From positions 15,136 to 79,135 of the IMG/VR virus record IMGVR_UViG_2595698618_000001: a stretch of DNA of 64,000 bases; one strand, written 5' to 3'. This document shows, piece after piece, positions 1 to 64,000 of the stretch. The translations under genes and the position numbers were made by a program. A model generated the notes under the pieces. That model made no database searches. It saw nothing but the letters and a program-made list of their open reading frames with translations, and was not told the origin of the DNA. The stretch comes from a virus. Its lineage: Duplodnaviria; Heunggongvirae; Uroviricota; Caudoviricetes. Each line of letters opens with the position of its first letter. The first letter of the stretch is position 1.

Positions 1-2
1 CG

Positions 3-683
3 CTACGTAATGAGTACCAACTCGTGAACGGTATTGCGGGAGCGATGCCGAATCAGACGAACGCTGACGATGAGCCGACGTTCGACACTACCAACTACAC
101 GGATGGTGTCGATAACGACAGCCAGTTCCTCTTTGCACCAGTTCGCCTCGACAACAGCCGGTATACGGCGCTTGGGTCGATTGGTGGGCTGTTCGGAGGA
201 GCGGCTATCAGCGAGCCGGTTTACAACGATACAATCAATACAGGCGGCAATTCGCTGACGCAGAAACTTACTCGGTCTGAGGCTCAGGACTTGCGTGATG
301 AGCAGGTTATTCCTGTTCGTGAGGCAGGTGCGATTCGTGTGAAGGGCAATCTTTCCACGAGTACGGACCAAGACTGGGAGCGTGACTTCTGGCGTCGTCG
401 TATTGTTGACCGCGTAATCCTTATCGCCAAGGAGGTTGGTGATGCTACGATTGGTCGTATTAATGACGACCAGACTCGGAACGCGGCTGAACGAACGATT
501 CGGACGGAACTTCAGGCACTCGCCAACGACCGTCTTATCAAGGCTAACACGGCTGACGAGACGAATTTCTTCGTGGACGTTTACGAGGATTCGACTAATT
601 CCGACGAGGTTAACATCGACATTGGTGTTACCCCGCAGGGTATCGTCAAGCGTGTTGACACCTCCGTTACAATCAACACATAA
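3..683 (+). CDS. Contractile tail sheath protein, C-terminal part (5' truncated by window)
   Basis: Frame open from base 3; sheath-like C-terminus (VRRIVDRVILIAK...NDDQTR...IRTELQAL...VDIGVTPQGIVKRV); precedes tube gene. Confidence 0.85.
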   Translation, partial: LRNEYQLVNGIAGAMPNQTNADDEPTFDTTNYTDGVDNDSQFLFAPVRLDNSRYTALGSIGGLFGGAAISEPVYNDTINTGGNSLTQKLTRSEAQDLRDEQVIPVREAGAIRVKGNLSTSTDQDWERDFWRRRIVDRVILIAKEVGDATIGRINDDQTRNAAERTIRTELQALANDRLIKANTADETNFFVDVYEDSTNSDEVNIDIGVTPQGIVKRVDTSVTINT

Positions 684-694
684 GGTGATTTAAT

Positions 695-1096
695 ATGGCA
701 AACAAAGAAGAAATTGGTAATGACGTAGACTTGTTCGTTGGTGGGAATCCTAACCCGTTCCCGATTACGAGCGGTTCGTATTCCGAGGAGCCGCAGACCT
801 CGAACGTCCAGTTTAACACGTCTCTTACACAGAGTATTGTGCAGACTGGTATCGAGTATTCCGGCTCGTTCGAGCATTCTGGTTCGAACAAGGAGTTGCG
901 TGACGCGATTTTCGGTGAGCAGAACAACCCTCAGTCGAGTGTTGTGAAGAAACTCGACCAACTCGTTTTCGAGGATTCGGAGCAGACGTATACCTTTAAG
1001 GGTGTCGTCATTGGCTCTCGGTCGAAGGACTTCCCTGCTGACGACCGGACTTCCGTTACCTACGACTTTACCGCCGAGGAACTCGTCGTAACGTAA
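695..1096 (+). CDS. Tail tube protein
   Basis: 133 aa, beta-rich, directly after the sheath; typical myovirus gene order. Confidence 0.75.
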   Translation: MANKEEIGNDVDLFVGGNPNPFPITSGSYSEEPQTSNVQFNTSLTQSIVQTGIEYSGSFEHSGSNKELRDAIFGEQNNPQSSVVKKLDQLVFEDSEQTYTFKGVVIGSRSKDFPADDRTSVTYDFTAEELVVT

Positions 1097-1261
1097 TCGC
1101 ATCGAGCGATAATTAACGGGTAGGTAGTCAACTACTCGTGTAACAACCCGAACGCTGGCTTTCCAGTTCTATTCTTCTCCCGCCCTCTTGGGAGAACCAG
1201 CCAGTACGGTTGAGTTATTGACTGTAACTGCTGTAACTACAGTAATTACAAATTTACAACT

Positions 1262-1708
1262 ATGAACCAAGATACTGCAATTGACTTTTACGAGCGCGTA
1301 ACGCAAGGAACCAAACAGAAGAAGACTATCTCTCTCGAACACGAGTCCGGTGCGACTCTTGAGGGTGTTGAGATGCATCCCGTGGACAAGCGTATGCTTG
1401 CTTCCGTTATTCAGCGTCTCCCTGACGAGATGTTTGATGCGGTTGACGAAGCGGAGGATGCTGATGCGGCTGAGGATGCGATTGACGAGTCTGAGGAACT
1501 CTCGATGGCGGCGGTGACGGAAGATACTGTCGAGGCTTTCGAGGACTTATGTAAAGCGTCCTTGAGCCATCCTGACCTTGCTCCGCCTCAGATGAACGAC
1601 ATTGTTGATAATCTCAATTTCGAGATGCTGTTCCGTGTTGGGACGGAAGTTATCGACATGTCGGTTGAGTCTGATGGGGCGGTTAAGGATTTTCACGAAC
1701 AGGATTAG
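1262..1708 (+). CDS. Tail assembly chaperone
   Basis: Acidic helical protein between tube and tape measure; slippery GGATTTT near 3' end. Confidence 0.75.
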   Translation: MNQDTAIDFYERVTQGTKQKKTISLEHESGATLEGVEMHPVDKRMLASVIQRLPDEMFDAVDEAEDADAAEDAIDESEELSMAAVTEDTVEAFEDLCKASLSHPDLAPPQMNDIVDNLNFEMLFRVGTEVIDMSVESDGAVKDFHEQD

Positions 1709-1716
1709 GGCAGGAG

Positions 1717-1923
1717 TTGTTCTATGCCTTAGAGCAGGGGCACTCCTTCTCTGTTGAAGAAAAGTACGTCGATGACTCCGGTGAGGTTCGGACGAGGAAG
1801 CGAGAAGCCTTTGCCGAGGAGTTGACTGAGGCGCAACTGAAGTTTATCTTCCACGGTAAGGAGCAGAGGAAGAAAATGCGACAAGAGAACTCGGGTATGA
1901 ATAAACCCGGTATGAATTTCTAA
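1717..1923 (+). CDS. Frameshift extension of the tail assembly chaperone (G-T type)
   Basis: In the -1 frame relative to 1262..1708, open from 1687; only a weak TTG start. Confidence 0.65.
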   Translation: MFYALEQGHSFSVEEKYVDDSGEVRTRKREAFAEELTEAQLKFIFHGKEQRKKMRQENSGMNKPGMNF

Positions 1924-1926
1924 ATT

Positions 1927-4878
1927 ATGGCTAAGAATCTTAGTGTCCTTATTGAAGGGGTCGAGACTGTCTCCCGTAAGATGGACGATATTGAGGATTC
2001 CGTTCAGGAAGTTAATCGTTCACTTCAGGGTATGTCAGCGGCCTTTAGCGAAGCGTCTGGCGCGTCTGCGGCTTTTGACGGAGCGGCACATAGTGCTTCT
2101 GAAGCGGCGGATGACGTTGCTCGAAATACGCGACAAGCCGCTCGCGGCATCGACAAAATGGGAGAAGATGCAGTTGATGCGGCGGCGCAACTCGGATTCC
2201 TGTCTACGGTGATGGATAGGACTTCGGTTAGTGCTGGTGCGCTTTCCGTTAACGTTGGTGCTTTCACGATTGCGCTTCGTCAACTTCACACGCAACTTCC
2301 CCTACTCCTGACAACCTTCGGTTCGCTTGGAGCCGTGGCTGGTGGTTTGACTGCCGCTATTGTTGCACTTACAGGAGCGATGGCTGGCCTTTTAGCGGGA
2401 GGTGCTATCGCTTGGTCTAACCAACTCCAAGAGAATTTCGCCGGGATTACGAGTCACGCTGAGGCGATGGAAGCCATTATGGGTGGCTTTGGCGACTTGA
2501 TGGAAGAAGTATTCGCACCAGTATCGGGAGCGGAGAATATCGAACTCTTAATTAATACCATCGAGCGGTTTGCCGAATTAGCGAACCGTTCACTTCAGGC
2601 GATTGATGCGATGCGTGATTCGTTCGTCGCTTTCTTCGAGCCTATTAATATGGCGATTGATTCTAATTTCAACCGTCTTGCTGGTTCGATGCAGGCGTTG
2701 TTCGACTTTACGCCCGGTGGTGAAATTGAGACTGCTGGTGAGGCATTACAGCGATTAGTGCTGTTTGCAATTAATCGCTTGCCTGATATGATTGACTTCT
2801 TCAGCGAGATTACGGCTAAACTCTCTGGACCGCTCTCTGGTCTAATGAAGTCGTTCTTGGCACTAACTCGTGCCCTCGTGCGATTCGCAGAGAGTGCCGC
2901 TGAAGGTGTCTTGCCTATCATCGAAGCACTCGTTAATTCCCTTACTGGATTCTTCCAAGTAATTAACGAACTCGATGCTGGCTTTATCGCAAGTGCGGCA
3001 CAGGCTCTCGTCCTCGTAGGAGTTGGCTTTAAGTTGCTCGGTGTATTCGACAGTCTTCTCGACGTTGTTGGTGCATTCGGTGGCCTCGTAGATGACGTTA
3101 TTCTTAAGTCCTCGTCTCTTGGTAATGCAATGCTACGTCTCTCTGTTAAGGGTGAGGGCTTCTTCGAGGATAGATTCCACGGGCTGACGAGATTCGGTAA
3201 CGCGCTCTTGTCGCAGATTCCAATTCTTAATGCATATGGTGAGAGCCTCGAAGATGCGATGGACCCTGATGCGGATATGGACTTCGCTGATGCTGTCAAT
3301 ATGCATAAGCAGGCGATGGCTGGTTCTCTCCCGACCCTTGACGATTTCCGTGAGAAAATTCGAGGATTGAGGGGAGGTAGCGAACTCGGTGAAATGCTTG
3401 GCGAAGGCGCTGAGTTTGACCCATCGCTACGCGGCAGTAAGATGCGTAGTCCAGCGGGTACGTCTATGCCGATGCCTGATATTTTGTCAGGCGGTGGCCC
3501 GAGCATCCGAGAACGTCTTTCTGGCGCTCGTGAAAGTATGCGGCAGTTTGGAAAGACTGCTATTCAATCTGGTAAGAGTTTCGCAATGGGCTTTGGACAG
3601 TTTGCAAAGGGTGGGATTGTAACATTCCACTCTGCGCTTGCTGGTATGCTCCATCCGGCTCTGTTTAAGACTGAAGGCTTTACGAGCATTGTTCGAGGTG
3701 GTATTGATGATATGGCCGCTGGTTTGCGGCAGATGGGTCTTGGAATTATTCCTCAAGTTGTTGGTAACATTTGGGGAATGATTACGAGTCTCTGGACTTC
3801 CGTGACTGCGTTCGTCGCTAACGAGATTGCGGCCATCAAGTTGGCTTTCGCACAGAAGGGTGTGATGGCTGGCTTTATGCAGATGGCGGCTTCCGCTTGG
3901 GCGGCAGTCACAGGACTTGTTGCTTCTGCGGCGAGTATGATAGTTGCCGCAGTTTCGGCTATTAGCCTTAACGCCGCACTCGGTGGACTTCCACTCTTAC
4001 TCGGTGCTATTGTTACTGGCGCGGCTCTACTTGTTGGAGCAATCGGTAATATGGATGGCATCGTTGGAGGTGCGAAATCCTCGTTCGAAGGCTTGAAGAA
4101 CTTTGCCATTGCACTTGGTCAGGCGCTCTTGAACTTCCTCGTCCCATACTTCAACGTACTCGTGGACGTGTTTGAAATGCTGATGGCTCCTGTTTTCGCA
4201 ATCAGCGACGGACTTCGGTTAGTCATTGATACGGTTCTTGAAGCCGCTGGTGCTGGTGGTGACGGCGCTTCGATGATGCAGAAGTTTGCAAACGTAATGT
4301 CGTTCCTTGGTGAAGTGGTGTCCTTCTTGAGTCCTGTGTTTACGGTACTCGGGGACATTCTTTACGAAGCGTTTATCATTCCGTTCAAGATTATTGCAAC
4401 GGTTCTTGGCGTAGTTATTGGACTCGTGGCTGACTTGATTGGTTGGCTTGCGAAGATGGCTACGGAAACTGGCTTCGTTGATGCATTGCTCTCTGCATTC
4501 GACATTCTGATGCGAGGGCTGGACGCGGCGATTCAACTATTCGTTGACCTCGTGAACGGAGCAATCAACGCCGCTAACCAGATTCCCGGTGTTAACATTG
4601 GGAAGATTGGTCAAGGCGGTGGTGGCGCTGGTGGTCGATTCGAAGACTTGAAGACTACCAAGGCTGAAGTTGAGGAGAACCTTGAACGTGACTCGCAGGA
4701 GAATCAGAATCAAACTGCTGACACGACTCCTGCTCAGTTCAACTTCGAGGAGAACGTTGAGAATAACACGACAGTTAACGCTCGTCCTGAAGATAACCAG
4801 CGTATCAAGCAGATGGTTAAAGATGCGATGGAGGAGGCTAACACCTTCCGTCGTAAGAAGGACGCTTACAGCGGGTGA
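1927..4878 (+). CDS. Tail tape measure protein
   Basis: 983 aa, Ala/Gly-rich amphipathic helices, position after the chaperones. Confidence 0.9.
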   Translation: MAKNLSVLIEGVETVSRKMDDIEDSVQEVNRSLQGMSAAFSEASGASAAFDGAAHSASEAADDVARNTRQAARGIDKMGEDAVDAAAQLGFLSTVMDRTSVSAGALSVNVGAFTIALRQLHTQLPLLLTTFGSLGAVAGGLTAAIVALTGAMAGLLAGGAIAWSNQLQENFAGITSHAEAMEAIMGGFGDLMEEVFAPVSGAENIELLINTIERFAELANRSLQAIDAMRDSFVAFFEPINMAIDSNFNRLAGSMQALFDFTPGGEIETAGEALQRLVLFAINRLPDMIDFFSEITAKLSGPLSGLMKSFLALTRALVRFAESAAEGVLPIIEALVNSLTGFFQVINELDAGFIASAAQALVLVGVGFKLLGVFDSLLDVVGAFGGLVDDVILKSSSLGNAMLRLSVKGEGFFEDRFHGLTRFGNALLSQIPILNAYGESLEDAMDPDADMDFADAVNMHKQAMAGSLPTLDDFREKIRGLRGGSELGEMLGEGAEFDPSLRGSKMRSPAGTSMPMPDILSGGGPSIRERLSGARESMRQFGKTAIQSGKSFAMGFGQFAKGGIVTFHSALAGMLHPALFKTEGFTSIVRGGIDDMAAGLRQMGLGIIPQVVGNIWGMITSLWTSVTAFVANEIAAIKLAFAQKGVMAGFMQMAASAWAAVTGLVASAASMIVAAVSAISLNAALGGLPLLLGAIVTGAALLVGAIGNMDGIVGGAKSSFEGLKNFAIALGQALLNFLVPYFNVLVDVFEMLMAPVFAISDGLRLVIDTVLEAAGAGGDGASMMQKFANVMSFLGEVVSFLSPVFTVLGDILYEAFIIPFKIIATVLGVVIGLVADLIGWLAKMATETGFVDALLSAFDILMRGLDAAIQLFVDLVNGAINAANQIPGVNIGKIGQGGGGAGGRFEDLKTTKAEVEENLERDSQENQNQTADTTPAQFNFEENVENNTTVNARPEDNQRIKQMVKDAMEEANTFRRKKDAYSG

Positions 4879-4885
4879 TTAAATT

Positions 4886-5515
4886 ATGGCATTAGATTCT
4901 GACGGAACACTATATGACGACCGTGACCCTGTGACGCTTTCAGGGCTTCGTGAAGACCAGATGGCGGTGACGCCGAAAGACTTAAGAGAGGCTGGCTCTA
5001 ATGTAGATATAGCCGCCAGCGCAGAAGACTTGCAGGCTGAAAACAGTATTGGACTTACGCCTACGGAGAACATTGAGCGTCTCCAAGCATTAGGCTGGTA
5101 TACTGCTGAAGAAGCCGAGCGTCGAAAGAAGCAACTTCGTGCGAACATCGAAGAAGCGGAGCAACAAGAGCCAAAGGGCCTTGTCTCTGTGGAGATGGTT
5201 TATAATCAGCCGAATATTTCGGTGTCTTCGTCTGGACGCTTCAAAGAGCATCAGACTATTGATGGTCCTATTGTGCGTCAAAAGATTGGTGAAGGTAACG
5301 TTGAAATCGAAATTGAAGGTGTATGCACTACACCAGAGGCGAAGGTTATTGACACACTCCGATTCGAGGGCACGATTACTGTCTTGAGTGATAGGTACAG
5401 CGGTGAGGTGCAGATTGCCTCTACTTCAACGAGTCCTCTCGAAGACGGTGGTGCGATGAATCTCGACGGGCAGTTTACACATACATTTGGAATTTCCTGT
5501 GTTGAGGTAGAATAA
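4886..5515 (+). CDS. Tail/baseplate initiator (GpU-like) protein
   Basis: Synteny after the tape measure; beta-rich C-terminal domain. Confidence 0.5.
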   Translation: MALDSDGTLYDDRDPVTLSGLREDQMAVTPKDLREAGSNVDIAASAEDLQAENSIGLTPTENIERLQALGWYTAEEAERRKKQLRANIEEAEQQEPKGLVSVEMVYNQPNISVSSSGRFKEHQTIDGPIVRQKIGEGNVEIEIEGVCTTPEAKVIDTLRFEGTITVLSDRYSGEVQIASTSTSPLEDGGAMNLDGQFTHTFGISCVEVE

Positions 5516-6765
5516 TGGTTGTGTACGACCAAGAACTTCACGTAGAAGTTGACATTGGTGGGAACAAGTGGAAGCCTATTGATGGGAACGTTACTCGTTC
5601 TCGGTATAATGAGGCGGATACGGTTCAGATGATGGCTGTTCCTGACCCTGATGAGAATCCTGATGCTGTTCCTGTTGAGGAGCAGGAGATTACAGTACGG
5701 CTTGGTCCTCGGTCGAGTGTGACGACAGACGGAGAGCGTGACTTCGTTAATGATGATTTACTGGTGACTGTTTTCACGGGTTATGTTACCAACGTCTTCG
5801 ACTTTGGTGATGGCTCGTGGGAGATTGAAGCAGTCAACTATATGTTGGATTTAAAGACTACTAACGTTTATGTATCTGTTGATACGTACATTTCTACGTC
5901 TAATCTTGTAGAAGAAGTCGTGAAAGACGTTAACCTATTTGCAGGAATTGACCTTGATTACAATATTGACTTGTCTCCGACTTTCCCCGGTCCCTATGGT
6001 TACTCTCGATGGAGTGCTACTGGTCAACAGCCTGAAGCGACTGACGAGTTAATTTCACGAGAGTATACTGGTGTTAAAGCGGCGAAGGTTCTGGATGAAC
6101 TTTCAGAAGCCGCGAATGCAATTTGGTGGATTGATGCTAACAATACACTACAATTCGGACCAACGAATACAGCCGCTCACAAACTTTCGTGGGTGACTGA
6201 AACAAGTGCTGGAAAGCAGACGCCTCCGTATAAGAGTGTTAAGGTTGTTGGAGACAATATTGTATCGACTGAGGGGTGGGCGCGTAGTCAGATGCTTTCT
6301 GAAGCGACGGGCCTCTCACAAGGTCAGTTACAGCGTCTTGGTGCGGAAGATGAGGAAATTGGTGCTGGTGGTCTTGTGCCACCTACGTTTACGTATCGTA
6401 ATGAGTCGATTAAGACTCAGGCTGAGGCTGAACAGATTCGTAATCGGATTTTGGACGAACTTCAGCAACAGCAGGCTGGTGGTCACGTTACTATTGTTGG
6501 TCGTCCGATGATTGACATTCTTGACGTGATTGAGATGCCCGATTCGTTTGGGCGTACTTCTACTTCTCCCGATGAGGAGTCGGAGTTCATAGAACCGGCG
6601 CAATACATCGTACAGAAGGTTGAGCATCGTTTGAGTGGTCAGGATGGTTACGTCACAAGAATCGAATGTGGCGGCCTTGCAGAGCGTTACAGCGGCCCCG
6701 TATACGAGTATGATGAAAACGGGAATCTTATCCTGTCCACAGAAGAAGGAAACGAGGATGAATAA
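5515..6765 (+). CDS. Baseplate hub protein (GpD/late control D-like)
   Basis: VLDELSEAANAIWWIDANNTLQFG and C-terminal YIVQKVEHRL...GYVTRIE are hub-like motifs. Confidence 0.75.
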   Translation: MVVYDQELHVEVDIGGNKWKPIDGNVTRSRYNEADTVQMMAVPDPDENPDAVPVEEQEITVRLGPRSSVTTDGERDFVNDDLLVTVFTGYVTNVFDFGDGSWEIEAVNYMLDLKTTNVYVSVDTYISTSNLVEEVVKDVNLFAGIDLDYNIDLSPTFPGPYGYSRWSATGQQPEATDELISREYTGVKAAKVLDELSEAANAIWWIDANNTLQFGPTNTAAHKLSWVTETSAGKQTPPYKSVKVVGDNIVSTEGWARSQMLSEATGLSQGQLQRLGAEDEEIGAGGLVPPTFTYRNESIKTQAEAEQIRNRILDELQQQQAGGHVTIVGRPMIDILDVIEMPDSFGRTSTSPDEESEFIEPAQYIVQKVEHRLSGQDGYVTRIECGGLAERYSGPVYEYDENGNLILSTEEGNEDE

Positions 6766-6767
6766 TT

Positions 6768-7430
6768 ATGCCACAGTTTGAGCGAACAGAATCGAGTTAC
6801 TTGGAGCAACGAATCCGCGACCAGATTCGCCTTCCGCAAGTTGGTGAAATTGTTAAGGTACGCGAGCATACTACAACAGACGATGACAATAACTTCGAAT
6901 GCGACGTTCTTCTCCGAGGAGAGGAACAGCAACGTCGAGGCGCTCTTGTTGCAACGCCCGGACGAGACTCGATGCATATCCCATCGGTGGGCGACATTGT
7001 TCTCGTAAACTTTATCGACGGAACAGGCGAGGCTCCAGTAATTACAAACGTTCTCTATACTAATGAAAAACGCCCTCCTCTCGCACAAGAAGGGATGGTT
7101 CGTCAGCGCAAGGGTAATCTTTATTACGAGGCACATCCTGATGGTGATTGGATGCGTATCTCGCAGAAGTCCAATGACGACGATTCTGGAAGCGCGGCTA
7201 ACGCGAGAATCGAGATTGATGACTCTGGTGCAAACCCTGTCGTAAATATTGAGACGAATGGTGCGGATATTAATATTAATGTTTCTGGTGGTCAGGTGAA
7301 ACTTGGCGACCCTAATGGAACGTTTGCTGAGGTTGCTCGTAAGGGTGATGCGGTTGAGGTTGACGACCCTGATTCGGGGACTATCACAGGAACAATCACC
7401 GAAGGTAGTAGTGACGTACAATCATCATAA
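6768..7430 (+). CDS. Baseplate central spike (GpV/Gp5 OB-fold, PAAR-like tip)
   Basis: IPSVGDIVLVNFIDG..EAPVITNVLY; C-terminal VARKGD.V....GTITEGSS. Confidence 0.8.
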   Translation: MPQFERTESSYLEQRIRDQIRLPQVGEIVKVREHTTTDDDNNFECDVLLRGEEQQRRGALVATPGRDSMHIPSVGDIVLVNFIDGTGEAPVITNVLYTNEKRPPLAQEGMVRQRKGNLYYEAHPDGDWMRISQKSNDDDSGSAANARIEIDDSGANPVVNIETNGADININVSGGQVKLGDPNGTFAEVARKGDAVEVDDPDSGTITGTITEGSSDVQSS

Positions 7431-7513
7431 CCGAAAGACTTATAAACATGGAGTACGATAATACAGTAAGGTGTGATAGGAGTGACGCCCTATTCACGGG
7501 AGGATTATAATAT

Positions 7514-7891
7514 ATGGCTCACTATGGTAGTGGTCCGACCCTCGATAAAGATTGGGACTTCACAGTAGATAATACTGGTGATATTGAATGTACCAATCAA
7601 CTTGGGTTTGAGACTGCTGAATTAGAGAAAGACTTAGCGTTTGCTATTGCCCGTCGCCTCGAACTCGAATTGGGTAAGCGTACTACTCCTTCGCAACAGG
7701 CGACGGTTAAATCGCTTGCCCGAGAAGTGATTTTACGTGACCCGCGTATTTCCCGAGTCATTGATTTAGACCTTGAGCAACTTAATTTAGTTCAAGATGA
7801 TGGCTCTACTTTTGTGGACGGGTATGAGATTACAGCAAATCTTGTAGCGGCAGATGATTCAATTGACCAACCTTTAATTATTGAAGTATGA
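7514..7891 (+). CDS. Baseplate wedge protein (gp25-like)
   Basis: 125 aa, ILRDPRISRVIDL motif, precedes the J-like gene. Confidence 0.7.
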   Translation: MAHYGSGPTLDKDWDFTVDNTGDIECTNQLGFETAELEKDLAFAIARRLELELGKRTTPSQQATVKSLAREVILRDPRISRVIDLDLEQLNLVQDDGSTFVDGYEITANLVAADDSIDQPLIIEV

Positions 7892-9297
7892 CAGCACACG
7901 ACCCACGAACTTCTGAGGAAATTTATGAGGAGTTGAAAACTCGACTCCAAAATAAGATTCCAAAGTTAACAAACTTCGTTAAGTCGTCGTTTAACTACGT
8001 TTTCACGAACGCTTTTGCCTCTGAACAGCACGAGGCTGAAGTCGCGGCAACCGCAGTCCAACTTTCAGGATGGGCGGATTATGCCGGGAAACAGTTAACG
8101 GCTGACGATTTGGATACACTTGGAATTGATGGAGCAACGGCTGAAGAAATTAACCAATTCGTTTCGGATTCACATCTGGATGAGTTCGCAAAGGCGTTTG
8201 GTGTCTCTCGTGACCCCGGCGCTCGTGCAGTTGGCGACTTAGAAATTACGACAAATTCCGCTGTAACAATTCCAGCAGGCACAACGTTTGGTACTCAGCC
8301 TGATGCAACTGGTGACTACATTGCGTTTGAACTTGTAGACGATGTTACAGCAAACAGCGCAACTACTATTACAGCAGAGATTCAGGCTGTTGAAATTGGC
8401 GAGCAGGGGAACGTTGGTTCTGGTACGATTACGTATCTCCCGAGTCCTCCTGCTGGAGTCTCCAGCGTTACAAATCCTCAGCCTACTTCTGGTGGTGCTG
8501 ATGAGCAGAGTAACGACAGTCTTCGAGTAGACGTTAAAAACGCAGTCGTTGAATCTGCGGAAGGCGGGACGACTGCTGGCCTTGAAGCATATATTGAGAA
8601 TAACTCTGGCGCGACTTCCGCGCTTGTCCAAGAGAAGTTCACGGGTGATGCTGAACACGGTTCGTACCCACACGGTGACGTTATTGTGTACGGAGGAACG
8701 GACCAAGATGTGCAGGATGCGATTGATTTTGCTCATCCGAGCGGTGTCGAACACTTTCTTGTTCGGCCTGATATTATTGAAGTTGGTGTCACGGCTGAGG
8801 CTGAAGGTACAGACATTGACACGACGGAAATCGAGCAACAAGTTACGGACTTCTTTAACGAACTCGACTTGGGTGGAGACGTGTATCGGGATAAGTTGAT
8901 TCAGATTGTTATGAATGCTGACCCTGACATTGATAATCTCGCGTCTCTCGAAATTGAGGTTCAGAATGAAGACCATACTTTCTCGACGGGTACTGACGTG
9001 TATCAGTTGGATAAGGGTATGGAGTCTGATGATGAAGACGACGAAGGTATCACGGAAGTTACTGGTACGCTTTCTGGTACTCCTGACCATACGTTCGTTG
9101 AGGATACGGATTACCAAGAGTGGAACTCGGTGGCTGGTGACACCAGCGAGCCTCACGACTCTATTGACTGGAGCCTTGCTGGAGATGACCCTGATGACGG
9201 AACCGACTTCTACGTGGATTATATTGTCGCAGAAGACATTACAATTGCCACGACAGAAGTTGCTCAACTTAACAACGTAACTGTGACGGTGGTGTAA
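7888..9297 (+). CDS. Baseplate J-like wedge protein
   Basis: LDEFAKAFGVSR..GARAVG; IPAGT; A.EIGEQGNV; SGGADEQSNDSLR are baseplate-J motifs. Confidence 0.9.
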   Translation: MTAHDPRTSEEIYEELKTRLQNKIPKLTNFVKSSFNYVFTNAFASEQHEAEVAATAVQLSGWADYAGKQLTADDLDTLGIDGATAEEINQFVSDSHLDEFAKAFGVSRDPGARAVGDLEITTNSAVTIPAGTTFGTQPDATGDYIAFELVDDVTANSATTITAEIQAVEIGEQGNVGSGTITYLPSPPAGVSSVTNPQPTSGGADEQSNDSLRVDVKNAVVESAEGGTTAGLEAYIENNSGATSALVQEKFTGDAEHGSYPHGDVIVYGGTDQDVQDAIDFAHPSGVEHFLVRPDIIEVGVTAEAEGTDIDTTEIEQQVTDFFNELDLGGDVYRDKLIQIVMNADPDIDNLASLEIEVQNEDHTFSTGTDVYQLDKGMESDDEDDEGITEVTGTLSGTPDHTFVEDTDYQEWNSVAGDTSEPHDSIDWSLAGDDPDDGTDFYVDYIVAEDITIATTEVAQLNNVTVTVV

Positions 9298-10464
9298 ATG
9301 GTTGACTTATCTCGAATTATTGATAAGTTTCCTGAGATTATTCCTCGGGAGAGTAATAGCACTATTGCTCGTTACATCGAGGCGTTTCAGGAAGATACCG
9401 ATGGTCTTGCTGATGACTTAGACGATATTAGAGATAGTCGTTTCATCGACCAAGCAACGGGTGCTGACTTAGACCGTATTGGTCGAATGTATGGTCCTCT
9501 TGGTAGCCGTGCTGGACGAGATGACCAAGAATATCGAACATACCTAAAGTCTCTTGTTCCAGTATTCCAGTACCGAGGTACAGTTCCCGGTATCAGAGCG
9601 GCTGTTGCGGCAGGGCTTGGTATTGAAGATGGTATTAATGGTGGCGGTCCTGCTGACTTAGAAGTTTACGAACACTATAATGACGACCCTGCTAATCAAG
9701 AAGAATATCTTGAATATACCATCATTCTTGACGAGTGGACACCCCACCGAGGTTCTACTATCGAGAATCTTGCGGAATTGTCAGACGCTTCTGTGTCGAG
9801 GTTGCGTAAGACGACTTACAACTTGCCTGAAGAAGAAGCAGGTGTTACTGATGCAGTTAATGTAACTGAAGGTCAAGTTATTACTGATGCGATGAGTGCA
9901 TCTGATGCGAGTTTCGTCAATCCTAATTTGACGACTGTGCCAGATGCCGCGTCTGTTGATGAGCAGGTTTTCGTCAATCCTAATTTGACGACGGTTGCCG
10001 ACGAGTCTGCGGCGTCGGAGGATGTTGTTAAGACTGAGCGTGATGCTGGTAAGGCTCGTTGGGACCAACAGCGTGTGGACTGGGACTTCTTCGAGTGGGC
10101 TGTTATTGAAGAACTTCTACGTACTCACGCTGAGGATGTATCGGTTGATGAGCAGGTTTTCGTCAATCCTAATTTGACGACGGTTGCGGGAGGTACTGGT
10201 GGTAGTTCTGATTCGGTTGCTACTAATCCAAACCTCACGACAACTTCTGACTCTGCATTTGCGGATGATGCGAATGCGGTTGACCCGAACCTTACGACGG
10301 TTGGGGATGATGCGAGTGCTGATGACGCTACAGCCGTTAATCCGAATACTACAACTGTAGCCGAGGATTCGACTGTCACGGAGAATGTCACGACTACGAC
10401 GACTCAAGTGGCGTGGGATTCCGGCAGTTGGGACTCGATGAATTGGGCTGTAGAACACAACTGA
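9298..10464 (+). CDS. Baseplate wedge/tail protein (GpI-like) with ~20-aa (V/T)NPNLTTV repeats
   Basis: ATGADLDRIGRMYG...RDDQEYRTYL; C-terminal half is repetitive. Confidence 0.75.
   Translation: MVDLSRIIDKFPEIIPRESNSTIARYIEAFQEDTDGLADDLDDIRDSRFIDQATGADLDRIGRMYGPLGSRAGRDDQEYRTYLKSLVPVFQYRGTVPGIRAAVAAGLGIEDGINGGGPADLEVYEHYNDDPANQEEYLEYTIILDEWTPHRGSTIENLAELSDASVSRLRKTTYNLPEEEAGVTDAVNVTEGQVITDAMSASDASFVNPNLTTVPDAASVDEQVFVNPNLTTVADESAASEDVVKTERDAGKARWDQQRVDWDFFEWAVIEELLRTHAEDVSVDEQVFVNPNLTTVAGGTGGSSDSVATNPNLTTTSDSAFADDANAVDPNLTTVGDDASADDATAVNPNTTTVAEDSTVTENVTTTTTQVAWDSGSWDSMNWAVEHN
9912..10350 (+). repeat. Imperfect coding repeats (NPNLTT units) with an exact ~39-nt duplication
   Basis: TGAGCAGGTTTTCGTCAATCCTAATTTGACGACGGTTGC occurs at ~9960 and ~10149. 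Confidence 0.85.
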
Positions 10465-10466
10465 AT

Positions 10467-10490
10467 CGAAACACTTAAGTAGTAGGACTA
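10467..10490 (+). promoter_or_regulatory. Representative viral BRE-TATA promoter (CGAAA-nn-YTTAAGTAGTAGG); dozens of copies window-wide
   Basis: e.g. 7433, 10467, 12189, 15065, 18228, 39600, 42333 (+); 30757, 31313, 33645, 34645, 37265, 38310, 52590, 54895, 60735 (-); each upstream of a gene or RNA. Confidence 0.85.
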
Positions 10491-10515
10491 CTTATAATCA
10501 AAGGAGAACTTAATT

Positions 10516-11082
10516 ATGGAATATCGAAAGTCTAACGGCGGTCTTGGAATCGAAGGAGTTATTGAGACGAAGGTACACGACGTTTCCGACCTACAGGAAG
10601 CGCATCCCGACTGGGATGAGATGAGCAAGAAGGAGAAACTCGCGGCTACGAAGGACGTTGAACCAACGTTTACGGACGTTGAGTATAACGTAACTACGGA
10701 CCTTCTTCACGAATACTTTGTGGACAACCTCGACCCTGATAATACAGCGGCGGAGGCGAATGTTTCCGCATCGTGGCTTGCGCTCGGGACAGACGGTGGC
10801 TCTGGTACAGCAACAAGTGACACGGACTTGAATAATCGTGTCTACTCTGAGGCAGTAACCGACCACGCTGATAACGGCAAGGAACTTCTTGCGTCTACCT
10901 TCATCGACTCGACTGAGGCGAACGGGAATACGCTTGACGAACTTGGTCTTTTCACGGATGACCCGGCAAATCTTGCGAACCCTGAAGTATTTATGATTAA
11001 TCACAGTTCGTTCGCGGCTGTGACTAAGGATAACTCCAAGACTGTTACGTTTGACGTGACTCTGACGTTCAGCGACGTATAA
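10516..11082 (+). CDS. Tail collar/fibre-attachment protein
   Basis: WLALGTDGG...LNNRVY...EANGNTLDELGLF resembles tail-collar fibre family; own promoter at ~10467. Confidence 0.6.
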   Translation: MEYRKSNGGLGIEGVIETKVHDVSDLQEAHPDWDEMSKKEKLAATKDVEPTFTDVEYNVTTDLLHEYFVDNLDPDNTAAEANVSASWLALGTDGGSGTATSDTDLNNRVYSEAVTDHADNGKELLASTFIDSTEANGNTLDELGLFTDDPANLANPEVFMINHSSFAAVTKDNSKTVTFDVTLTFSDV

Positions 11083-11120
11083 ATTCGGCTGACGGCGTAA
11101 CCGTCACTTTACTTTAGATT

Positions 11121-12188
11121 ATGACTGAAAAAGCAAACCCATCTGTAACTCGACCAGCCGAGGCATTTAAGACTGCTGGCGCTATTGCATATGGCGGACA
11201 TGGCGGAAGTGGTTTCGTCGTTGATGGCGCAAGTCCCACGGAGAACTCCGTGCAGGACGGCTCCATTACTGAAGCGAATCTTAATGCATTTGCTGAGACG
11301 AGCGGCGGAGCCAGTCTCGATGTGACGATTGATGCGGGTGAAGCGTTCGTCTATGGCTCGTGGCTCGCAATTGACACACAGACGACGGTTACGCTTGCCG
11401 CAAGTACCGCAGGACAGACAGTATACGTTGGTTGGAATAAGGATGGTACTGATGATGTTATCGTTGGCCTTGCGTCAGCGTTTAGTTCTGCATCGGGTGA
11501 TGCCGACCAGAAGATTCCGCTATGGGATTTCGATACTGACGGGAGCGGCGTAACTGCGACTACAGATAGACGGCGTATTGGGTACTCACAAGAAATCACC
11601 GGCACGCAATACTTCGGTGCTAATAATGAAGTGTCTGTCTCTTATGATAATTCAAATAGCGAATTATCAGTCTCCGGCGATTTAAAGGCAGACAATTTCA
11701 ATACTGGTGGTGACACATACTCTCGATTGTTTAATGATGGGACCGCATTTCGCACCTCTGGATGGGATTCTGGTGATGAAATAAAACTTAGAGTTAGAGG
11801 TGCTTCATCATCTACTGGTGGTGTTCAGGTACAATGGCACGATAATTCGGCTGGTACAGATACTACTATCTTTGAGGCGGTCAATGATGGTAGCATCAAT
11901 ATTCCTGAAGGAAATCTCAATCTTAGCGGTGGGTTTATTACACTTGACCCCAATAACGCAATTATTAGTGGACAGAATGTTGGTGGTGGTGGGGGTTCTG
12001 ATTACTATTGGCGTATGCAGACTGGAATTGCATTAGACGTATATAATACTAATGAGGCAGAGTCCTACTTCACCGTAAACGAGAATGGACCTGTGACCAT
12101 TTCAAACGCGACATTTGGTCTTCCCCAATTCACCTCTGACCCATCTGCAAGTGCTGGTGAAATGTGGTATAGAAGTGACCTCGACTAA
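11121..12188 (+). CDS. Tail fibre/adhesin paralog 1
   Basis: N-terminal ~155 aa shared with 12425..13399; divergent lower-GC C-terminus. Confidence 0.7.
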   Translation: MTEKANPSVTRPAEAFKTAGAIAYGGHGGSGFVVDGASPTENSVQDGSITEANLNAFAETSGGASLDVTIDAGEAFVYGSWLAIDTQTTVTLAASTAGQTVYVGWNKDGTDDVIVGLASAFSSASGDADQKIPLWDFDTDGSGVTATTDRRRIGYSQEITGTQYFGANNEVSVSYDNSNSELSVSGDLKADNFNTGGDTYSRLFNDGTAFRTSGWDSGDEIKLRVRGASSSTGGVQVQWHDNSAGTDTTIFEAVNDGSINIPEGNLNLSGGFITLDPNNAIISGQNVGGGGGSDYYWRMQTGIALDVYNTNEAESYFTVNENGPVTISNATFGLPQFTSDPSASAGEMWYRSDLD

Positions 12189-12226
12189 TCGAAAGGCTTA
12201 AGTAGCAAGAACACTATTTAATAACT

Positions 12227-12415
12227 ATGACTGAAGAAATTTCTGTTGAGGTTAGTGACCTGTACGCTGAGATGTATGAACAGGTCGAGGAAACTGCTGG
12301 TTCTGAGCAGACGCGGCAGGCTGTGGAGAATATGATTCATAATCTCTACCAGCAGGTAGAACAGGCGCAACAGCAACAACAGTTCCGTATTGAGGAACCT
12401 GAAGATAGAGAGTGA
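12227..12415 (+). CDS. Small acidic helical protein (possible fibre chaperone)
   Basis: Own promoter at ~12189; lies between the fibre paralogs. Confidence 0.45.
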   Translation: MTEEISVEVSDLYAEMYEQVEETAGSEQTRQAVENMIHNLYQQVEQAQQQQQFRIEEPEDRE

Positions 12416-12424
12416 AATTAACTT

Positions 12425-13399
12425 ATGACTGAAAAAGCGAATCCAAGTATTAATCGACCGGCTACTGCATTCCACACAGCCGGGGCTATTGGTTACGGAG
12501 GGCACTCCTCTCGTAGCGACCCCGGTTTTGTGGTAGATGGAGCAAGCCCTACTGAGATTGCACAGCAGGACGGTATTGATGAAACGCAGTTTGATACGTT
12601 TAGTGAAACTTCAAGTGCATCTTCTTTCGGGATTACGATTGCACCGGGTGAGGCGTTTGTCTTTGGCTCGTGGATTGCTAAAGATACAGATACATCGTTG
12701 AGTCTGCCGTCTTCGTCTACTACTACTGTGTATGTTGGGTGGAATAAGAATGGGACTAATGATGTTATTATTGGAACGTCGTCGGCCTTTAGTAATGCGT
12801 CCGGGGATACTGACTTGAAAATTCCATTGTGGACATTTACCACAGATGGTTCTGGCGTCACGTCTGTTACGGACGAGCGACGGATTGGTTATACAATTGG
12901 TGAGACGACTGTTGATGGAGTATTGTCTGTGCGTGATGATATTCGTCTGAATGATGATGATGGTCAGCAATTTATAACAGTTGGTTCTGATTCGGATGAA
13001 TTAAGTATTACTGAAACTGGAGGAACGTCGTTTGGTAAGTTCCGTGTTCTTTCCCGAGAGATTGAACTTGATACGGATGGCGGATTTGCCGAAGTGTTGA
13101 ATGGCCCAATTCGCGCACCCAGTTTTGAGGATTCATCTGGTAATACGATGATGAGTAATGTCGCGGCATCTGGACAGGTGACGCTGACTTCAAATAATGC
13201 TGTTGTAGATACTGGTATTAGTGCGATTGATGCTACGTTTACGCTTGCTATTGGTATTGATGACCCGGATGCTGATACAAAGGTTTCAGGTCGATTATTT
13301 TGGGATGATTCATCGGGAACGTACAAGGTGGAACTTGTTGAAAATGGAACGGACGTAGGGAATCCTACTGTAAATTACGATATTATCAGAGTACGATGA
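12425..13399 (+). CDS. Tail fibre/adhesin paralog 2
   Basis: MTEKANPS...GEAFVFGSWIA...VYVGWNKNGTNDVIIG...KIPLW.F.TDGSGVT nearly identical to paralog 1. Confidence 0.7.
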   Translation: MTEKANPSINRPATAFHTAGAIGYGGHSSRSDPGFVVDGASPTEIAQQDGIDETQFDTFSETSSASSFGITIAPGEAFVFGSWIAKDTDTSLSLPSSSTTTVYVGWNKNGTNDVIIGTSSAFSNASGDTDLKIPLWTFTTDGSGVTSVTDERRIGYTIGETTVDGVLSVRDDIRLNDDDGQQFITVGSDSDELSITETGGTSFGKFRVLSREIELDTDGGFAEVLNGPIRAPSFEDSSGNTMMSNVAASGQVTLTSNNAVVDTGISAIDATFTLAIGIDDPDADTKVSGRLFWDDSSGTYKVELVENGTDVGNPTVNYDIIRVR

Positions 13400-14223
13400 C
13401 ATTTAATTGGGCATTTACATATGGCTCTCCTCAGGAAGTTGCTGATGCTGGTAATCCTAATGGATATTACTTGTTAGAAACTCCAACAGGGCCGGAAGAA
13501 TTTTACATTAATACTGAAGACCACGGTGACGGTGGATGGGTGTTAGTTTCTAATGTGGATGTTACTGGTGGTAACTATGCCCAAGATAATGGGTATACTG
13601 CACCAAGTGACTTTAATGTTCCACAGAGTAGTGGTGATGTTCAAAGCCAATATACTAATTATGTCGGAACGCAATCAGAAGATGGTGCGTTTATCCAAGT
13701 TGATAACTTCAACGGCGCATCTCCGCCAAGTAATAGTTGGGGTTCTGTTGGTCTTGGTGGTGGCTCTGGAGACTATAAACATATTCGTTCATACCGTCCC
13801 GATACGAAGGGGTATGAGTGGAGTGAAATTAAGTTTAGAGTGAGAAAGAGCGTTGGTAACGACGGATATTCAAATGGTCAAGGTAGAAGCGATTCCAATA
13901 GCGACTATGAGTTATTTGGAAATAGTCTTGACGGTGCAAAGATTATTGCAGGTGAGCCGGGTGACTCAAATGCAGAGCATATCTTTGACGTAATTACGTC
14001 ACAGCAAGATGAGGGTTTAATTAATTATACACGTAATAACTATGATAATCTTCGTGGAGATGGGACGACAAGTATCGGTTTTGTCTCTACGACGCAGACT
14101 TTTGAATTGACACATTCACTCTCATCATCTAATGGTAAGCCACCGTTGTATAATGAGATGACTGACCAAGGTGTTGATGACGAAGGTTCGACTGCTTCAA
14201 AATGGTATATGTGGATTAGATAA
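13396..14223 (+). CDS. Putative adhesin with fibrinogen-related-domain-like N-terminus
   Basis: NGYYLL...EEFYINTEDHGDGGWVLV resembles the FReD GxY...YCDM..DGGGWTLV motif. Confidence 0.5.
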   Translation: MTFNWAFTYGSPQEVADAGNPNGYYLLETPTGPEEFYINTEDHGDGGWVLVSNVDVTGGNYAQDNGYTAPSDFNVPQSSGDVQSQYTNYVGTQSEDGAFIQVDNFNGASPPSNSWGSVGLGGGSGDYKHIRSYRPDTKGYEWSEIKFRVRKSVGNDGYSNGQGRSDSNSDYELFGNSLDGAKIIAGEPGDSNAEHIFDVITSQQDEGLINYTRNNYDNLRGDGTTSIGFVSTTQTFELTHSLSSSNGKPPLYNEMTDQGVDDEGSTASKWYMWIR

Positions 14224-14225
14224 TT

Positions 14226-15062
14226 ATGGCACAAATTGCAACAATTAGACTTCAAACACAGAATAGTGGTATAGTAGATGTTCCAGTATTTGAATTGAGT
14301 GACGTTAATTATCCAGTAGTAAGAGTCCAAACTGCTTCTGGTGTGGGTGCATTGAATTTAGTGGACCCGGTTGACGCTGAACTCGATTACTTACGAGTGC
14401 AAACGGCGTCTGGAGTGAAAGCAGTTAGCAATAGTATTATTCAGATGCTTGACTCGTTCGAGGACGGTGATATTTCTGAATATGGTGGTCAGACTGGTTC
14501 TTTTACAGTTACAACTGGTGCTAATGGAGTGTCACCACCTGTAGGAAATTATATGCTTTACTCTCCTGAGACAGCCCCACGAACGTCTATTATTTCGCGT
14601 ACTGATATTGGTCCATCCCGAGGCGACCATTTCGGTTGCTATGCATATTGGCAGGGTGATAATAATAATGACTTTTGGGGTGGCATTGCTTTTGCAAATG
14701 GTAGTGTTGGAGATAATAGTAACTTTAGCGGTAATACTATTAGGCACGCTGGTAATACTGGCTCAAATCGTAACGAATTGCAAATCAAAGAATGGGACAA
14801 TGGTAGTGAAACAGAAATTGCTGTAACATCTATAGATTGGGGAACATGGAATAATCAATGGCTGTTCCTTGATGTTACATGGGCCAATGACGATACCATT
14901 ACTTGCGACCTTCGTGATGGCGGCCCTGATGGTAGCATTATTGTTACTGTCCAAGGAGTTATAAATCCTGATGACCCGAATGGAGGAATGGGATTCCGAC
15001 AAGACCACGAGAATAATCCATATAATACTTACTTCGACGGGTATCAGATTTTCCCGCAATAA
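14226..15062 (+). CDS. Putative adhesin (N-terminal fibre-binding module plus lectin/ConA-like domain)
   Basis: Repeated VRVQTASGV N-terminus; Trp/Gly/Asn-rich beta-sandwich-like C-terminus. Confidence 0.55.
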   Translation: MAQIATIRLQTQNSGIVDVPVFELSDVNYPVVRVQTASGVGALNLVDPVDAELDYLRVQTASGVKAVSNSIIQMLDSFEDGDISEYGGQTGSFTVTTGANGVSPPVGNYMLYSPETAPRTSIISRTDIGPSRGDHFGCYAYWQGDNNNDFWGGIAFANGSVGDNSNFSGNTIRHAGNTGSNRNELQIKEWDNGSETEIAVTSIDWGTWNNQWLFLDVTWANDDTITCDLRDGGPDGSIIVTVQGVINPDDPNGGMGFRQDHENNPYNTYFDGYQIFPQ

Positions 15063-15120
15063 AACCGAAACCTTTTTATAGTTGGCCCACATAGTTACGA
15101 GTAGCGGTGAGTATTAAGTA

Positions 15121-15657
15121 ATGGGACTGCTAAACTCAGAAAACGATTTGCTGGAATGGATTCGCCGCACTTTCATCCCTCCTCTTGGGATGTTAGTCTC
15201 CGCGTATAACGAATCCACCGGCTCGAAACTCTACGTACAAGGACCCACGACAGACAACCAGTTCGTCGGTCGAGTGAAAATGGGCGAGGAAGACTTCGAG
15301 GCCGAACTCGAAGAAATGGGATTCGAACGAAATCCCCTCGCTTCACTCAAACACTTAATCGGAACTCGTGAGAAGGAAGAAGGTTCCTTCCGCTGGCTCG
15401 CACCAGAAGATTCCGAATACCGAAAGGATTACCAACTTCACGTAATTCTATACGACGGTTCCGTAATTCCTGACGCTGAAACTGGTGAGACGTATGTATA
15501 CGCTCATTGGGAGTACCGTTGGGACGTGGCTCCGATGAAGCATTATCGCGCTGTTAACTGGAAACCTGTTCAGGGTGTCCAGATGATGCAGACAATGCTT
15601 ACGGAGAATGGTATTGACTACGATTATCAACTGCCTCCAACTAAGGATAATGAGTAA
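15121..15657 (+). CDS. Hypothetical protein
   Basis: 178-aa ORF with own promoter (~15065). Confidence 0.6.
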   Translation: MGLLNSENDLLEWIRRTFIPPLGMLVSAYNESTGSKLYVQGPTTDNQFVGRVKMGEEDFEAELEEMGFERNPLASLKHLIGTREKEEGSFRWLAPEDSEYRKDYQLHVILYDGSVIPDAETGETYVYAHWEYRWDVAPMKHYRAVNWKPVQGVQMMQTMLTENGIDYDYQLPPTKDNE

Positions 15658-15892
15658 CGACGATACTTCGCAAGAAACTTCGGACAATTTGGAATATATT
15701 GGTTCGATTCTTGCCTCGTTGATTTTACTCGGTGTGATGGCCCTCATTGGCGCGGTTGCGCTTGGAGTGGCTTCGCTTTCTGGAGTGCCGCAGGCGTGGT
15801 TTATCGCAGTCGTTGTTCCGATTGTGATTATGGCCGCGATTCAAGCGTTCGGTAAGGACGTGTACGCGGTATTCCAGAAGGCGCGGAAATGA
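15650..15892 (+). CDS. Small two-TM membrane protein (holin-like position)
   Basis: ATG at 15650 overlaps the upstream gene end; two hydrophobic helices. Confidence 0.5.
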   Translation: MSNDDTSQETSDNLEYIGSILASLILLGVMALIGAVALGVASLSGVPQAWFIAVVVPIVIMAAIQAFGKDVYAVFQKARK

Positions 15893-16064
15893 CAATTTTC
15901 CCGACTTTTATACGGTCTTTGGATGGACACTTCATTGAGTTGAAGAAAGAATCCGTATATCAGTCACCGAGTGTTAACCATAGGATTCCAACGAAGGCAG
16001 AGTGGGTTATTCGAAATTCGACCTACTATGAACCCAACCGGATTCACTATGAGGAATAGAACGA

Positions 16065-16454
16065 ATGAAGCATATTGCATTGGGAATTATGATAGGACTT
16101 GCCGGTATTATTGCCGCTTTGAGCGGCGCTTCACTCGGTGTAGCGGCTACTCCCCTCGCCGCAGTAGGCGTATGGGAGGCGCTTGGGTTACTGTCAAACG
16201 TTATCGCTCCAATCGTCGGTGCGTTAATTGCAGTAATCGTATGGATTCACAAGCGTTTGAATGACTTAGAAGAAGCACAGGACGACCTCGACCGAAGTGT
16301 ATTCGGCAACGAAAAAGATGCACTCAACGAAGGAGTGTTAATCGAGGTACGAAATGTAAACCGCAGGCTCGATACACTACAAGAATCTATTGACGAGATT
16401 CGCAGAGAAAACGAGCATCTGCGGGATGAGCGGAAAAGAGAGTCTGACGACTAA
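16065..16454 (+). CDS. Membrane protein with C-terminal coiled coil
   Basis: Two N-terminal hydrophobic segments followed by heptad-like acidic region. Confidence 0.55.
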   Translation: MKHIALGIMIGLAGIIAALSGASLGVAATPLAAVGVWEALGLLSNVIAPIVGALIAVIVWIHKRLNDLEEAQDDLDRSVFGNEKDALNEGVLIEVRNVNRRLDTLQESIDEIRRENEHLRDERKRESDD

Positions 16455-16487
16455 GCGGATTTTCTCTTTTTAAGAAAGTTTAGTTCG

Positions 16488-17096
16488 TTAGAACAGGTAT
16501 TCTTCGCGGATTGCAGTAACCTGCTCCTCGATAGCGCGAGCCGACTGCATCAGGCTAATGTGATTATTACCCTGATAATCCATACGCCGCTGTCGAACAG
16601 CCGCGTGGACCGCATTTAGTTCATCTTCGGTTAGCGTTGCGTCATAGCCACCACGGAATTTCGTGAGGGCGGCGTCACACGCATTCGAGCGAGCAACATT
16701 GCGACTTCGGAGAGAAGTATACTGATTAAGGAGAGCCGCTGTAAGAATCTCCTGCTGTCGTGCGTCTAAGTCGAGGCTTACGTCAAACTCTCGTTCCTCG
16801 TCTTCTTCCTCAACTTCAGGCTCGGCATCCTCCTCTCGCTCAGGTTCTTCCTCAGATTCGTCTTCTAAGTCGTCTTCGTCAAAAGTAATTGTTTCGTCTT
16901 CTGGTTCGTCTTCGTCGCTTGAAATATTTTGTGCGGCGACAATCATTTCGAGGGCTTTGTCTTCTCCGACTCGTGCGAGTTCGGTTAGGTCTTCGGCTTC
17001 GGCTTCTGCTACTGCTTCTGCGTCTTCATAGCCCATTTCTCGTAGGTCGTCAGCGCGTGCTGGTCCGACTCCATCAATTTCAGTAAGTTCGGTCAT
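16488..17096 (-). CDS. Helix-hairpin-helix domain protein with acidic linker
   Basis: EIDGVGPARADDLREMGY...LARVGEDKA HhH motifs. Confidence 0.7.
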   Translation of the reverse strand: MTELTEIDGVGPARADDLREMGYEDAEAVAEAEAEDLTELARVGEDKALEMIVAAQNISSDEDEPEDETITFDEDDLEDESEEEPEREEDAEPEVEEEDEEREFDVSLDLDARQQEILTAALLNQYTSLRSRNVARSNACDAALTKFRGGYDATLTEDELNAVHAAVRQRRMDYQGNNHISLMQSARAIEEQVTAIREEYLF

Positions 17097-17194
17097 ACAT
17101 CCTTTTATAAGAACTACTCCTACTTAAGTGTTTCGATTCTACAACCGAAACCTTTTTATAGTTGGAGCGTCTATCTCTCAACGTAAACTATATT

Positions 17195-17938
17195 ATGTCT
17201 GATAATCTACAGCGGCGTACTACTGAAGCAGGCCGCGTTTATACTGACATGGAGGAGTTATTTCTACCTTCTGTCACAACGGTTATCGACCAAAAACCCG
17301 AACCGAAGGGTCTTAAATACTGGAAGCAGAAGTATGACGGAACTGGCGGTAATGAACATTGGAGGGATATTTTGAGTTACAAAGCGAATCGCGGGACAAT
17401 GATTCACTACAATCTTCTCAATGAATTTGCTCCCGAAGATATGTTTGGTCGAAACGAGGAGGATAGTACCGAAGAACTAAAACTCGAAGGCAACTGGGAA
17501 CGATACCGAGAAGAACTAACCTTCGCACAAGAAGCGTGGAAGGAAATCAAAGAAATTCGCGGTATCGACGCAGAAAACGTCCTCGACGTAGAATGCTTCG
17601 TGACAAACACAGGAATCGGATACGCCGGACAATTCGACTTACTCTACATCGACAAAAACGGTGACTTAGTATTATCCGACCTAAAGACAAGTAAGCGAGT
17701 CTACGACAAGCACCAGATGCAACTTATCGCATACGACAATGCACTATCACTCGACATTGACGTGCTTGAAGTAGTCCGAATCCACCCTGATTCTGAATCT
17801 TGGGAAATTAGTCACGATAGCGACTGGTCGAAGAATCGTAACGAAATTTGGGGCGAGTTTGTCAGCCTTCGCCAGTCGATGACGAACGTTGAGGAAGAAT
17901 TTAAGAAGATTGCCGACGAGGGCGTGGATGACGGGTGA
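17195..17938 (+). CDS. PD-(D/E)xK exonuclease
   Basis: LPSVTTVI; RGTMIH; VECFV...YAGQFDLL...LSDLKTS; QMQLIAY. Confidence 0.85.
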   Translation: MSDNLQRRTTEAGRVYTDMEELFLPSVTTVIDQKPEPKGLKYWKQKYDGTGGNEHWRDILSYKANRGTMIHYNLLNEFAPEDMFGRNEEDSTEELKLEGNWERYREELTFAQEAWKEIKEIRGIDAENVLDVECFVTNTGIGYAGQFDLLYIDKNGDLVLSDLKTSKRVYDKHQMQLIAYDNALSLDIDVLEVVRIHPDSESWEISHDSDWSKNRNEIWGEFVSLRQSMTNVEEEFKKIADEGVDDG

Positions 17939-17942
17939 AATT

Positions 17943-18239
17943 ATGGGACAACTCGACAAAGACCTAAAGAGCCAAGGATTTGAGCGAACCGAGCGTTCAT
18001 CTCCATTCCACGATGACGGCACACTTTGGGCCAACTCCCACGAACTCGTTTGCGATGAAACAGGCATCGTAGTACGTAGCCAAGCAGATTTACAGCAAGA
18101 AGAAAAGACCGTTGCTGAGTTAAGCGAAAGCACGCCCCGATACTCAAACAGCGGTCGTGTCATCCTGCCCGGTGGACACAAGCACGTTTACGACTGGGGC
18201 GAGGATGACGAAGGCGAGTTTATTTACGAAAAAGTTTAA
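17943..18239 (+). CDS. Hypothetical protein
   Basis: Acidic 98-aa ORF after the nuclease. Confidence 0.5.
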   Translation: MGQLDKDLKSQGFERTERSSPFHDDGTLWANSHELVCDETGIVVRSQADLQQEEKTVAELSESTPRYSNSGRVILPGGHKHVYDWGEDDEGEFIYEKV

Positions 18240-18265
18240 ATAGTAGGAGTACGTACTATAATCAA

Positions 18266-19324
18266 ATGTACGTATATCTCGAAAACGGCGATTGGTATCA
18301 AGGGAACACAGTCTCCGAGGGAGAAGCCACAGCAGAACTTGTTTTCACAACTAATTACACCGGATACGAGGAGAACTTAACCGACCCTTCTTTTCGAGGA
18401 CAAGCCCTCGTATTCGCCTATCCATTAATCGGAAACTATGGAGTCAACAGAGAGCGTTTCGAATCCGACGAGGTGCAACCTTATGCCGCGATAGCGAGAG
18501 AATTTGACAAGTCAGTATACTCGCTATTCCAAGAAGAAGGTATCCCGGCAGTTGACGGCATTGATACACGGAATCTTGTTACTACTATCCGCGATGAAGG
18601 TTCAATGAATTGCGGGATTGCGGATTCGAAGGAGCGTGCGAAAGAACTTGCTTTTGAGGATGTAGATATGACATATCCGCCTCGTGAAAACATCGAGCAT
18701 CGTGGGACTGGAACGCTGAATATTGTCCTCCTCGATTGTGGTGTTAAGGAGTCGATGTTGGATAAGTTGGCGGAGGCTGGCGCTCGTGTGATTCGAGTGC
18801 CGTGGGATTTCCCGAAGGAGAAGATTGCTGAATATCAGCCGGATTTGTTATTCGTGTCAAATGGGCCGGGCGACCCACAAGCGTATGAGAGCGCCATAGA
18901 GACGATTCAGTATTGGGAAGGGCGAATCCCCGTATCTGGCATTTGTCTTGGACAGCAGTTAATCTCGCTCGCTCTCGGCGGTTCTACGACGAAGATGAAG
19001 TTCGGTCATCGCGGTAGCAACCAGCCAGTCTACTCAGAAGAATTAGGCCGCGTTCGTATGACTACGCAAAACCACTCATACGAAGTTTCCGAACTACCCG
19101 ACGAATTGCAAATAACCGAATACAACGTCAATGACGAAAGTATCGAAGGAGTCAAACGAGAAGAAGACGGCTGGAATATGCAAGAAAAAGAGAACGGCTA
19201 CTTCAGCCTACAGCGCGTGACGCCAATTGTGGCACGCCAATACCACCCTGAAGCAAATCCGGGTCCGAATGATTCGGAAGACTTTTTCGAAGAAGTTATT
19301 TCTATCGCTCAGAACTTCCAGTAG
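18266..19324 (+). CDS. carA: Carbamoyl-phosphate synthase small (glutaminase) subunit
   Basis: ELVFTTNYTGYEENLTDPSFRGQALVFAYPLIGNYGV; SNGPGDP; GICLG (catalytic Cys); QYHPEANPGP. Confidence 0.95.
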   Translation: MYVYLENGDWYQGNTVSEGEATAELVFTTNYTGYEENLTDPSFRGQALVFAYPLIGNYGVNRERFESDEVQPYAAIAREFDKSVYSLFQEEGIPAVDGIDTRNLVTTIRDEGSMNCGIADSKERAKELAFEDVDMTYPPRENIEHRGTGTLNIVLLDCGVKESMLDKLAEAGARVIRVPWDFPKEKIAEYQPDLLFVSNGPGDPQAYESAIETIQYWEGRIPVSGICLGQQLISLALGGSTTKMKFGHRGSNQPVYSEELGRVRMTTQNHSYEVSELPDELQITEYNVNDESIEGVKREEDGWNMQEKENGYFSLQRVTPIVARQYHPEANPGPNDSEDFFEEVISIAQNFQ

Positions 19325-19881
19325 TCTGGATGTTCTCGAAGGATTGTATCGACGCCAATCTTATCCTTCTTGCCCTCGGGGTTATCGTCGTACAAGTCTC
19401 GGATTACTGCGGCTCCGTCTCCTGATGAGGACACGGCGCTGGTTACGTCACAATCGTAGTGAGTTGGATGACCGAATGAGATATTACCCGAGCGTGTGAC
19501 GCGGCTATCGAAGTCGCATTCGTCTGCGATGATTTCGAATGATTGTTCTACGTCCCACGGTTTCTTGAGTCGAAGCGTGCGTGCTTCGTATCGTGTGAAT
19601 TTGATTGTTAGGTATGGGTAGGTGGGGATTTCGTTCATCTCCATTGCCCAGTCTACAATGTCTTGCACGTCGTCTTGGTTTACGACGAGTCGCTTCTGAC
19701 CCGAGGTTTTCAATTCTAAGGCCCGTAGCGAGCCGTCTAATGGGATTAGTAGGTCGGGTGAGGGTACGCTTTGATTACCCGACCAACCGGGCCTCAGCGG
19801 GATTACAGAGCCTCCTGTGAGGTCGAATATTTCTGATGCGAGTTCGTGTTCCTTTCGTAAGCCTGCTTTTTGTCGTGACAT
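19309..19881 (-). CDS. hjc: Archaeal Holliday junction resolvase-like (Hjc) nuclease
   Basis: G.RKEHELA...SGNQSVPSPDLL...RALELK; follows nucS. Confidence 0.7.
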   Translation of the reverse strand: MSRQKAGLRKEHELASEIFDLTGGSVIPLRPGWSGNQSVPSPDLLIPLDGSLRALELKTSGQKRLVVNQDDVQDIVDWAMEMNEIPTYPYLTIKFTRYEARTLRLKKPWDVEQSFEIIADECDFDSRVTRSGNISFGHPTHYDCDVTSAVSSSGDGAAVIRDLYDDNPEGKKDKIGVDTILREHPDYWKF

Positions 19882-19883
19882 AA

Positions 19884-20552
19884 TTATAATGGTTGTAGTT
19901 CGCGCCATTCCAAATCGTTTCGCTCAAGCAATTCCAAAGCCGCTGGTCGGATAGAGGGTGATACAAGAATCCCCTTCGCTCCATCTACGGCGTTAGTATA
20001 GCGAACAAGTTGGTCTGCGTGATTGAGGCTGGCGCGAGTTCTCTTAACCTCAAGCAACACAGGAGTACCATCCTGCTCTCCATAAATATCGACACGCCCC
20101 GCTCCGTCAATCACAACCTCGTGTTCGAGGGATTCTACATTTAAACCAATAACATCAGGGTCGGCTAAGATAGCGTGATGCATATCTTCTTCCGTCCCGT
20201 CGAGGCTGACTTTCGTATCAGCGTTGACTTCGTACACCTCATACGAGTCAATCCGATGACAGTAAATCTTCAAATCCTCGTCATTGCGAGAGTGGTACGC
20301 CTCAATAACGAACTCTCCATCCTCCACGTAAGTCTCTAATTCTGCTCCGGTAGGTTGCCAGTTTCGAGGCTTGTGATTTGTGACTCCGTGGACTTGTAGG
20401 TTTCCATCTGGTTTCCAGATAATGATTCGTTCGTCTCGTGGAAGGTATCCTTCTGCTCTCCCGCTATACTCGACGCTACAGTTAGCGAATACGGTGATGG
20501 GATAGTCGGATTTGTTCTCGAATGTTACGTGTAATTCTTCCGGGCTACTCAT
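19884..20552 (-). CDS. nucS: Endonuclease NucS/EndoMS
   Basis: CSVEYSGRAEGYL...RIIIWKPDGNLQVHG...PRNWQP; EEDMH; GRVDI..Q...LLEVKR; QLVRY. Confidence 0.9.
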   Translation of the reverse strand: MSSPEELHVTFENKSDYPITVFANCSVEYSGRAEGYLPRDERIIIWKPDGNLQVHGVTNHKPRNWQPTGAELETYVEDGEFVIEAYHSRNDEDLKIYCHRIDSYEVYEVNADTKVSLDGTEEDMHHAILADPDVIGLNVESLEHEVVIDGAGRVDIYGEQDGTPVLLEVKRTRASLNHADQLVRYTNAVDGAKGILVSPSIRPAALELLERNDLEWRELQPL

Positions 20553-21616
20553 AATCGTATTCGGTCCAGCGTCCGTCTACCTGTTCACGCATTTCCTCTG
20601 CGAAGGAGTACGGGTATTTCTCGAAGCCCGTAACTTTGAGGGCAAGTGTGTAGACTCGCCCATCTTGGAACTCGTAGTAATCCTTGGTTTCAAGGTTGAA
20701 TACGGTGTCGTCAATGTGGACTTCGTACTGTCCGTCGCTGAGGTTTTCGATACTTCCTTTCGTCATATTGCCGCAGGAGAGTTTGACGAGGTGATAACCC
20801 TCGCTTGCGACATAGCCGCCGTGGACTTCCTCGAATTTGTACGTGTAGCCATTCCATAAGAGTGGGAATGTTTTCATATTTTCCGAGGCGTCTTGCATTT
20901 CTGCGACTAATTCGCTCGGGTCAAGCACGTCGGCTGATTTTGCGGTTACTTCGAAACTATCCATAGTTGTTACTAATGTATGTTACTCGTTCGAAGTATA
21001 AAAAGGTTTCGATTCCTCTTACGAGGAGAACCGCGAATACCAGTCGTCGGAAGCGTCGTAATCCATAGAAACAAACTCTATTTCCATCACGTCACCATCA
21101 TACGTCCATTGTGAGATAATGGAGTCTTTAAATAGTAACTCGTGCTTTTTATTGTATAGTCTGATTGTTTCGCAATCTGGAACGCCGCTGTGTTTAAACG
21201 CACTTTTCGTCGTTAGAGACACAGAAATCGTGCTACCAGTTTGGACAACTTGACCCTCATCGAAGTGCGATGAGTGGACTGTATCGTAATCCCGTTCGAT
21301 GTTTAAGGACAAATCATCGACTGCGACGAATTGCCCGTTGATGACCATTAAGAGTGGTCCGTGGTCGAACAGGTCAAGCATAAGTCCTTCACGATTCCTT
21401 GTGCCACCTGACGTGTTCAACTCTTTCTGCCGGGAATTGTGCGAAGACATATTCTCCGTTCAGCATACCTTCAGTCTCAATCTCACCAGAGTCGTGGTTA
21501 AACTCTGTGTCGTGTACGTGGAGGTCGTATTCTCGGTCAGATTCAAGAATAATCATAAGTTCTCCCATCTCTGTAAGAAGGTTTTCAATGTCTTCGCTTG
21601 TATAAGTCATACACAC
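20545..21616 (-). other. Three hypothetical ORFs (20545..20964, 21019..21450, 21389..21616)
   Basis: Acidic ORFs each near a promoter motif; no family recognised. Confidence 0.5.
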
Positions 21617-21617
21617 A

Positions 21618-21970
21618 CTACTTGGAACTGAACATACTTAAATCTTTCGGTGTCATCAAGTATGCATAAGTCACCAAACCAGCCGACACAAATCCGACTA
21701 ATAACGCCGCAAGTGGAATCACTCCCACGCTTAGAGCAATGCCGACCTGCATCGACGCAATAACGACAAGCGTGATAAGCGCGTAATTAGCAATTAATTC
21801 TACTCGTTTCATAGTTTAACCCCGTATAAATCCATCAGATACATCACCCAAGAACCGGCCATAAAACCGAATGCCAAGAGCGCGGCTTGCGCTCCAAGAA
21901 ACGGCGCGACTGGTGATATGAAAAAGATGAATCCAGCAATCGTCATCACCAACAGTTTTGCTAAAACCAT
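21618..21970 (-). CDS. Two coupled small membrane proteins (21809..21970, 53 aa, below track cutoff; 21618..21812)
   Basis: MVLAKLLVMTIAGFIFF...; ATGA overlap with the next ORF; promoter at ~22000. Confidence 0.6.
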
Positions 21971-22011
21971 ACGACTTAAGGTACGGCGGCCTCCTACTTA
22001 AGTCTTGCGAT

Positions 22012-24891
22012 TCACATAAACTGCGCGAGTCCAGACTGACTCGAATCTGCCACGAGGTCGTCAAAGTCCCACCCCATCGTCTTCACGATAGGCTCGATGG
22101 GACGCCGCAGAGTCTTATTCGCCATCTTATCGTAATCAATGTGAATCGCATCCGGCAAGTTACGCTCGTCATTCAAAGAGAGCGCATCCATATCACGACC
22201 CAGTTCTTTCTGCGTAGGGTCATTTGGAACGTCGTCCTTACCACGCTCCCAACCCTCCTCATAAACGAATACGTCGGGATACGGATAACCCACACGGTCG
22301 ATATAGAACATCAGCGGCTTGTCGCCCGAAGTGATAGTTTCTCCGCTGACGTGAGCGTTAGCGTACTTCGCTCCTCGAATGTGCGGCTGTGGTGTCATAT
22401 ACTTACCGTTTTTATTCGGTCCACCGTATTCTTCGAGCGGCTTGCTGATTGCCGAAGGGATGCCGATTCTCCCCGGTTCTACGCCGCCAGCCGTTGCCTC
22501 GTCCCAGTTCTTCTTGAGATAAGACTGGACACTCGACTTTGGCTCATCCTCTTTGAGAATCCGGTGAAGGACTCCTTTCTGAACTTCCGTGGTAACTTCA
22601 GCCGTGTCGGAGCGCACCAACTCAAAGCCTTTCGTGGCAGGTTCAGGGTCTTCGATTACCTCACCCTCGTCCCACGTTACGAGTTGGCTGTATCGCTTTT
22701 TGACACCCTTGTTCGGGTCGTCCGATTTGAAGTCTCGGAGGAAGAACAGGGAATCCGCATAGGACTCAATCTCGACCTCCATTTTGTGCATATCCGGGTC
22801 GTTAATCCAGAACCGCTCTGCCATAAATCCATCATAGGAATTGTTGACGTGCTGTGCGGCTTGGAAGAACGGCATCTCAGGTTCTTCACCAGCCTCCATT
22901 CGGAGGAAATCTTCCTGAATTTCCTCAGCCGTTACGTCGAGTTCTGGAATCTCCGTCATAACGCTGTCTGTATCGCCGCCAACGCGCTTGGCCTTCGGAT
23001 AGCCATTGTTCTGGAGGAACTGCTCGAACTCATCACTCGTGTAAGTGACAACCTCCTGTCCAGCGAGTGTAATCGTCTCCGCGAGTCTCCAGTCGAAAAG
23101 CCGGAATCCTTTGCCGTAAGAGGCTGAATCCCCGAAAACGCCGTAGAGACTGTTCACGATTCTCTTTACTGCACCGTACTTTTCGTCGGAATATTTGTCC
23201 TTCTTGTATTCATACTTCATATCGGTCATCATCGTGATAACCTCACGGACAAATCCTTCCTTGACCTCCGGCTTGGTGTAGTAAATCGGGCTACGCTGAG
23301 GCGGGCTGTCGCGCTTCACGTCATCGTCACGCCGGTCTACAAAGGCGCGGTAGAGGTCGTCCTCCTCGTATCCCGCTTCCGCCGCTTCTTCGAGACTGTC
23401 GAATACTGTTTCCGGCGAAACGTTGAGCGACCACATCAAGTATGGATACAGACTGGCGAGGTCGGGGTACACAACGTTCTTGTGCTTACCCGGAATCGGA
23501 TTGAAGACCTTGCCACCGTAATACCATCCACGCTCAGGCTTCGTACTGGTAGGCAGAGCCATACCCTTCGAGTACGCTTGGCGAAGGAACAGCACGTCGA
23601 TGATTCCAATATTCGAATCAGCACACTCGCTGTAGGACGTGCCGGTGACGTGACGAATGTGGTCGTACATATCGAGGACGCCTTTTGCTTCCTCAATTTT
23701 TACCACGGCCTCAACGTCTCTTATATTGTATCGCATAAAGTCAACAGGCTCGAACTTCCAGCCCTCGTCCAGCGATTCAATATCTTCCTTCCCGTATCCG
23801 AGTTCGTCGTTGGCGATGTAGCCAAGGCTGTAAGACTTCTTCTCGTGAATCTGTGTCTTCTTATACGCCTGAAGCATATCGAACATCTCACGACCCTTGA
23901 CGAACGGCGTGCCGGAATTGGTCGTGAACGTTTGGTTAAGTGGCGACAGTTCGCTGAACGACCACTCGTTAATCTTCTGACAACGGTTAATCCAGTACGG
24001 ATAGTCGAAACCGTTACCAATGTCGTTCCGTGAACTGTTCCATCCCGTGAGTAGGTCAGGGTCTTTCTCGATAATCCACTCGTTCGCGGAGGCCAGCATT
24101 TCCGCCTCATCCTCGAACACGTCAATCTCGATTTGAGATTCGTCTACGCCATCCGGCAATTCCCATTCAGGACTCTCCCAACGCTCGTCTCCTTCGTCGT
24201 AGAAGAAGTCACTTGGCTTGAGGATTGCGGCTTTGTATTCATCGTCGTAGGTATCGTGTAGTGTATACGACGTAATCGGCTTAGAGGCTTCCTCGGTATC
24301 GGGGAAGACGCCACCACTCCAAACCTCAATGTCGATAGTGACCATTCTCGGGTCCACGTCTGGCAAGTCTTCAGTTGCCTCTATGTCGTCAACGTGGACT
24401 CGCTCCTCTCCCGATGGAAGCGTAAAGCCTCGCTTGATTCCCGTCGAGATAAGGAAACGATTCGTGAAGAACACGTCACCCTCCCACGATTCATCAAAGA
24501 AGTCCCGCAATTCCGAAACGTGCTTCGGCTCTACGGTTTCAATCTTGACCAGATTCCGACCTTGGAGAGTCGTTGCAGGTGCTTCATCGACTTCCGTGAT
24601 GGTTGTATTCATCGAATGCTCGTCTTTGACGAGGACGCTACGTGCTTCCATTGAGCGAATGGCTCCCTCGTTTAGCAAGTCGTCTTGTTTGTCGCGGAAC
24701 TCTCGCTCGCTGATGTAGAAGTACGGGTAAAAGCCTTCGACCTCGACGTAGCGCCGATTCCCCTCTGCGTCACGGCAGAACAACTGCACGATAGGCTCAG
24801 GAATACGATGACCGTCTCGCTCGACGGTATACTCCATCGTCATTACCTTGAGCGTCTCGCGCTCTGAACTGAAACTTGTAAGACCTGACAT
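22012..24891 (-). CDS. polB: Family B DNA polymerase (no intein seen)
   Basis: Exo motifs DIEV, GWNS...FDYPY; Pol motifs DLASLYP, KRIVNSLYG, GDTDS, KKRY. Confidence 0.97.
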   Translation of the reverse strand: MSGLTSFSSERETLKVMTMEYTVERDGHRIPEPIVQLFCRDAEGNRRYVEVEGFYPYFYISEREFRDKQDDLLNEGAIRSMEARSVLVKDEHSMNTTITEVDEAPATTLQGRNLVKIETVEPKHVSELRDFFDESWEGDVFFTNRFLISTGIKRGFTLPSGEERVHVDDIEATEDLPDVDPRMVTIDIEVWSGGVFPDTEEASKPITSYTLHDTYDDEYKAAILKPSDFFYDEGDERWESPEWELPDGVDESQIEIDVFEDEAEMLASANEWIIEKDPDLLTGWNSSRNDIGNGFDYPYWINRCQKINEWSFSELSPLNQTFTTNSGTPFVKGREMFDMLQAYKKTQIHEKKSYSLGYIANDELGYGKEDIESLDEGWKFEPVDFMRYNIRDVEAVVKIEEAKGVLDMYDHIRHVTGTSYSECADSNIGIIDVLFLRQAYSKGMALPTSTKPERGWYYGGKVFNPIPGKHKNVVYPDLASLYPYLMWSLNVSPETVFDSLEEAAEAGYEEDDLYRAFVDRRDDDVKRDSPPQRSPIYYTKPEVKEGFVREVITMMTDMKYEYKKDKYSDEKYGAVKRIVNSLYGVFGDSASYGKGFRLFDWRLAETITLAGQEVVTYTSDEFEQFLQNNGYPKAKRVGGDTDSVMTEIPELDVTAEEIQEDFLRMEAGEEPEMPFFQAAQHVNNSYDGFMAERFWINDPDMHKMEVEIESYADSLFFLRDFKSDDPNKGVKKRYSQLVTWDEGEVIEDPEPATKGFELVRSDTAEVTTEVQKGVLHRILKEDEPKSSVQSYLKKNWDEATAGGVEPGRIGIPSAISKPLEEYGGPNKNGKYMTPQPHIRGAKYANAHVSGETITSGDKPLMFYIDRVGYPYPDVFVYEEGWERGKDDVPNDPTQKELGRDMDALSLNDERNLPDAIHIDYDKMANKTLRRPIEPIVKTMGWDFDDLVADSSQSGLAQFM

Positions 24892-24899
24892 AGCAATAC

Positions 24900-25691
24900 C
24901 TACGGTCTATCCGTACTTAAGCCTTGTGGAAACTTGTGTTCAAATCCCGGTAGCGGTTCACCCATATATTCTAACAATTCGTCACTACCAGATTTATCAA
25001 AGCAAATTGCCTCCTGTTTGTAGTCTTTGGGCAATGGTAATCCAGCATTTTTGAAATAGTTGGTTAATTTATCCCAATTTTCATACTCATTAGAGCAAGC
25101 AATTTTAATTACCTTGGAAGATTTATTATAATTACCATCTCCCACATACCAATGTTTCAATACAGTTGGAGTTAGTTCTATATCCTCTGGAAAGACTTTA
25201 CCACGCTCTGTATACCAATCCGAGAATTGTTCAAAGTTCGGATTTGCTCTACTTTTCCAATAGTATACGTCGCTATAATTCTCGGGTTCCGCATTATCTA
25301 CCAATCCCGAGTCCATAGCATTTCTCGCACTATCGGTAGCACTCTGTTGAAACTTTACTCCTGTGCTTAAATTTTCAAAAATATCATCAAGATATTGAAG
25401 ATACTCTTTTGTAACCATACCACATTGAATGTGTGGATTCCTGTTATCCTGCAAAATTAGCGAACCATCGCCTAATAATAATCCTATAGTTACTTCTACC
25501 TGTTCTTGTGTAAGTTCTGGATAATTACAGGAAGATAGCGCCCAATGATTCCCCAAATTCTTTTTAGGAGCGCCGCAGTCCTGACATACATCCCAAGAGT
25601 CTGGAGAGTGTTCAGGATACTTGCTATAGTGATTATTCCTAAGCGAAGTTTTGCTCGAATACTCCTTTCCGCAAGTGTGGCAACTCTGCAT
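24900..25691 (-). CDS. Free-standing LAGLIDADG homing endonuclease with N-terminal Zn-finger
   Basis: VTIGLLLGDGSL and LKHWYVGDGNY motifs; CHTC...H and CQDC; lower GC than flanks. Confidence 0.85.
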   Translation of the reverse strand: MQSCHTCGKEYSSKTSLRNNHYSKYPEHSPDSWDVCQDCGAPKKNLGNHWALSSCNYPELTQEQVEVTIGLLLGDGSLILQDNRNPHIQCGMVTKEYLQYLDDIFENLSTGVKFQQSATDSARNAMDSGLVDNAEPENYSDVYYWKSRANPNFEQFSDWYTERGKVFPEDIELTPTVLKHWYVGDGNYNKSSKVIKIACSNEYENWDKLTNYFKNAGLPLPKDYKQEAICFDKSGSDELLEYMGEPLPGFEHKFPQGLSTDRP

Positions 25692-25776
25692 ACATATAGT
25701 TATATCTACAACTACTTAAATCTTTTGGTCCACTCATACACTCTGAAAACGAGTCGTAGTAATATAAAGGTTTCGA

Positions 25777-26004
25777 TTACCGCTCTCGAACTTCCTCGTT
25801 CGTCTTAAACTTACAATTATCGCAAAACTCGTAAAACCTATCCTTCGTTGTACCAATAAACGGAATCCCGTGATGGACAAACCACCGATACCGGAACTCG
25901 TGCCTCCCACAATTCGGACACTTCCGATACGGACGCTCCTCCTTCGGCCACGGTCGCGCACCCCTCTCGTAAGTGGAAACCCACTCTACATCTTCAGGCT
26001 TCAT
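25777..26004 (-). CDS. CPxCG zinc-finger small protein
   Basis: KCPNCG...FCDNCK. Confidence 0.65.
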   Translation of the reverse strand: MKPEDVEWVSTYERGARPWPKEERPYRKCPNCGRHEFRYRWFVHHGIPFIGTTKDRFYEFCDNCKFKTNEEVRER

Positions 26005-26450
26005 ATCTCGTCAACCAGAACACTCTTGTCTCCAAGGCGTGCGAGGAGAACACGAATCGCCGTATCTCTATCCGAGTGATAACTGTGCATCATCCACGAT
26101 AGGGGAATCTGCATCTTATCCCGCTTCCCCTGATACCAGATGACGATGGGAATATCGCGTTTAAAGGCTTCGTACATATAGACAACTGCTCCGACAAGGA
26201 ATGCGTCATCCTGCCACGAGACGAGTAAACCGTCCACGTCCTTCATTTTATCGACTACAGGCTCCATAATTTCATCAGGGTTATCGTAAGGGTCGTCCAC
26301 GTCGTCCCCAATCTGGTATGGATTAATGAAGTCGTAGTCGGGGTATTCGTCTGATACGTCCTCCTGCCAGCCGAACGGGTCGTCGTAGGTGGTCGCTCCG
26401 CAGACCATAATCATCTTCTTTGACCCGTCGTTGAAATTAAAGCCACTCAT
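26001..26450 (-). CDS. Nucleoside 2'-deoxyribosyltransferase-like protein
   Basis: Small flavodoxin-like pattern: VCGATT...W...FINPY...DVDGLLV...GAVVYMYEA. Confidence 0.55.
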   Translation of the reverse strand: MSGFNFNDGSKKMIMVCGATTYDDPFGWQEDVSDEYPDYDFINPYQIGDDVDDPYDNPDEIMEPVVDKMKDVDGLLVSWQDDAFLVGAVVYMYEAFKRDIPIVIWYQGKRDKMQIPLSWMMHSYHSDRDTAIRVLLARLGDKSVLVDEI

Positions 26451-26656
26451 TCTTCTACCTCAGTATTTACGTCGAGTAGGACAATCTCTGCGTCACGGAA
26501 CTGCTTGGCGAGAATCTGCTCAACAGCAGGCTCCATCTGTTCCGCGACTTCTTCGAGACTATCCGCCCCCTTTGCTTCGAGAACTGCTTCCTTGTCCTCG
26601 TCCGAAACTTCCTTCTTCGTGAGCATCGTGATTTGGGTTACTACTTCACTCATACG

Positions 26657-27085
26657 TTAGAATAGGTCTTTGTCCGACTTAAGTGTTGCGGTTGCATTAG
26701 CCGCAGTCTCAATATCAACATCAGCACTCATCCCATACCCAAGCAACTCCTCTATCTCTCGTTCAATAGAAACTTCTTTATCTGGTGTCATTGGGTCGCC
26801 TATATGCTTCATCATCACTTTATCCGTGATAACTTCCTCAAGGCTGTCGTGGTCGCTATCACACGAATCAACGACAAATGGATAAAAAGAGTAGAGTTGA
26901 AATAGTTGTGCGTCGAGTCCACTTAGGCGAAAATACTCGTTGTCTTTCGTGAACTCTCGCTGGCAGGAGAGACATTTTGCCTGATATTTGTCAGGCATTG
27001 CACCGAAGGCAACGTGGTGTCCGTTGACTTCCGCGATTCCGTAAGAACCAATTCGGATATTTTGGTCTAACTCTATAACTACCAT
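26657..27085 (-). CDS. Zn-ribbon paralog family member
   Basis: GHHVAF...CLSC...LYSF...SC. Confidence 0.55.
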   Translation of the reverse strand: MVVIELDQNIRIGSYGIAEVNGHHVAFGAMPDKYQAKCLSCQREFTKDNEYFRLSGLDAQLFQLYSFYPFVVDSCDSDHDSLEEVITDKVMMKHIGDPMTPDKEVSIEREIEELLGYGMSADVDIETAANATATLKSDKDLF

Positions 27086-27130
27086 ACGAAAAGATGGTTC
27101 TCTAACTATTTAAGTCTTACGGAAGAAATA

Positions 27131-27217
27131 CGCCGAGAGCAGGAGTCGAACCTGCAAGCCATATCTCAGGACACGATGGTTCCAGCATCGCGGGGTCGCC
27201 CATCCCCTTGTCACGGC
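27131..27217 (-). tRNA. trnS: tRNA-Ser(GGA)
   Basis: cgatg-ctGGAac-catcg; long variable arm; T-loop GTTCGACTC; G73. Confidence 0.85.
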
Positions 27218-27473
27218 TCAGTTTACTTTAAATTGTGACTCGTCTTTATAACCGAAAATACGAGCATTATCGACTTTCTTTGTATAGTCGAACAGGCAGT
27301 CTTCGCAAAAGTCTACGTAGAAGGTCTTGTCAGGCTCGCCCTCGTAAGTTTGTTGGAGTTCGTATTCTGCATCATCGGAGCAATCCCGGCTAAAGCAAAC
27401 TCCTAATTCTTCTTCGAGGTCGTCCTCGTGAGTGACCTTCTCTATATTTCTTTTGCTCAAGTCGCCTGCCATA

Positions 27474-27548
27474 TGGGTGCGAGAGGATTTGAACCTCAAA
27501 TCACCGCAATGTCAATGCGGTATCTTAACCGAGTTGGACCACACACCC
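27474..27548 (-). tRNA. trnV: tRNA-Val(GAC)
   Basis: ccgca-ttGACat-tgcgg; GTTCAAATC. Confidence 0.9.
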
Positions 27549-27552
27549 TCTA

Positions 27553-27627
27553 TACGGGCAGAAGGATTTGAACCTTCAACATCTCCGATGTAAGCGGAGT
27601 ATTCTGACCAGATTGAATTATACCCGT
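27553..27627 (-). tRNA. trnV: tRNA-Val(TAC)
   Basis: ctccg-ctTACat-cggag. Confidence 0.9.
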
Positions 27628-27634
27628 GCGTGAA

Positions 27635-27705
27635 TTGGCTGGAAGGGAGTCGAACCCATATCTCGGCGTCCCAAACGCCGAATCGTACCATTGGACCACC
27701 AGCCA
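27635..27705 (-). tRNA. trnP: tRNA-Pro(TGG)
   Basis: cggcg-ttTGGga-cgccg. Confidence 0.85.
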
Positions 27706-28509
27706 GCGTAATAGTAGGATACGGGTTCCTACTACTTAAACCTTTCGGTTTAGTTTAGGTCTACGTTTGGGAGCGAGCGTTTATGCTCCTGAATCCACGG
27801 CGTGTTCTCTAAAGCGTCGATGACGCTTGAGTATAGCGCGGAGTCAGTTGCAGAATCCGCCCACGATTTTGAACCAACCTCGTCTTCGAGGAGGTTCTTC
27901 ACCGTGTTGCGAGATTCGTTGGTCTTGACCCAAACCGATTTGTCTTGAGTGAATGTAACCGGAATCTTCTTCCAGTTATCGTCTTCCGCAAGCATCGTCT
28001 GCTTTAATTCACGCATACGCTCGCGCTTTTTACGGCGCTCCTTCTTCTTACGCTGATGGTATGCGTGACGCATATTACCTCCCATTGCAATCTATACTTG
28101 GACTCCCTAATACTTAAAGGTTTCGATGCGCCTTCTCAAGCAAATACATCATATACACTTGTCGCCGCCACTTTTCAGTAGGAAACTCACCCTCAGTATA
28201 TCCGAAGTAAATTCCAGTAATCGGATGAGTGATAGTCCCACCTACGTTAATATACTGCTCACCCTTGTAATTAATTACGTCGCCGTCGTGTATCACAGGT
28301 ACATAGCCCCCGTAGTTTGATTAAGACAAATGTAAAGACGACTTCACACAATTCAGTTTGCTTACTCGCTCCAATATCGTCTTGCGCCCTGAATGTCGTG
28401 AGGTACTTTTCATCTTTGCCAAATTCAAGGTGCGCGACCTCACCGCACGAATTACACTCTGCTTGGTATCCGTTAGCGGCGTAACCCATATTGCACCAGT
28501 CTGGTTCGT

Positions 28510-29016
28510 TCATTTCAGGAAGTCAACAGCATCCGCGAGACTATGGATTCTATCACACGATTTGCTTCCTGCATCATCTAAGTGGGCGTTCCACGGTTGG
28601 TCACGGAGTAGAAGCCGACACTCTCCAAACATATCAGGGTTATCATCAATGAACACGTCGAACTGTTCGAAATGATACTTTGGAACGCCAGTTGAAGTAT
28701 ACGAGTCGTATTCGATTCCGTGTTCTTCGAGCCACCAGACAATACTCTCATCAACGTGTTCCCGTGCTGTGAGGATGTGAACTTCATTATTCTCCCGAAG
28801 TTCAGACACGTATCTGTCGAGGTTTGGCTCCTCGGGTGGAATGAATTGTGGGTTGTGACGCCATACTGCGTCGGTGACTCCCATATAGACTTGCCATTGA
28901 TGGTCGGATAAATCCCATTCTCCGAGCAATTCCGCTCTGTCGAGTTTGTCGGTGCTTTGCAAAGCGGCTTCGTTTGTATCCGCTAATACTGATTCAACGT
29001 CGAGTGCTATCTTCAT
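28510..29016 (-). CDS. HAD-family 5'(3')-deoxyribonucleotidase-like
   Basis: MKIALDVESVLAD; ILTAR; VFIDDNP; DQPWN. Confidence 0.75.
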   Translation of the reverse strand: MKIALDVESVLADTNEAALQSTDKLDRAELLGEWDLSDHQWQVYMGVTDAVWRHNPQFIPPEEPNLDRYVSELRENNEVHILTAREHVDESIVWWLEEHGIEYDSYTSTGVPKYHFEQFDVFIDDNPDMFGECRLLLRDQPWNAHLDDAGSKSCDRIHSLADAVDFLK

Positions 29017-29235
29017 ATTCTGTTACTGTAATTTCTAATCGGGGGATTTTGCCGCCTTCTGGAACTATATCCCATTCTTCCGAGTGTAGCACGAGCCAGT
29101 ACGTATCTCGCTCGAAATCAGGGAATAGTTCAATAAATTGAGCATCTTCTGGTAGGTCTGTTTCGCAAGCGCGGCGAGACTTGAGCATATCAGCAAGGAA
29201 CGTCTTGCTAACCTCAACTCGCTTGAGTCGTCGCT

Positions 29236-29598
29236 TCATTCTATCACGTCCAAGATAGTCTTACACGAGTCACACCAGTAAATATCTTTCGTGTCAATGG
29301 TGGAGCCTCGGACAACTCGCTTCATCTTCTCACGGGATACTTCGCCCCACGGGTGCTGGCATTCGTCTGGATTCTCGGGAACATCTTCGTTTACTTCAGG
29401 TGAATCAGACGTATCATCGGAGTCGGGGTCGGGTGCGTCTTCTGCTGAAACTTCTACGTCGAAGTCCTCGACAGAGCCTTCTTCTGGCTCCTCGTCATCA
29501 GCACCTTCGTCGTCTCCGTCCCATTTTAATCCAGCCATCTTACTCCACCAACTCATACGTAATGCCTTCAGGAGCGACAATCTCTCCGTCAACGTCAC
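29236..29598 (-). CDS. Acidic protein with C-terminal Cys/His zinc motif
   Basis: ECQHPW...WCDSCK. Confidence 0.5.
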   Translation of the reverse strand: MTLTERLSLLKALRMSWWSKMAGLKWDGDDEGADDEEPEEGSVEDFDVEVSAEDAPDPDSDDTSDSPEVNEDVPENPDECQHPWGEVSREKMKRVVRGSTIDTKDIYWCDSCKTILDVIE

Positions 29599-29705
29599 TC
29601 ACATCCATTCTTGATTCCATACCGTTACCTCGCATAATAATCTCATCTTCATCACTAACGTCTATTGTTTGCCGTGGCATACGGGAAGATACGGGCTGAC
29701 ACTAC

Positions 29706-30266
29706 TTAAATCTTGCGCTTATAGTGGAATACCGCATCGTGGATTCCCTCATACGAAGGAATGTCGATAGTCTTCATCAGCGCATAACGCTCGTCCAACG
29801 TCTCGTGGAATACGTCGTCGCCCGTACATCCACCCATTCCTTCTCCGATGTAGACTACATCAGTCCCACCATTGATAGCGTGCGTGTCGAGAGCCTCTCG
29901 CGCCATTGGCTCACCATAGGGAGGCCAGCATAGTAGGAGTGTTGGCTCTCCGTTGATGCGTTGAAGCATTTCTTCTGTGCCTTCGTATACTGTCGTCCAC
30001 GTTTCCTCGGGAGGGTCTATATCTATTGGGCGAACGCTGGCTCCGGCGTCTTGGAGCATCCACGCCCAATATCCTTTGCCTGCACCGATTTCTACAATGG
30101 GCGATAATTCTGCAATGTAACTAATCGCTTCTTCGTTTGGGATAGCCCAACTGTACGTTTCGACTAAATCTCCGCGCTGTCCGAACCATTGCTGTGCCCT
30201 GAACGAATCTTTGTTCTGCAATTTACGGAACTCGCGGAGGTAGTAGTTTTCGGAGTAGTCTGCCAT
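29706..30266 (-). CDS. SAM-dependent methyltransferase-like protein
   Basis: YSWAIP...IVEIGAGKGYWAWML; LLLCWPP; VVYIGE; likely start MADYS at 30266. Confidence 0.6.
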   Translation of the reverse strand: MADYSENYYLREFRKLQNKDSFRAQQWFGQRGDLVETYSWAIPNEEAISYIAELSPIVEIGAGKGYWAWMLQDAGASVRPIDIDPPEETWTTVYEGTEEMLQRINGEPTLLLCWPPYGEPMAREALDTHAINGGTDVVYIGEGMGGCTGDDVFHETLDERYALMKTIDIPSYEGIHDAVFHYKRKI

Positions 30267-30306
30267 ACTTGGTAGTATGGGTTGATGACTATTAAAAGTA
30301 TCGGAG

Positions 30307-30391
30307 TAGGCCGGACAGGATTTGAACCTGTGAAGAACTAATCGGGGCATCTTAAGTGCCCTGCCTTTGACCAGACTCGGCGCACCGACCT
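30307..30391 (-). tRNA. trnL: tRNA-Leu(TAA)
   Basis: gggca-ctTAAga-tgccc; long V arm. Confidence 0.9.
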
Positions 30392-30395
30392 ATAG

Positions 30396-30478
30396 TGAGC
30401 GGAGCAGGATTCGAACCTGCGAAGGACTATACCGGGAGGATTTGACTCTCCTGCCTTTGACCACTTGGCTATCCACTC
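30396..30478 (-). tRNA. trnL: tRNA-Leu(CAA)
   Basis: ggaga-gtCAAat-cctcc (31:39 mismatch); long V arm. Confidence 0.8.
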
Positions 30479-30481
30479 AGA

Positions 30482-30565
30482 TGCACCCGCTTGGAATCGA
30501 ACCAAGAAAGCCCCTACGGGCAAGGCCCCTCAAGCCTATGGGTTTCACCAGTTCCCTACAGATGC
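30482..30565 (-). tRNA. trnL: tRNA-Leu(GAG)
   Basis: aggc-ttGAGgg-gcct; long V arm. Confidence 0.8.
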
Positions 30566-30572
30566 GCGTAAT

Positions 30573-30650
30573 TCAGCAAAGTTGAGAGTGAGGTTGGTTT
30601 CTGAATCCCAAGATTTTGGTGGAATTGAAGTATCTCACTCCCTCGGCTGA
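30573..30650 (-). ncRNA. Y-RNA-like RNA #1 (78 nt) between Leu tRNAs
   Basis: UCAGC[C]GAGG/CUUUGCUGA bulged-C helix plus GAGUGAG/CUCACUC; shares 20/22 nt with the RNA upstream of TROVE. Confidence 0.65.
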
Positions 30651-30734
30651 TGAGCCGGGCAGGATTCGAACCTGCAAAGCACTAAAGCGCGAGGTCCTAA
30701 GCCTCGTGAGTTTAACCATTTCTCGTACCGACTC
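30651..30734 (-). tRNA. trnL: tRNA-Leu(TAG)
   Basis: cgagg-ctTAGga-cctcg; long V arm. Confidence 0.9.
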
Positions 30735-30764
30735 GCGTATTTACACTATACGAACTCCTACTAT

Positions 30765-31217
30765 TTAAAACTTTCGATTTAACCCCATCTTACTCCTAAT
30801 CTCATCCTGCTTTCGAGCAACCTCAATATGCTTCGCCAACTTCTGCTGGTCTTCATAAGTAGCAGGCATCCCATCCTTCAAGTGAACCTTATCTCCCTGA
30901 ATATTCACTACACTATTTCCACTAATCGTAGTCGTCTGCGGAGCGCCACCAGTCGTGGTAGACACATTGCCAATACTCACCCCACCCGCGCCAGCAACTC
31001 CATCTACATCATCAAGGATTTTCTCAAGTTCACTCGCCTCTGCACAAGGCTGACGCTGAATCAAGCCAAGCGCGTAATACTTATACTTCTGCACACTTTC
31101 AGGCCCGTCCTTGTAAAAGATGTGCGGAACGCTCTCGCTCAACTCGCAATCTTCGCACTCGAACGTGCCATCCTCGAAGGTGATTGTATGTCCCCCGAGA
31201 CTCACAGCATATTTCAT
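30765..31217 (-). CDS. Zn-ribbon paralog family member
   Basis: Start MKYAV at 31217 (longer call overlaps a tRNA); GHTI...CEDC...YYALG...PC. Confidence 0.55.
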   Translation of the reverse strand: MKYAVSLGGHTITFEDGTFECEDCELSESVPHIFYKDGPESVQKYKYYALGLIQRQPCAEASELEKILDDVDGVAGAGGVSIGNVSTTTGGAPQTTTISGNSVVNIQGDKVHLKDGMPATYEDQQKLAKHIEVARKQDEIRSKMGLNRKF

Positions 31218-31221
31218 TTGA

Positions 31222-31294
31222 CAGGCGTAAGGGGATTCGAACCCCTGTCGCAAGTTTAGAAGACTCGCGGGATAGTCCACTACCTTATACGCCT
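31222..31294 (-). tRNA. trnR: tRNA-Arg(TCT)
   Basis: cgagt-ctTCTaa-acttg. Confidence 0.85.
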
Positions 31295-31329
31295 ACACGA
31301 AAATAAGACTCCCTACTACTTAAATCTTT

Positions 31330-31572
31330 CTACTGGCAATCAGGGCAATACTCCTCGAAGTTAATTGCGATAGGGTCTTCGGGGTCGGGGAATGCCTCCC
31401 TCACCCAATCCGTGTGCTTTACGTCTTGGCTGACCCGCTTCTCCTCGCTGACGATTTCGGAATAATCGTAACTCCCGTGAACGTCAACGTATGCTCCCTC
31501 CTCGAATGTCGCGTCTAAGGTGATGGCTCCACAACCATCGCAAATTAGGTGCTTGCCTAACATAACGCCCAC
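31330..31572 (-). CDS. Small Zn-ribbon protein
   Basis: CDGC...CPDC. Confidence 0.55.
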   Translation of the reverse strand: MGVMLGKHLICDGCGAITLDATFEEGAYVDVHGSYDYSEIVSEEKRVSQDVKHTDWVREAFPDPEDPIAINFEEYCPDCQ

Positions 31573-31639
31573 GACAGGACTCGAACCTGCAATCTCTGGC
31601 TTCGAAGGCCATTGCCTTATCCAATTAGGCTACGTGGGC
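31566..31639 (-). tRNA. trnR: tRNA-Arg(TCG)
   Basis: tggc-ctTCGaa-gcca; GTTCGAGTC. Confidence 0.9.
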
Positions 31640-31758
31640 AAACAATTATTGTGACGTGTGGGGTACTCCTTATCTAAGTTGGATATAGATATTAAATTCC
31701 CCTCGGGGTAGCCCTCTCACTCCTTCCACCCCTTACCTGACTTACGGCTTCCGGGTAC

Positions 31759-32277
31759 TTAAATCTTTCGATTATCCCGACGCCGATACTTCCCACAGGG
31801 ACAATTCCGGTCAGTCTTCTCCAACATATAGATTGCCAAACGCTCTCTACGCCATTTCTCAAGCGTATTGTACGTCTGCACAGTCCCGTGTCGTTCCTCA
31901 ACGTGTGTCGGCAACTTACCAAACTCTTGCACGTAGCCGCAATTTCGGCATTGTGCGAGGCCGTATTCCGTGCCGACTCCGCAAACAATCTCCCTGTCTC
32001 GATACTCGAATACGTCTCCTTCTTCCTCCATCATTTTCTCCATTAGTCCACGCATTGCTGATTCGAGTTGTCTGAATACTAAGTCTTCGTGTCCTGCTTG
32101 GAGTAGTTCATCGGTGATGGCAAATTCGTTGCCGTATTTCGTACCATTGTGTCGTTTGCTGATGCGTACTACTTCAGCCATTCGTGATGGCTCGTACATA
32201 TGGTGTACGTTTAACTCACCGATGTTGAGTTCGTCGGAGAACGAGTGCGTAATGTCTATTAAGTCTTCCTCGTCCAT
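31759..32277 (-). CDS. Zn-ribbon paralog family member with N-terminal extension
   Basis: CRNC...IYML...CPC. Confidence 0.5.
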   Translation of the reverse strand: MDEEDLIDITHSFSDELNIGELNVHHMYEPSRMAEVVRISKRHNGTKYGNEFAITDELLQAGHEDLVFRQLESAMRGLMEKMMEEEGDVFEYRDREIVCGVGTEYGLAQCRNCGYVQEFGKLPTHVEERHGTVQTYNTLEKWRRERLAIYMLEKTDRNCPCGKYRRRDNRKI

Positions 32278-32311
32278 ATGGGAAGTTCGCACTCTAACTA
32301 TAAAAAGGTTA

Positions 32312-32397
32312 CGCCGAGCAGAGGATTTGAACCTCTTGGCCGCATATGCGACCGTCTGTTTTCAAAACAGACTGAGTTTGCCTGACTCAATCTCGGC
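32312..32397 (-). tRNA. trnS: tRNA-Ser(TGA)
   Basis: tctgt-ttTGAaa-acaga; long V arm. Confidence 0.9.
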
Positions 32398-32402
32398 TCA
32401 AG

Positions 32403-32474
32403 AGTCGGGAGAGGGATTCGAACCCCCGTACACCGAATCTGCTGTCCGGGCCGTGACCACTCTGGCATCCCGAC
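32403..32474 (-). tRNA. trnC: tRNA-Cys(GCA), atypical A33
   Basis: ccgga-caGCAga-ttcgg; U73 discriminator. Confidence 0.75.
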
Positions 32475-32483
32475 TACGCTGAG

Positions 32484-32774
32484 TCAATTACACCCATTTA
32501 GGAAGTATCGTCCCAAGGGTATAAGTTTAATGGTTTGAACGTGAATCTCGTGTGAGGGTTTGACGGTTCCTCTAATTCCTTCTTCTCTGTGGCAGTTTTT
32601 GCAGTAGAGGTTTAGGTGGAAGTAGATTCGTCCGTCGTCTGTTTCGTGAACGTCATTGTGTAGTAGCACAATGTGGTGGCCGTTCCACGTTATCGGGAAG
32701 TATGAGCGTTTGTACCCGTAGGCTTCAACTTGCTTGATTTGCTCGTTGAGTTCGCTACGAGTACCGAGGGTCAT
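32484..32774 (-). CDS. Zn-ribbon paralog family member
   Basis: GHHIVL...CKNC...LIPLG...GC. Confidence 0.55.
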   Translation of the reverse strand: MTLGTRSELNEQIKQVEAYGYKRSYFPITWNGHHIVLLHNDVHETDDGRIYFHLNLYCKNCHREEGIRGTVKPSHEIHVQTIKLIPLGRYFLNGCN

Positions 32775-32775
32775 A

Positions 32776-32874
32776 TTATCCGAAGAACGTGGTTGGGCCG
32801 TCCGTACAGTCGAGGCAGACGCCTCGCTCGTTCAAGATTGCTTTCTGTTCGTCGCACCGTGAGCATTGCTTCAT
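32776..32874 (-). CDS. 32-aa zinc-finger microprotein (below track cutoff)
   Basis: MKQCSRCDEQKAILNERGVCLDCTDGPTTFFG; fills the gap between tRNA-Ile and the next ORF. Confidence 0.7.
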   Translation of the reverse strand: MKQCSRCDEQKAILNERGVCLDCTDGPTTFFG

Positions 32875-32875
32875 A

Positions 32876-32950
32876 TGCGTCCGGTTGGATTTGAACCAAC
32901 AAATCTTTCCGTTATCAGCGGAACGCCTTACCTGATTTGGCTACGAACGC
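32876..32950 (-). tRNA. trnI: tRNA-Ile(GAT)
   Basis: ttccg-ctGATaa-cggaa. Confidence 0.9.
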
Positions 32951-32953
32951 GCA

Positions 32954-33026
32954 TAGTCGGTAGAGGATTCGAACCTCTGTCACGAGGGTCAGAGCCTCGT
33001 ATGATTGGCCGCTACACAAACCGACT
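32954..33026 (-). tRNA. trnQ: tRNA-Gln(CTG)
   Basis: cgagg-ctCTGac-cctcg; A1:U72 as in archaeal tRNA-Gln. Confidence 0.9.
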
Positions 33027-33028
33027 AA

Positions 33029-33111
33029 CGCCGAGGGAAGGATTCGAACCTTCTGACCATAAAGGCCGTTGGATTAGCAATCCAACCGAGTTTGCCTGAC
33101 TCAACCACGGC
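33029..33111 (-). tRNA. trnS: tRNA-Ser(GCT)
   Basis: ttgga-ttGCTaa-tccaa; long V arm. Confidence 0.9.
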
Positions 33112-33114
33112 TCA

Positions 33115-33185
33115 TACGAGGAACCTGAATCGAACAGGTAGTGCCGGTCCATCTGACCGGAGTGTTTCCATTACACTATCCTCGT
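33115..33185 (-). tRNA. Atypical tRNA-like gene (nominal GAT anticodon, no U33)
   Basis: Perfect acceptor, D and T stems; ccggt-caGATgg-accgg. Confidence 0.6.
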
Positions 33186-33248
33186 GTATTATAGTGGCAG
33201 TTGTCTCCACTCGGACTACGACGGTGGCCTGCCGCATCGTCCAATTAG

Positions 33249-33333
33249 CGCCGAGGGCAGGATTCGAACCTGCATTCCACAATGGGAGCCTGTTTTCGAG
33301 ACAGGTGAGCGACCAGATTGCTCAACCACCGGC
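33249..33333 (-). tRNA. trnS: tRNA-Ser(CGA)
   Basis: cctgt-ctCGAaa-acagg; long V arm. Confidence 0.9.
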
Positions 33334-33338
33334 TCGTA

Positions 33339-33409
33339 TGAGGTCTGAGAGATTTGCACTCCCATCACTCGCTCTGGAGGCGAGTAGGATTCTATTACCC
33401 CAAGACCTC
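33339..33409 (-). tRNA. trnW: tRNA-Trp(CCA), intronless, T-loop TGCAAAT
   Basis: ctcgc-ctCCAga-gcgag. Confidence 0.8.
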
Positions 33410-33412
33410 TCA

Positions 33413-33485
33413 TAGTCCCCCGAGGAATCGAACCTCGCTCTCTCGGTCCAAAGCCGAGCGTCTTTCGCCAGCGGACTCGGGGACT
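33413..33485 (-). tRNA. trnQ: tRNA-Gln(TTG)
   Basis: ctcgg-ctTTGga-ccgag; A1:U72. Confidence 0.9.
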
Positions 33486-33530
33486 TCATTATAGCGTAAG
33501 TGCTATGGGTATTTAAGTCTTGCGATTCCC

Positions 33531-33629
33531 TAATACTTGCCACGCACCGGGAATCCTAAAAAGTGGAGATTTGACTCCACGAAATTTGCGAACTCTGAAT
33601 CGAGCATCGTGAAGTCATTGTGTGTATTA
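33531..33629 (-). ncRNA. Candidate structured ncRNA with own promoter
   Basis: Promoter at ~33645-33662; terminal UAAUAC/GUAUUA; GUGGAG/CUCCAC hairpin; no credible ORF. Confidence 0.4.
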
Positions 33630-33668
33630 CCCTATACGGGGTCCTCCTATATAAATCTTTCGATTTAA

Positions 33669-33741
33669 TGGGCCGAGCAGGAATCGAACCCGCGATGGGA
33701 GGTTAAAAGCCTCCTGCGTTAAGCCATTTCGCCACCGGCCC
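33669..33741 (-). tRNA. trnK: tRNA-Lys(TTT)
   Basis: ggagg-ctTTTaa-cctcc. Confidence 0.9.
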
Positions 33742-33745
33742 GCAA

Positions 33746-33816
33746 ATCCAGCAGAGGGAGTTGAACCCTCACGTCAGCCATACCAAAGCCGTGCCCTACC
33801 ATTAGACCATACTGGA
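33746..33816 (-). tRNA. trnT: tRNA-Thr(GGT)
   Basis: cggct-ttGGTat-ggctg (weak stem); U73. Confidence 0.7.
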
Positions 33817-33819
33817 TAA

Positions 33820-33893
33820 ATCCGCTGGTGGGAATCGAACCCACAACCTCTCGCTTACGAGGCGAGTGCCCGTCCAAATTGGGCCACAACGGA
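33820..33893 (-). tRNA. trnT: tRNA-Thr(CGT)
   Basis: ctcgc-ctCGTaa-gcgag. Confidence 0.9.
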
Positions 33894-33895
33894 TA

Positions 33896-33968
33896 ATCCG
33901 GTCGTGGGAGTCGAACCCACCGTCTGTTCCTTACAAGGGAACCGCCACTCCTATGCGGCCTGACCGGA
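33896..33968 (-). tRNA. trnT: tRNA-Thr(TGT)
   Basis: gttcc-ctTGTaa-ggaac. Confidence 0.9.
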
Positions 33969-34090
33969 ACGCTGAATATACTAACCGCTCCACGTTTTTT
34001 TTACTAACATCGAGGAACGTGGAAACGATGAAGTTGTGACTACTTAAAGGCGCGTGCCCGTTGTTGTAGTTTTGGACTTCATCGTTGGAG

Positions 34091-34193
34091 TGGACCGCCC
34101 CGGATTCGAACCGGGAGTTCCTTGCTAATTTGGAGCAGAAGCCGTAACTTCAACTCTTGCAAAGCAAGTGTCTTGCCATTAGACCAGCGGCCC
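34091..34193 (-). tRNA. trnA: tRNA-Ala(TGC) with 31-nt BHB intron (34127..34157)
   Basis: G3:U70; intron at 37/38 with central helix UUUG/CAAA and 3-nt bulges CAA and UUA. Confidence 0.9.
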
Positions 34194-34210
34194 AAGTTGC
34201 GTGACTATAC

Positions 34211-34624
34211 CTATGAACTGCTACTACTTAAAGGTTTCGGTTTGATAATTCCATTGTGTAACTTACGATGACAGTTAGCGCAAATGACGACACACTTCTC
34301 CAACTCCTTGTCAATACGCTCATAGGAAGCGTCGTCTGCTCGAAGTTTGGAAATATTATGCTCTTTGTTGTCAACGTGATGCAAGTCGAGCGCACAAGCA
34401 ACATCCTCGTCGCAGTTTATGCACCCACGCTCACTCTTATAAGTATTGATATATTCTGCCTTCTCACGGCGGCGCTTGTTCTCTTGCTCACGTATTTGCT
34501 CTTTTCGGCCCTCCTTAGCGTAGTAATATTGAGTATGATAGGATAGTTCGTCCCATTCCTCTTGTGATTTATCTACGTGGTTTGGGACTTGTTCTTGATA
34601 TTGGTCTTCTTTGAAAGAACCCAT
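34211..34624 (-). CDS. HNH homing endonuclease
   Basis: CINC...LDLHHV...KCVVICANCHRKLH. Confidence 0.85.
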   Translation of the reverse strand: MGSFKEDQYQEQVPNHVDKSQEEWDELSYHTQYYYAKEGRKEQIREQENKRRREKAEYINTYKSERGCINCDEDVACALDLHHVDNKEHNISKLRADDASYERIDKELEKCVVICANCHRKLHNGIIKPKPLSSSSS

Positions 34625-34687
34625 ACTCTTACAAATAAACTGCTACTACTTAAAGGTTTCGGTTTGAGACTTTCAAACTATTTCATA

Positions 34688-34825
34688 CTATACTGTCTCA
34701 TCCGAAATGGGCGGAACTATTATGTCATCCACCCTTGGGGCATCGTTGACGATACTTGGTGCGATGGTTGTGCCACCGACTAAGAGTATCGCTAACAATA
34801 GCGCGATTATTGGTCTACGATTCAC
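34688..34825 (-). CDS. 45-aa signal-peptide/membrane microprotein (GTG start)
   Basis: MNRRPIIALLLAILLVGGTTIAPS...; promoter at ~34845-34862. Confidence 0.55.
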   Translation of the reverse strand: MNRRPIIALLLAILLVGGTTIAPSIVNDAPRVDDIIVPPISDETV

Positions 34826-34874
34826 GGGGATACTACGCGCTAAGAGTATTTAAGTGTTTCGGAAAAGTGCTTGC

Positions 34875-34970
34875 CGTACTTCTGGAAAGAGGCAGGCTGT
34901 CCCTCCCGCCTATTAGACACAAGGCTGAGTGCGCCTTGCCACAGGGGGCGCTTGCAGTTACGGAAGTACG
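34875..34970 (-). ncRNA. Candidate structured ncRNA directly 3' of the CAT tRNA
   Basis: 8-bp closing stem CGUACUUC/GAAGUACG; internal hairpins CAAGGC/GCCUUG and AGGCGGG/CCUGCCU. Confidence 0.5.
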
Positions 34971-34972
34971 TA

Positions 34973-35058
34973 TTCCGACGATGGGATTCGAACCCATTTC
35001 GTGCGAAGCACAACAGGATATGAGCCTGCCGAGCATAGCCAGACTGCTCAACGTCGGG
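34973..35058 (-). tRNA. tRNA with CAT anticodon and long variable arm (Met or Ile2)
   Basis: gcagg-ctCATat-cctgt; V arm GTGC-TTC-GCAC; C1:A72 mismatch. Confidence 0.8.
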
Positions 35059-35060
35059 AG

Positions 35061-35136
35061 TGGGCTGAACAGGATTTGAACCCGTATGTAGAAGGTCAAG
35101 AGCCTTCCGCGTTTAGCCAAGTTTCGCCATCAGCCC
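35061..35136 (-). tRNA. trnK: tRNA-Lys(CTT)
   Basis: gaagg-ctCTTga-ccttc. Confidence 0.9.
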
Positions 35137-35139
35137 AAG

Positions 35140-35212
35140 TCTCCCGAGTAGGATTCGAACCTACTGCAACACGCTCTACAGGCGTGTACCCTTACCAGCG
35201 GGTCTTCGAGAG
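35140..35212 (-). tRNA. trnY: tRNA-Tyr(GTA), archaeal type
   Basis: cacgc-ctGTAga-gcgtg; C1:G72, short variable loop. Confidence 0.9.
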
Positions 35213-35215
35213 GTA

Positions 35216-35288
35216 CGTCGCAGGGAGGACTTGCACCTCCAACATCTCGGGTAACAGCCGAGTGTTCTACTAATTGAACTACCGCGAC
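35216..35288 (-). tRNA. trnN: tRNA-Asn(GTT), T-loop TGCAAGT
   Basis: ctcgg-ctGTTac-ccgag. Confidence 0.85.
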
Positions 35289-35338
35289 ACGCTGTATACC
35301 ATCATACGTGGTGATGGTATATAAATCTTTCGATTTGA

Positions 35339-35409
35339 TGCGCGATTCGGGAATCGAACCCGAGTCTGCTCCGTGGCAGGGAGCCGTCTTTCCATTGGAC
35401 CAACCACGC
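35339..35409 (-). tRNA. trnG: tRNA-Gly(GCC)
   Basis: gctcc-ctGCCac-ggagc. Confidence 0.9.
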
Positions 35410-35413
35410 GCTA

Positions 35414-35484
35414 TGCGCGGCACGAGAGTCGAACTCGTATCTCAGGCTTGGAAGGCCCGCATCTTGCCATTGGAACAGCCACGC
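35414..35484 (-). tRNA. trnG: tRNA-Gly(TCC)
   Basis: cgggc-ctTCCaa-gcctg. Confidence 0.9.
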
Positions 35485-35489
35485 TCAAG

Positions 35490-35563
35490 GTCCGGGCACG
35501 AGATTCGCACTCGTATCTCGACCGTCACAGGGCCGAATGTTAACTTTTCCACCAGCGCCGGAC
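35490..35563 (-). tRNA. trnH: tRNA-His(GTG), T-loop TGCGAAT
   Basis: cggcc-ctGTGac-ggtcg; encoded G-1:C73; acceptor stem has a bulge. Confidence 0.75.
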
Positions 35564-35606
35564 ACGCTTTCTGGATTAATACCTATGCACTACTACTATA
35601 TAAATC

Positions 35607-36416
35607 TTACGATTTGTAATCCCGATAATCCGACTTCGCCCTCAAATAATACTCACTATAAATCGCAGAATTACGCTCATTCTTATCCAAATCATTCCAC
35701 TCATCACGCCACGCATAAATCTCCTCAAAGCCAGAAGAACGTTCGCTGGTTACAACAAGAGAAGAACCATCCTTCCGAAACGTGAAGTGTGAGAACCGAG
35801 TTACGTACTTACTCATTGTGTGTAGTCGCTACCTTCGATATAATCGCCGTTGTTCAGTCGAGTCATATCTACCTCCCACGAGCCGTTCACTCTCTTAACC
35901 GGGACAGAACGATTTTCGAGTTGCGCCATATCCTCAACGGGAACGTCGAGAGCGTCGAGAACGGAGGGGAGAGTCCTATCAGACTCCCAATATTGTGGGA
36001 CAGAAAGTGAAAATACTTCGTCACCAGCATCAGGGTAATCAAGTGTAATATCAAGTGTCTCACCACTACCGTTAGTTGCTAACTCCATTTCCACGACAGG
36101 AGCGTAATAGCCATTTTCCGTGGCTTGTTTGATTTGCGTCAGTTCGGCAGAAATTTCCGCAGGGTCATTAGTTCTCGGCATACAGGAATATTCGAGCGCC
36201 TACTACTTAAACCTTTCGATGTTCCATTAAAATTAGTTTGTAAAGTTCCATCTTATCGAGTCCCATAACTTCTTCGTAGTCGAATACTGCGATTACGTCG
36301 TCGCACCAATTGCAGTAGACGTAGACTTTCTTAACTTTATCGAAAAGAGCGATTTCGTAATGGGCATACTCGTCTTTGACGAGAGTAAAACTCATCTCGT
36401 CAGGAAATTCTGCCAT
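35607..36416 (-). other. Three hypothetical ORFs inside the tRNA array (35607..35816, 35813..36181, 36207..36416)
   Basis: Acidic ORFs with promoters at ~36200-36217; last has CNWC. Confidence 0.5.
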
Positions 36417-36421
36417 CGGAG

Positions 36422-36497
36422 TGCTGATGACAGGAATTGAACCCGCGACCTCTACGCTGAGAACGTAGCGTCTCTCGCCAGCGGAGACTCCATCAGC
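36422..36497 (-). tRNA. trnE: tRNA-Glu(CTC)
   Basis: ctacg-ttCTCag-cgtag. Confidence 0.8.
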
Positions 36498-36501
36498 AAA
36501 G

Positions 36502-36575
36502 TGGGCCGACCCGGATTTGAACCGAGATGCGCCTGTTCTTCAAACAGGTGGATTCCCAAATTATCCTATCGACCC
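36502..36575 (-). tRNA. trnF: tRNA-Phe(GAA)
   Basis: cctgt-ttGAAga-acagg. Confidence 0.9.
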
Positions 36576-36578
36576 GCG

Positions 36579-36944
36579 TTAGTATTCCAAGTTGGAATGT
36601 TCTTTTCTGTGACAGTTCGCGCAGAGGATGATGCATTTCTCCATCTCCTCCTTAATCGCTTCTTTTGAGTAACCATCGTTCGCCAGTTTAGCCACACTTT
36701 CACTCTTATCATCGTTATGATGATGGAAGTCGAGTGCGGCTGGATGCTCCTCGTCACAGTTGGAACATCCTCGTTCGTGCTTATAGTCGGCTACCCATTG
36801 ACGAAGTTTGGCCTTTCGGTTAGCAATGCGTTCCTTCTCCTCCTCTCTGTTGCGATAGTAGTATCGCATTGAGGGAGCGAGGTCTTCCCATTGCTTTCCA
36901 TCAGGAAGGTCTACGCCTTCCGGTTTGGGCTTCATCTCCGTCAT
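36579..36944 (-). CDS. HNH homing endonuclease (paralog of 34211..34624)
   Basis: CSNC...LDFHHH...KCIILCANCHRKEH; wedged between two tRNAs. Confidence 0.85.
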   Translation of the reverse strand: MTEMKPKPEGVDLPDGKQWEDLAPSMRYYYRNREEEKERIANRKAKLRQWVADYKHERGCSNCDEEHPAALDFHHHNDDKSESVAKLANDGYSKEAIKEEMEKCIILCANCHRKEHSNLEY

Positions 36945-36945
36945 A

Positions 36946-37033
36946 TACTGGCTACGAGATTCGAACTCGTGTCTCGACCTCGAAAGGGTCGAAGGATTGG
37001 CTTAATGCCGTGCGTCCACTACCCCAAGCCAGC
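36946..37033 (-). tRNA. trnE: tRNA-Glu(TTC) with 15-nt D-loop insertion (37001..37015)
   Basis: cgacc-ctTTCga-ggtcg; D-loop GTAGTGG[ACGCACGGCATTAAG]CCAATC. Confidence 0.8.
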
Positions 37034-37169
37034 GCGTTGAATCCCCTTTCGGGGAGGTGTACCGTGAGGCGTCACAGTACGCTGACGATGCACCACGGTC
37101 CCTATAACGAGGGTTGGTTAATCCTGCCTTGTGTGGCTCACGTCAGTTAGGGCAAGTCAGTAGGCCCTA
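37034..37169 (-). ncRNA. Structured ncRNA B (~135 nt)
   Basis: Stems UAGGGC/GCCCUA, CUGACG/CGUCAG, CCCU/AGGG, GUACUGUGA/UCACGGUAC, UCCCC-GAAA-GGGGA. Confidence 0.65.
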
Positions 37170-37240
37170 CGCCGAAGCCGGGTAATGCTCCCGAGTCTCG
37201 TGCGTGACAGGCACGCATCTTACTTTTAGACCACTTCGGC
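37170..37240 (-). tRNA. trnD: tRNA-Asp(GTC) with non-canonical T-loop AGCATTA
   Basis: cgtgc-ctGTCac-gcacg; acceptor GCCGAAG/CTTCGGC; G73. Confidence 0.75.
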
Positions 37241-37272
37241 ACTTCGTATTCTTACTAATGCGCCCCTACTAT

Positions 37273-37863
37273 TTAAATCTTTCGATTTATAGCAAGGTCT
37301 TGGTATCTCCTATCATCAAGAACTGGCAACTCCATCAGGGCAACCTCTGCCCACTCGCGGTATTGTCCATTCTTTCGTGTTCGGTGGAATCCATATTTAT
37401 CAAAGAATGGAATCACTTTCTTAACAATATCTCCATACTTGCTTACTTGAAACACGATACTACCCTTTTCTCCATCTCGGCGGGGAGCATATTGGTGTAT
37501 AGTTCCACAATCTAATGTTTGTTTGAGCATATCAATTGCTTCAGGGTCATCATCCGCTACCGTAACTTGGAACGTGAACCTTTTAGAGCCATTCTCTCGC
37601 TTTCTTATGAATGAACCCTCTCCGGCAACAAAGCCTGCAAGAAAATTACCTCGCTCATCACTAATATCCGAAAGGTCTATCTTGTTGGACGATTCGATTG
37701 ATTCTATTTTGTCGAGGTCATCGTGTTTCTGAAGCCCAAGTCGTGAAGCCTTTGCACGAATTGCTTCAGAACTTCGCCCAAACTCATCAGTTAGGTTATC
37801 GGTATATGTAACTGGATATAATTCTTCGAGTTGAGAAATTTCGTCTTGCGTCCATTTACTCAT
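37273..37863 (-). CDS. LAGLIDADG homing endonuclease with N-terminal HTH
   Basis: NFLAGFVAGEGSF...FQVT...; WTQDE...GRSSEAIRAKASRLGL. Confidence 0.85.
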   Translation of the reverse strand: MSKWTQDEISQLEELYPVTYTDNLTDEFGRSSEAIRAKASRLGLQKHDDLDKIESIESSNKIDLSDISDERGNFLAGFVAGEGSFIRKRENGSKRFTFQVTVADDDPEAIDMLKQTLDCGTIHQYAPRRDGEKGSIVFQVSKYGDIVKKVIPFFDKYGFHRTRKNGQYREWAEVALMELPVLDDRRYQDLAINRKI

Positions 37864-37914
37864 ATGTCACAGTATGGACTACAGGTATTTAAGTGTTTCG
37901 TTTTTGCTGTGACA

Positions 37915-38212
37915 GAATGAAAACCTTACGGGAAAGTAAGGCGGTGGTTCCAGCCCACCAGTAGGCCGCCACCCTACGCCCTTGGCCGAGGACCTTTTAC
38001 GGCGGAGTTTTGTCCTAATTTTTGTGCCAGACACCAGTAGGCCGTGACCCTACACTTGACGATTACCGCCAGAGTTGGTTACACCCTGACTACTGTGCTT
38101 CTCACGAAGCAATCCGCGCCTTAGTTCACTTTCGTACCACGAGGGCACGCACGCTTTACGTGGAGTCTTTCATTCACGGTATCCACGCACCGTTATCCCC
38201 TATAATGGGAGA
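37915..38212 (-). ncRNA. Large structured ncRNA A (~260-nt core)
   Basis: Closing stem GAAUGAAA/UUUCAUUC; at least 7 hairpins incl. a GUGA tetraloop; 22-nt internal repeat. Confidence 0.65.
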
Positions 38213-38213
38213 G

Positions 38214-38285
38214 TGGGCAATGAGAGAATCGAACTCCCTTCTCATCCTTCGCAGGGATGTGTCATATCCAGTAGACCAATCGCCC
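38214..38285 (-). tRNA. trnR: tRNA-Arg(GCG)
   Basis: catcc-ctGCGaa-ggatg. Confidence 0.9.
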
Positions 38286-38314
38286 AATTGCGTACTTCTA
38301 CGTATGACCTCCTA

Positions 38315-38917
38315 CTACTTAAAGGTTTCGATTTCCTCAATACAATCTCGAAGAACCGCCTCCTTTGACTGATTCGCATCAATTCGTACAATCCGGTCGT
38401 ACCGCTCGTACAAATCCTCATAATTCTCGCGCACGCGCTCTTGGAAACCAGACTCCTGCTCATACTTCTCATCTCCATCAACCCTATCGAAAGACGTACC
38501 AACATCAACGTCAAGCCATAGAGTCAAATCAGGCTCATAATTAAACGGACCCATCACCGACTCAATATACGGCATAACATGACCACGCGGAATACCAGCC
38601 TCCTCCAACGCAATAGACTGATACGCCCTCGTGGAATCCGCATACCTATCCGAAATAACCATCTGTCCCTCCTGAACAGCAGGACGAACACGATTCTCGA
38701 TATGGTGGACCCTATCTCCCATAAAGAAGTAGAAGTCCGTGAGTGGATTCGTGCCGGAGTCTGATTGAAGGCATTTTCGGACTTGTTTGCCGGTCCATAA
38801 ATCGCTTGGCTCGCTGGTCATCATAACGTCGCCGTATTCATTTTCTAAGCCCTCTGCTACGGTCGTAGTACCTGCGCCGTCTACTCCTTCGAGTGTGACG
38901 AATAATCCGTTTCTCAT
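38315..38917 (-). CDS. tmk: Thymidylate (dTMP) kinase
   Basis: FVTLEGVDGAGTTT; EPS; DRVHH; VISDRYADSTRAYQ; PDLTLWLDV. Confidence 0.93.
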   Translation of the reverse strand: MRNGLFVTLEGVDGAGTTTVAEGLENEYGDVMMTSEPSDLWTGKQVRKCLQSDSGTNPLTDFYFFMGDRVHHIENRVRPAVQEGQMVISDRYADSTRAYQSIALEEAGIPRGHVMPYIESVMGPFNYEPDLTLWLDVDVGTSFDRVDGDEKYEQESGFQERVRENYEDLYERYDRIVRIDANQSKEAVLRDCIEEIETFK

Positions 38918-39052
38918 ACTTCTATTTACGGGTTTCGGGTATTTAAAGTTTTGGGTTTAAGCATACCGACGCACATTAGATAGAGTGCAGTCGAAACCTC
39001 CGATTCAACTCAAACCGGAATCTTTAAGTAGCCAGAATCCGTTTTACCTATA

Positions 39053-39601
39053 ATGATTCTTGGTGAGCAGGAGATTATTGAGAGGGTTGAATCGGGGGAT
39101 TTGTATATTAGTCCCTTCGTAGAAGAACACGTCGAACCCGCCTCAGTAGATTTACGGCTTGGGCATAGTTTTACGACGATAGAACCAACTGGTCGGACAA
39201 TAGATACACACGACCCGGACTCGTTCGAAGCGAGGACATTTGAAGTAGATACGCTCGAACTATACCCCGGTGAGACTATTCTCGGTACGACACTCGAAGA
39301 AGTCGGTATCCCCTCGGATTTGGTGGGGAATGTTGTGGGTCGGTCGAGCCTTGGTCGTCTGGATGTGGTGATTCACAAGACGGCTGGCTTTATCGACCCC
39401 GGCTTTAAGGGAGAGATTACTCTTGAGATTGAGAATGAGGGTCAGCATCCGGTGAAATTGTATCCGGGTGATAGGGTTTGTCAGATTTGGTTCGCTCGTG
39501 TAAATGGTGTTGAAACACCCTACGGTGAGGAACGCGGTTCGCAGTATCAGGGACAGTCGGGAGCCACTCCTTCTGGAATGCAGTTCGACTCTCGGGAATA
39601 G
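39053..39601 (+). CDS. dcd: dCTP deaminase
   Basis: PASVDLRLG; GRSSLGRL; AGFIDPGFKGEITLE; RVCQIWF; YQGQSG. Confidence 0.95.
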   Translation: MILGEQEIIERVESGDLYISPFVEEHVEPASVDLRLGHSFTTIEPTGRTIDTHDPDSFEARTFEVDTLELYPGETILGTTLEEVGIPSDLVGNVVGRSSLGRLDVVIHKTAGFIDPGFKGEITLEIENEGQHPVKLYPGDRVCQIWFARVNGVETPYGEERGSQYQGQSGATPSGMQFDSRE

Positions 39602-39702
39602 AAAGATTTAAGTAGGTCCAAGCCCTACTGTAATATCCCGAAGTTGGGCGCGAGAATTACAATTTACGTAGGGATGGCTCTCGCGTTTGACGGTGATAAA
39701 TT

Positions 39703-42063
39703 ATGACAGAACATATGAAACAAAAGGAACGAGAAGTAGAGGTAGAGATGCCTATTCTCTCTGTCGATGAGAGTCTTAGCGTCGAAGAACGGATGACGGC
39801 TAACGCCTATCACAATATTTTACCAGCACGGTATCTGCTTGAGGGTGAAGACCCCGAAGACCTATTCTCCCGAGTCGCGGAGAACGTCGCCAAAGCAGAA
39901 GCCGACGAAGTATCAGAGGAAATGTGGGCTGACGAGTTCGAGCATATGATGGCTACACTCCAATTTATGCCGAACAGTCCCACTCTGATGAACGCAGGCG
40001 GCTCGCTACAGCAACTCTCCGCTTGCTTCGTCCTCGAACCCGGTGACTCAATGGCGGAGCCTGACGAGTTTGGTCGAGAGTCTATCCTCGATACCGTCAA
40101 GCACGCAGGGCAAATCTTCAAGTCAGGCGGCGGTGTCGGTTATTCCTTCAGCGCACTACGCCCCAAGGGAGCGTACATCGAATCCACAGAGTCAGAAACC
40201 TCTGGACCAATGCAGTTTATGCGTCTCTATGATGAAACGTGTGAAACTGTGAAGCAGGGTGGTAAGCGTCGTGGCGCTCAGATGGGTATTATGCGAGTGG
40301 ACCACGCGGATATTGGTCGCTTCATTACGGCAAAGCGTGTTGAAGGAAACCTCGACAATTTCAACATCAGCGTTGCACTAACCGACGAGTTCATCGAGGC
40401 AGTTCGCAACGACGAACTATACACCTTCTACGACCCACAGACTGACTTTGACGGGACGCAGGATACGCTCGAAGAAACCGTGAAGTTCTACTCTCCTGAG
40501 TACGCGGATAACCCTGTTGACTTCCAGCAGGCTAACGCCGAGGATAAGGTTGGGATGGAATTGGTTGACGAGAACCTTTGGCGTGATTACGCTGATTCCA
40601 TCGAGGCTCACGTCGATTACGACAGCGACGAGCGTGTGTCCCTGAAGGAGAAGTGGGGCGACGACGCTCGAATGCACCTCAAGGAAGGTGAAGTGATGCA
40701 ACTCCCCGCTCGCTTCATTTGGGATTTAATCATCGACGGAGCGTGGCGCAACGGAGAGCCGGGTCTATTCCACTTGGACGAGACGAATCGACAGCACTCG
40801 TTCGACGCGGAGAAGCACCCGCATCATGAAATTAATGCGACAAATCCATGCGCCGAGCAACCGCTTTCTGCATACGAAGCATGTAACCTTGGGCACATTA
40901 ATCTCTCCTTGATGATGAAGGACGACAGCCTCCCATTCGAGGAGTGGAAGAAGCAGACTGATTATGATTATCAGTTTGAAAAGAGTGCTGTCACGGATTA
41001 CGTTGAGGAGAACGTGGATTGGGAGCAGTTGCAGAAGATTGCTCGACACGGTACTCGCTTCCTCGATAACGTTGTCACAATGAGTGACTTCCCGCTTGAG
41101 GAGATTACTCAGCGCGTCAAGGGCCAGCGGAAGATTGGCCTTGGCATTATGGGATGGGCGCAGATGCTCTATCAAATGGGTATCCCTTACGGAAGTGACG
41201 AGTCGTATCAGGCGGCTCGTGTCGTGATGGGATTCATCGACAAGGAATCCACGAAGATGAGCCACGAACTTGCGGAAGAACGCGGCTCCTTCGAATACTG
41301 GGACGAGTCTAAGTATGCGAACCCCACGGAGTACCCGCAATGGTTCCACGAGCATACTTACGAAGACCCCGAGAATTGGGAAGATGGCTACCCGATTCGT
41401 AATCACAACACGACTACAATCGCCCCGACTGGGACGACTTCGATGATTGCGAACACGACGGGTGGCTGTGAGCCTGCCTACAACGTCGCAAACTTCAAGA
41501 ACGTCGGAGACGACATTCAGGGAAGCGATATGCTTGTTGAGTTTGACGACTACTTCCTCAAGACGCTTGAGGCTAACGGCATCGACGTTGAGGCTGTGAA
41601 GGAGGACGCGGAATCCAAGATGCGTAACAACGAGTTCGACGGAGTTGACGACCTCTCCATCCCCGAGGAAATCGCTCGTGTCTTCGTGACGACCAACGAC
41701 CTCTCCTCGCGTCAGCACGGTCTAATGCAGAGAGCATTCCAAGAGTTCGTTGACTCGGGTATCTCGAAGACGATTAACGCTCCGAACAGCGCGACCCGTA
41801 ACGACGTTCACGAGGCGTTTATGCTCGCTCTGGACGAGGACGAACTTGGTCAGACCATCAAGGGCCTCACGTTCTACCGAGACGGTAGCCGCGACGAGCA
41901 GGTCCTCACGACCCGCGTAGACAACAATCTCGACAAGGAAGACGAGACTGACGTGGGCAAGGCTCTGCTCTACGAACTTGGTGGCGAAGACAAAGAATGG
42001 AGCGAGGAAGACGTTGAGAAGTTCCTCGAAGACGCAGAAGACTACGTGGAGAACCGACTATAA
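39703..42063 (+). CDS. nrdJ: Class II (B12-dependent) ribonucleotide reductase, lacking C-terminal Cys ribbon
   Basis: FMPNSPTLMNAG; LSACF; GGGVG; RRGAQMG; ATNPCAEQPL..YEACNLG; TIAPTGT; DSGISKTIN. Confidence 0.93.
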   Translation: MTEHMKQKEREVEVEMPILSVDESLSVEERMTANAYHNILPARYLLEGEDPEDLFSRVAENVAKAEADEVSEEMWADEFEHMMATLQFMPNSPTLMNAGGSLQQLSACFVLEPGDSMAEPDEFGRESILDTVKHAGQIFKSGGGVGYSFSALRPKGAYIESTESETSGPMQFMRLYDETCETVKQGGKRRGAQMGIMRVDHADIGRFITAKRVEGNLDNFNISVALTDEFIEAVRNDELYTFYDPQTDFDGTQDTLEETVKFYSPEYADNPVDFQQANAEDKVGMELVDENLWRDYADSIEAHVDYDSDERVSLKEKWGDDARMHLKEGEVMQLPARFIWDLIIDGAWRNGEPGLFHLDETNRQHSFDAEKHPHHEINATNPCAEQPLSAYEACNLGHINLSLMMKDDSLPFEEWKKQTDYDYQFEKSAVTDYVEENVDWEQLQKIARHGTRFLDNVVTMSDFPLEEITQRVKGQRKIGLGIMGWAQMLYQMGIPYGSDESYQAARVVMGFIDKESTKMSHELAEERGSFEYWDESKYANPTEYPQWFHEHTYEDPENWEDGYPIRNHNTTTIAPTGTTSMIANTTGGCEPAYNVANFKNVGDDIQGSDMLVEFDDYFLKTLEANGIDVEAVKEDAESKMRNNEFDGVDDLSIPEEIARVFVTTNDLSSRQHGLMQRAFQEFVDSGISKTINAPNSATRNDVHEAFMLALDEDELGQTIKGLTFYRDGSRDEQVLTTRVDNNLDKEDETDVGKALLYELGGEDKEWSEEDVEKFLEDAEDYVENRL

Positions 42064-42151
42064 TGGAGGAAATGATGGACGAAATACTGAAACTCGGAAG
42101 CCAGAAGCATAGTGAACGACTGTACGTAATTGAAAAAGGAGGTGAGCAAGA

Positions 42152-42265
42152 ATGAGCGCAACTCAACAGATTTGCCCGTCGTGTGGTGAAGGAGTGATTG
42201 AGCAGTCGTCGCATTCATCGTGCGGCGTTTGCAACAATTGCTTCTTCTCGCCCTGCTCTAACTGA
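42152..42265 (+). CDS. 37-aa Cys-rich ribbon resembling the NrdJ C-terminal domain
   Basis: MSATQQICPSCGEGVIEQSSHSSCGVCNNCFFSPCSN; GGAGGTGA RBS; coupled via a 30-aa ORF 42063..42155. Confidence 0.7.
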   Translation: MSATQQICPSCGEGVIEQSSHSSCGVCNNCFFSPCSN

Positions 42266-42392
42266 GCGGGTGATTCTTTTTCTCGAAGTTCTCCTATTTC
42301 TTTTCGCGGATTATCTTGCTTATCGAATTTTAACCGAAAGACTTAAGTAGTAGGAGAACCAAGTTACAACTTGACATACGGAGGTGATTCAT

Positions 42393-42530
42393 ATGCCCGA
42401 TGAGGAATATTCGGCTCATCGGTGTGACGAGTGTGGCGCAGACTTGTGCCAGCAGTCAGGCGAGTGGTTCTGCCCTGATTGTCAGGAAACGTTCCAACTC
42501 GTTCCCGATAGAGAAGAATTTATAGTTTAA
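42393..42530 (+). CDS. 45-aa CxxCG zinc-finger microprotein
   Basis: RCDECG...WFCPDC; GGAGGTGA RBS; promoter at ~42333. Confidence 0.7.
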   Translation: MPDEEYSAHRCDECGADLCQQSGEWFCPDCQETFQLVPDREEFIV

Positions 42531-43021
42531 TTCTCAGCGGTGAGTTTCTCCTTCGTAGAGAAGTCGTTAGCCGCTCTTTTCGCAATCATATCGAGCAGTA
42601 CGTGTCTGTGACAATGCTCATTTTCCCGCTCGAAGCAGACCAACGTAATGCTCTCGCCTGTCCGTAGGCGTCGAACTAAATCATCAATAGCCCGCTGTGC
42701 CTCATCAGAATTGCGAATATACTCGACGTATTTTTCATCCAAATCGAGGTCTTCGTAGGCTCGGTCGCCCGGTTCGTCAATCGCACTATTCATTCTATAT
42801 TCGGAACGCCGCTTCCAAAATTTCTTGAGATACTTCTCCGGCATTCCGAGAACAGGAGTCCATTCGTCTGTTACATCGAGGATTCCTGTATCGTTAGGCT
42901 TGCGAACTACGGCGATTTTCGTCTCGTTACAATCCGCGCCGTAATTCTGCAAAGTCGCCTGATTCGGGTCGTGCTTATCGCTAAGAGTATGAAAGCACGC
43001 TTGCTTGAGGCGACCTGTCAT
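42527..43021 (-). CDS. DUF488/YeaO-like protein
   Basis: ESITLVCFERENEHCHRHVL C-terminal motif. Confidence 0.6.
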   Translation of the reverse strand: MTGRLKQACFHTLSDKHDPNQATLQNYGADCNETKIAVVRKPNDTGILDVTDEWTPVLGMPEKYLKKFWKRRSEYRMNSAIDEPGDRAYEDLDLDEKYVEYIRNSDEAQRAIDDLVRRLRTGESITLVCFERENEHCHRHVLLDMIAKRAANDFSTKEKLTAEN

Positions 43022-43061
43022 AGCAAGAACTACGCACTCTAACTATAAAAATGTTCCGGTT

Positions 43062-44225
43062 TCACTCGATATTACGACTATCCGCAAACGAGTGAATCGC
43101 ATCCACGTATTCAGCATCAAGCGAACTCCCATCAGCCTGATGATGAAACCACTTCGCATACACAGCAAGTTGACTCCCGAGAGGAGCGACAGTCCGATGC
43201 GTCCTGATAGTTTCAATGCTATCTTCTGCGTCGAGTGACGCCATATTCTTATTCGGGAAGTCTACCTTGTACCTCTCGGAAACCGCGCTCTCTGGTTCCT
43301 CACAGCGTTCGTCAGCGAAGTAGGCCATTCGGTCTACCTCACGAACCAAATCCCGAGAAGACCGTCTCACGGGCAATACAAGACTATGGTGCTTATTCGG
43401 GTCAGTCTCTTGCTCGACTACTCGATAGATATGAGGCGACAGTATGACGAGTGCTTTCAATCCTCGATTCATACATCCATATCACTCGCACGAGCCTTAA
43501 CCTTCACGGGATACACCGTGTGGCGTAGATTACAATCGTGGCATTCGTAATACCACACAGGGTCATCTGCATCCGGGTAAAACTCGATATTATGAATATC
43601 CTGCCCGCATTCGGCGCAATTAATTTTGTAAATCGAGTCCATACCCTGTTCGTTCGTTGAACGATAGTCGGTATACTTCTCGTTCGATTCTTCCCAGTCG
43701 AAACTCATTTTACCATCAACCTATCAAGAGACACTTCAATCTTATCGAGGTCAATTTCAGGAATTTCATCCTTCTTTACCTTCTTTAACTCACGCTCGAT
43801 TAAGACGTTAGTGTATTTTACACGAGAATCACAATGCTCACAACGGGCATACGGATTAGTTTCTACGTAACCATACACGTACTCATCATCGTGCTTGGTT
43901 GGTCGGAAGTCTCCCTCCCATTGCTCGTCTAATTGCTGAAACGGCCCCTCGTGAACACGATGGTATTCACCATCACCACACTCTTTTGGCTCACTACTAA
44001 ACAATCCCATTATTCAATCACTTCAGTTGGTTCGTATTTATACGTTTTGGTGTCTTTTTCGACATTGCGTGTTTCACTACAATGAGCGCATCGCTCACCA
44101 GTTTTTCGAGTAGACTTCCACTCGAATACCCCAGTCTCGTGACTGAAGTTTCCGCGCATTGCGTATTGCTCGTCAAACTCGACCCATTCGTGGTCGCACT
44201 CTCCGAATAAATTTAGGAAACTCAT
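43062..44225 (-). other. Run of small hypothetical/Zn-ribbon ORFs (43062..43472, 43469..43708, 43705..44010, 44010..44225)
   Basis: CAECG/ECHDC; paralogous EC..H...RCEHC and ECDH...RCAHC. Confidence 0.55.
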
Positions 44226-45025
44226 GGGCTGATTTGAACTGGGCCTTTGTCGTCCCAGTAGGCGGCGGTGTAGGGAATCCATTCGCGTAGTTCCTCGACT
44301 ACACCATCGCTCATATTTCGAATCTCCCATTGTGCGTTTCCGCGTTGGCGGAGGTTGAGGACGTGGAGCATCGTGCGAGCGTTGCCCGACATTGTGACGT
44401 TAACCTGAGTCGCCAGAGGGAGCGCATACCGAGCGTCTTCGGCAGGCACGCCCAAGTCAAGCAGAGACTCGTAAGCGATGGTGCAATTCTTCAGCGCCTT
44501 CTCGTAGACGTGTTTGGCGTTCTCTCGAACTTCGTCGTCTTCATCCTCCCACACGAGGCCGTCGCTTCGCGTGAAGTGGTCGGGGTTCGTGAGAGACTCA
44601 GGCATTGCGTAATCAGGGTCGTCAAAATCGACGTAACGCATCGACTGAATATCGAATGAGAGGTGTCGGTGTCGGGTAATCTGCGCCATCGTGACTCGAC
44701 TCATTCCCTCGATAGCGAACGTAATTGACGGATGCTCCCAAATTCCCCAATGGCCGCGACTCGCCTGCTTGCGAATGAACGCACGAGTCTTCGCCTCATC
44801 GTAAATGTAATCCGGCAACTCGTCAATATCTTCATCGAGGAATGCGTTGTCAATCTGTGGGTTCTCACGGATTGCGCCAGCAATGTCTTCGGTCCCGTAA
44901 TCGACTGGTTCCATCAGTTCGGTGTAGTCTGCATCTCCGACGAAGCCGCCGTACATATCTCCTCGTCCCGAACGGCAGATAAGCCTCTCGGGATTTTCAG
45001 TCTTGTTGAGAACTTCGACCTTCAT
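44222..45025 (-). CDS. thyX: Flavin-dependent thymidylate synthase
   Basis: GHWGIWEH; SRVTMAQITRHRHLSFDIQSMRY; EDARYALP; AQWEIR. Confidence 0.95.
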   Translation of the reverse strand: MKVEVLNKTENPERLICRSGRGDMYGGFVGDADYTELMEPVDYGTEDIAGAIRENPQIDNAFLDEDIDELPDYIYDEAKTRAFIRKQASRGHWGIWEHPSITFAIEGMSRVTMAQITRHRHLSFDIQSMRYVDFDDPDYAMPESLTNPDHFTRSDGLVWEDEDDEVRENAKHVYEKALKNCTIAYESLLDLGVPAEDARYALPLATQVNVTMSGNARTMLHVLNLRQRGNAQWEIRNMSDGVVEELREWIPYTAAYWDDKGPVQISP

Positions 45026-45860
45026 CGGAGCATCTCCTCGATTTCGTTGCATTGCTCTTGCGTCAGGTCAATGCTTTCCTCATTGCGAAGGAACTCCATA
45101 ATCGAGCGTTCTAAGTCGTAAGAATTATCGTCGTGTGTTTCGAGGACGAGAGCCGCGAGATATGCGAACTCTTTGTTACCAGCATCCTCGATAATATACT
45201 GTTCGCCAAGGGCGTCAGCAATTTCGTCAAGCGTCACTTCCACGGTCAATTCGCCGTATCCAAGAGTTACTGTGCTTTTCTCCATATAGGAGAAGACGGG
45301 CTACGGCTTATTAAAGGTTTCGGTCAGAGTTCGCTCATCAACTCCGAGTAGACTTCGCCAAACTTCTCCTGCGCCACATCTGCATCTGGCAGGGCATCAA
45401 TACCTTCCTGAAGTGCCTCCGCTTGCTCCTCTCTGTTTGCATTGAGGAGATTAACGCGAACGTCGTCGGCAAATTCCTTTGCCATCTCCCCATTGCCGTT
45501 ATCTAATTCTTCGAGTGCGATACTCAGGAAATCCGCATTCTGTCCAATCTGTGTCTGATTCATCACACCTCATACTACGATTCAAGGGTACTTAACTAAT
45601 TCGATTTACCCCTTCGTCATAGCACGATTTTATGTTGAGCATAATACCATACGCTCGAATCACAATCGGCTCATCAACGTCAACCATCACGCCATTCTGC
45701 CGATTCTTACGCTTGAAAAGAATCTGGTCGGAGACACAATCTACACGCATCTCCCAATATTCATCTTCAAAATAGTAAACCGAGCCATCGTCATAGTAGC
45801 CACTCTGTACCATTTCCCAACCACGAACAGGCACTTCCGGCAACGCCTCCTCGTATGGAT

Positions 45861-46208
45861 TCATACTGCTTTACGGAGGCTCGTGAGACTCGTCTTGCCG
45901 ACTCCCGGTACGCTGGATAGTTCCTCGTCGGATGCAGAGCGAACGTCACCTCGCGTCTCATAGCCAGCCTCACGCAAGTTCGACGCCGTACCTGCACCAA
46001 TCCCCTTCAAGTCTTCGAACTGTACCTCGAAGTCTGAATCATCAAAGTCTTCCGCAGTCTCATCAACCATATCATTACACGAGGGGCAGAGGCCACTATG
46101 CTGATGCAGGCTATTCACTTTCCATAGGTGTTCCTCAACGTGGTCTTTTCGAATAACGGTATCTCTGTCACACTCGTCGCAGTAAATTCGGTATGATACT
46201 ACTGTCAT
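45861..46208 (-). CDS. Zn-ribbon plus tandem HhH protein
   Basis: CDEC/CPSC; LKGIGAGTA; VPGVGKTSL. Confidence 0.7.
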   Translation of the reverse strand: MTVVSYRIYCDECDRDTVIRKDHVEEHLWKVNSLHQHSGLCPSCNDMVDETAEDFDDSDFEVQFEDLKGIGAGTASNLREAGYETRGDVRSASDEELSSVPGVGKTSLTSLRKAV

Positions 46209-46247
46209 ACCTACTCTTACGAGTTGCTACCTAAAAAGAGTTTCGCT

Positions 46248-46757
46248 TTACCGTCGCGTCAGCAACGTCTCGAAAATTCCCGAAAAGCCACATTCATCAC
46301 AATTAACGTGCATCTGAATCGCATAATGATTACCCGAAGGCTCGATGTTCACGTCACCTTTCACCGTCTCGCCGCACTCCTGACATTCTGTTGTATTATC
46401 CATTGGTGTGTTTCTCCCGATTTCATCTACCTCGACATAAGCGACTTCCGCCTCCTTTCCGTAAGGGTACATAATTCTAAAAACTTCGTCCTCTTGAAGC
46501 GAGCGAATAGCAGTTTCAATCTTTTTATTCACAGTATATCCTGTGACAATTTCATCGTGCCAATCATCCCAAAATTCGTGTTCTGCGTCGAGAAGTGTAT
46601 GTTCCTCGTTCTTCGGGTCGTGTGTCTCTCCGATTGGCGTAATGCCGAGCATATGAGGAATACGAACTTCGTTCTCAAACATATCTATCTCCTGACCGTG
46701 CAGAACTCGGCGGAGTCGGACAGCCACTTCCTCACGCAAGTCTTCCATCGTGTTCAT
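46248..46757 (-). CDS. Hypothetical protein with C-terminal Zn ribbon
   Basis: CQECG...CDECG. Confidence 0.55.
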   Translation of the reverse strand: MNTMEDLREEVAVRLRRVLHGQEIDMFENEVRIPHMLGITPIGETHDPKNEEHTLLDAEHEFWDDWHDEIVTGYTVNKKIETAIRSLQEDEVFRIMYPYGKEAEVAYVEVDEIGRNTPMDNTTECQECGETVKGDVNIEPSGNHYAIQMHVNCDECGFSGIFETLLTRR

Positions 46758-47141
46758 AGGAAGTAAAAGGAGTTCCTGCTACTTAACTGTTTCGCTCAGA
46801 CGGCGCGGAGCCTTACAGCCCACCATCGGCGTTTGAGATGCCTGCTGTGAACGATTGACCACATTCTTCGCAGATGAACCCACGCTTTCTGGCGGCAAGA
46901 GAGCCACAGTTCTCGTGATGATAGCCAATCATCGAGTCGCCGTAAATTGACTCATTAGCGTCGAGTGTTTGACAATGGATGCATTCTCCATTAGTGCAGA
47001 CATTATCTTCACACTTTTCCGAATGATTGCGGAAATCTCCTAATTTCTTGAAGACTTCTGCAATTCTTTTTGCGACTGATGCAAAGAAGTCTGTTAAGGC
47101 TTGCATCACGTCTTCCAATGCATTGACAAACGAGGTGAACA

Positions 47142-48965
47142 TTATCCCTGAATGTCTTGCTTGGAGGCGACTTTGACCTTCATTGCGAGAGGCGTGTTGC
47201 CCTTCTTGCGAATGGTATTCGTTCGGAAGATGCCTTCCTCGGTGAGTTTCCGAATGGCACTCTCAATCTGACGCTCGGCTTCGTGTGGCGTCTCAATCCA
47301 GTCGTCAGGACCGTAGTGCCACACTTCGTGGTCGGGGTCGAAGACCGTACCGGAAATGTCAGCACCCTCGCCGGACTCTCCGATGGGCACAAGGCCGAGC
47401 ATTTCCTTCAGGCCGGGTTCGTGTTCGTCCAAGCCGTCGATACGCTCTCCGTCCAGCGTCTCCTCTAAGGCGGCACGCACGGCTTCCTCGTAAGGCTCCA
47501 AGTCAACATCCTCGAACTCGCCAGCCGAACTTCCGTCGAGTGTGACCTGACCACCTTCGTTCTGACTCGTATCGACCGAAGACTCGCTCATAAAGTCAGA
47601 TGCCTTTGGCTCAAGTTCCTCGTTGATGCGGCGTGCAGTCTCCACGAAGTCTTCTCCGGTGATAGGGTCGGTGCAACCCTCGAAGAAGTCCTTGAAGTCG
47701 TCGTCAATCTCAAACTTTCCGAGAGCCTGCCAGCCCTTAAATTCGTAGAGGTGTTCGCCGTTCTCACCAGCCCGCTCGTGCTTCTGAACCAGATAATTCT
47801 GAATCAGGTCTGCAAGCATTTGCTCAATCTGGTGACGCTTCACGAAGGAGGCATTCGTCTTGCGAAGATGCTCCTGAATGTCGTTGATGCTGGAGAGATT
47901 TCGCGTACCACCAGTCTGCTCAATGGCGACACAGATGGCCTTCTTCTTTCTATCGAGTTGGTGAGTCGTTGCCATTAGAATGTCTCGGGTTGCAAGAATG
48001 TTGGCGAGGTCTTGCGGTTCTGCAATGTACGCCTCTTTCACGCCCTCGTTAGACTCCTTGATGGCTTTCTTGTCACGACTCTTGTAGTTGAGCAGAGCCG
48101 AGGACCGGACAAGGTTTGCGACCATAGCGCCGACACGGTTCGTCTCGCTTCTATCGGTGTCGAAGATAGGCTTCGCGTACTTCACGAAGTCCCGACCGCC
48201 GAACTGTTCCTCACCGGCAGGAATCTTCACCCAAGCATCTTTGGGCATCTCTCGAATGTGGTCTTTGAGAGCCTTGTGTCCATCCTCAAAGTCGAACATA
48301 TACTCGTGGTCGCTATCGCCAAAGGCAATCATCGAGTGGTCCCACTTCGTAGCGAGAACACCCTCGTTCTTGTCCTTGGACTCGTGGACCGGAACTTTCA
48401 GGAGGCGGTCCCACATTTCGAAGTCAGGTTCGTATTGTGCATACAGGAACCAGTAGGGGATTGCACTCCGCTGAATCTCGTCCACATCTCTGTCTGCACC
48501 TCGCCCGTCTCCTGTGACTTTGTAGGTGAACTCCTCGTCGTCACCGTGCAGGCTCTTGAGAATCTCGATAATCTTCTCACCGGGCTTCTGCAACTCGTCA
48601 AGACTCGCAATCCACGCATCCTCCCACGTATCGTCGTAGATGATGGCGGTATCGGAACCGCTGGTCGCCTGATAGAGATAGCCATCAGGGAACAAGTCTT
48701 CGACCTGATGCTGAAGGTGAGTCTTCCCGCTCCCGGCAGTTCCGATTAGGACACCTGAAATAAAGTGAGACGAATCTTCCATAAATCCGCTCACGTAACC
48801 AAGTGTCGTTAGCAAGAACTGCTCCTCATTTTTGACAATGCGAGAGCGCCCATACTTCACGAGGTCGATGGCAACGTTATCGTGGAGGTCATAATCGTAA
48901 ATTAATTCCTCCTCGGGTACACCATCGGACTCGTCTTGAGCCGTATCGCTAAAATTGAATCCCAT
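47142..48965 (-). CDS. P-loop AAA+-like ATPase, putative replicative helicase
   Basis: Walker A GTAGSGKT; Walker B IASLDE; 607 aa with winged-helix-like C-terminus. Confidence 0.7.
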   Translation of the reverse strand: MGFNFSDTAQDESDGVPEEELIYDYDLHDNVAIDLVKYGRSRIVKNEEQFLLTTLGYVSGFMEDSSHFISGVLIGTAGSGKTHLQHQVEDLFPDGYLYQATSGSDTAIIYDDTWEDAWIASLDELQKPGEKIIEILKSLHGDDEEFTYKVTGDGRGADRDVDEIQRSAIPYWFLYAQYEPDFEMWDRLLKVPVHESKDKNEGVLATKWDHSMIAFGDSDHEYMFDFEDGHKALKDHIREMPKDAWVKIPAGEEQFGGRDFVKYAKPIFDTDRSETNRVGAMVANLVRSSALLNYKSRDKKAIKESNEGVKEAYIAEPQDLANILATRDILMATTHQLDRKKKAICVAIEQTGGTRNLSSINDIQEHLRKTNASFVKRHQIEQMLADLIQNYLVQKHERAGENGEHLYEFKGWQALGKFEIDDDFKDFFEGCTDPITGEDFVETARRINEELEPKASDFMSESSVDTSQNEGGQVTLDGSSAGEFEDVDLEPYEEAVRAALEETLDGERIDGLDEHEPGLKEMLGLVPIGESGEGADISGTVFDPDHEVWHYGPDDWIETPHEAERQIESAIRKLTEEGIFRTNTIRKKGNTPLAMKVKVASKQDIQG

Positions 48966-49407
48966 TGTTACGTCTGTAATTGGTGTCCTCTATACTTAAA
49001 CCTTTCGTTCGTACTCGTAGTCGATGCGAGACGGAATTTGCGAAACGTCGAACTGCCCCTTCCCGTGAACGTGAAACACCTGCAACGAAGTATCCAACGA
49101 AAGAATCACGTTAAACTCGTCCTTCTTTTGAATGATTTGCAATTCTCCCGGTAATTCCGTGCCGTCTCCGTACATATCAAGGTAGAAGAATACCCATCCG
49201 AGGCAATCTCCGAAGTTGTTATACTCGCGTGACTTTAGTTCAAAGTGAGGGTTGTTCAGCCACTCGGGGTTGTAGTCTACGTTCACCATAGAGGGCGTCA
49301 CGGTCGCCGTAACGTCGCCTTTCCGAAAGCGAGGCCAACGACCTTGCTCGACTGTAACTCCGCTCACAGCGTCAACACGCGCCCTCTGAGCAACTCGGTG
49401 AAAGTTA

Positions 49408-50289
49408 TCAGCGAACGATAGCGTTCTTGATGAAGTCATTAATCATCTCCGTATTCATCTCTCCATCGAGGTGATTCTCAGGCGTTAGTTCACGGTCCAA
49501 CTCAGCCTCGATGAAGTCCTCGAACGGATTACCGGCGTGGTCGTAAGCCTCCGCATTACGCTTCTTCTCGATGAACGACTGGAGCAACTCATACTCGTCT
49601 TCACCAAGGCCAAGCGACTCCGCATTCTCAGAGGCGAACTTCGGGAAGTCCATCGTCGGCATCTCGTGAGTCGTGCGAATATGCTTCGCGTGAAGGATAG
49701 CACGCATAATGTAGAGGTTACGCTTGACCGTCTGCTTCAAGTTACCAGCCTCGTACTCGTCCGACTCTTTTGGAATATCCCCAATCCCCGTATGCCAATA
49801 ATGGTCATCCTCGTTTTCAATTGGGTAACGCTCGCCCTCCGTGTCGTAGATACACGGCTTTAGGTACTTCATATAGTTCGACTCAGCCATCGAACGATAG
49901 TGATAGTAGAGCGCGATTGGCTTGAAGTTTGCATTCGCCATCTCACGAAGTTCGTCAAGAGTCCCGATAAACTCAGGATTCTCGAAGTAAGTGACTGGCG
50001 AATTGAGGAACTCAAGAGTCGTCGGATTCGAGTCGTTGAGCAATTCCCCGAACTTCTTAATATTCCAGCATTGGAAGTCGATTTCGCCTCGCTTGATAGT
50101 TAGCGTATCCTCGTAGCCACCGATTGTGGCATAGTCGCTCGCATCTTGAGCGAAAATGAGGAAAGCGTCGTAGTCCGACTCGGGGGAGTCGAGATTCATC
50201 ATATGCGAACCGAAAGAGCGACACGAAATAGCGTGAATGCCCTCGCTCTTTTCGATTTCGTAAATCGTGTTTCTAATTTCTTCTCTCAT
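49408..50289 (-). CDS. RlaP-like (Pol-beta family) predicted nucleotidyltransferase
   Basis: FGSHMMNLDSPESDYD; WNIKKFGELL..SNPT.LEFL.SP; KRNLYIMR. Confidence 0.8.
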   Translation of the reverse strand: MREEIRNTIYEIEKSEGIHAISCRSFGSHMMNLDSPESDYDAFLIFAQDASDYATIGGYEDTLTIKRGEIDFQCWNIKKFGELLNDSNPTTLEFLNSPVTYFENPEFIGTLDELREMANANFKPIALYYHYRSMAESNYMKYLKPCIYDTEGERYPIENEDDHYWHTGIGDIPKESDEYEAGNLKQTVKRNLYIMRAILHAKHIRTTHEMPTMDFPKFASENAESLGLGEDEYELLQSFIEKKRNAEAYDHAGNPFEDFIEAELDRELTPENHLDGEMNTEMINDFIKNAIVR

Positions 50290-50613
50290 ACTACGTAGTA
50301 CGAGACGTTCCCACTTAAGGGTTACGGAATTGTTTCATCCGCTTCTTCAATTTGCGCTGTTGTTGCCTTGCTTGAGCGCCTTTGGTGTCGGTCCCGACTA
50401 CGCATATGGCAAGTGGAATTTCTTCTGAAAGCATTACGTTCCAGCCGTCGAGTTTGACGTTGACGCCATTGGGAGCGCCCATAAGTTCACGCATTGCGTC
50501 GTATACGTCAGGATGCATTACGATTAAGAGGTACGGGTCGTCGTACTCTGATTCCGCGTAATTAATAGATTCGCGGATTTTATCGTCTACTTCCTGATAC
50601 AACTGCCAGTTCT

Positions 50614-50934
50614 TCATTTGTGGCTAATTGTTTTGTAGTATTTTTCGATACTTAGTTGGGCTTCTGAAACGTCGTTGTCGTTGTAGAAGTCACAGATTTC
50701 TATCCAGTCGTTTTTCGCGTGGAAGTTTCTGTGGTATCGTGAGCGAAGTAAAAGAAGGTTCGCCGGGCGATTATCCCACGGTATTGTATTCCTGTGGTGA
50801 ACGTTCCATACACGTCCATTGAATACGTCGTGTGGGTCTTCTTCGACACAGGCGAGTAGTCGATGTAGTTTGACAGAATCTTCTCCGTCTGTGACTACTT
50901 CGTATCCGCCTACTGTCTTGAAGTTGATGCCCAT
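50614..50934 (-). CDS. HNH endonuclease (HNH_3-like)
   Basis: KLHRLLA...VHHRN..PWDNRPANL...H. Confidence 0.8.
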   Translation of the reverse strand: MGINFKTVGGYEVVTDGEDSVKLHRLLACVEEDPHDVFNGRVWNVHHRNTIPWDNRPANLLLLRSRYHRNFHAKNDWIEICDFYNDNDVSEAQLSIEKYYKTISHK

Positions 50935-52463
50935 TACCGCGCCGGTTCTACTGATTCAATCTCTTGAATCATCCCATCGACGTTCTCGACCTTCTCGATG
51001 AAGTCGAGGACCTGTTCCGACCAGCCGCTCATATTGTAAACGTCGTGAGCGCCTTCTGGTGTTACGAGGTCGCCGTAGTGTTGTAGGTCGATGAGGTATA
51101 GGCTTGCGTTAGGGTTCTCCGCCTTATACGCATCCCATTCGTCCTTGAAGGACGTGTTGGTTCTCCAAGTGGAGTCGTTCCAGAGTTGCATATCGGTGAA
51201 CACGATGATACGCTCGTAAGAGCGGTCTTCGTTGCGTAGTCCACGGAGGACTTTCCAACCGTTAGTCGAGCCACCGACTCCGACACTCTGCATCTTCTCC
51301 GCGTTGGTGACGAGAGGGTTTCTCGGGTCGGCGTTAATTTCAGCGAAGTCGCTTGCGAAAACGCCAACATCAGATTGCCGTTCGAGCATCATTGCACCGA
51401 ACAGCGTTGCAATCTCCATACATTGCAGTTCCGAGTCTCCCGATACAGAAGACCGCATCGAACCACTCACGTCTACTGCGGTGAACGTATTCTCGAACAC
51501 GTCGGGTAGGTTCTCCGTAGCGACTTCCATCGCATTTTCGAGGAACTCCAGCGCGTTTTTATCGTTAGGCGTGTCTCTGCTCTGCTTGACAGCCTTGTAC
51601 GCTTGGTAGAACCGGAATGGGTACATCTGACTGTTTCGAACCCATTCGTCGGTTACGTCACCAAAGATTTCCTCACCGGAGAGTCCGGCGTCGAGCATAT
51701 TGCGAACGTTGCGAACCCGTGCGAAGATAGGCATCGAGTAGCCATCCTCATTTTCTTCGAGTTGTTCGCGCCAAACCTCAGCCTGACTCCGGCCCTCTTT
51801 ACCGGCTTCAGACATTTCGTTCTCCCACGTATCGGACTGCTTGAGCGGGTCTACGTCAGGATGGGAGTCCAGTTCTCCGAGAGCAATCTGCTCAAAAATT
51901 GCATCTCGCTCCTCATCCCGAGGACGCGGGTGAACGAGGTTCAGCAAGTCGCGGTACTGCCATTCTCTCGAAGGGCGGTCCCACTTTGCAAACTGATACT
52001 CGTTGAAATTGTGGAGAGCATCCTCGATTCCTTTCTTCAGCGGATTCGGGATGGACTTGCCGTACAGGGAAACCTGCATCGCAAGAACTTCCAAGGGTTC
52101 ATCTGCACGCTGAATAACTCCCTCAGCATAACTACGAACGTAACCCTTGGTCCGGTCATCGTTGGCCGACAGTACGAGCAACAGTTGAGGGACTTGCCGA
52201 AGATTCTCAGACTGTCGCGCATACTTAGCCAACTTCAGGACAAATTCTGGATTTACATCCGCCACTCGGTCGAACTCAGTCCGAACGTCATCTAACGAAT
52301 CCTCAGCCGACTCGTAATAAGAGTCTTCGAGGAGGTTCGTCAGCACGTTCTTCGTGAGAGCAACTTCGGGCGAGTCAGGCGAATACGCTTCGCCACCCTC
52401 ATAGTTGTCCTTCTCAGTTCGTTCTGCGACTGTCTCTTTCGTGTCGTTGTAGTTGATTCCCAT
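50934..52463 (-). CDS. rsr: Ro60/TROVE-domain ribonucleoprotein with C-terminal vWA
   Basis: NYEGGEAY; PEFVLKLAKYARQ..NLR; YQFAKW; DLLNLVHP; MYPFRFYQAY; MIDAS DVSGSM; FTDMQ; SGWSE. Confidence 0.9.
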   Translation of the reverse strand: MGINYNDTKETVAERTEKDNYEGGEAYSPDSPEVALTKNVLTNLLEDSYYESAEDSLDDVRTEFDRVADVNPEFVLKLAKYARQSENLRQVPQLLLVLSANDDRTKGYVRSYAEGVIQRADEPLEVLAMQVSLYGKSIPNPLKKGIEDALHNFNEYQFAKWDRPSREWQYRDLLNLVHPRPRDEERDAIFEQIALGELDSHPDVDPLKQSDTWENEMSEAGKEGRSQAEVWREQLEENEDGYSMPIFARVRNVRNMLDAGLSGEEIFGDVTDEWVRNSQMYPFRFYQAYKAVKQSRDTPNDKNALEFLENAMEVATENLPDVFENTFTAVDVSGSMRSSVSGDSELQCMEIATLFGAMMLERQSDVGVFASDFAEINADPRNPLVTNAEKMQSVGVGGSTNGWKVLRGLRNEDRSYERIIVFTDMQLWNDSTWRTNTSFKDEWDAYKAENPNASLYLIDLQHYGDLVTPEGAHDVYNMSGWSEQVLDFIEKVENVDGMIQEIESVEPAR

Positions 52464-52475
52464 TTTGTATCACCA

Positions 52476-52561
52476 CGGTTGAAATTGGAAGTCGGGCCAC
52501 CATTTTAGGCAGGTGACAAAGCCCAATTTTCAATATTGAAGTATCCGACTCCCTCGCACCG
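52476..52561 (-). ncRNA. Y-RNA-like RNA #2, ends 13 nt upstream of the TROVE start codon
   Basis: CGGU-G[C]GAG/UUUC-A-ACCG bulged-C helix; GGAGUCGG/CCGACUUCC; AUACUUCAAU; promoter at ~52590-52608. Confidence 0.7.
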
Positions 52562-52735
52562 GGTTAACGGCATACTATCATAGGGACTCGGACTACTTAA
52601 ACCTTTCGGTTTTCGTGGAAGTAGAGCCGGTCATACCGAGACGAATAACACACCTTCTCCGCATCAGCCGTGTGAAACGTCCCTGCACTCCCAAGATTCA
52701 CCTTCCTCGTGTACGGGTCGCCACAAATAGAACAA

Positions 52736-53614
52736 TCAGTCACGCTTGACCAACTCCGGCTCGTCGTACAAATCCTCAACCGAATCCTCACCTCGAATGA
52801 TACCATACGACAAGACGCCGAAACGCTTGTCATTATCCGTGACACCCTGCTCGAACTCCTCTGTGCGTCCCATAATCGTCACCACTTCGAACCCTTCTGG
52901 AATGTAGTCATACCACTCGTGCGGGAATAGATAGTGCGACTCCTTCCAGCATCGTAGCCCAAGCGTCTCCAACTCCTTCTCGCTGAACTGCTCCAGATTC
53001 TCGAATACGTCTTCACTCGTGGGCAGGTAATCTACATCTACTCCATCCTTACGCTCGAATTGAGACGAGCGAATTACAATATTGTCACTCATCCTTCCAT
53101 CGTGTCCCCTTGCTTCCATTCTGGTTCTGGCGCTTCTTCCTCATCTTCGAATCGGTAATCTTGTGCCATACGCTGAATTACGACTCGATGGTACTTAAAC
53201 GTTGTGATTCACTCGTAATACCGAAAGGCTTAAATACCCTGAGTGCGTAAATAGAATAAGGATTGACGTGGCGGTGTCCCGTAAGGTTTCCTTCTTGGGA
53301 GGATTTCTATATTAGTAGAACACACTATCCTGATGGTTATCCCTTTGAGTACGTAGTAACTCAAGGAGTTGTTCTATCTGATTAATGCGACTACGCATAG
53401 TTGCGGCCTGTTGCTCTCCCTGACATTCAAGCATTAGATATTCCATATCCTCGAAGAAGTTTTGGACCTCTTTTAAGTTGTCTATCATCTCGTCAAATTC
53501 TTCGGGAGAATATTTAGCAAGGAGAGCGAGGCTTGTCATATCGGCGGGACCCATCTCTCGATGCATCTTCGCCAATTCGAGTTGTTCCTCGTGCGAAAGT
53601 TCGTCAATGCCCAT
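52736..53614 (-). other. Hypothetical ORFs (52736..53119, 53312..53614)
   Basis: Acidic ORFs with promoters. Confidence 0.5.
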
Positions 53615-53691
53615 AGTCTTAGTTGTGACTATGGGAACTTAAGCGTTGCGAAAAGAAAATGAGTGAGAGTTAGAAGAACGGCGTCAGTCTT

Positions 53692-54690
53692 TTACGACTG
53701 GTTCTGGATGAGTTCAACCATCCGGTCTACGTTCGGGTCGTCGGACAGGGAGCCACCGTTGTCCTCGATGTTCGTGCGGATGGTATCCTCGTCGGTCGGC
53801 ATACCTGCCTCGACGTACTCCTGAACGAACTCGTAATCCTCGTCGGGGAGGCGGTTGCTTCCCACAGACGGGTCGAAGTTCCATTCGAGGTAGGAGTAGC
53901 CGACAGGCGTACCCTCGGTCGGGGAGAGCGGCTCGAAGCCATCACCGAGGTCAGCGAAGACGGAGAACCACTTCATCGCACGGCGCTCCTCGTTCTCGAC
54001 CATCTCGGCGTACTCCTCGTCCAACTCCTCACGGCGGGCGACCATCACGCCAACCTCCGTACCGTAGAGTTCCTCACGAAGTTCGGGGTTACGAGCGTAA
54101 CGGCTCGACACATCGGCGTCTGCACCGTTCGGGTACTCGATAAGGCCACCGTTGACCTGACCCGTCTCCTCGTCCATACCCGCATTCTCGGCTCCGTTCA
54201 CGTCCAACTTCTTGGCAACGCTGGTGGAAGCCGTGCCACTCACGACTGCGATGATGCGGTCTGCGTCGAAGGAGTCCACGACCTCGCCCTTGTAGAGACG
54301 GTCGCCGTACTCGACACCGACTCCATCAAGAACGTCCGTGCCCTTGTCGTCAGCGTTGAAGACTCGGACTTCGTTGGAGTCTGCCACGTCAACGATGACA
54401 GTACCCTCCGTGCCTTCCTCGGCGTCAGCGACTACACCGGGGTCGTCAAGGACAAGGCCGAGATAGCCTTGGTCGAGGCGGCCCTCGTTGTGCTGTGCGT
54501 CGGGGAATCGGATGATGGGGTTGCCCTCATCCTCGGGGAAGGTCCCCGTAAGAATAGTCGTCGGGTGGAAGTGGACGAATGCCGTACTGCCCATATCCAC
54601 CTCAATCTGTTCAAGCGTCTCCTGCTCGTCGGAGCCGCTGTTCTCTCGTGCTTGCTTTACTTCTTCCGTAACTGAGTCTTTGAATCCCAT
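53692..54690 (-). CDS. Very acidic 332-aa protein (function unknown; possibly ssDNA-binding/recombination)
   Basis: Strongly biased codons, own promoter, GGTGA RBS; no motif recognised. Confidence 0.5.
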   Translation of the reverse strand: MGFKDSVTEEVKQARENSGSDEQETLEQIEVDMGSTAFVHFHPTTILTGTFPEDEGNPIIRFPDAQHNEGRLDQGYLGLVLDDPGVVADAEEGTEGTVIVDVADSNEVRVFNADDKGTDVLDGVGVEYGDRLYKGEVVDSFDADRIIAVVSGTASTSVAKKLDVNGAENAGMDEETGQVNGGLIEYPNGADADVSSRYARNPELREELYGTEVGVMVARREELDEEYAEMVENEERRAMKWFSVFADLGDGFEPLSPTEGTPVGYSYLEWNFDPSVGSNRLPDEDYEFVQEYVEAGMPTDEDTIRTNIEDNGGSLSDDPNVDRMVELIQNQS

Positions 54691-54749
54691 TGTTGTATCA
54701 CCAATTACCCATTGGAGTTAGTCACGTATAAACCTTTCGGAACCTGTTG

Positions 54750-54860
54750 GGTGAGTCGGCTCACGAAAGGGCGTGGTGAGTGTCTCCTAACACTCGTTCG
54801 ATACACCTCTCACGAGAATGTACCCAATCACTTGAGCAGTACGCCCAAGCCTCGCCCCAC
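54750..54860 (-). ncRNA. Candidate structured ncRNA with own promoter
   Basis: GGGCGU/ACGCCC enclosing UACAU-CUC-GUGA-GAG-GUGUA and GAGUGU/ACACUC; then GUGAG/CUCAC hairpin; promoter at ~54895-54910. Confidence 0.5.
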
Positions 54861-55304
54861 TACGTTTCTACTCATTACCTAATATGCACCCCTTCTACTT
54901 AAACCTTTCGATTTCTCCTATTCCTCGATTTCCGTCCAGCCAATGACATTTCTCATAGGAATACGAACCTCGTCCTTCGTCGGCCAACCACTCCCATTAG
55001 TCTCATTGCCTACTGCGAGATACTGTCCGTCGTTATTAACCTTCCAATGCTTGCGTCGAAACATATTCTTGAACTCTCCGTCAATTAACATTGGGTATCG
55101 AATCATTATCTCGTACATACGGAATAGTATGCACTATTCAGTAATAAGGTTTGCGAATGTGAAGGAGGAGGGGCGCTCGCCCCGATAATGTTGCGACCCT
55201 CAAACTCCTTCACTAAGAAAGTTGAGTTTTGAATTTGAACCTGCCGTTAAGCAGTTGACTGGCTATCCAGCAGTCGGTTAGGCTCGGGGAACTCCCTTCC
55301 GACA

Positions 55305-55436
55305 TAGCCCCGGTAGGATTCGAACCTACAATCTCTGCTTCCAGATAGCGAAGTAACGCTTCCAATCGCTCCACAAAACGTGGCTGAAATCTCAGAAGCG
55401 ACGTAATAGCGCCTTGAACCATTCGGCCACGGGGCT
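55305..55436 (-). tRNA. tRNA-Gln(CTG)-like gene with 58-nt insertion in the anticodon stem (55350..55407)
   Basis: A1:U72 acceptor AGCCCCG/CGGGGCT; removing the insertion gives ctgct-atCTGga-agcag. Confidence 0.6.
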
Positions 55437-56168
55437 TCGTAAACGTCGGCTAAATTTGAGAACGCGGTTGTGGATTCATAGTCTTGAAGTATGCGTTCTC
55501 GTCGTCCGACAATACACTATTAGGACCCCTACTACTTAAAGGTTTCGAATTTCATCAGCGACTTCGGCGCGAATATCTCTCGATGGAAGCGAACCAAGAG
55601 CAAACGCTATATACAGATGCTCCCGAAACCACTTCTTCGCAAATTCTCCCTGTTCGTCAAAATAAAACGCACTACCACGATACATTTCTTCAGCAATCTG
55701 GTCGAGTAAACGCGGAATCGTATCATCGACAAACGTTTCGTGCGTCTTCGACTCATTCGGACCCGAAAAATGATACCAACTCCCACCAAGGTCCACACCA
55801 CCATAGCGAGAATCATCATTCATCGGGTGAGTGCAGGTAGCGACTAAGTACCCCGCTTCTTCCTCGATAGTAATCCGCAACGACGCCTCACTATAATACG
55901 AAATGTAAAACGTGTATTCAACCATTTAATTCCTCATCTAAAGCGGCGAGCGTCTTCCACAACATCGGAAGTGTTTCATACGACGAATAGCCAAGGCTCT
56001 CCAACGCCGACTGCACACCATTCGTGTGAATGTATCCATCACCAATACAATGATAAATGCAAACCATTGTTTCAACCTTTTCTCGGTGGGATAATTCTCG
56101 ATTCCTTGCCTCTATCGCGTCGGCACTTGTTGTTGAGACTTTGACACCGGGGAAGTCTCCATAGGTTG

Positions 56169-56540
56169 TCACAGTTCGAGAATACTTATGTCAACGCCGT
56201 CGGGTAGTTCTCCACGAGTTGCTTCCTCGACTCGGACACCATCTCGAACAAGTTGCTGTCCTTCCGACAGATTGCCGACAACGATGAATTGCTCAATGCC
56301 GAACTGCTCGATAAGCGAATCAAGTTTCTCCTGACTGCCTGCAAACTCGTCTCCCTGTACGTCGAGTCGTGGCGACAACTCCCACGGCTCCTCATACTTA
56401 TCCTCACCGAAGTCATCCATCGTAAAAATAATCGGAACTTCCTGACGCTCTGCAAGTGAAATGACCTCGTTCACAGGGTCGATAAGTTCGTTAGTGTCGA
56501 ATCCTCTCTGCATATTCACTACTGCTACTGCTTTGCTCAT
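56169..56540 (-). CDS. Truncated isochorismatase/cysteine-hydrolase-like protein
   Basis: AVAVVNMQRGF...INEVI..A....VPIIFT.D; catalytic Asp is Asn and no catalytic Cys. Confidence 0.5.
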   Translation of the reverse strand: MSKAVAVVNMQRGFDTNELIDPVNEVISLAERQEVPIIFTMDDFGEDKYEEPWELSPRLDVQGDEFAGSQEKLDSLIEQFGIEQFIVVGNLSEGQQLVRDGVRVEEATRGELPDGVDISILEL

Positions 56541-56589
56541 ACGCGAACTACGGACTCAAACTACTTAAGTCTTTTTGAAAGCAGACTGA

Positions 56590-57981
56590 CTATTCTGCCT
56601 TGATGGAGAGGAACGGCTTGACTCTATCGACCACTTCGACCGATTCTCCGAGCGCGGCTTCGATTTGTTCAGCAGGCTTGTACGCACCGGGAATCTCGTC
56701 CATCGGCTTCTTCGACATATACACGTCGCCAATCTGTTCCTCGAAATCGTCAGCGTCGAACTTGTCGTGAGCCGCAGTACGCGACATAGCCCGACCAGCA
56801 CCGTGTGCAGACGAGTTATTCCACGAGTCCTTCCCACGCCCTCGGCAGAGGAGCGTTCCGTAAGACATATTCAGAGGCACGACAAGGCGCTCTCCATCGT
56901 GGGCACGGCACGCGCCCTTACGCACAGTCGCGTCCTGAAAGTCGATGTAGTTGTGGACGGACTCAACCTCATCCTCCCACCAGACGGGGACTTCCTCGTT
57001 AGCCTCGCCATCTTCGCCCAAGATAGAACGAACTGCATCGAGGACTGCGACAGCCATCTGCTTGCGCGAGACGCTGGCGTAAGTCTGAGCAAACACCATA
57101 TCCTTGATGTAGCCGTGCGCTTCCTCTCCTTCGAGGTAGTCCAAGTCCGTGTTGCGACCGGATTCAGCGTTCTTCGTCTCCTGAATGAATTGAGACAGTT
57201 CGTTGAACTTCTCCTGAATTGCCTCTCCCTCGAAGTCTGCGCGAATCTTATCCGACTTCGGCTTCCAGTCTTCACCGAGATATGGCTCGATGGAATCAGG
57301 AATCTCCGTCTCAAGCGCACGCTCGTTCATCCTATCGGTGGCTACATCCTGCCAATACTGGGCAATCTGAGCGCCGATGCCACGAGAGCCGGAGTGAATA
57401 ATCACCCAAACGTCGCCCGTCTGCTCCGAGCGACCAAACTCGATGAAGTGGTTGCCTCCACCGAGTGTACCGACGCTGTTGATAGCGCGGCCTTGGTCGT
57501 ACCCTACGCGCTTGCACACGTTCTTGAAGTAGTCGAGGCCGTACACGTCTTCGGGGTCTTCCTCGATAGCGAACTGCGTCTGCTCCGTGAACTCGTCCAG
57601 TTTGTAGACACACTCACGCCACGGGAAGTCGTTGCCCATATGGAAGCCGTTTCTTCCGTGAACGTCGAATCCCATTGGAATACGCTCGCGCACAGCAGAG
57701 TCGAGTTCCTCAAGCGAATCGAAGTCAACGTCCCCGAGTTTGATAGCGAACATTCCGCAACCAATGTCCACGCCAATCGTGTTTGGAACAATCCGATTCT
57801 TGACAGGCATCGTGAAACCGATAACCGCTCCTGCTCCCCAATGGGTGTCAGGCATAATCGCAACGTCGCCCTCACCCTCGAACGCAGGGTGGTCCACCAT
57901 CTCCTGAATCTGGTCTTTAGCCTCCGACTCGACGGAATCAATCTTTACGTCAGCCGTGTTGTAATCGCCTTCAATCTTCAT
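56590..57981 (-). CDS. rtcB: RtcB 3'-phosphate/5'-OH RNA ligase
   Basis: MPDTH.G.G; IGVDIGCGM; GTLGGGNHFIE; HSGSRG; HNY; RKGA; HGAGRAMSR; DEIPGAYKP; start MKIEG at 57981. Confidence 0.97.
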   Translation of the reverse strand: MKIEGDYNTADVKIDSVESEAKDQIQEMVDHPAFEGEGDVAIMPDTHWGAGAVIGFTMPVKNRIVPNTIGVDIGCGMFAIKLGDVDFDSLEELDSAVRERIPMGFDVHGRNGFHMGNDFPWRECVYKLDEFTEQTQFAIEEDPEDVYGLDYFKNVCKRVGYDQGRAINSVGTLGGGNHFIEFGRSEQTGDVWVIIHSGSRGIGAQIAQYWQDVATDRMNERALETEIPDSIEPYLGEDWKPKSDKIRADFEGEAIQEKFNELSQFIQETKNAESGRNTDLDYLEGEEAHGYIKDMVFAQTYASVSRKQMAVAVLDAVRSILGEDGEANEEVPVWWEDEVESVHNYIDFQDATVRKGACRAHDGERLVVPLNMSYGTLLCRGRGKDSWNNSSAHGAGRAMSRTAAHDKFDADDFEEQIGDVYMSKKPMDEIPGAYKPAEQIEAALGESVEVVDRVKPFLSIKAE

Positions 57982-58099
57982 ACTCGAAAGAAGGGGCCAC
58001 AACGTTATAAACGTTGCGGTTAAGCCGAACTCAATCGGAACCAACGGGTTCCGACAGTAACGCTACTCGTTACTGCTAACCGGCGGTTGAGGTTGAAAA

Positions 58100-58462
58100 T
58101 TAGAGTTGTTCAACGTACAGCGGTTTCCCGCTATCAATCGCCTTCCGCAACGTATCCGCACTACCATCACTATTACCATCCCATATTACGACAATCACAT
58201 CAGCCGACTCCACCATATCGGTGTTACGCTTCGGTCCAGCCGCAGGACCCCACTTCTCCCACAGCGGCTCGTGGATTTCCGTATCCAATTCCATTTCCTC
58301 GGCTAACTGTTTGGCGAACGTATCGACACCATCAGCACCTCCCGTGATTACTTTATTAACACCAGATGCGCCGCTCTTAAACCACGGGCTTCTGAGAATT
58401 GCATCACGGACTTCACTTCGCTTTGTTTCAAGCGAGCGACTCCCTGCAATTAATACGTCCAT
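58100..58462 (-). CDS. SLOG family (YspA/DUF2493-like) protein
   Basis: VLIAGSR; ITGGADGVD; AAGPKRN..MV; IWDG.S.GS. Confidence 0.8.
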   Translation of the reverse strand: MDVLIAGSRSLETKRSEVRDAILRSPWFKSGASGVNKVITGGADGVDTFAKQLAEEMELDTEIHEPLWEKWGPAAGPKRNTDMVESADVIVVIWDGNSDGSADTLRKAIDSGKPLYVEQL

Positions 58463-58566
58463 TATCCTGTAATTTCTTCGGGATGTTCCTCGGCTAAGTG
58501 CGAGCCAATGTTCTCTGCAAGTGTTGTACCATAGTCACAGCCGTCCACATTACAAGTAAATCTCAT
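58462..58566 (-). CDS. 34-aa C2H2 zinc-finger microprotein
   Basis: MRFTCNVDGCDYGTTLAENIGSHLAEEHPEEITG; promoter at ~58590-58605. Confidence 0.7.
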   Translation of the reverse strand: MRFTCNVDGCDYGTTLAENIGSHLAEEHPEEITG

Positions 58567-58606
58567 ACACTTATGTATTCGGCTTCGTGGTATTTAAGTC
58601 TTGCGA

Positions 58607-59257
58607 TTATAGAAGTTGCTCCAACTCGTCGTCGCTGATTGTACGCAAGTCAGGGAACTTCTCCACTAATTCTTCGGCAGGATTCCACACAGCGGGGTGG
58701 CCGAGAATTGGCTTACTTGCGACATAATCCGACATATGAAGAATCTGCTCCCAATCAGTTTCAGGATTCTTGCCTTCAGCCCACGCTCCGTTATGTGCGT
58801 GAATTGCTCCATAGACTTGCCTCGGCGCTCCACCAAGGACACGAGCCACGTCACTCCCGATAACGTCGTGGTTCTGCACAGTATGCTCATTCCTCTCTGA
58901 AGGCCAACCGTATTTAAGCATATCGTGAATTAGCGCCGCACTCTTACCAGCCTCTCGGTCGAACTCTGTGATAAGCCCTTGCTCTAAGTATGAACGACTT
59001 AGGACGAGATACGTGATGAAGACACGCTTCGTGTGGAGCCAATTGCCGAACTGCCCGGTTTCGTCTTTAGCGTGATACTTGCCCGTTGAAGAAGATGGTC
59101 GATTCCAGAAATGGTCAGGACACCCCTTCAAGAACGTCTGTTCTGTAACTTCTTGTAATTCCGGGTCAAGAATAGTGCCAACTTCGGGGAGTAGTCGGTA
59201 CAACTCCTCCTCTGACAAGTTATTCTTCACTCGGTTGATTCTCTCTACTTTCTCCAT
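58607..59257 (-). CDS. HD-domain phosphohydrolase
   Basis: SSTGKYH...HTKRV; AALIHDMLKYG; H...G; IHAHNGAW; LHMSDY. Confidence 0.8.
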   Translation of the reverse strand: MEKVERINRVKNNLSEEELYRLLPEVGTILDPELQEVTEQTFLKGCPDHFWNRPSSSTGKYHAKDETGQFGNWLHTKRVFITYLVLSRSYLEQGLITEFDREAGKSAALIHDMLKYGWPSERNEHTVQNHDVIGSDVARVLGGAPRQVYGAIHAHNGAWAEGKNPETDWEQILHMSDYVASKPILGHPAVWNPAEELVEKFPDLRTISDDELEQLL

Positions 59258-59289
59258 AAGCGAGTATACGCACTCCGACTATATAAGAC

Positions 59290-59400
59290 TTACGTTCCGA
59301 GCCACATACTGAATAGTACGAACAGCGTCAGGAGTAAGCCGATATACGGATGTGCGATAAATCCAATGATTAGTACGCCGATTGTAATCCATAGTAGCAT
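59290..59400 (-). CDS. 36-aa membrane microprotein
   Basis: MLLWITIGVLIIGFIAHPYIGLLLTLFVLFSMWLGT. Confidence 0.55.
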   Translation of the reverse strand: MLLWITIGVLIIGFIAHPYIGLLLTLFVLFSMWLGT

Positions 59401-59401
59401 C

Positions 59402-59869
59402 TTACGTCGTGTCGTTGAATGTGATTCCATTTGTAGCGTTCCCTCCTTCAACTCCGTTGTCGTCTCTGCCTTGCCAGAGCGCCTCTCGTGCGAGTCTGTT
59501 GGCAGTCTTGTTCTGTTCAGTCGTACTACGCTCCTCCCATTCTAACTCCCATTCCTCGAACTCGAATAACTTCCTGAGAGCGAGTCTCCGGTACTCAAAC
59601 CACTTGTCATCGTACATATCGTCAGGGTCACGGATTTTGTCAACGAGCGGTTGACAATCGACTACAACGCGAATCGTATCATCATAAGCCGTGACTTGCT
59701 CTTGGGCAACTTCGAGTCCTTGCATCAAACCGTGCCACTCCGCCTCCATTGAGGTGTAGTCTCCCTCGACGTAGTGCTTCCCTTCGATTCGGCCTCCCGT
59801 CTTTAAGTTGATAACGTACCCGAGGCCGAAAACTCCTTCTCCTTTAGAGGCGTCCGTGTATAGTTTCAT
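59402..59869 (-). CDS. RNase HI-like nuclease
   Basis: LYTDAS; EAEWHGL..GLE; VDCQPLV; NKTANRLAREA (last catalytic Asp appears as Asn). Confidence 0.8.
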   Translation of the reverse strand: MKLYTDASKGEGVFGLGYVINLKTGGRIEGKHYVEGDYTSMEAEWHGLMQGLEVAQEQVTAYDDTIRVVVDCQPLVDKIRDPDDMYDDKWFEYRRLALRKLFEFEEWELEWEERSTTEQNKTANRLAREALWQGRDDNGVEGGNATNGITFNDTT

Positions 59870-60101
59870 ACCTCCTCCGTGAGTGGAAGGTTATCGTGTG
59901 CGACCATTTCGAGTCTGTCTTTATATAGGTATCCTTTAGAGCCAGTTCCGCTACGGCATTCAGGGCATCGAGTGCGGTATCGCTTTTCGATAAGGACTGC
60001 ACCCTGTGCAGTAGCGATAACGTCGAAACTGCCAGTATACTTGAATGAGTCTTCATCGACCTCATCGACCGTATACTTGTGTGAGTCCCATTGCGTACAC
60101 T

Positions 60102-60443
60102 TCATCCGAATACCACCTCTGGATGTTGCTCGTATTCGACTACGTGAACGTGATAGTGATTGGGGACGTGAGCCATAATTTCGCGTAGCGTATGCTCTCC
60201 GCAGATTGCTGACACGATTTCCTTAATATGCTCGCGTTCCTCGTCAGTAGGTTCTGTCGTGTGTCGCTTGAGGACGACCATAGGTTCGCCGTTGGGTTTA
60301 TTAATAAGTAGGCAAGTGTCGTCCTCGTGGAACCAGCGCGTCTTCTTGTCAGGTTTGGGACAGAACGCGCATTGTGTTTCCTCGTTGGGTAGATTCTCTC
60401 TTGCTGGCATTCGCGCCGAGCCGGGGATATTTCTCCTTGGCAT
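60102..60443 (-). CDS. HIT-like nucleotide hydrolase
   Basis: CAFC...; VVLKRH; VPNHYHVHV. Confidence 0.65.
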   Translation of the reverse strand: MPRRNIPGSARMPARENLPNEETQCAFCPKPDKKTRWFHEDDTCLLINKPNGEPMVVLKRHTTEPTDEEREHIKEIVSAICGEHTLREIMAHVPNHYHVHVVEYEQHPEVVFG

Positions 60444-60615
60444 ACCCTAATGTAGAGCATACATATACTTAAGGCTATCGGATTTTGGTTTCCGAAAAAC
60501 GAAAGGGAGAAAGGGAGAGTGGAGCGAGGGCAAGCACGTCACACGAGCAAAGTGAGGCTACCGGATGCCGCTTTGTTGCACCAGACCGAGACTGGAATAA
60601 ATTGGCTGTTAATTC

Positions 60616-60716
60616 AACTACGAGGGAGCCACCCAAGGAAGGACTCGAACCTTCATTCTTTAGAGTTACAGTCTAATGTTGTACCTTGAAGTAACGGTCA
60701 GCCTTCGTCTCGCGTT
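60616..60716 (-). ncRNA. YrlA-like Y RNA candidate #3 with tRNA-like domain
   Basis: 5' stem strand GCGAGACGAAGG; UUACUUCAA; arm UUAGA-cuGUAac-UCUAA; T-arm GAAGG-UUCGAGU-CCUUC; own promoter at ~60735-60755. Confidence 0.65.
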
Positions 60717-60766
60717 CAAGTGTACCTATGCACTCCTACTACTTAAATCTTTCGATTTACATTTCG

Positions 60767-61965
60767 TTAATAGTTCTTCACATTATCGTAAGAATACCCA
60801 CCAAGCACGAGCATAAATCCGATTAAGGCATCATCAAAATCAATCCTCGGGTGGTCGTATGCTTCAGCCAAGACGCGCTTATAATAATCGTGCATTTCGC
60901 TTGAAGAATACTGTGTCAAACCCCTCGGACCACTCCAACCCATCGCCTTCTTAAACGACCTATCCGCCTTCTTAAAGGCACGTAAGTAATCGAAAAACTT
61001 GTCATCGTCATACTCGATAGGATTCTCACGAGCGAAATCGAGGAGCGAACTACTCATCGTCCAACACCACCGTCGCTCTACTCGGGACATACACATCCTC
61101 GATATGCTCCACCTCTGCCAGCAGGCGACGACGCGCTTCTCCGAGAGCCTCTGCATTCGTCCGACCCTCACTTGGCGACAGGCTGAACCCATCGACCATT
61201 ACTGACTTGAGGACCGCACCCGAATCACCACGCTCGTTGAAGACAAACGTGTAGTGCGAGTTATCACGAATCGTCTCGATGTAATGTTGACTATCCTCCG
61301 AGTCGTAGTTCGTCACAGTCACAGACGCCCCTCCTGATAATCCCTGTGCGCCCGCTCAAGCGATTCCTCAGCACGATTCGGGAAGGTAGACTGATAAATC
61401 AGCCCAACCTCGAAATCCGAAACTTCAAGAATAAACTTCTCCCACTCGGAAGGAAACGTCTCCTTATTCCGAGATAGACGAACGACAAGCGTAACCGCAA
61501 CGTCCGTCATTCGATTTAGTTCATTCTGACTACGCACATCAGCGTACTCGTCTTCATCCACGACTTCCGAAATTCGTGCTTGCGTCTTCTGGTACAGTTC
61601 CTCAGCCTCGGCTTCGGTCAGGCTGGTTCGCTCAACTAACTCCGGCAGTAATTCACTCATACTTCCACCTACGTGCTATCCTTACTTAACTGTTTCCATT
61701 GTTCGTCTACAATCGCAAGTTGGGCGACTATATAAAGCGTTCGATAATCATCCTTCCGCCACGACTCAATCATCATATCCTTATACTCATCCCACTCGCA
61801 GAATGGTCTATTAGCGATTGTGGATTCATCCTGCCCGTGTGGATTCCAGAAGTCTGCATCTTCCGACACACCGAAAATGCGCTCCTTATATCGAGACGGA
61901 AGCGGCCATTCCCGAAGCGTAACGTGTTCCATTCTGCTCAGGCCCATTCTGGAACCTCGTACCAC
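60767..61965 (-). other. Small hypothetical ORFs (~60767.., 61050..61322, 61319..61660, 61669..)
   Basis: Acidic ORFs; no family recognised. Confidence 0.4.
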
Positions 61966-62444
61966 TCAAACCAATCCTGCGGTTCCTTAACCGCGAGGTA
62001 ATATTCACGATACGCTTCCTCTACACTCAAATCTGGACGACTTGGCTCAAAGTCACCAAGACACTTTGGCCGAGCGGTACGCCCGATATTCGGCATAGCC
62101 AAGCCGACAGGACGCTCAGGAATCTCTGCAAACTTACGCATCGACTTATGCTCCGCGAGGTCTGGATTATCAAGAACATCCTCGTAGGGGACGCCGTACC
62201 GAACCTCGTGGAGAGCGCCAGCGTAATCTCGAAGCAGGAGCCAGTTGTCGAATGAGTCACCAGCCCACAGCGTCATTGGATGATTCTTGTGCGTAGCACG
62301 GTATGGCGACAACTCCGACAAGCCGTGCCTGTGCAGAGCAGAACACGCCATCTGCGTAGCCTCCAATATAAGTTTAGTCTGGTGCTTAGTCGCGTGATTC
62401 CGTGCCGCTTGCTTCAAGTCTGAATCGAGCCACATACAGTTCAT
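61938..62444 (-). CDS. Pyrimidine-dimer DNA glycosylase (T4 EndoV superfamily)-like protein
   Basis: MNCMWLD.D...A..H..KH..KLILEATQM; YRATHKNHPMTLWA; EAYREYY. Confidence 0.75.
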   Translation of the reverse strand: MNCMWLDSDLKQAARNHATKHQTKLILEATQMACSALHRHGLSELSPYRATHKNHPMTLWAGDSFDNWLLLRDYAGALHEVRYGVPYEDVLDNPDLAEHKSMRKFAEIPERPVGLAMPNIGRTARPKCLGDFEPSRPDLSVEEAYREYYLAVKEPQDWFEWYEVPEWA

Positions 62445-62673
62445 ACTTATTGTAGCACCTCCGCCGTATTATACGTTCTGGTAAACGTATACTCCCTGTC
62501 AACATCGAGAACGTCATACTGTGCCTCAACCACAAGGTATTCAAGACTATCCAGAATCAAGTCTTCATCACCCTTCTCATATGCCGACTTGAGTGAGAGG
62601 ATTCCAATCAGGAACTTGTTGGATGCTTCTGGCCGCTCCGTCTCCGTATCCTCCCAAATTGTATTAAGTCCCT

Positions 62674-63967
62674 TCATACATCCTCCGTGAACCACCCGTA
62701 GAGGAAGTAGAATCCGACCACACTTGCAAGCAGGAATGGGACTGCGACTAACGCGATTAGCGTCTTGCCTGTCGCAATCATCGCTCCTGCGAATAGCAGG
62801 GACAGCCCAATTCCGAATAGGCAAGCGATTAGGCCGAATAGGGCGCTACTGAAGATTAGGGTTCCAGTAGAAACCACTTTCATCAGTCCTCCGTGTGAAG
62901 TATTTCATATGTCGAATCAAGTCTCCTGCCTCTCCCTCGACGCCCGAGTGGAGCGCAAGTTCACAGATAGCGTGAGACATTTCGTTATACTCGTCACGAT
63001 TCACGCTCACAACAATTGGGACAAGGCCCTCTCGGAACACTTGTCGCTCAATCTGACTGCGAATCTCGATTGCTCTCTCAGTCCCAAGGTTGCGTAGTGC
63101 AACTTCGAGGAGTCCATACTGCATCGGGTCGAGGGGTATGTCGTACAATTCCTTACTCATACTTCTTCATAGGACGCGAGTTCCCTTAAGTCTTCCTCTC
63201 CGCGATAGTCGATGGTCATTCCATTATGCTTTAAATCCGTAATGTCGTCAAACATTACACCTTCGAGCAGACCCTCGACTGTATCCGAGAGTCCGAGAAT
63301 TACCCACGGGAGCGGGTCTTCGCCATCGAGCGACTTGGCAAACTTCTCCCAAATGAAGGTCCTGTCTGCCATCATCGACACGGCGAGAGTCTTCGTCTCG
63401 TGAGTGTTGAGTTTGCGGAAGACGAGTAGTACGTCTTCTGCTTCGGCGCAGTTCTCGCAATCCTCGTCCGAGGAGGATAGCGGCGCTCCGCACATCTCGC
63501 ACTCGGCTAACGCTGTGAAACTGAATCCTGCCATAATAGAGTGTACGGGCTACGACTACTTAAACCTATTCGTCGTAGTATCCAGTAATCAGAAGAATCT
63601 GATGCCCGTGCTTGCGTGCAGTTTCTTCATCGCCTTCCTTCAAGGCTTCGTGAATCTTCTGCATATGCTTTTCGACCTGTGCCTCGATACGCTTGTTCGC
63701 CATACGTTAATGAACGTTGGCTACGTATAAAAAGGTTTCGGTTTACTCTGCCGCGAGAGCCACGTCAGCCTCAACGTCAACGTCAAAGCCAACCGACTCG
63801 AAGAACTCCTTGGCCTCACCAAAGGAGTCAACGTCGATAGCCCACGCATACTCGTCCGGGTCCCACGAGGAGTGGCACTCGAAATCGTCCGAGAAGTCGA
63901 AATCGGGCGTGTCAGTATCATCATCGAGTTCGTCGTAATTGACACCATCTCCCGCACTCCACGGCAT
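62674..63967 (-). other. Hypothetical ORFs (62674..62883 membrane; 62846..63160; 63157..63534 Zn-ribbon; 63743..63967 acidic)
   Basis: Coupled ORFs with promoters at ~63555-63570 and ~63720-63740. Confidence 0.45.
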
Positions 63968-64000
63968 ATACTTGATATACTGCTTCGCCTCAAAAGGCGA

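Follow-up and report, generated by a model that had tools for sequence, protein, structure and literature searches.

A conserved, tRNA-like RNA gene of an archaeal tailed virus and its predicted link to Ro60

Which kind of RNA is encoded by a viral gene that has the anticodon-like arm and T arm of a tRNA but lacks an acceptor stem: a tRNA, the remains of one, or a member of another RNA class? The question is raised by a locus in the window analysed here, i.e. the 64,000 nucleotides corresponding to bases 15136-79135 of a 143,855-bp virus record. An earlier note had described the locus as a tRNA-mimicking RNA of 101 nt (60616-60716), resembling the bacterial YrlA RNAs and equipped with its own promoter. 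Judged by its conservation, covariation and promoter, the locus is a real, conserved, structured, non-coding RNA gene of an archaeal tailed virus. Its extent, closing helix and family relationship differ from the earlier description.

Transcription unit and gene neighbourhood

Between 20 and 64 kb the genes of the window lie on the minus strand. The window translations include very acidic proteins and ARAGORN finds 35 tRNA genes in the virus; together with the promoter motif these features fit the haloarchaeal tailed virus HGTV-1. The tRNA-like RNA gene is located on the minus strand inside a 323-nt gap between the open reading frames 60767-61192 and 60102-60443 (Table 1). A promoter of its own, as proposed before, is present upstream, although it is of the archaeal and not of the bacterial type: its BRE/TATA motif recurs on the minus strand of the window (28 matches versus 3.4 expected) and also precedes tRNA clusters. 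The predicted RNA start at about 60716 is 31 nt away from the TATA box, counted from its first T, and the register of BRE/TATA relative to GAGACGA is unchanged in all the homologues whose upstream DNA was examined (10 of 11). At the opposite end the T5 run 60499-60495 is likely an archaeal terminator; in the alignments the tail motif is conserved in the homologues and followed by U runs. The RNA would accordingly extend from about 60716 to 60495 and measure some 222 nt, so that the 101 nt given earlier fall short and leave out the conserved partner of the 5' block at 60563-60541. The ATG of the next gene (60443) is located 31 nt from a TATA box of its own (CTTAAGTA), a distance that indicates a leaderless mRNA. 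Its own promoter, the T5 run and the separate TATA box of the next gene identify the RNA as an independent transcription unit in this genome.

The 3' tail preceding the putative terminator reads CACUCCCUCUCCCUUU (60500-60539, minus strand), with homologous tails in five related contigs (L005, L009, L016, L076 and L077). This tail resembles the anti-Shine-Dalgarno end of 16S rRNA, not its complement.

Table 1. Positions of the RNA gene, its predicted elements and selected genes of the same region (window coordinates)
Feature	Positions	Strand	Basis or remark
Archaeal promoter: BRE CGAAA (60754-60750) and TATA box TTTAAGTA (60747-60740)	60740-60754	-	
P1 5' strand (AACGCGAG-A-CGAAGGCU-G-ACCG), with bulged A 60708 and bulged G 60699	60695-60716	-	Block invariant in homologues
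UUAC (YUAY-like), then D-arm-like segment UACUUCAAGGUACAAC	60678-60694	-	Rfam tRNA alignment
Anticodon-like arm UUAGA-CUGUAAC-UCUAA: 5-bp stem, 7-nt loop CUGUAAC	60660-60676	-	
T arm GAAGG-UUCGAGU-CCUUC	60638-60654	-	Perfect; covarying
Hairpin directly after the T arm (C..GGG-UGGCU-CCC..G), weak in the virus	60621-60637	-	Alignment reading
3' stem strand of the earlier note (CUCGUAGUU)	60616-60624	-	Not conserved; probably not the real partner
P1 3' strand (CCGGUAGCCUCACUUUGCUCGUGUG)	60540-60564	-	RNAduplex, covariation, RNAalifold
Pyrimidine-rich 3' tail (..CUCCACUCUCCCUUUCUCCCUUUCG) ending in the T5 run 60499-60495	60495-60539	-	Tail motif kept, U runs after it
TATA box CTTAAGTA of the next gene	60466-60473	-	Sequence reading
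RNase H-like (RVT_3) gene	59402-59869	-	Directly after the RNA in 10 of 11 relatives
RtcB RNA ligase gene, same module	56590-58044	-	tblastn, 59-66% identity to the genes of related contigs
Ro60/Rsr gene, TROVE and vWA domains	50934-52463	-	PF05731, 40.7 bits; proposed protein partner

The rsr gene of the virus lies on the same strand as the RNA, 8.2 kb downstream; its Ro60/Rsr homologues, which are abundant in haloarchaea and in metagenomes of hypersaline sites, carry PF05731 and PF25045, and the counterparts of the RtcB gene in L004, L005, L077 and L078 are annotated with PF01139. In the virus itself two small open reading frames separate the RNA from the RNase H-like gene. The contigs with the closest Ro60 proteins share a gene module comprising RNase H-like, HD, RtcB, Ro60, MazG and RlaP genes, sometimes joined by eRF1-like and PspA genes and, farther along, by Thy1 and ribonucleotide reductase. 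The real tRNA-Tyr of the virus is encoded at 35139-35212. A separate 103-nt stretch (34091-34193, minus strand) gives a full-length Rfam tRNA match of 51.6 bits without an ARAGORN call, and is probably the intron-bearing tRNA mentioned in the re-analysis of HGTV-1.

Structure of the RNA and its conservation

The arms follow one another in the order D-like, anticodon-like, T and hairpin, in a core with a GC content of 0.38. Both the T arm and the anticodon-like arm with GUA had been recognised earlier and are found at the places given in Table 1. The D region (UACUUCAAGGUACAAC) retains the tRNA positions U8, A9, A14, G18, G19 and A21. Its stem is degenerate, with two non-pairs; a candidate 3-bp D stem is paired in 80% of cases, displays no covariation and is absent from the RNAalifold prediction. 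At the anticodon position GUA is found in 6 homologues, UGA in 4 and AUC in 1, and despite this variation U33 and A37 of the loop are constant. The hairpin that directly follows the T arm is clean in the homologues, where 5-6 bp can be read by eye (CUGUC/GACAG, CUGAC/GUCAG, CGUGUG/CACACG, CGGAGG/CCUCCG); it could imitate a loop-closed acceptor stem. No strand pair flanking the core can form a 7-bp acceptor stem. The Rfam tRNA model (RF00005) aligns with positions 8-63 of its 71 only, at 35.1 bits against a gathering score of 29, and ARAGORN makes no tRNA call at the locus. The broken D stem and the missing acceptor are thus as the earlier note had them. With the acceptor end absent and the anticodon triplet not kept, a working tRNA is rejected on structural grounds, and the RNA is predicted not to be charged.

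Immediately downstream of the 5' block, UACUUCAA (60693-60686) is shared, as claimed before, with two other elements of the window (52543-52536 and 55491-55484), and in addition with 30632-30625, all three being intergenic; the window holds 11 copies versus 1.8 expected. The same octamer was considered as a facing plus-strand promoter, its reverse complement being the TATA-like TTGAAGTA. This reading was rejected, since the corresponding NUNCUUC forms of the cellular and viral relatives are not TATA-like.

The helix that closes the RNA is not the one previously drawn. The proposed stem AAC-GCGAG/CUCGU-A-GUU (60716-60709 with 60624-60616) can be drawn in this sequence, but its 3' strand is absent from the homologues. 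The conserved partner of the 5' block is found about 150 nt downstream, where 60563-60541 pair with 60715-60695 in a bulged helix of about 20 bp, here called P1. This helix begins with CGAG, a bulged A and CGA opposite UUG. An internal loop with four nucleotides in its 3' strand comes next, and after five more pairs the second bulge, a G, precedes ACCG paired with CGGU. Its duplex energy (RNAduplex) is -24.5 kcal/mol in the virus and ranges from -22 to -26 kcal/mol at the homologous place across all ten full-length sequences. The first 22 nt of the RNA are nearly invariant. Within the 5' strand of P1, GACGAAGG at 60709-60702 (RNA positions 8-15) fits the bacterial Y RNA motif GNCGAAN0-1G (PMC4201824), in agreement with the earlier description; the homologues read GACGAA (4) or GACGAG (6) in the alignment.

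The proposed structure is supported by covariation. In the alignment of ten sequences, 30 pairs (P1, anticodon-like arm, T arm and candidate 3-bp D stem) were counted: 94.3% of the cells hold standard pairs versus 81.9% in shuffles, and 14 pairs are changed on both sides versus 6.5, although several of the ten sequences are close relatives, so that fewer independent events underlie the covariation than these counts suggest. None of 500 shuffles matched the observed pairing or the observed both-side changes, and sliding the partners by 1-3 columns as a control left 31-48% of the cells paired. With the same reservation, compensatory pairs make up 6 of 17 in P1 (5 of 9 in its inner part), all five in the anticodon-like arm and three of five in the T arm, where every cell is paired. 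Independently, RNAalifold predicts from the same alignment exactly P1, the anticodon-like arm and the T arm. Further compensatory variants occur in metagenome contigs at 60653/60639 (A-U to G-C in one contig), 60676/60660, 60675/60661 and 60673/60663, and no variant was seen in the 5' block of the metagenome contigs that span it. Whether CGAA is paired cannot be read from covariation, as neither these nucleotides nor their partners vary. The folding energy of a 121-nt and of a 277-nt piece is no better than that of shuffles (z +0.84 and +1.30).

Homologues were searched for with a covariance model of the core on related contigs and with a 5'-block pattern on metagenome contigs; the contigs that carry them stem from hypersaline metagenomes. 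Ten full-length sequences are available, i.e. the window and nine contigs (L005, L008, L009, L012, L016, L076, L077, L078 and L080). The full-length homologues score 80-137 bits with the core model, except for L016 with 52.6 bits, and short or cut copies are found in L010 and L079. Four more metagenome runs match only 60478-60731 and have flanks that differ from the window; the metagenome contig matches end at 60478-60537. Matches confined to this stretch between dissimilar flanks indicate that the RNA gene is better conserved than its neighbours. The phage collection gave no DNA match to the locus, a close Rsr was not found in cultured haloviruses, and IMG/VR yielded only a distant bacterial-type locus, its pattern searches returning no homologue. 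Matches of the pattern in L011 and L018 lie inside coding DNA and were rejected as homologues.

Two of the related contigs deserve separate mention. The closest relative (L004, with a 70% identical Ro60) carries a shortened RNA at the syntenic place (1130-1225), which has the handle and UACUUCAA without an anticodon or T arm, and a T-arm-bearing unit in the leader of rsr (9850-9985); modules seem to have been swapped among paralogues. In L008 the called start of a gene at 2999 overlaps the 3' half of the RNA, and the RNase H-like homology begins at 3083 (2999-3083); the start at 2999 is probably miscalled.

Relationship to Y RNAs and to Ro60

Bacterial Y RNAs are marked by GNCGAAN0-1G near the 5' end, followed by YUAY (PMC4201824). 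The YrlA RNAs (RF02553), known from Salmonella, Mycobacterium and mycobacteriophages, share with the viral RNA this 5' motif, a helix strand and YUAY (in the virus GACGAAGG..UUAC), a T arm whose loop is of the tRNA type and which is immediately followed by a hairpin, the strand of rsr, and the fact of being phage-encoded as well. They differ in being circularly permuted (T arm, acceptor stem-loop, D arm) and in having no anticodon arm. With the YrlA model, whose gathering score is 69, the viral RNA reaches 15.4 bits (E 3.4), and the model has no match in the whole viral genome. Given this score and the non-permuted order of the arms, membership in YrlA, to which the earlier note likened the RNA, is rejected on the evidence of model and topology.

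Closer in topology is Yrn1 of Deinococcus radiodurans, with D-loop features, a 5-bp anticodon-like arm and a T arm in this order (PMC4201824). The viral RNA has the same order of arms, and in both RNAs the 5' and 3' ends pair as a handle, which is the Ro-binding part in Yrn1. Yrn1 is bound by Rsr and encoded near rsr (Chen et al. 2013 and 2014). It is bacterial, its anticodon-like loop has 6 nt versus 7 nt in the viral RNA, and a relation in sequence is not detectable. Yrn1 tethers Rsr to PNPase, which is not known from haloarchaea.

A virus-encoded pair of Ro60 and RNA has been described from the Thermus phage phiLo, whose Ro60 is the closest solved structure to the viral Ro60 (E 1e-33). The phage RNAs bound by the phiLo protein had been selected by two features, a CGAA motif located in a bulge and a 5'-3' stem flanking this bulge (PMC12135203), and binding of Yrl1 and Yrl2 was demonstrated by gel shift (PMC12135203; PDB 9KOP, 9L5Y). 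The bulged CGAA arrangement is alike in both viruses. The differences are that phiLo is a bacterial phage, that its RNAs lie directly upstream of the gene, and that no tRNA-like module has been described for them.

In the virus and its relatives the link to Ro60 is one of co-occurrence: rsr is found on the same strand, 6-10 kb downstream of the RNA, in all ten contigs long enough to test, including L009 and L012, which were found by the 5' block of the RNA alone. The distance (8.2 kb in the virus, 6-10 kb in relatives) exceeds the 4-kb same-strand criterion of Chen et al. 2014, and the tightest neighbour of the RNA is the RNase H-like gene, not rsr.

Motifs of the same type are also present next to cellular rsr genes. 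Of 48 haloarchaeal genomes, 46 have the combined motif GNCGAR..NUNCUUC in the 1 kb preceding rsr, where its density is 2.0 per kb versus 0.07 per kb elsewhere. The haloarchaeal sequences form arrays of tRNA-like units upstream of rsr, each with GNCGAR, a helix strand, UUNCUUC and often a T arm. These units and the viral elements at 52.5k, 55.4k and 30.6k resemble the viral RNA in this succession of motifs, in D-loop-type nucleotides, in the frequent T arm, in being closed by 5'/3' pairing and in their link to rsr; they differ in their length of 60-90 nt and in the lack of an anticodon-like arm. In the rsr-adjacent units of haloarchaea the inner helix reads as an acceptor stem lengthened by the outer helix. 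By analogy P1 may be understood as an extended, closed acceptor stem, which fits this layout. A covariance model built from 34 rsr-adjacent cellular units finds only the T arm of the viral RNA (10.1 bits, E 0.44; 15.2 bits for the best homologue), and its best match in the window is 55310-55378 (35.3 bits, E 3e-9). Kinship with the cellular family is thus supported by short motifs and architecture and not by a significant model score. Only viral contigs yielded the form with an anticodon-like arm. Supposed cellular counterparts, i.e. matches of the core model at haloarchaeal rsr loci with 20-34 bits, are ordinary tRNA genes, such as L045:1100-1172 with a 7-bp acceptor stem and a CUC anticodon.

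Several further elements were recorded in these regions. The 132-nt 'tRNA' match at 55305-55436 (minus strand, 45.7 bits) is composite, with 55378-55310 as its 3' part, and the element is conserved in L004 (5540-5665) and L008 (5523-5649). It is preceded by a hairpin (55510-55445, minus strand) whose inner stem compensates (GAGAACGC/GCGUUCUC versus AGGAAGGC/GCCUUCUU). In most haloarchaea (L019-L070) rsr has ahead of it, about 100-600 nt upstream, one to four tRNA-like units and then a complete gene of the tRNA-Arg(UCG) type, some copies of which carry an intron-like insertion, and tRNA genes are also located about 1.3 kb upstream of rsr. Halogranum rubrum, which belongs to the host genus, has a unit before its own rsr (L027:2268-2353) whose AUACUUCAAUGG is identical to that of the viral elements; in most other genera UUCCUUCG or UUGCUUCG takes its place. 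A bacterial-type phage contig with a 27% identical Ro60 (L003) displays the canonical YrlA-type order just upstream of rsr (9836-9925). Its region 9730-9925 contains GUUACUUCG and, behind the 5' strand, one more hairpin, which has UCCUUCAAU; both elements score below the Rfam gathering threshold.

Competing explanations and biological meaning

The explanation that we favour, with moderate confidence, is that the RNA of about 222 nt is a Y-RNA-type gene with a tRNA-like module and the predicted partner of the viral Ro60. A rather unlikely but substantial rival is a tRNA-like RNA that works independently of Ro60, either as a decoy or sponge whose targets are host defence nucleases that cut tRNAs, or enzymes that process or modify them, or as a partner of the RNase H-like and HD proteins encoded just downstream. 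It is favoured by the gene order, in which the RNase H-like gene comes right after the RNA in 10 of 11 relatives, by the U33 and A37 retained in the anticodon-like loop and by the failure of the cellular rsr-adjacent model to find the viral RNA; the heavy viral outlay on tRNAs and RtcB would likewise fit a conflict over tRNA integrity. However, such an RNA leaves unexplained both the invariant 5' block with the Y RNA motif in a bulged closing helix and the perfect co-occurrence with rsr (10 of 10), and in the virus two other genes intervene before the RNase H-like gene. Quite improbable is a long structured 5' leader acting in cis on the downstream gene. Several relatives have only 10-60 nt between the tail and the next start codon, and L008 has no room for a separate TATA box, which speaks for a leader. 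Against it, the virus has the T5 run and a TATA box of the next gene at leaderless distance, the gene next to its RNA is not the one found there in the relatives, and in L077 and L078 the tail is separated from the start codon by TATA-like boxes.

Two readings that keep the locus among the tRNAs are hardly credible. A decaying tRNA-Tyr pseudogene would account for a partial Rfam tRNA match above the gathering score (35.1 bits). The re-analysis of HGTV-1 lists three putative pseudogenes, and the lowest tRNA GC content given there, 38.6%, is near the 0.38 of the core (PMC13532342). Yet the stems are maintained by compensatory changes across ten homologues, the most conserved part is the 5' block, which is foreign to tRNAs, the promoter spacing is constant, and there is no special likeness to the tRNA-Tyr of the virus at 35139-35212. 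On these same grounds (covarying stems, invariant 5' block, constant promoter spacing) the earlier view of a tRNA mimic that does not decay neutrally in relatives is upheld. With ordinary viral tRNAs and pseudogenes the RNA has the T arm, the geometry of the anticodon arm and the D-loop nucleotides in common; it lacks their acceptor stem and conserved anticodon, and what it has in addition is the 5' block, the closing helix (about 20 bp) and an extended 3' part. No more plausible is the precursor of a working tRNA that matures by archaeal-type processing of a split, permuted or intron-bearing gene. The host is an archaeon, such genes exist in archaea, and the virus has at least one intron-bearing tRNA; but no two strands form a 7-bp acceptor with a free 3' end, the bulge-helix-bulge (3-4-3) motif is absent from the closing helix, and the anticodon differs among the homologues.

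If the RNA is indeed a Y-RNA-type partner of Ro60, the bulged P1 with its CGAA motif would, by analogy with the Y RNAs of bacteria and phages, serve as the handle that grips the outer face of the viral Ro60/Rsr ring. The tRNA-like module could then recruit a tRNA-handling enzyme, be it the RtcB ligase, an RlaP-type nucleotidyltransferase or an enzyme of the host, or it could alternatively protect the RNA. The complex of Ro60 and RNA might serve the quality control or repair of the 35 tRNAs of the virus and of host RNAs during infection. A tentative extension is an archaeal Ro60/Y-RNA partnership built on a near-complete, non-permuted tRNA mimic, Yrn1-like and independent of YrlA, that may tether Ro60 to RtcB or RlaP and so guard viral tRNAs against host RNA-cutting defences.

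Our literature search found no paper that links Y RNAs to haloarchaea or haloarchaeal viruses. Y RNAs with tRNA-like modules are already known from bacteria and their phages; if the favoured explanation is true, tRNA mimicry on a Ro60 handle evolved once more, this time in a third setting and with its parts arranged in another topology. The locus would offer a small and concrete pair of RNA and protein whose virus and host recently became a laboratory system (PMC13532342), and its likely annotation as a tRNA pseudogene would be corrected. Together with the RtcB, RlaP, RNase H-like and eRF1-like genes, the RNA would delimit a conserved viral RNA-repair module.
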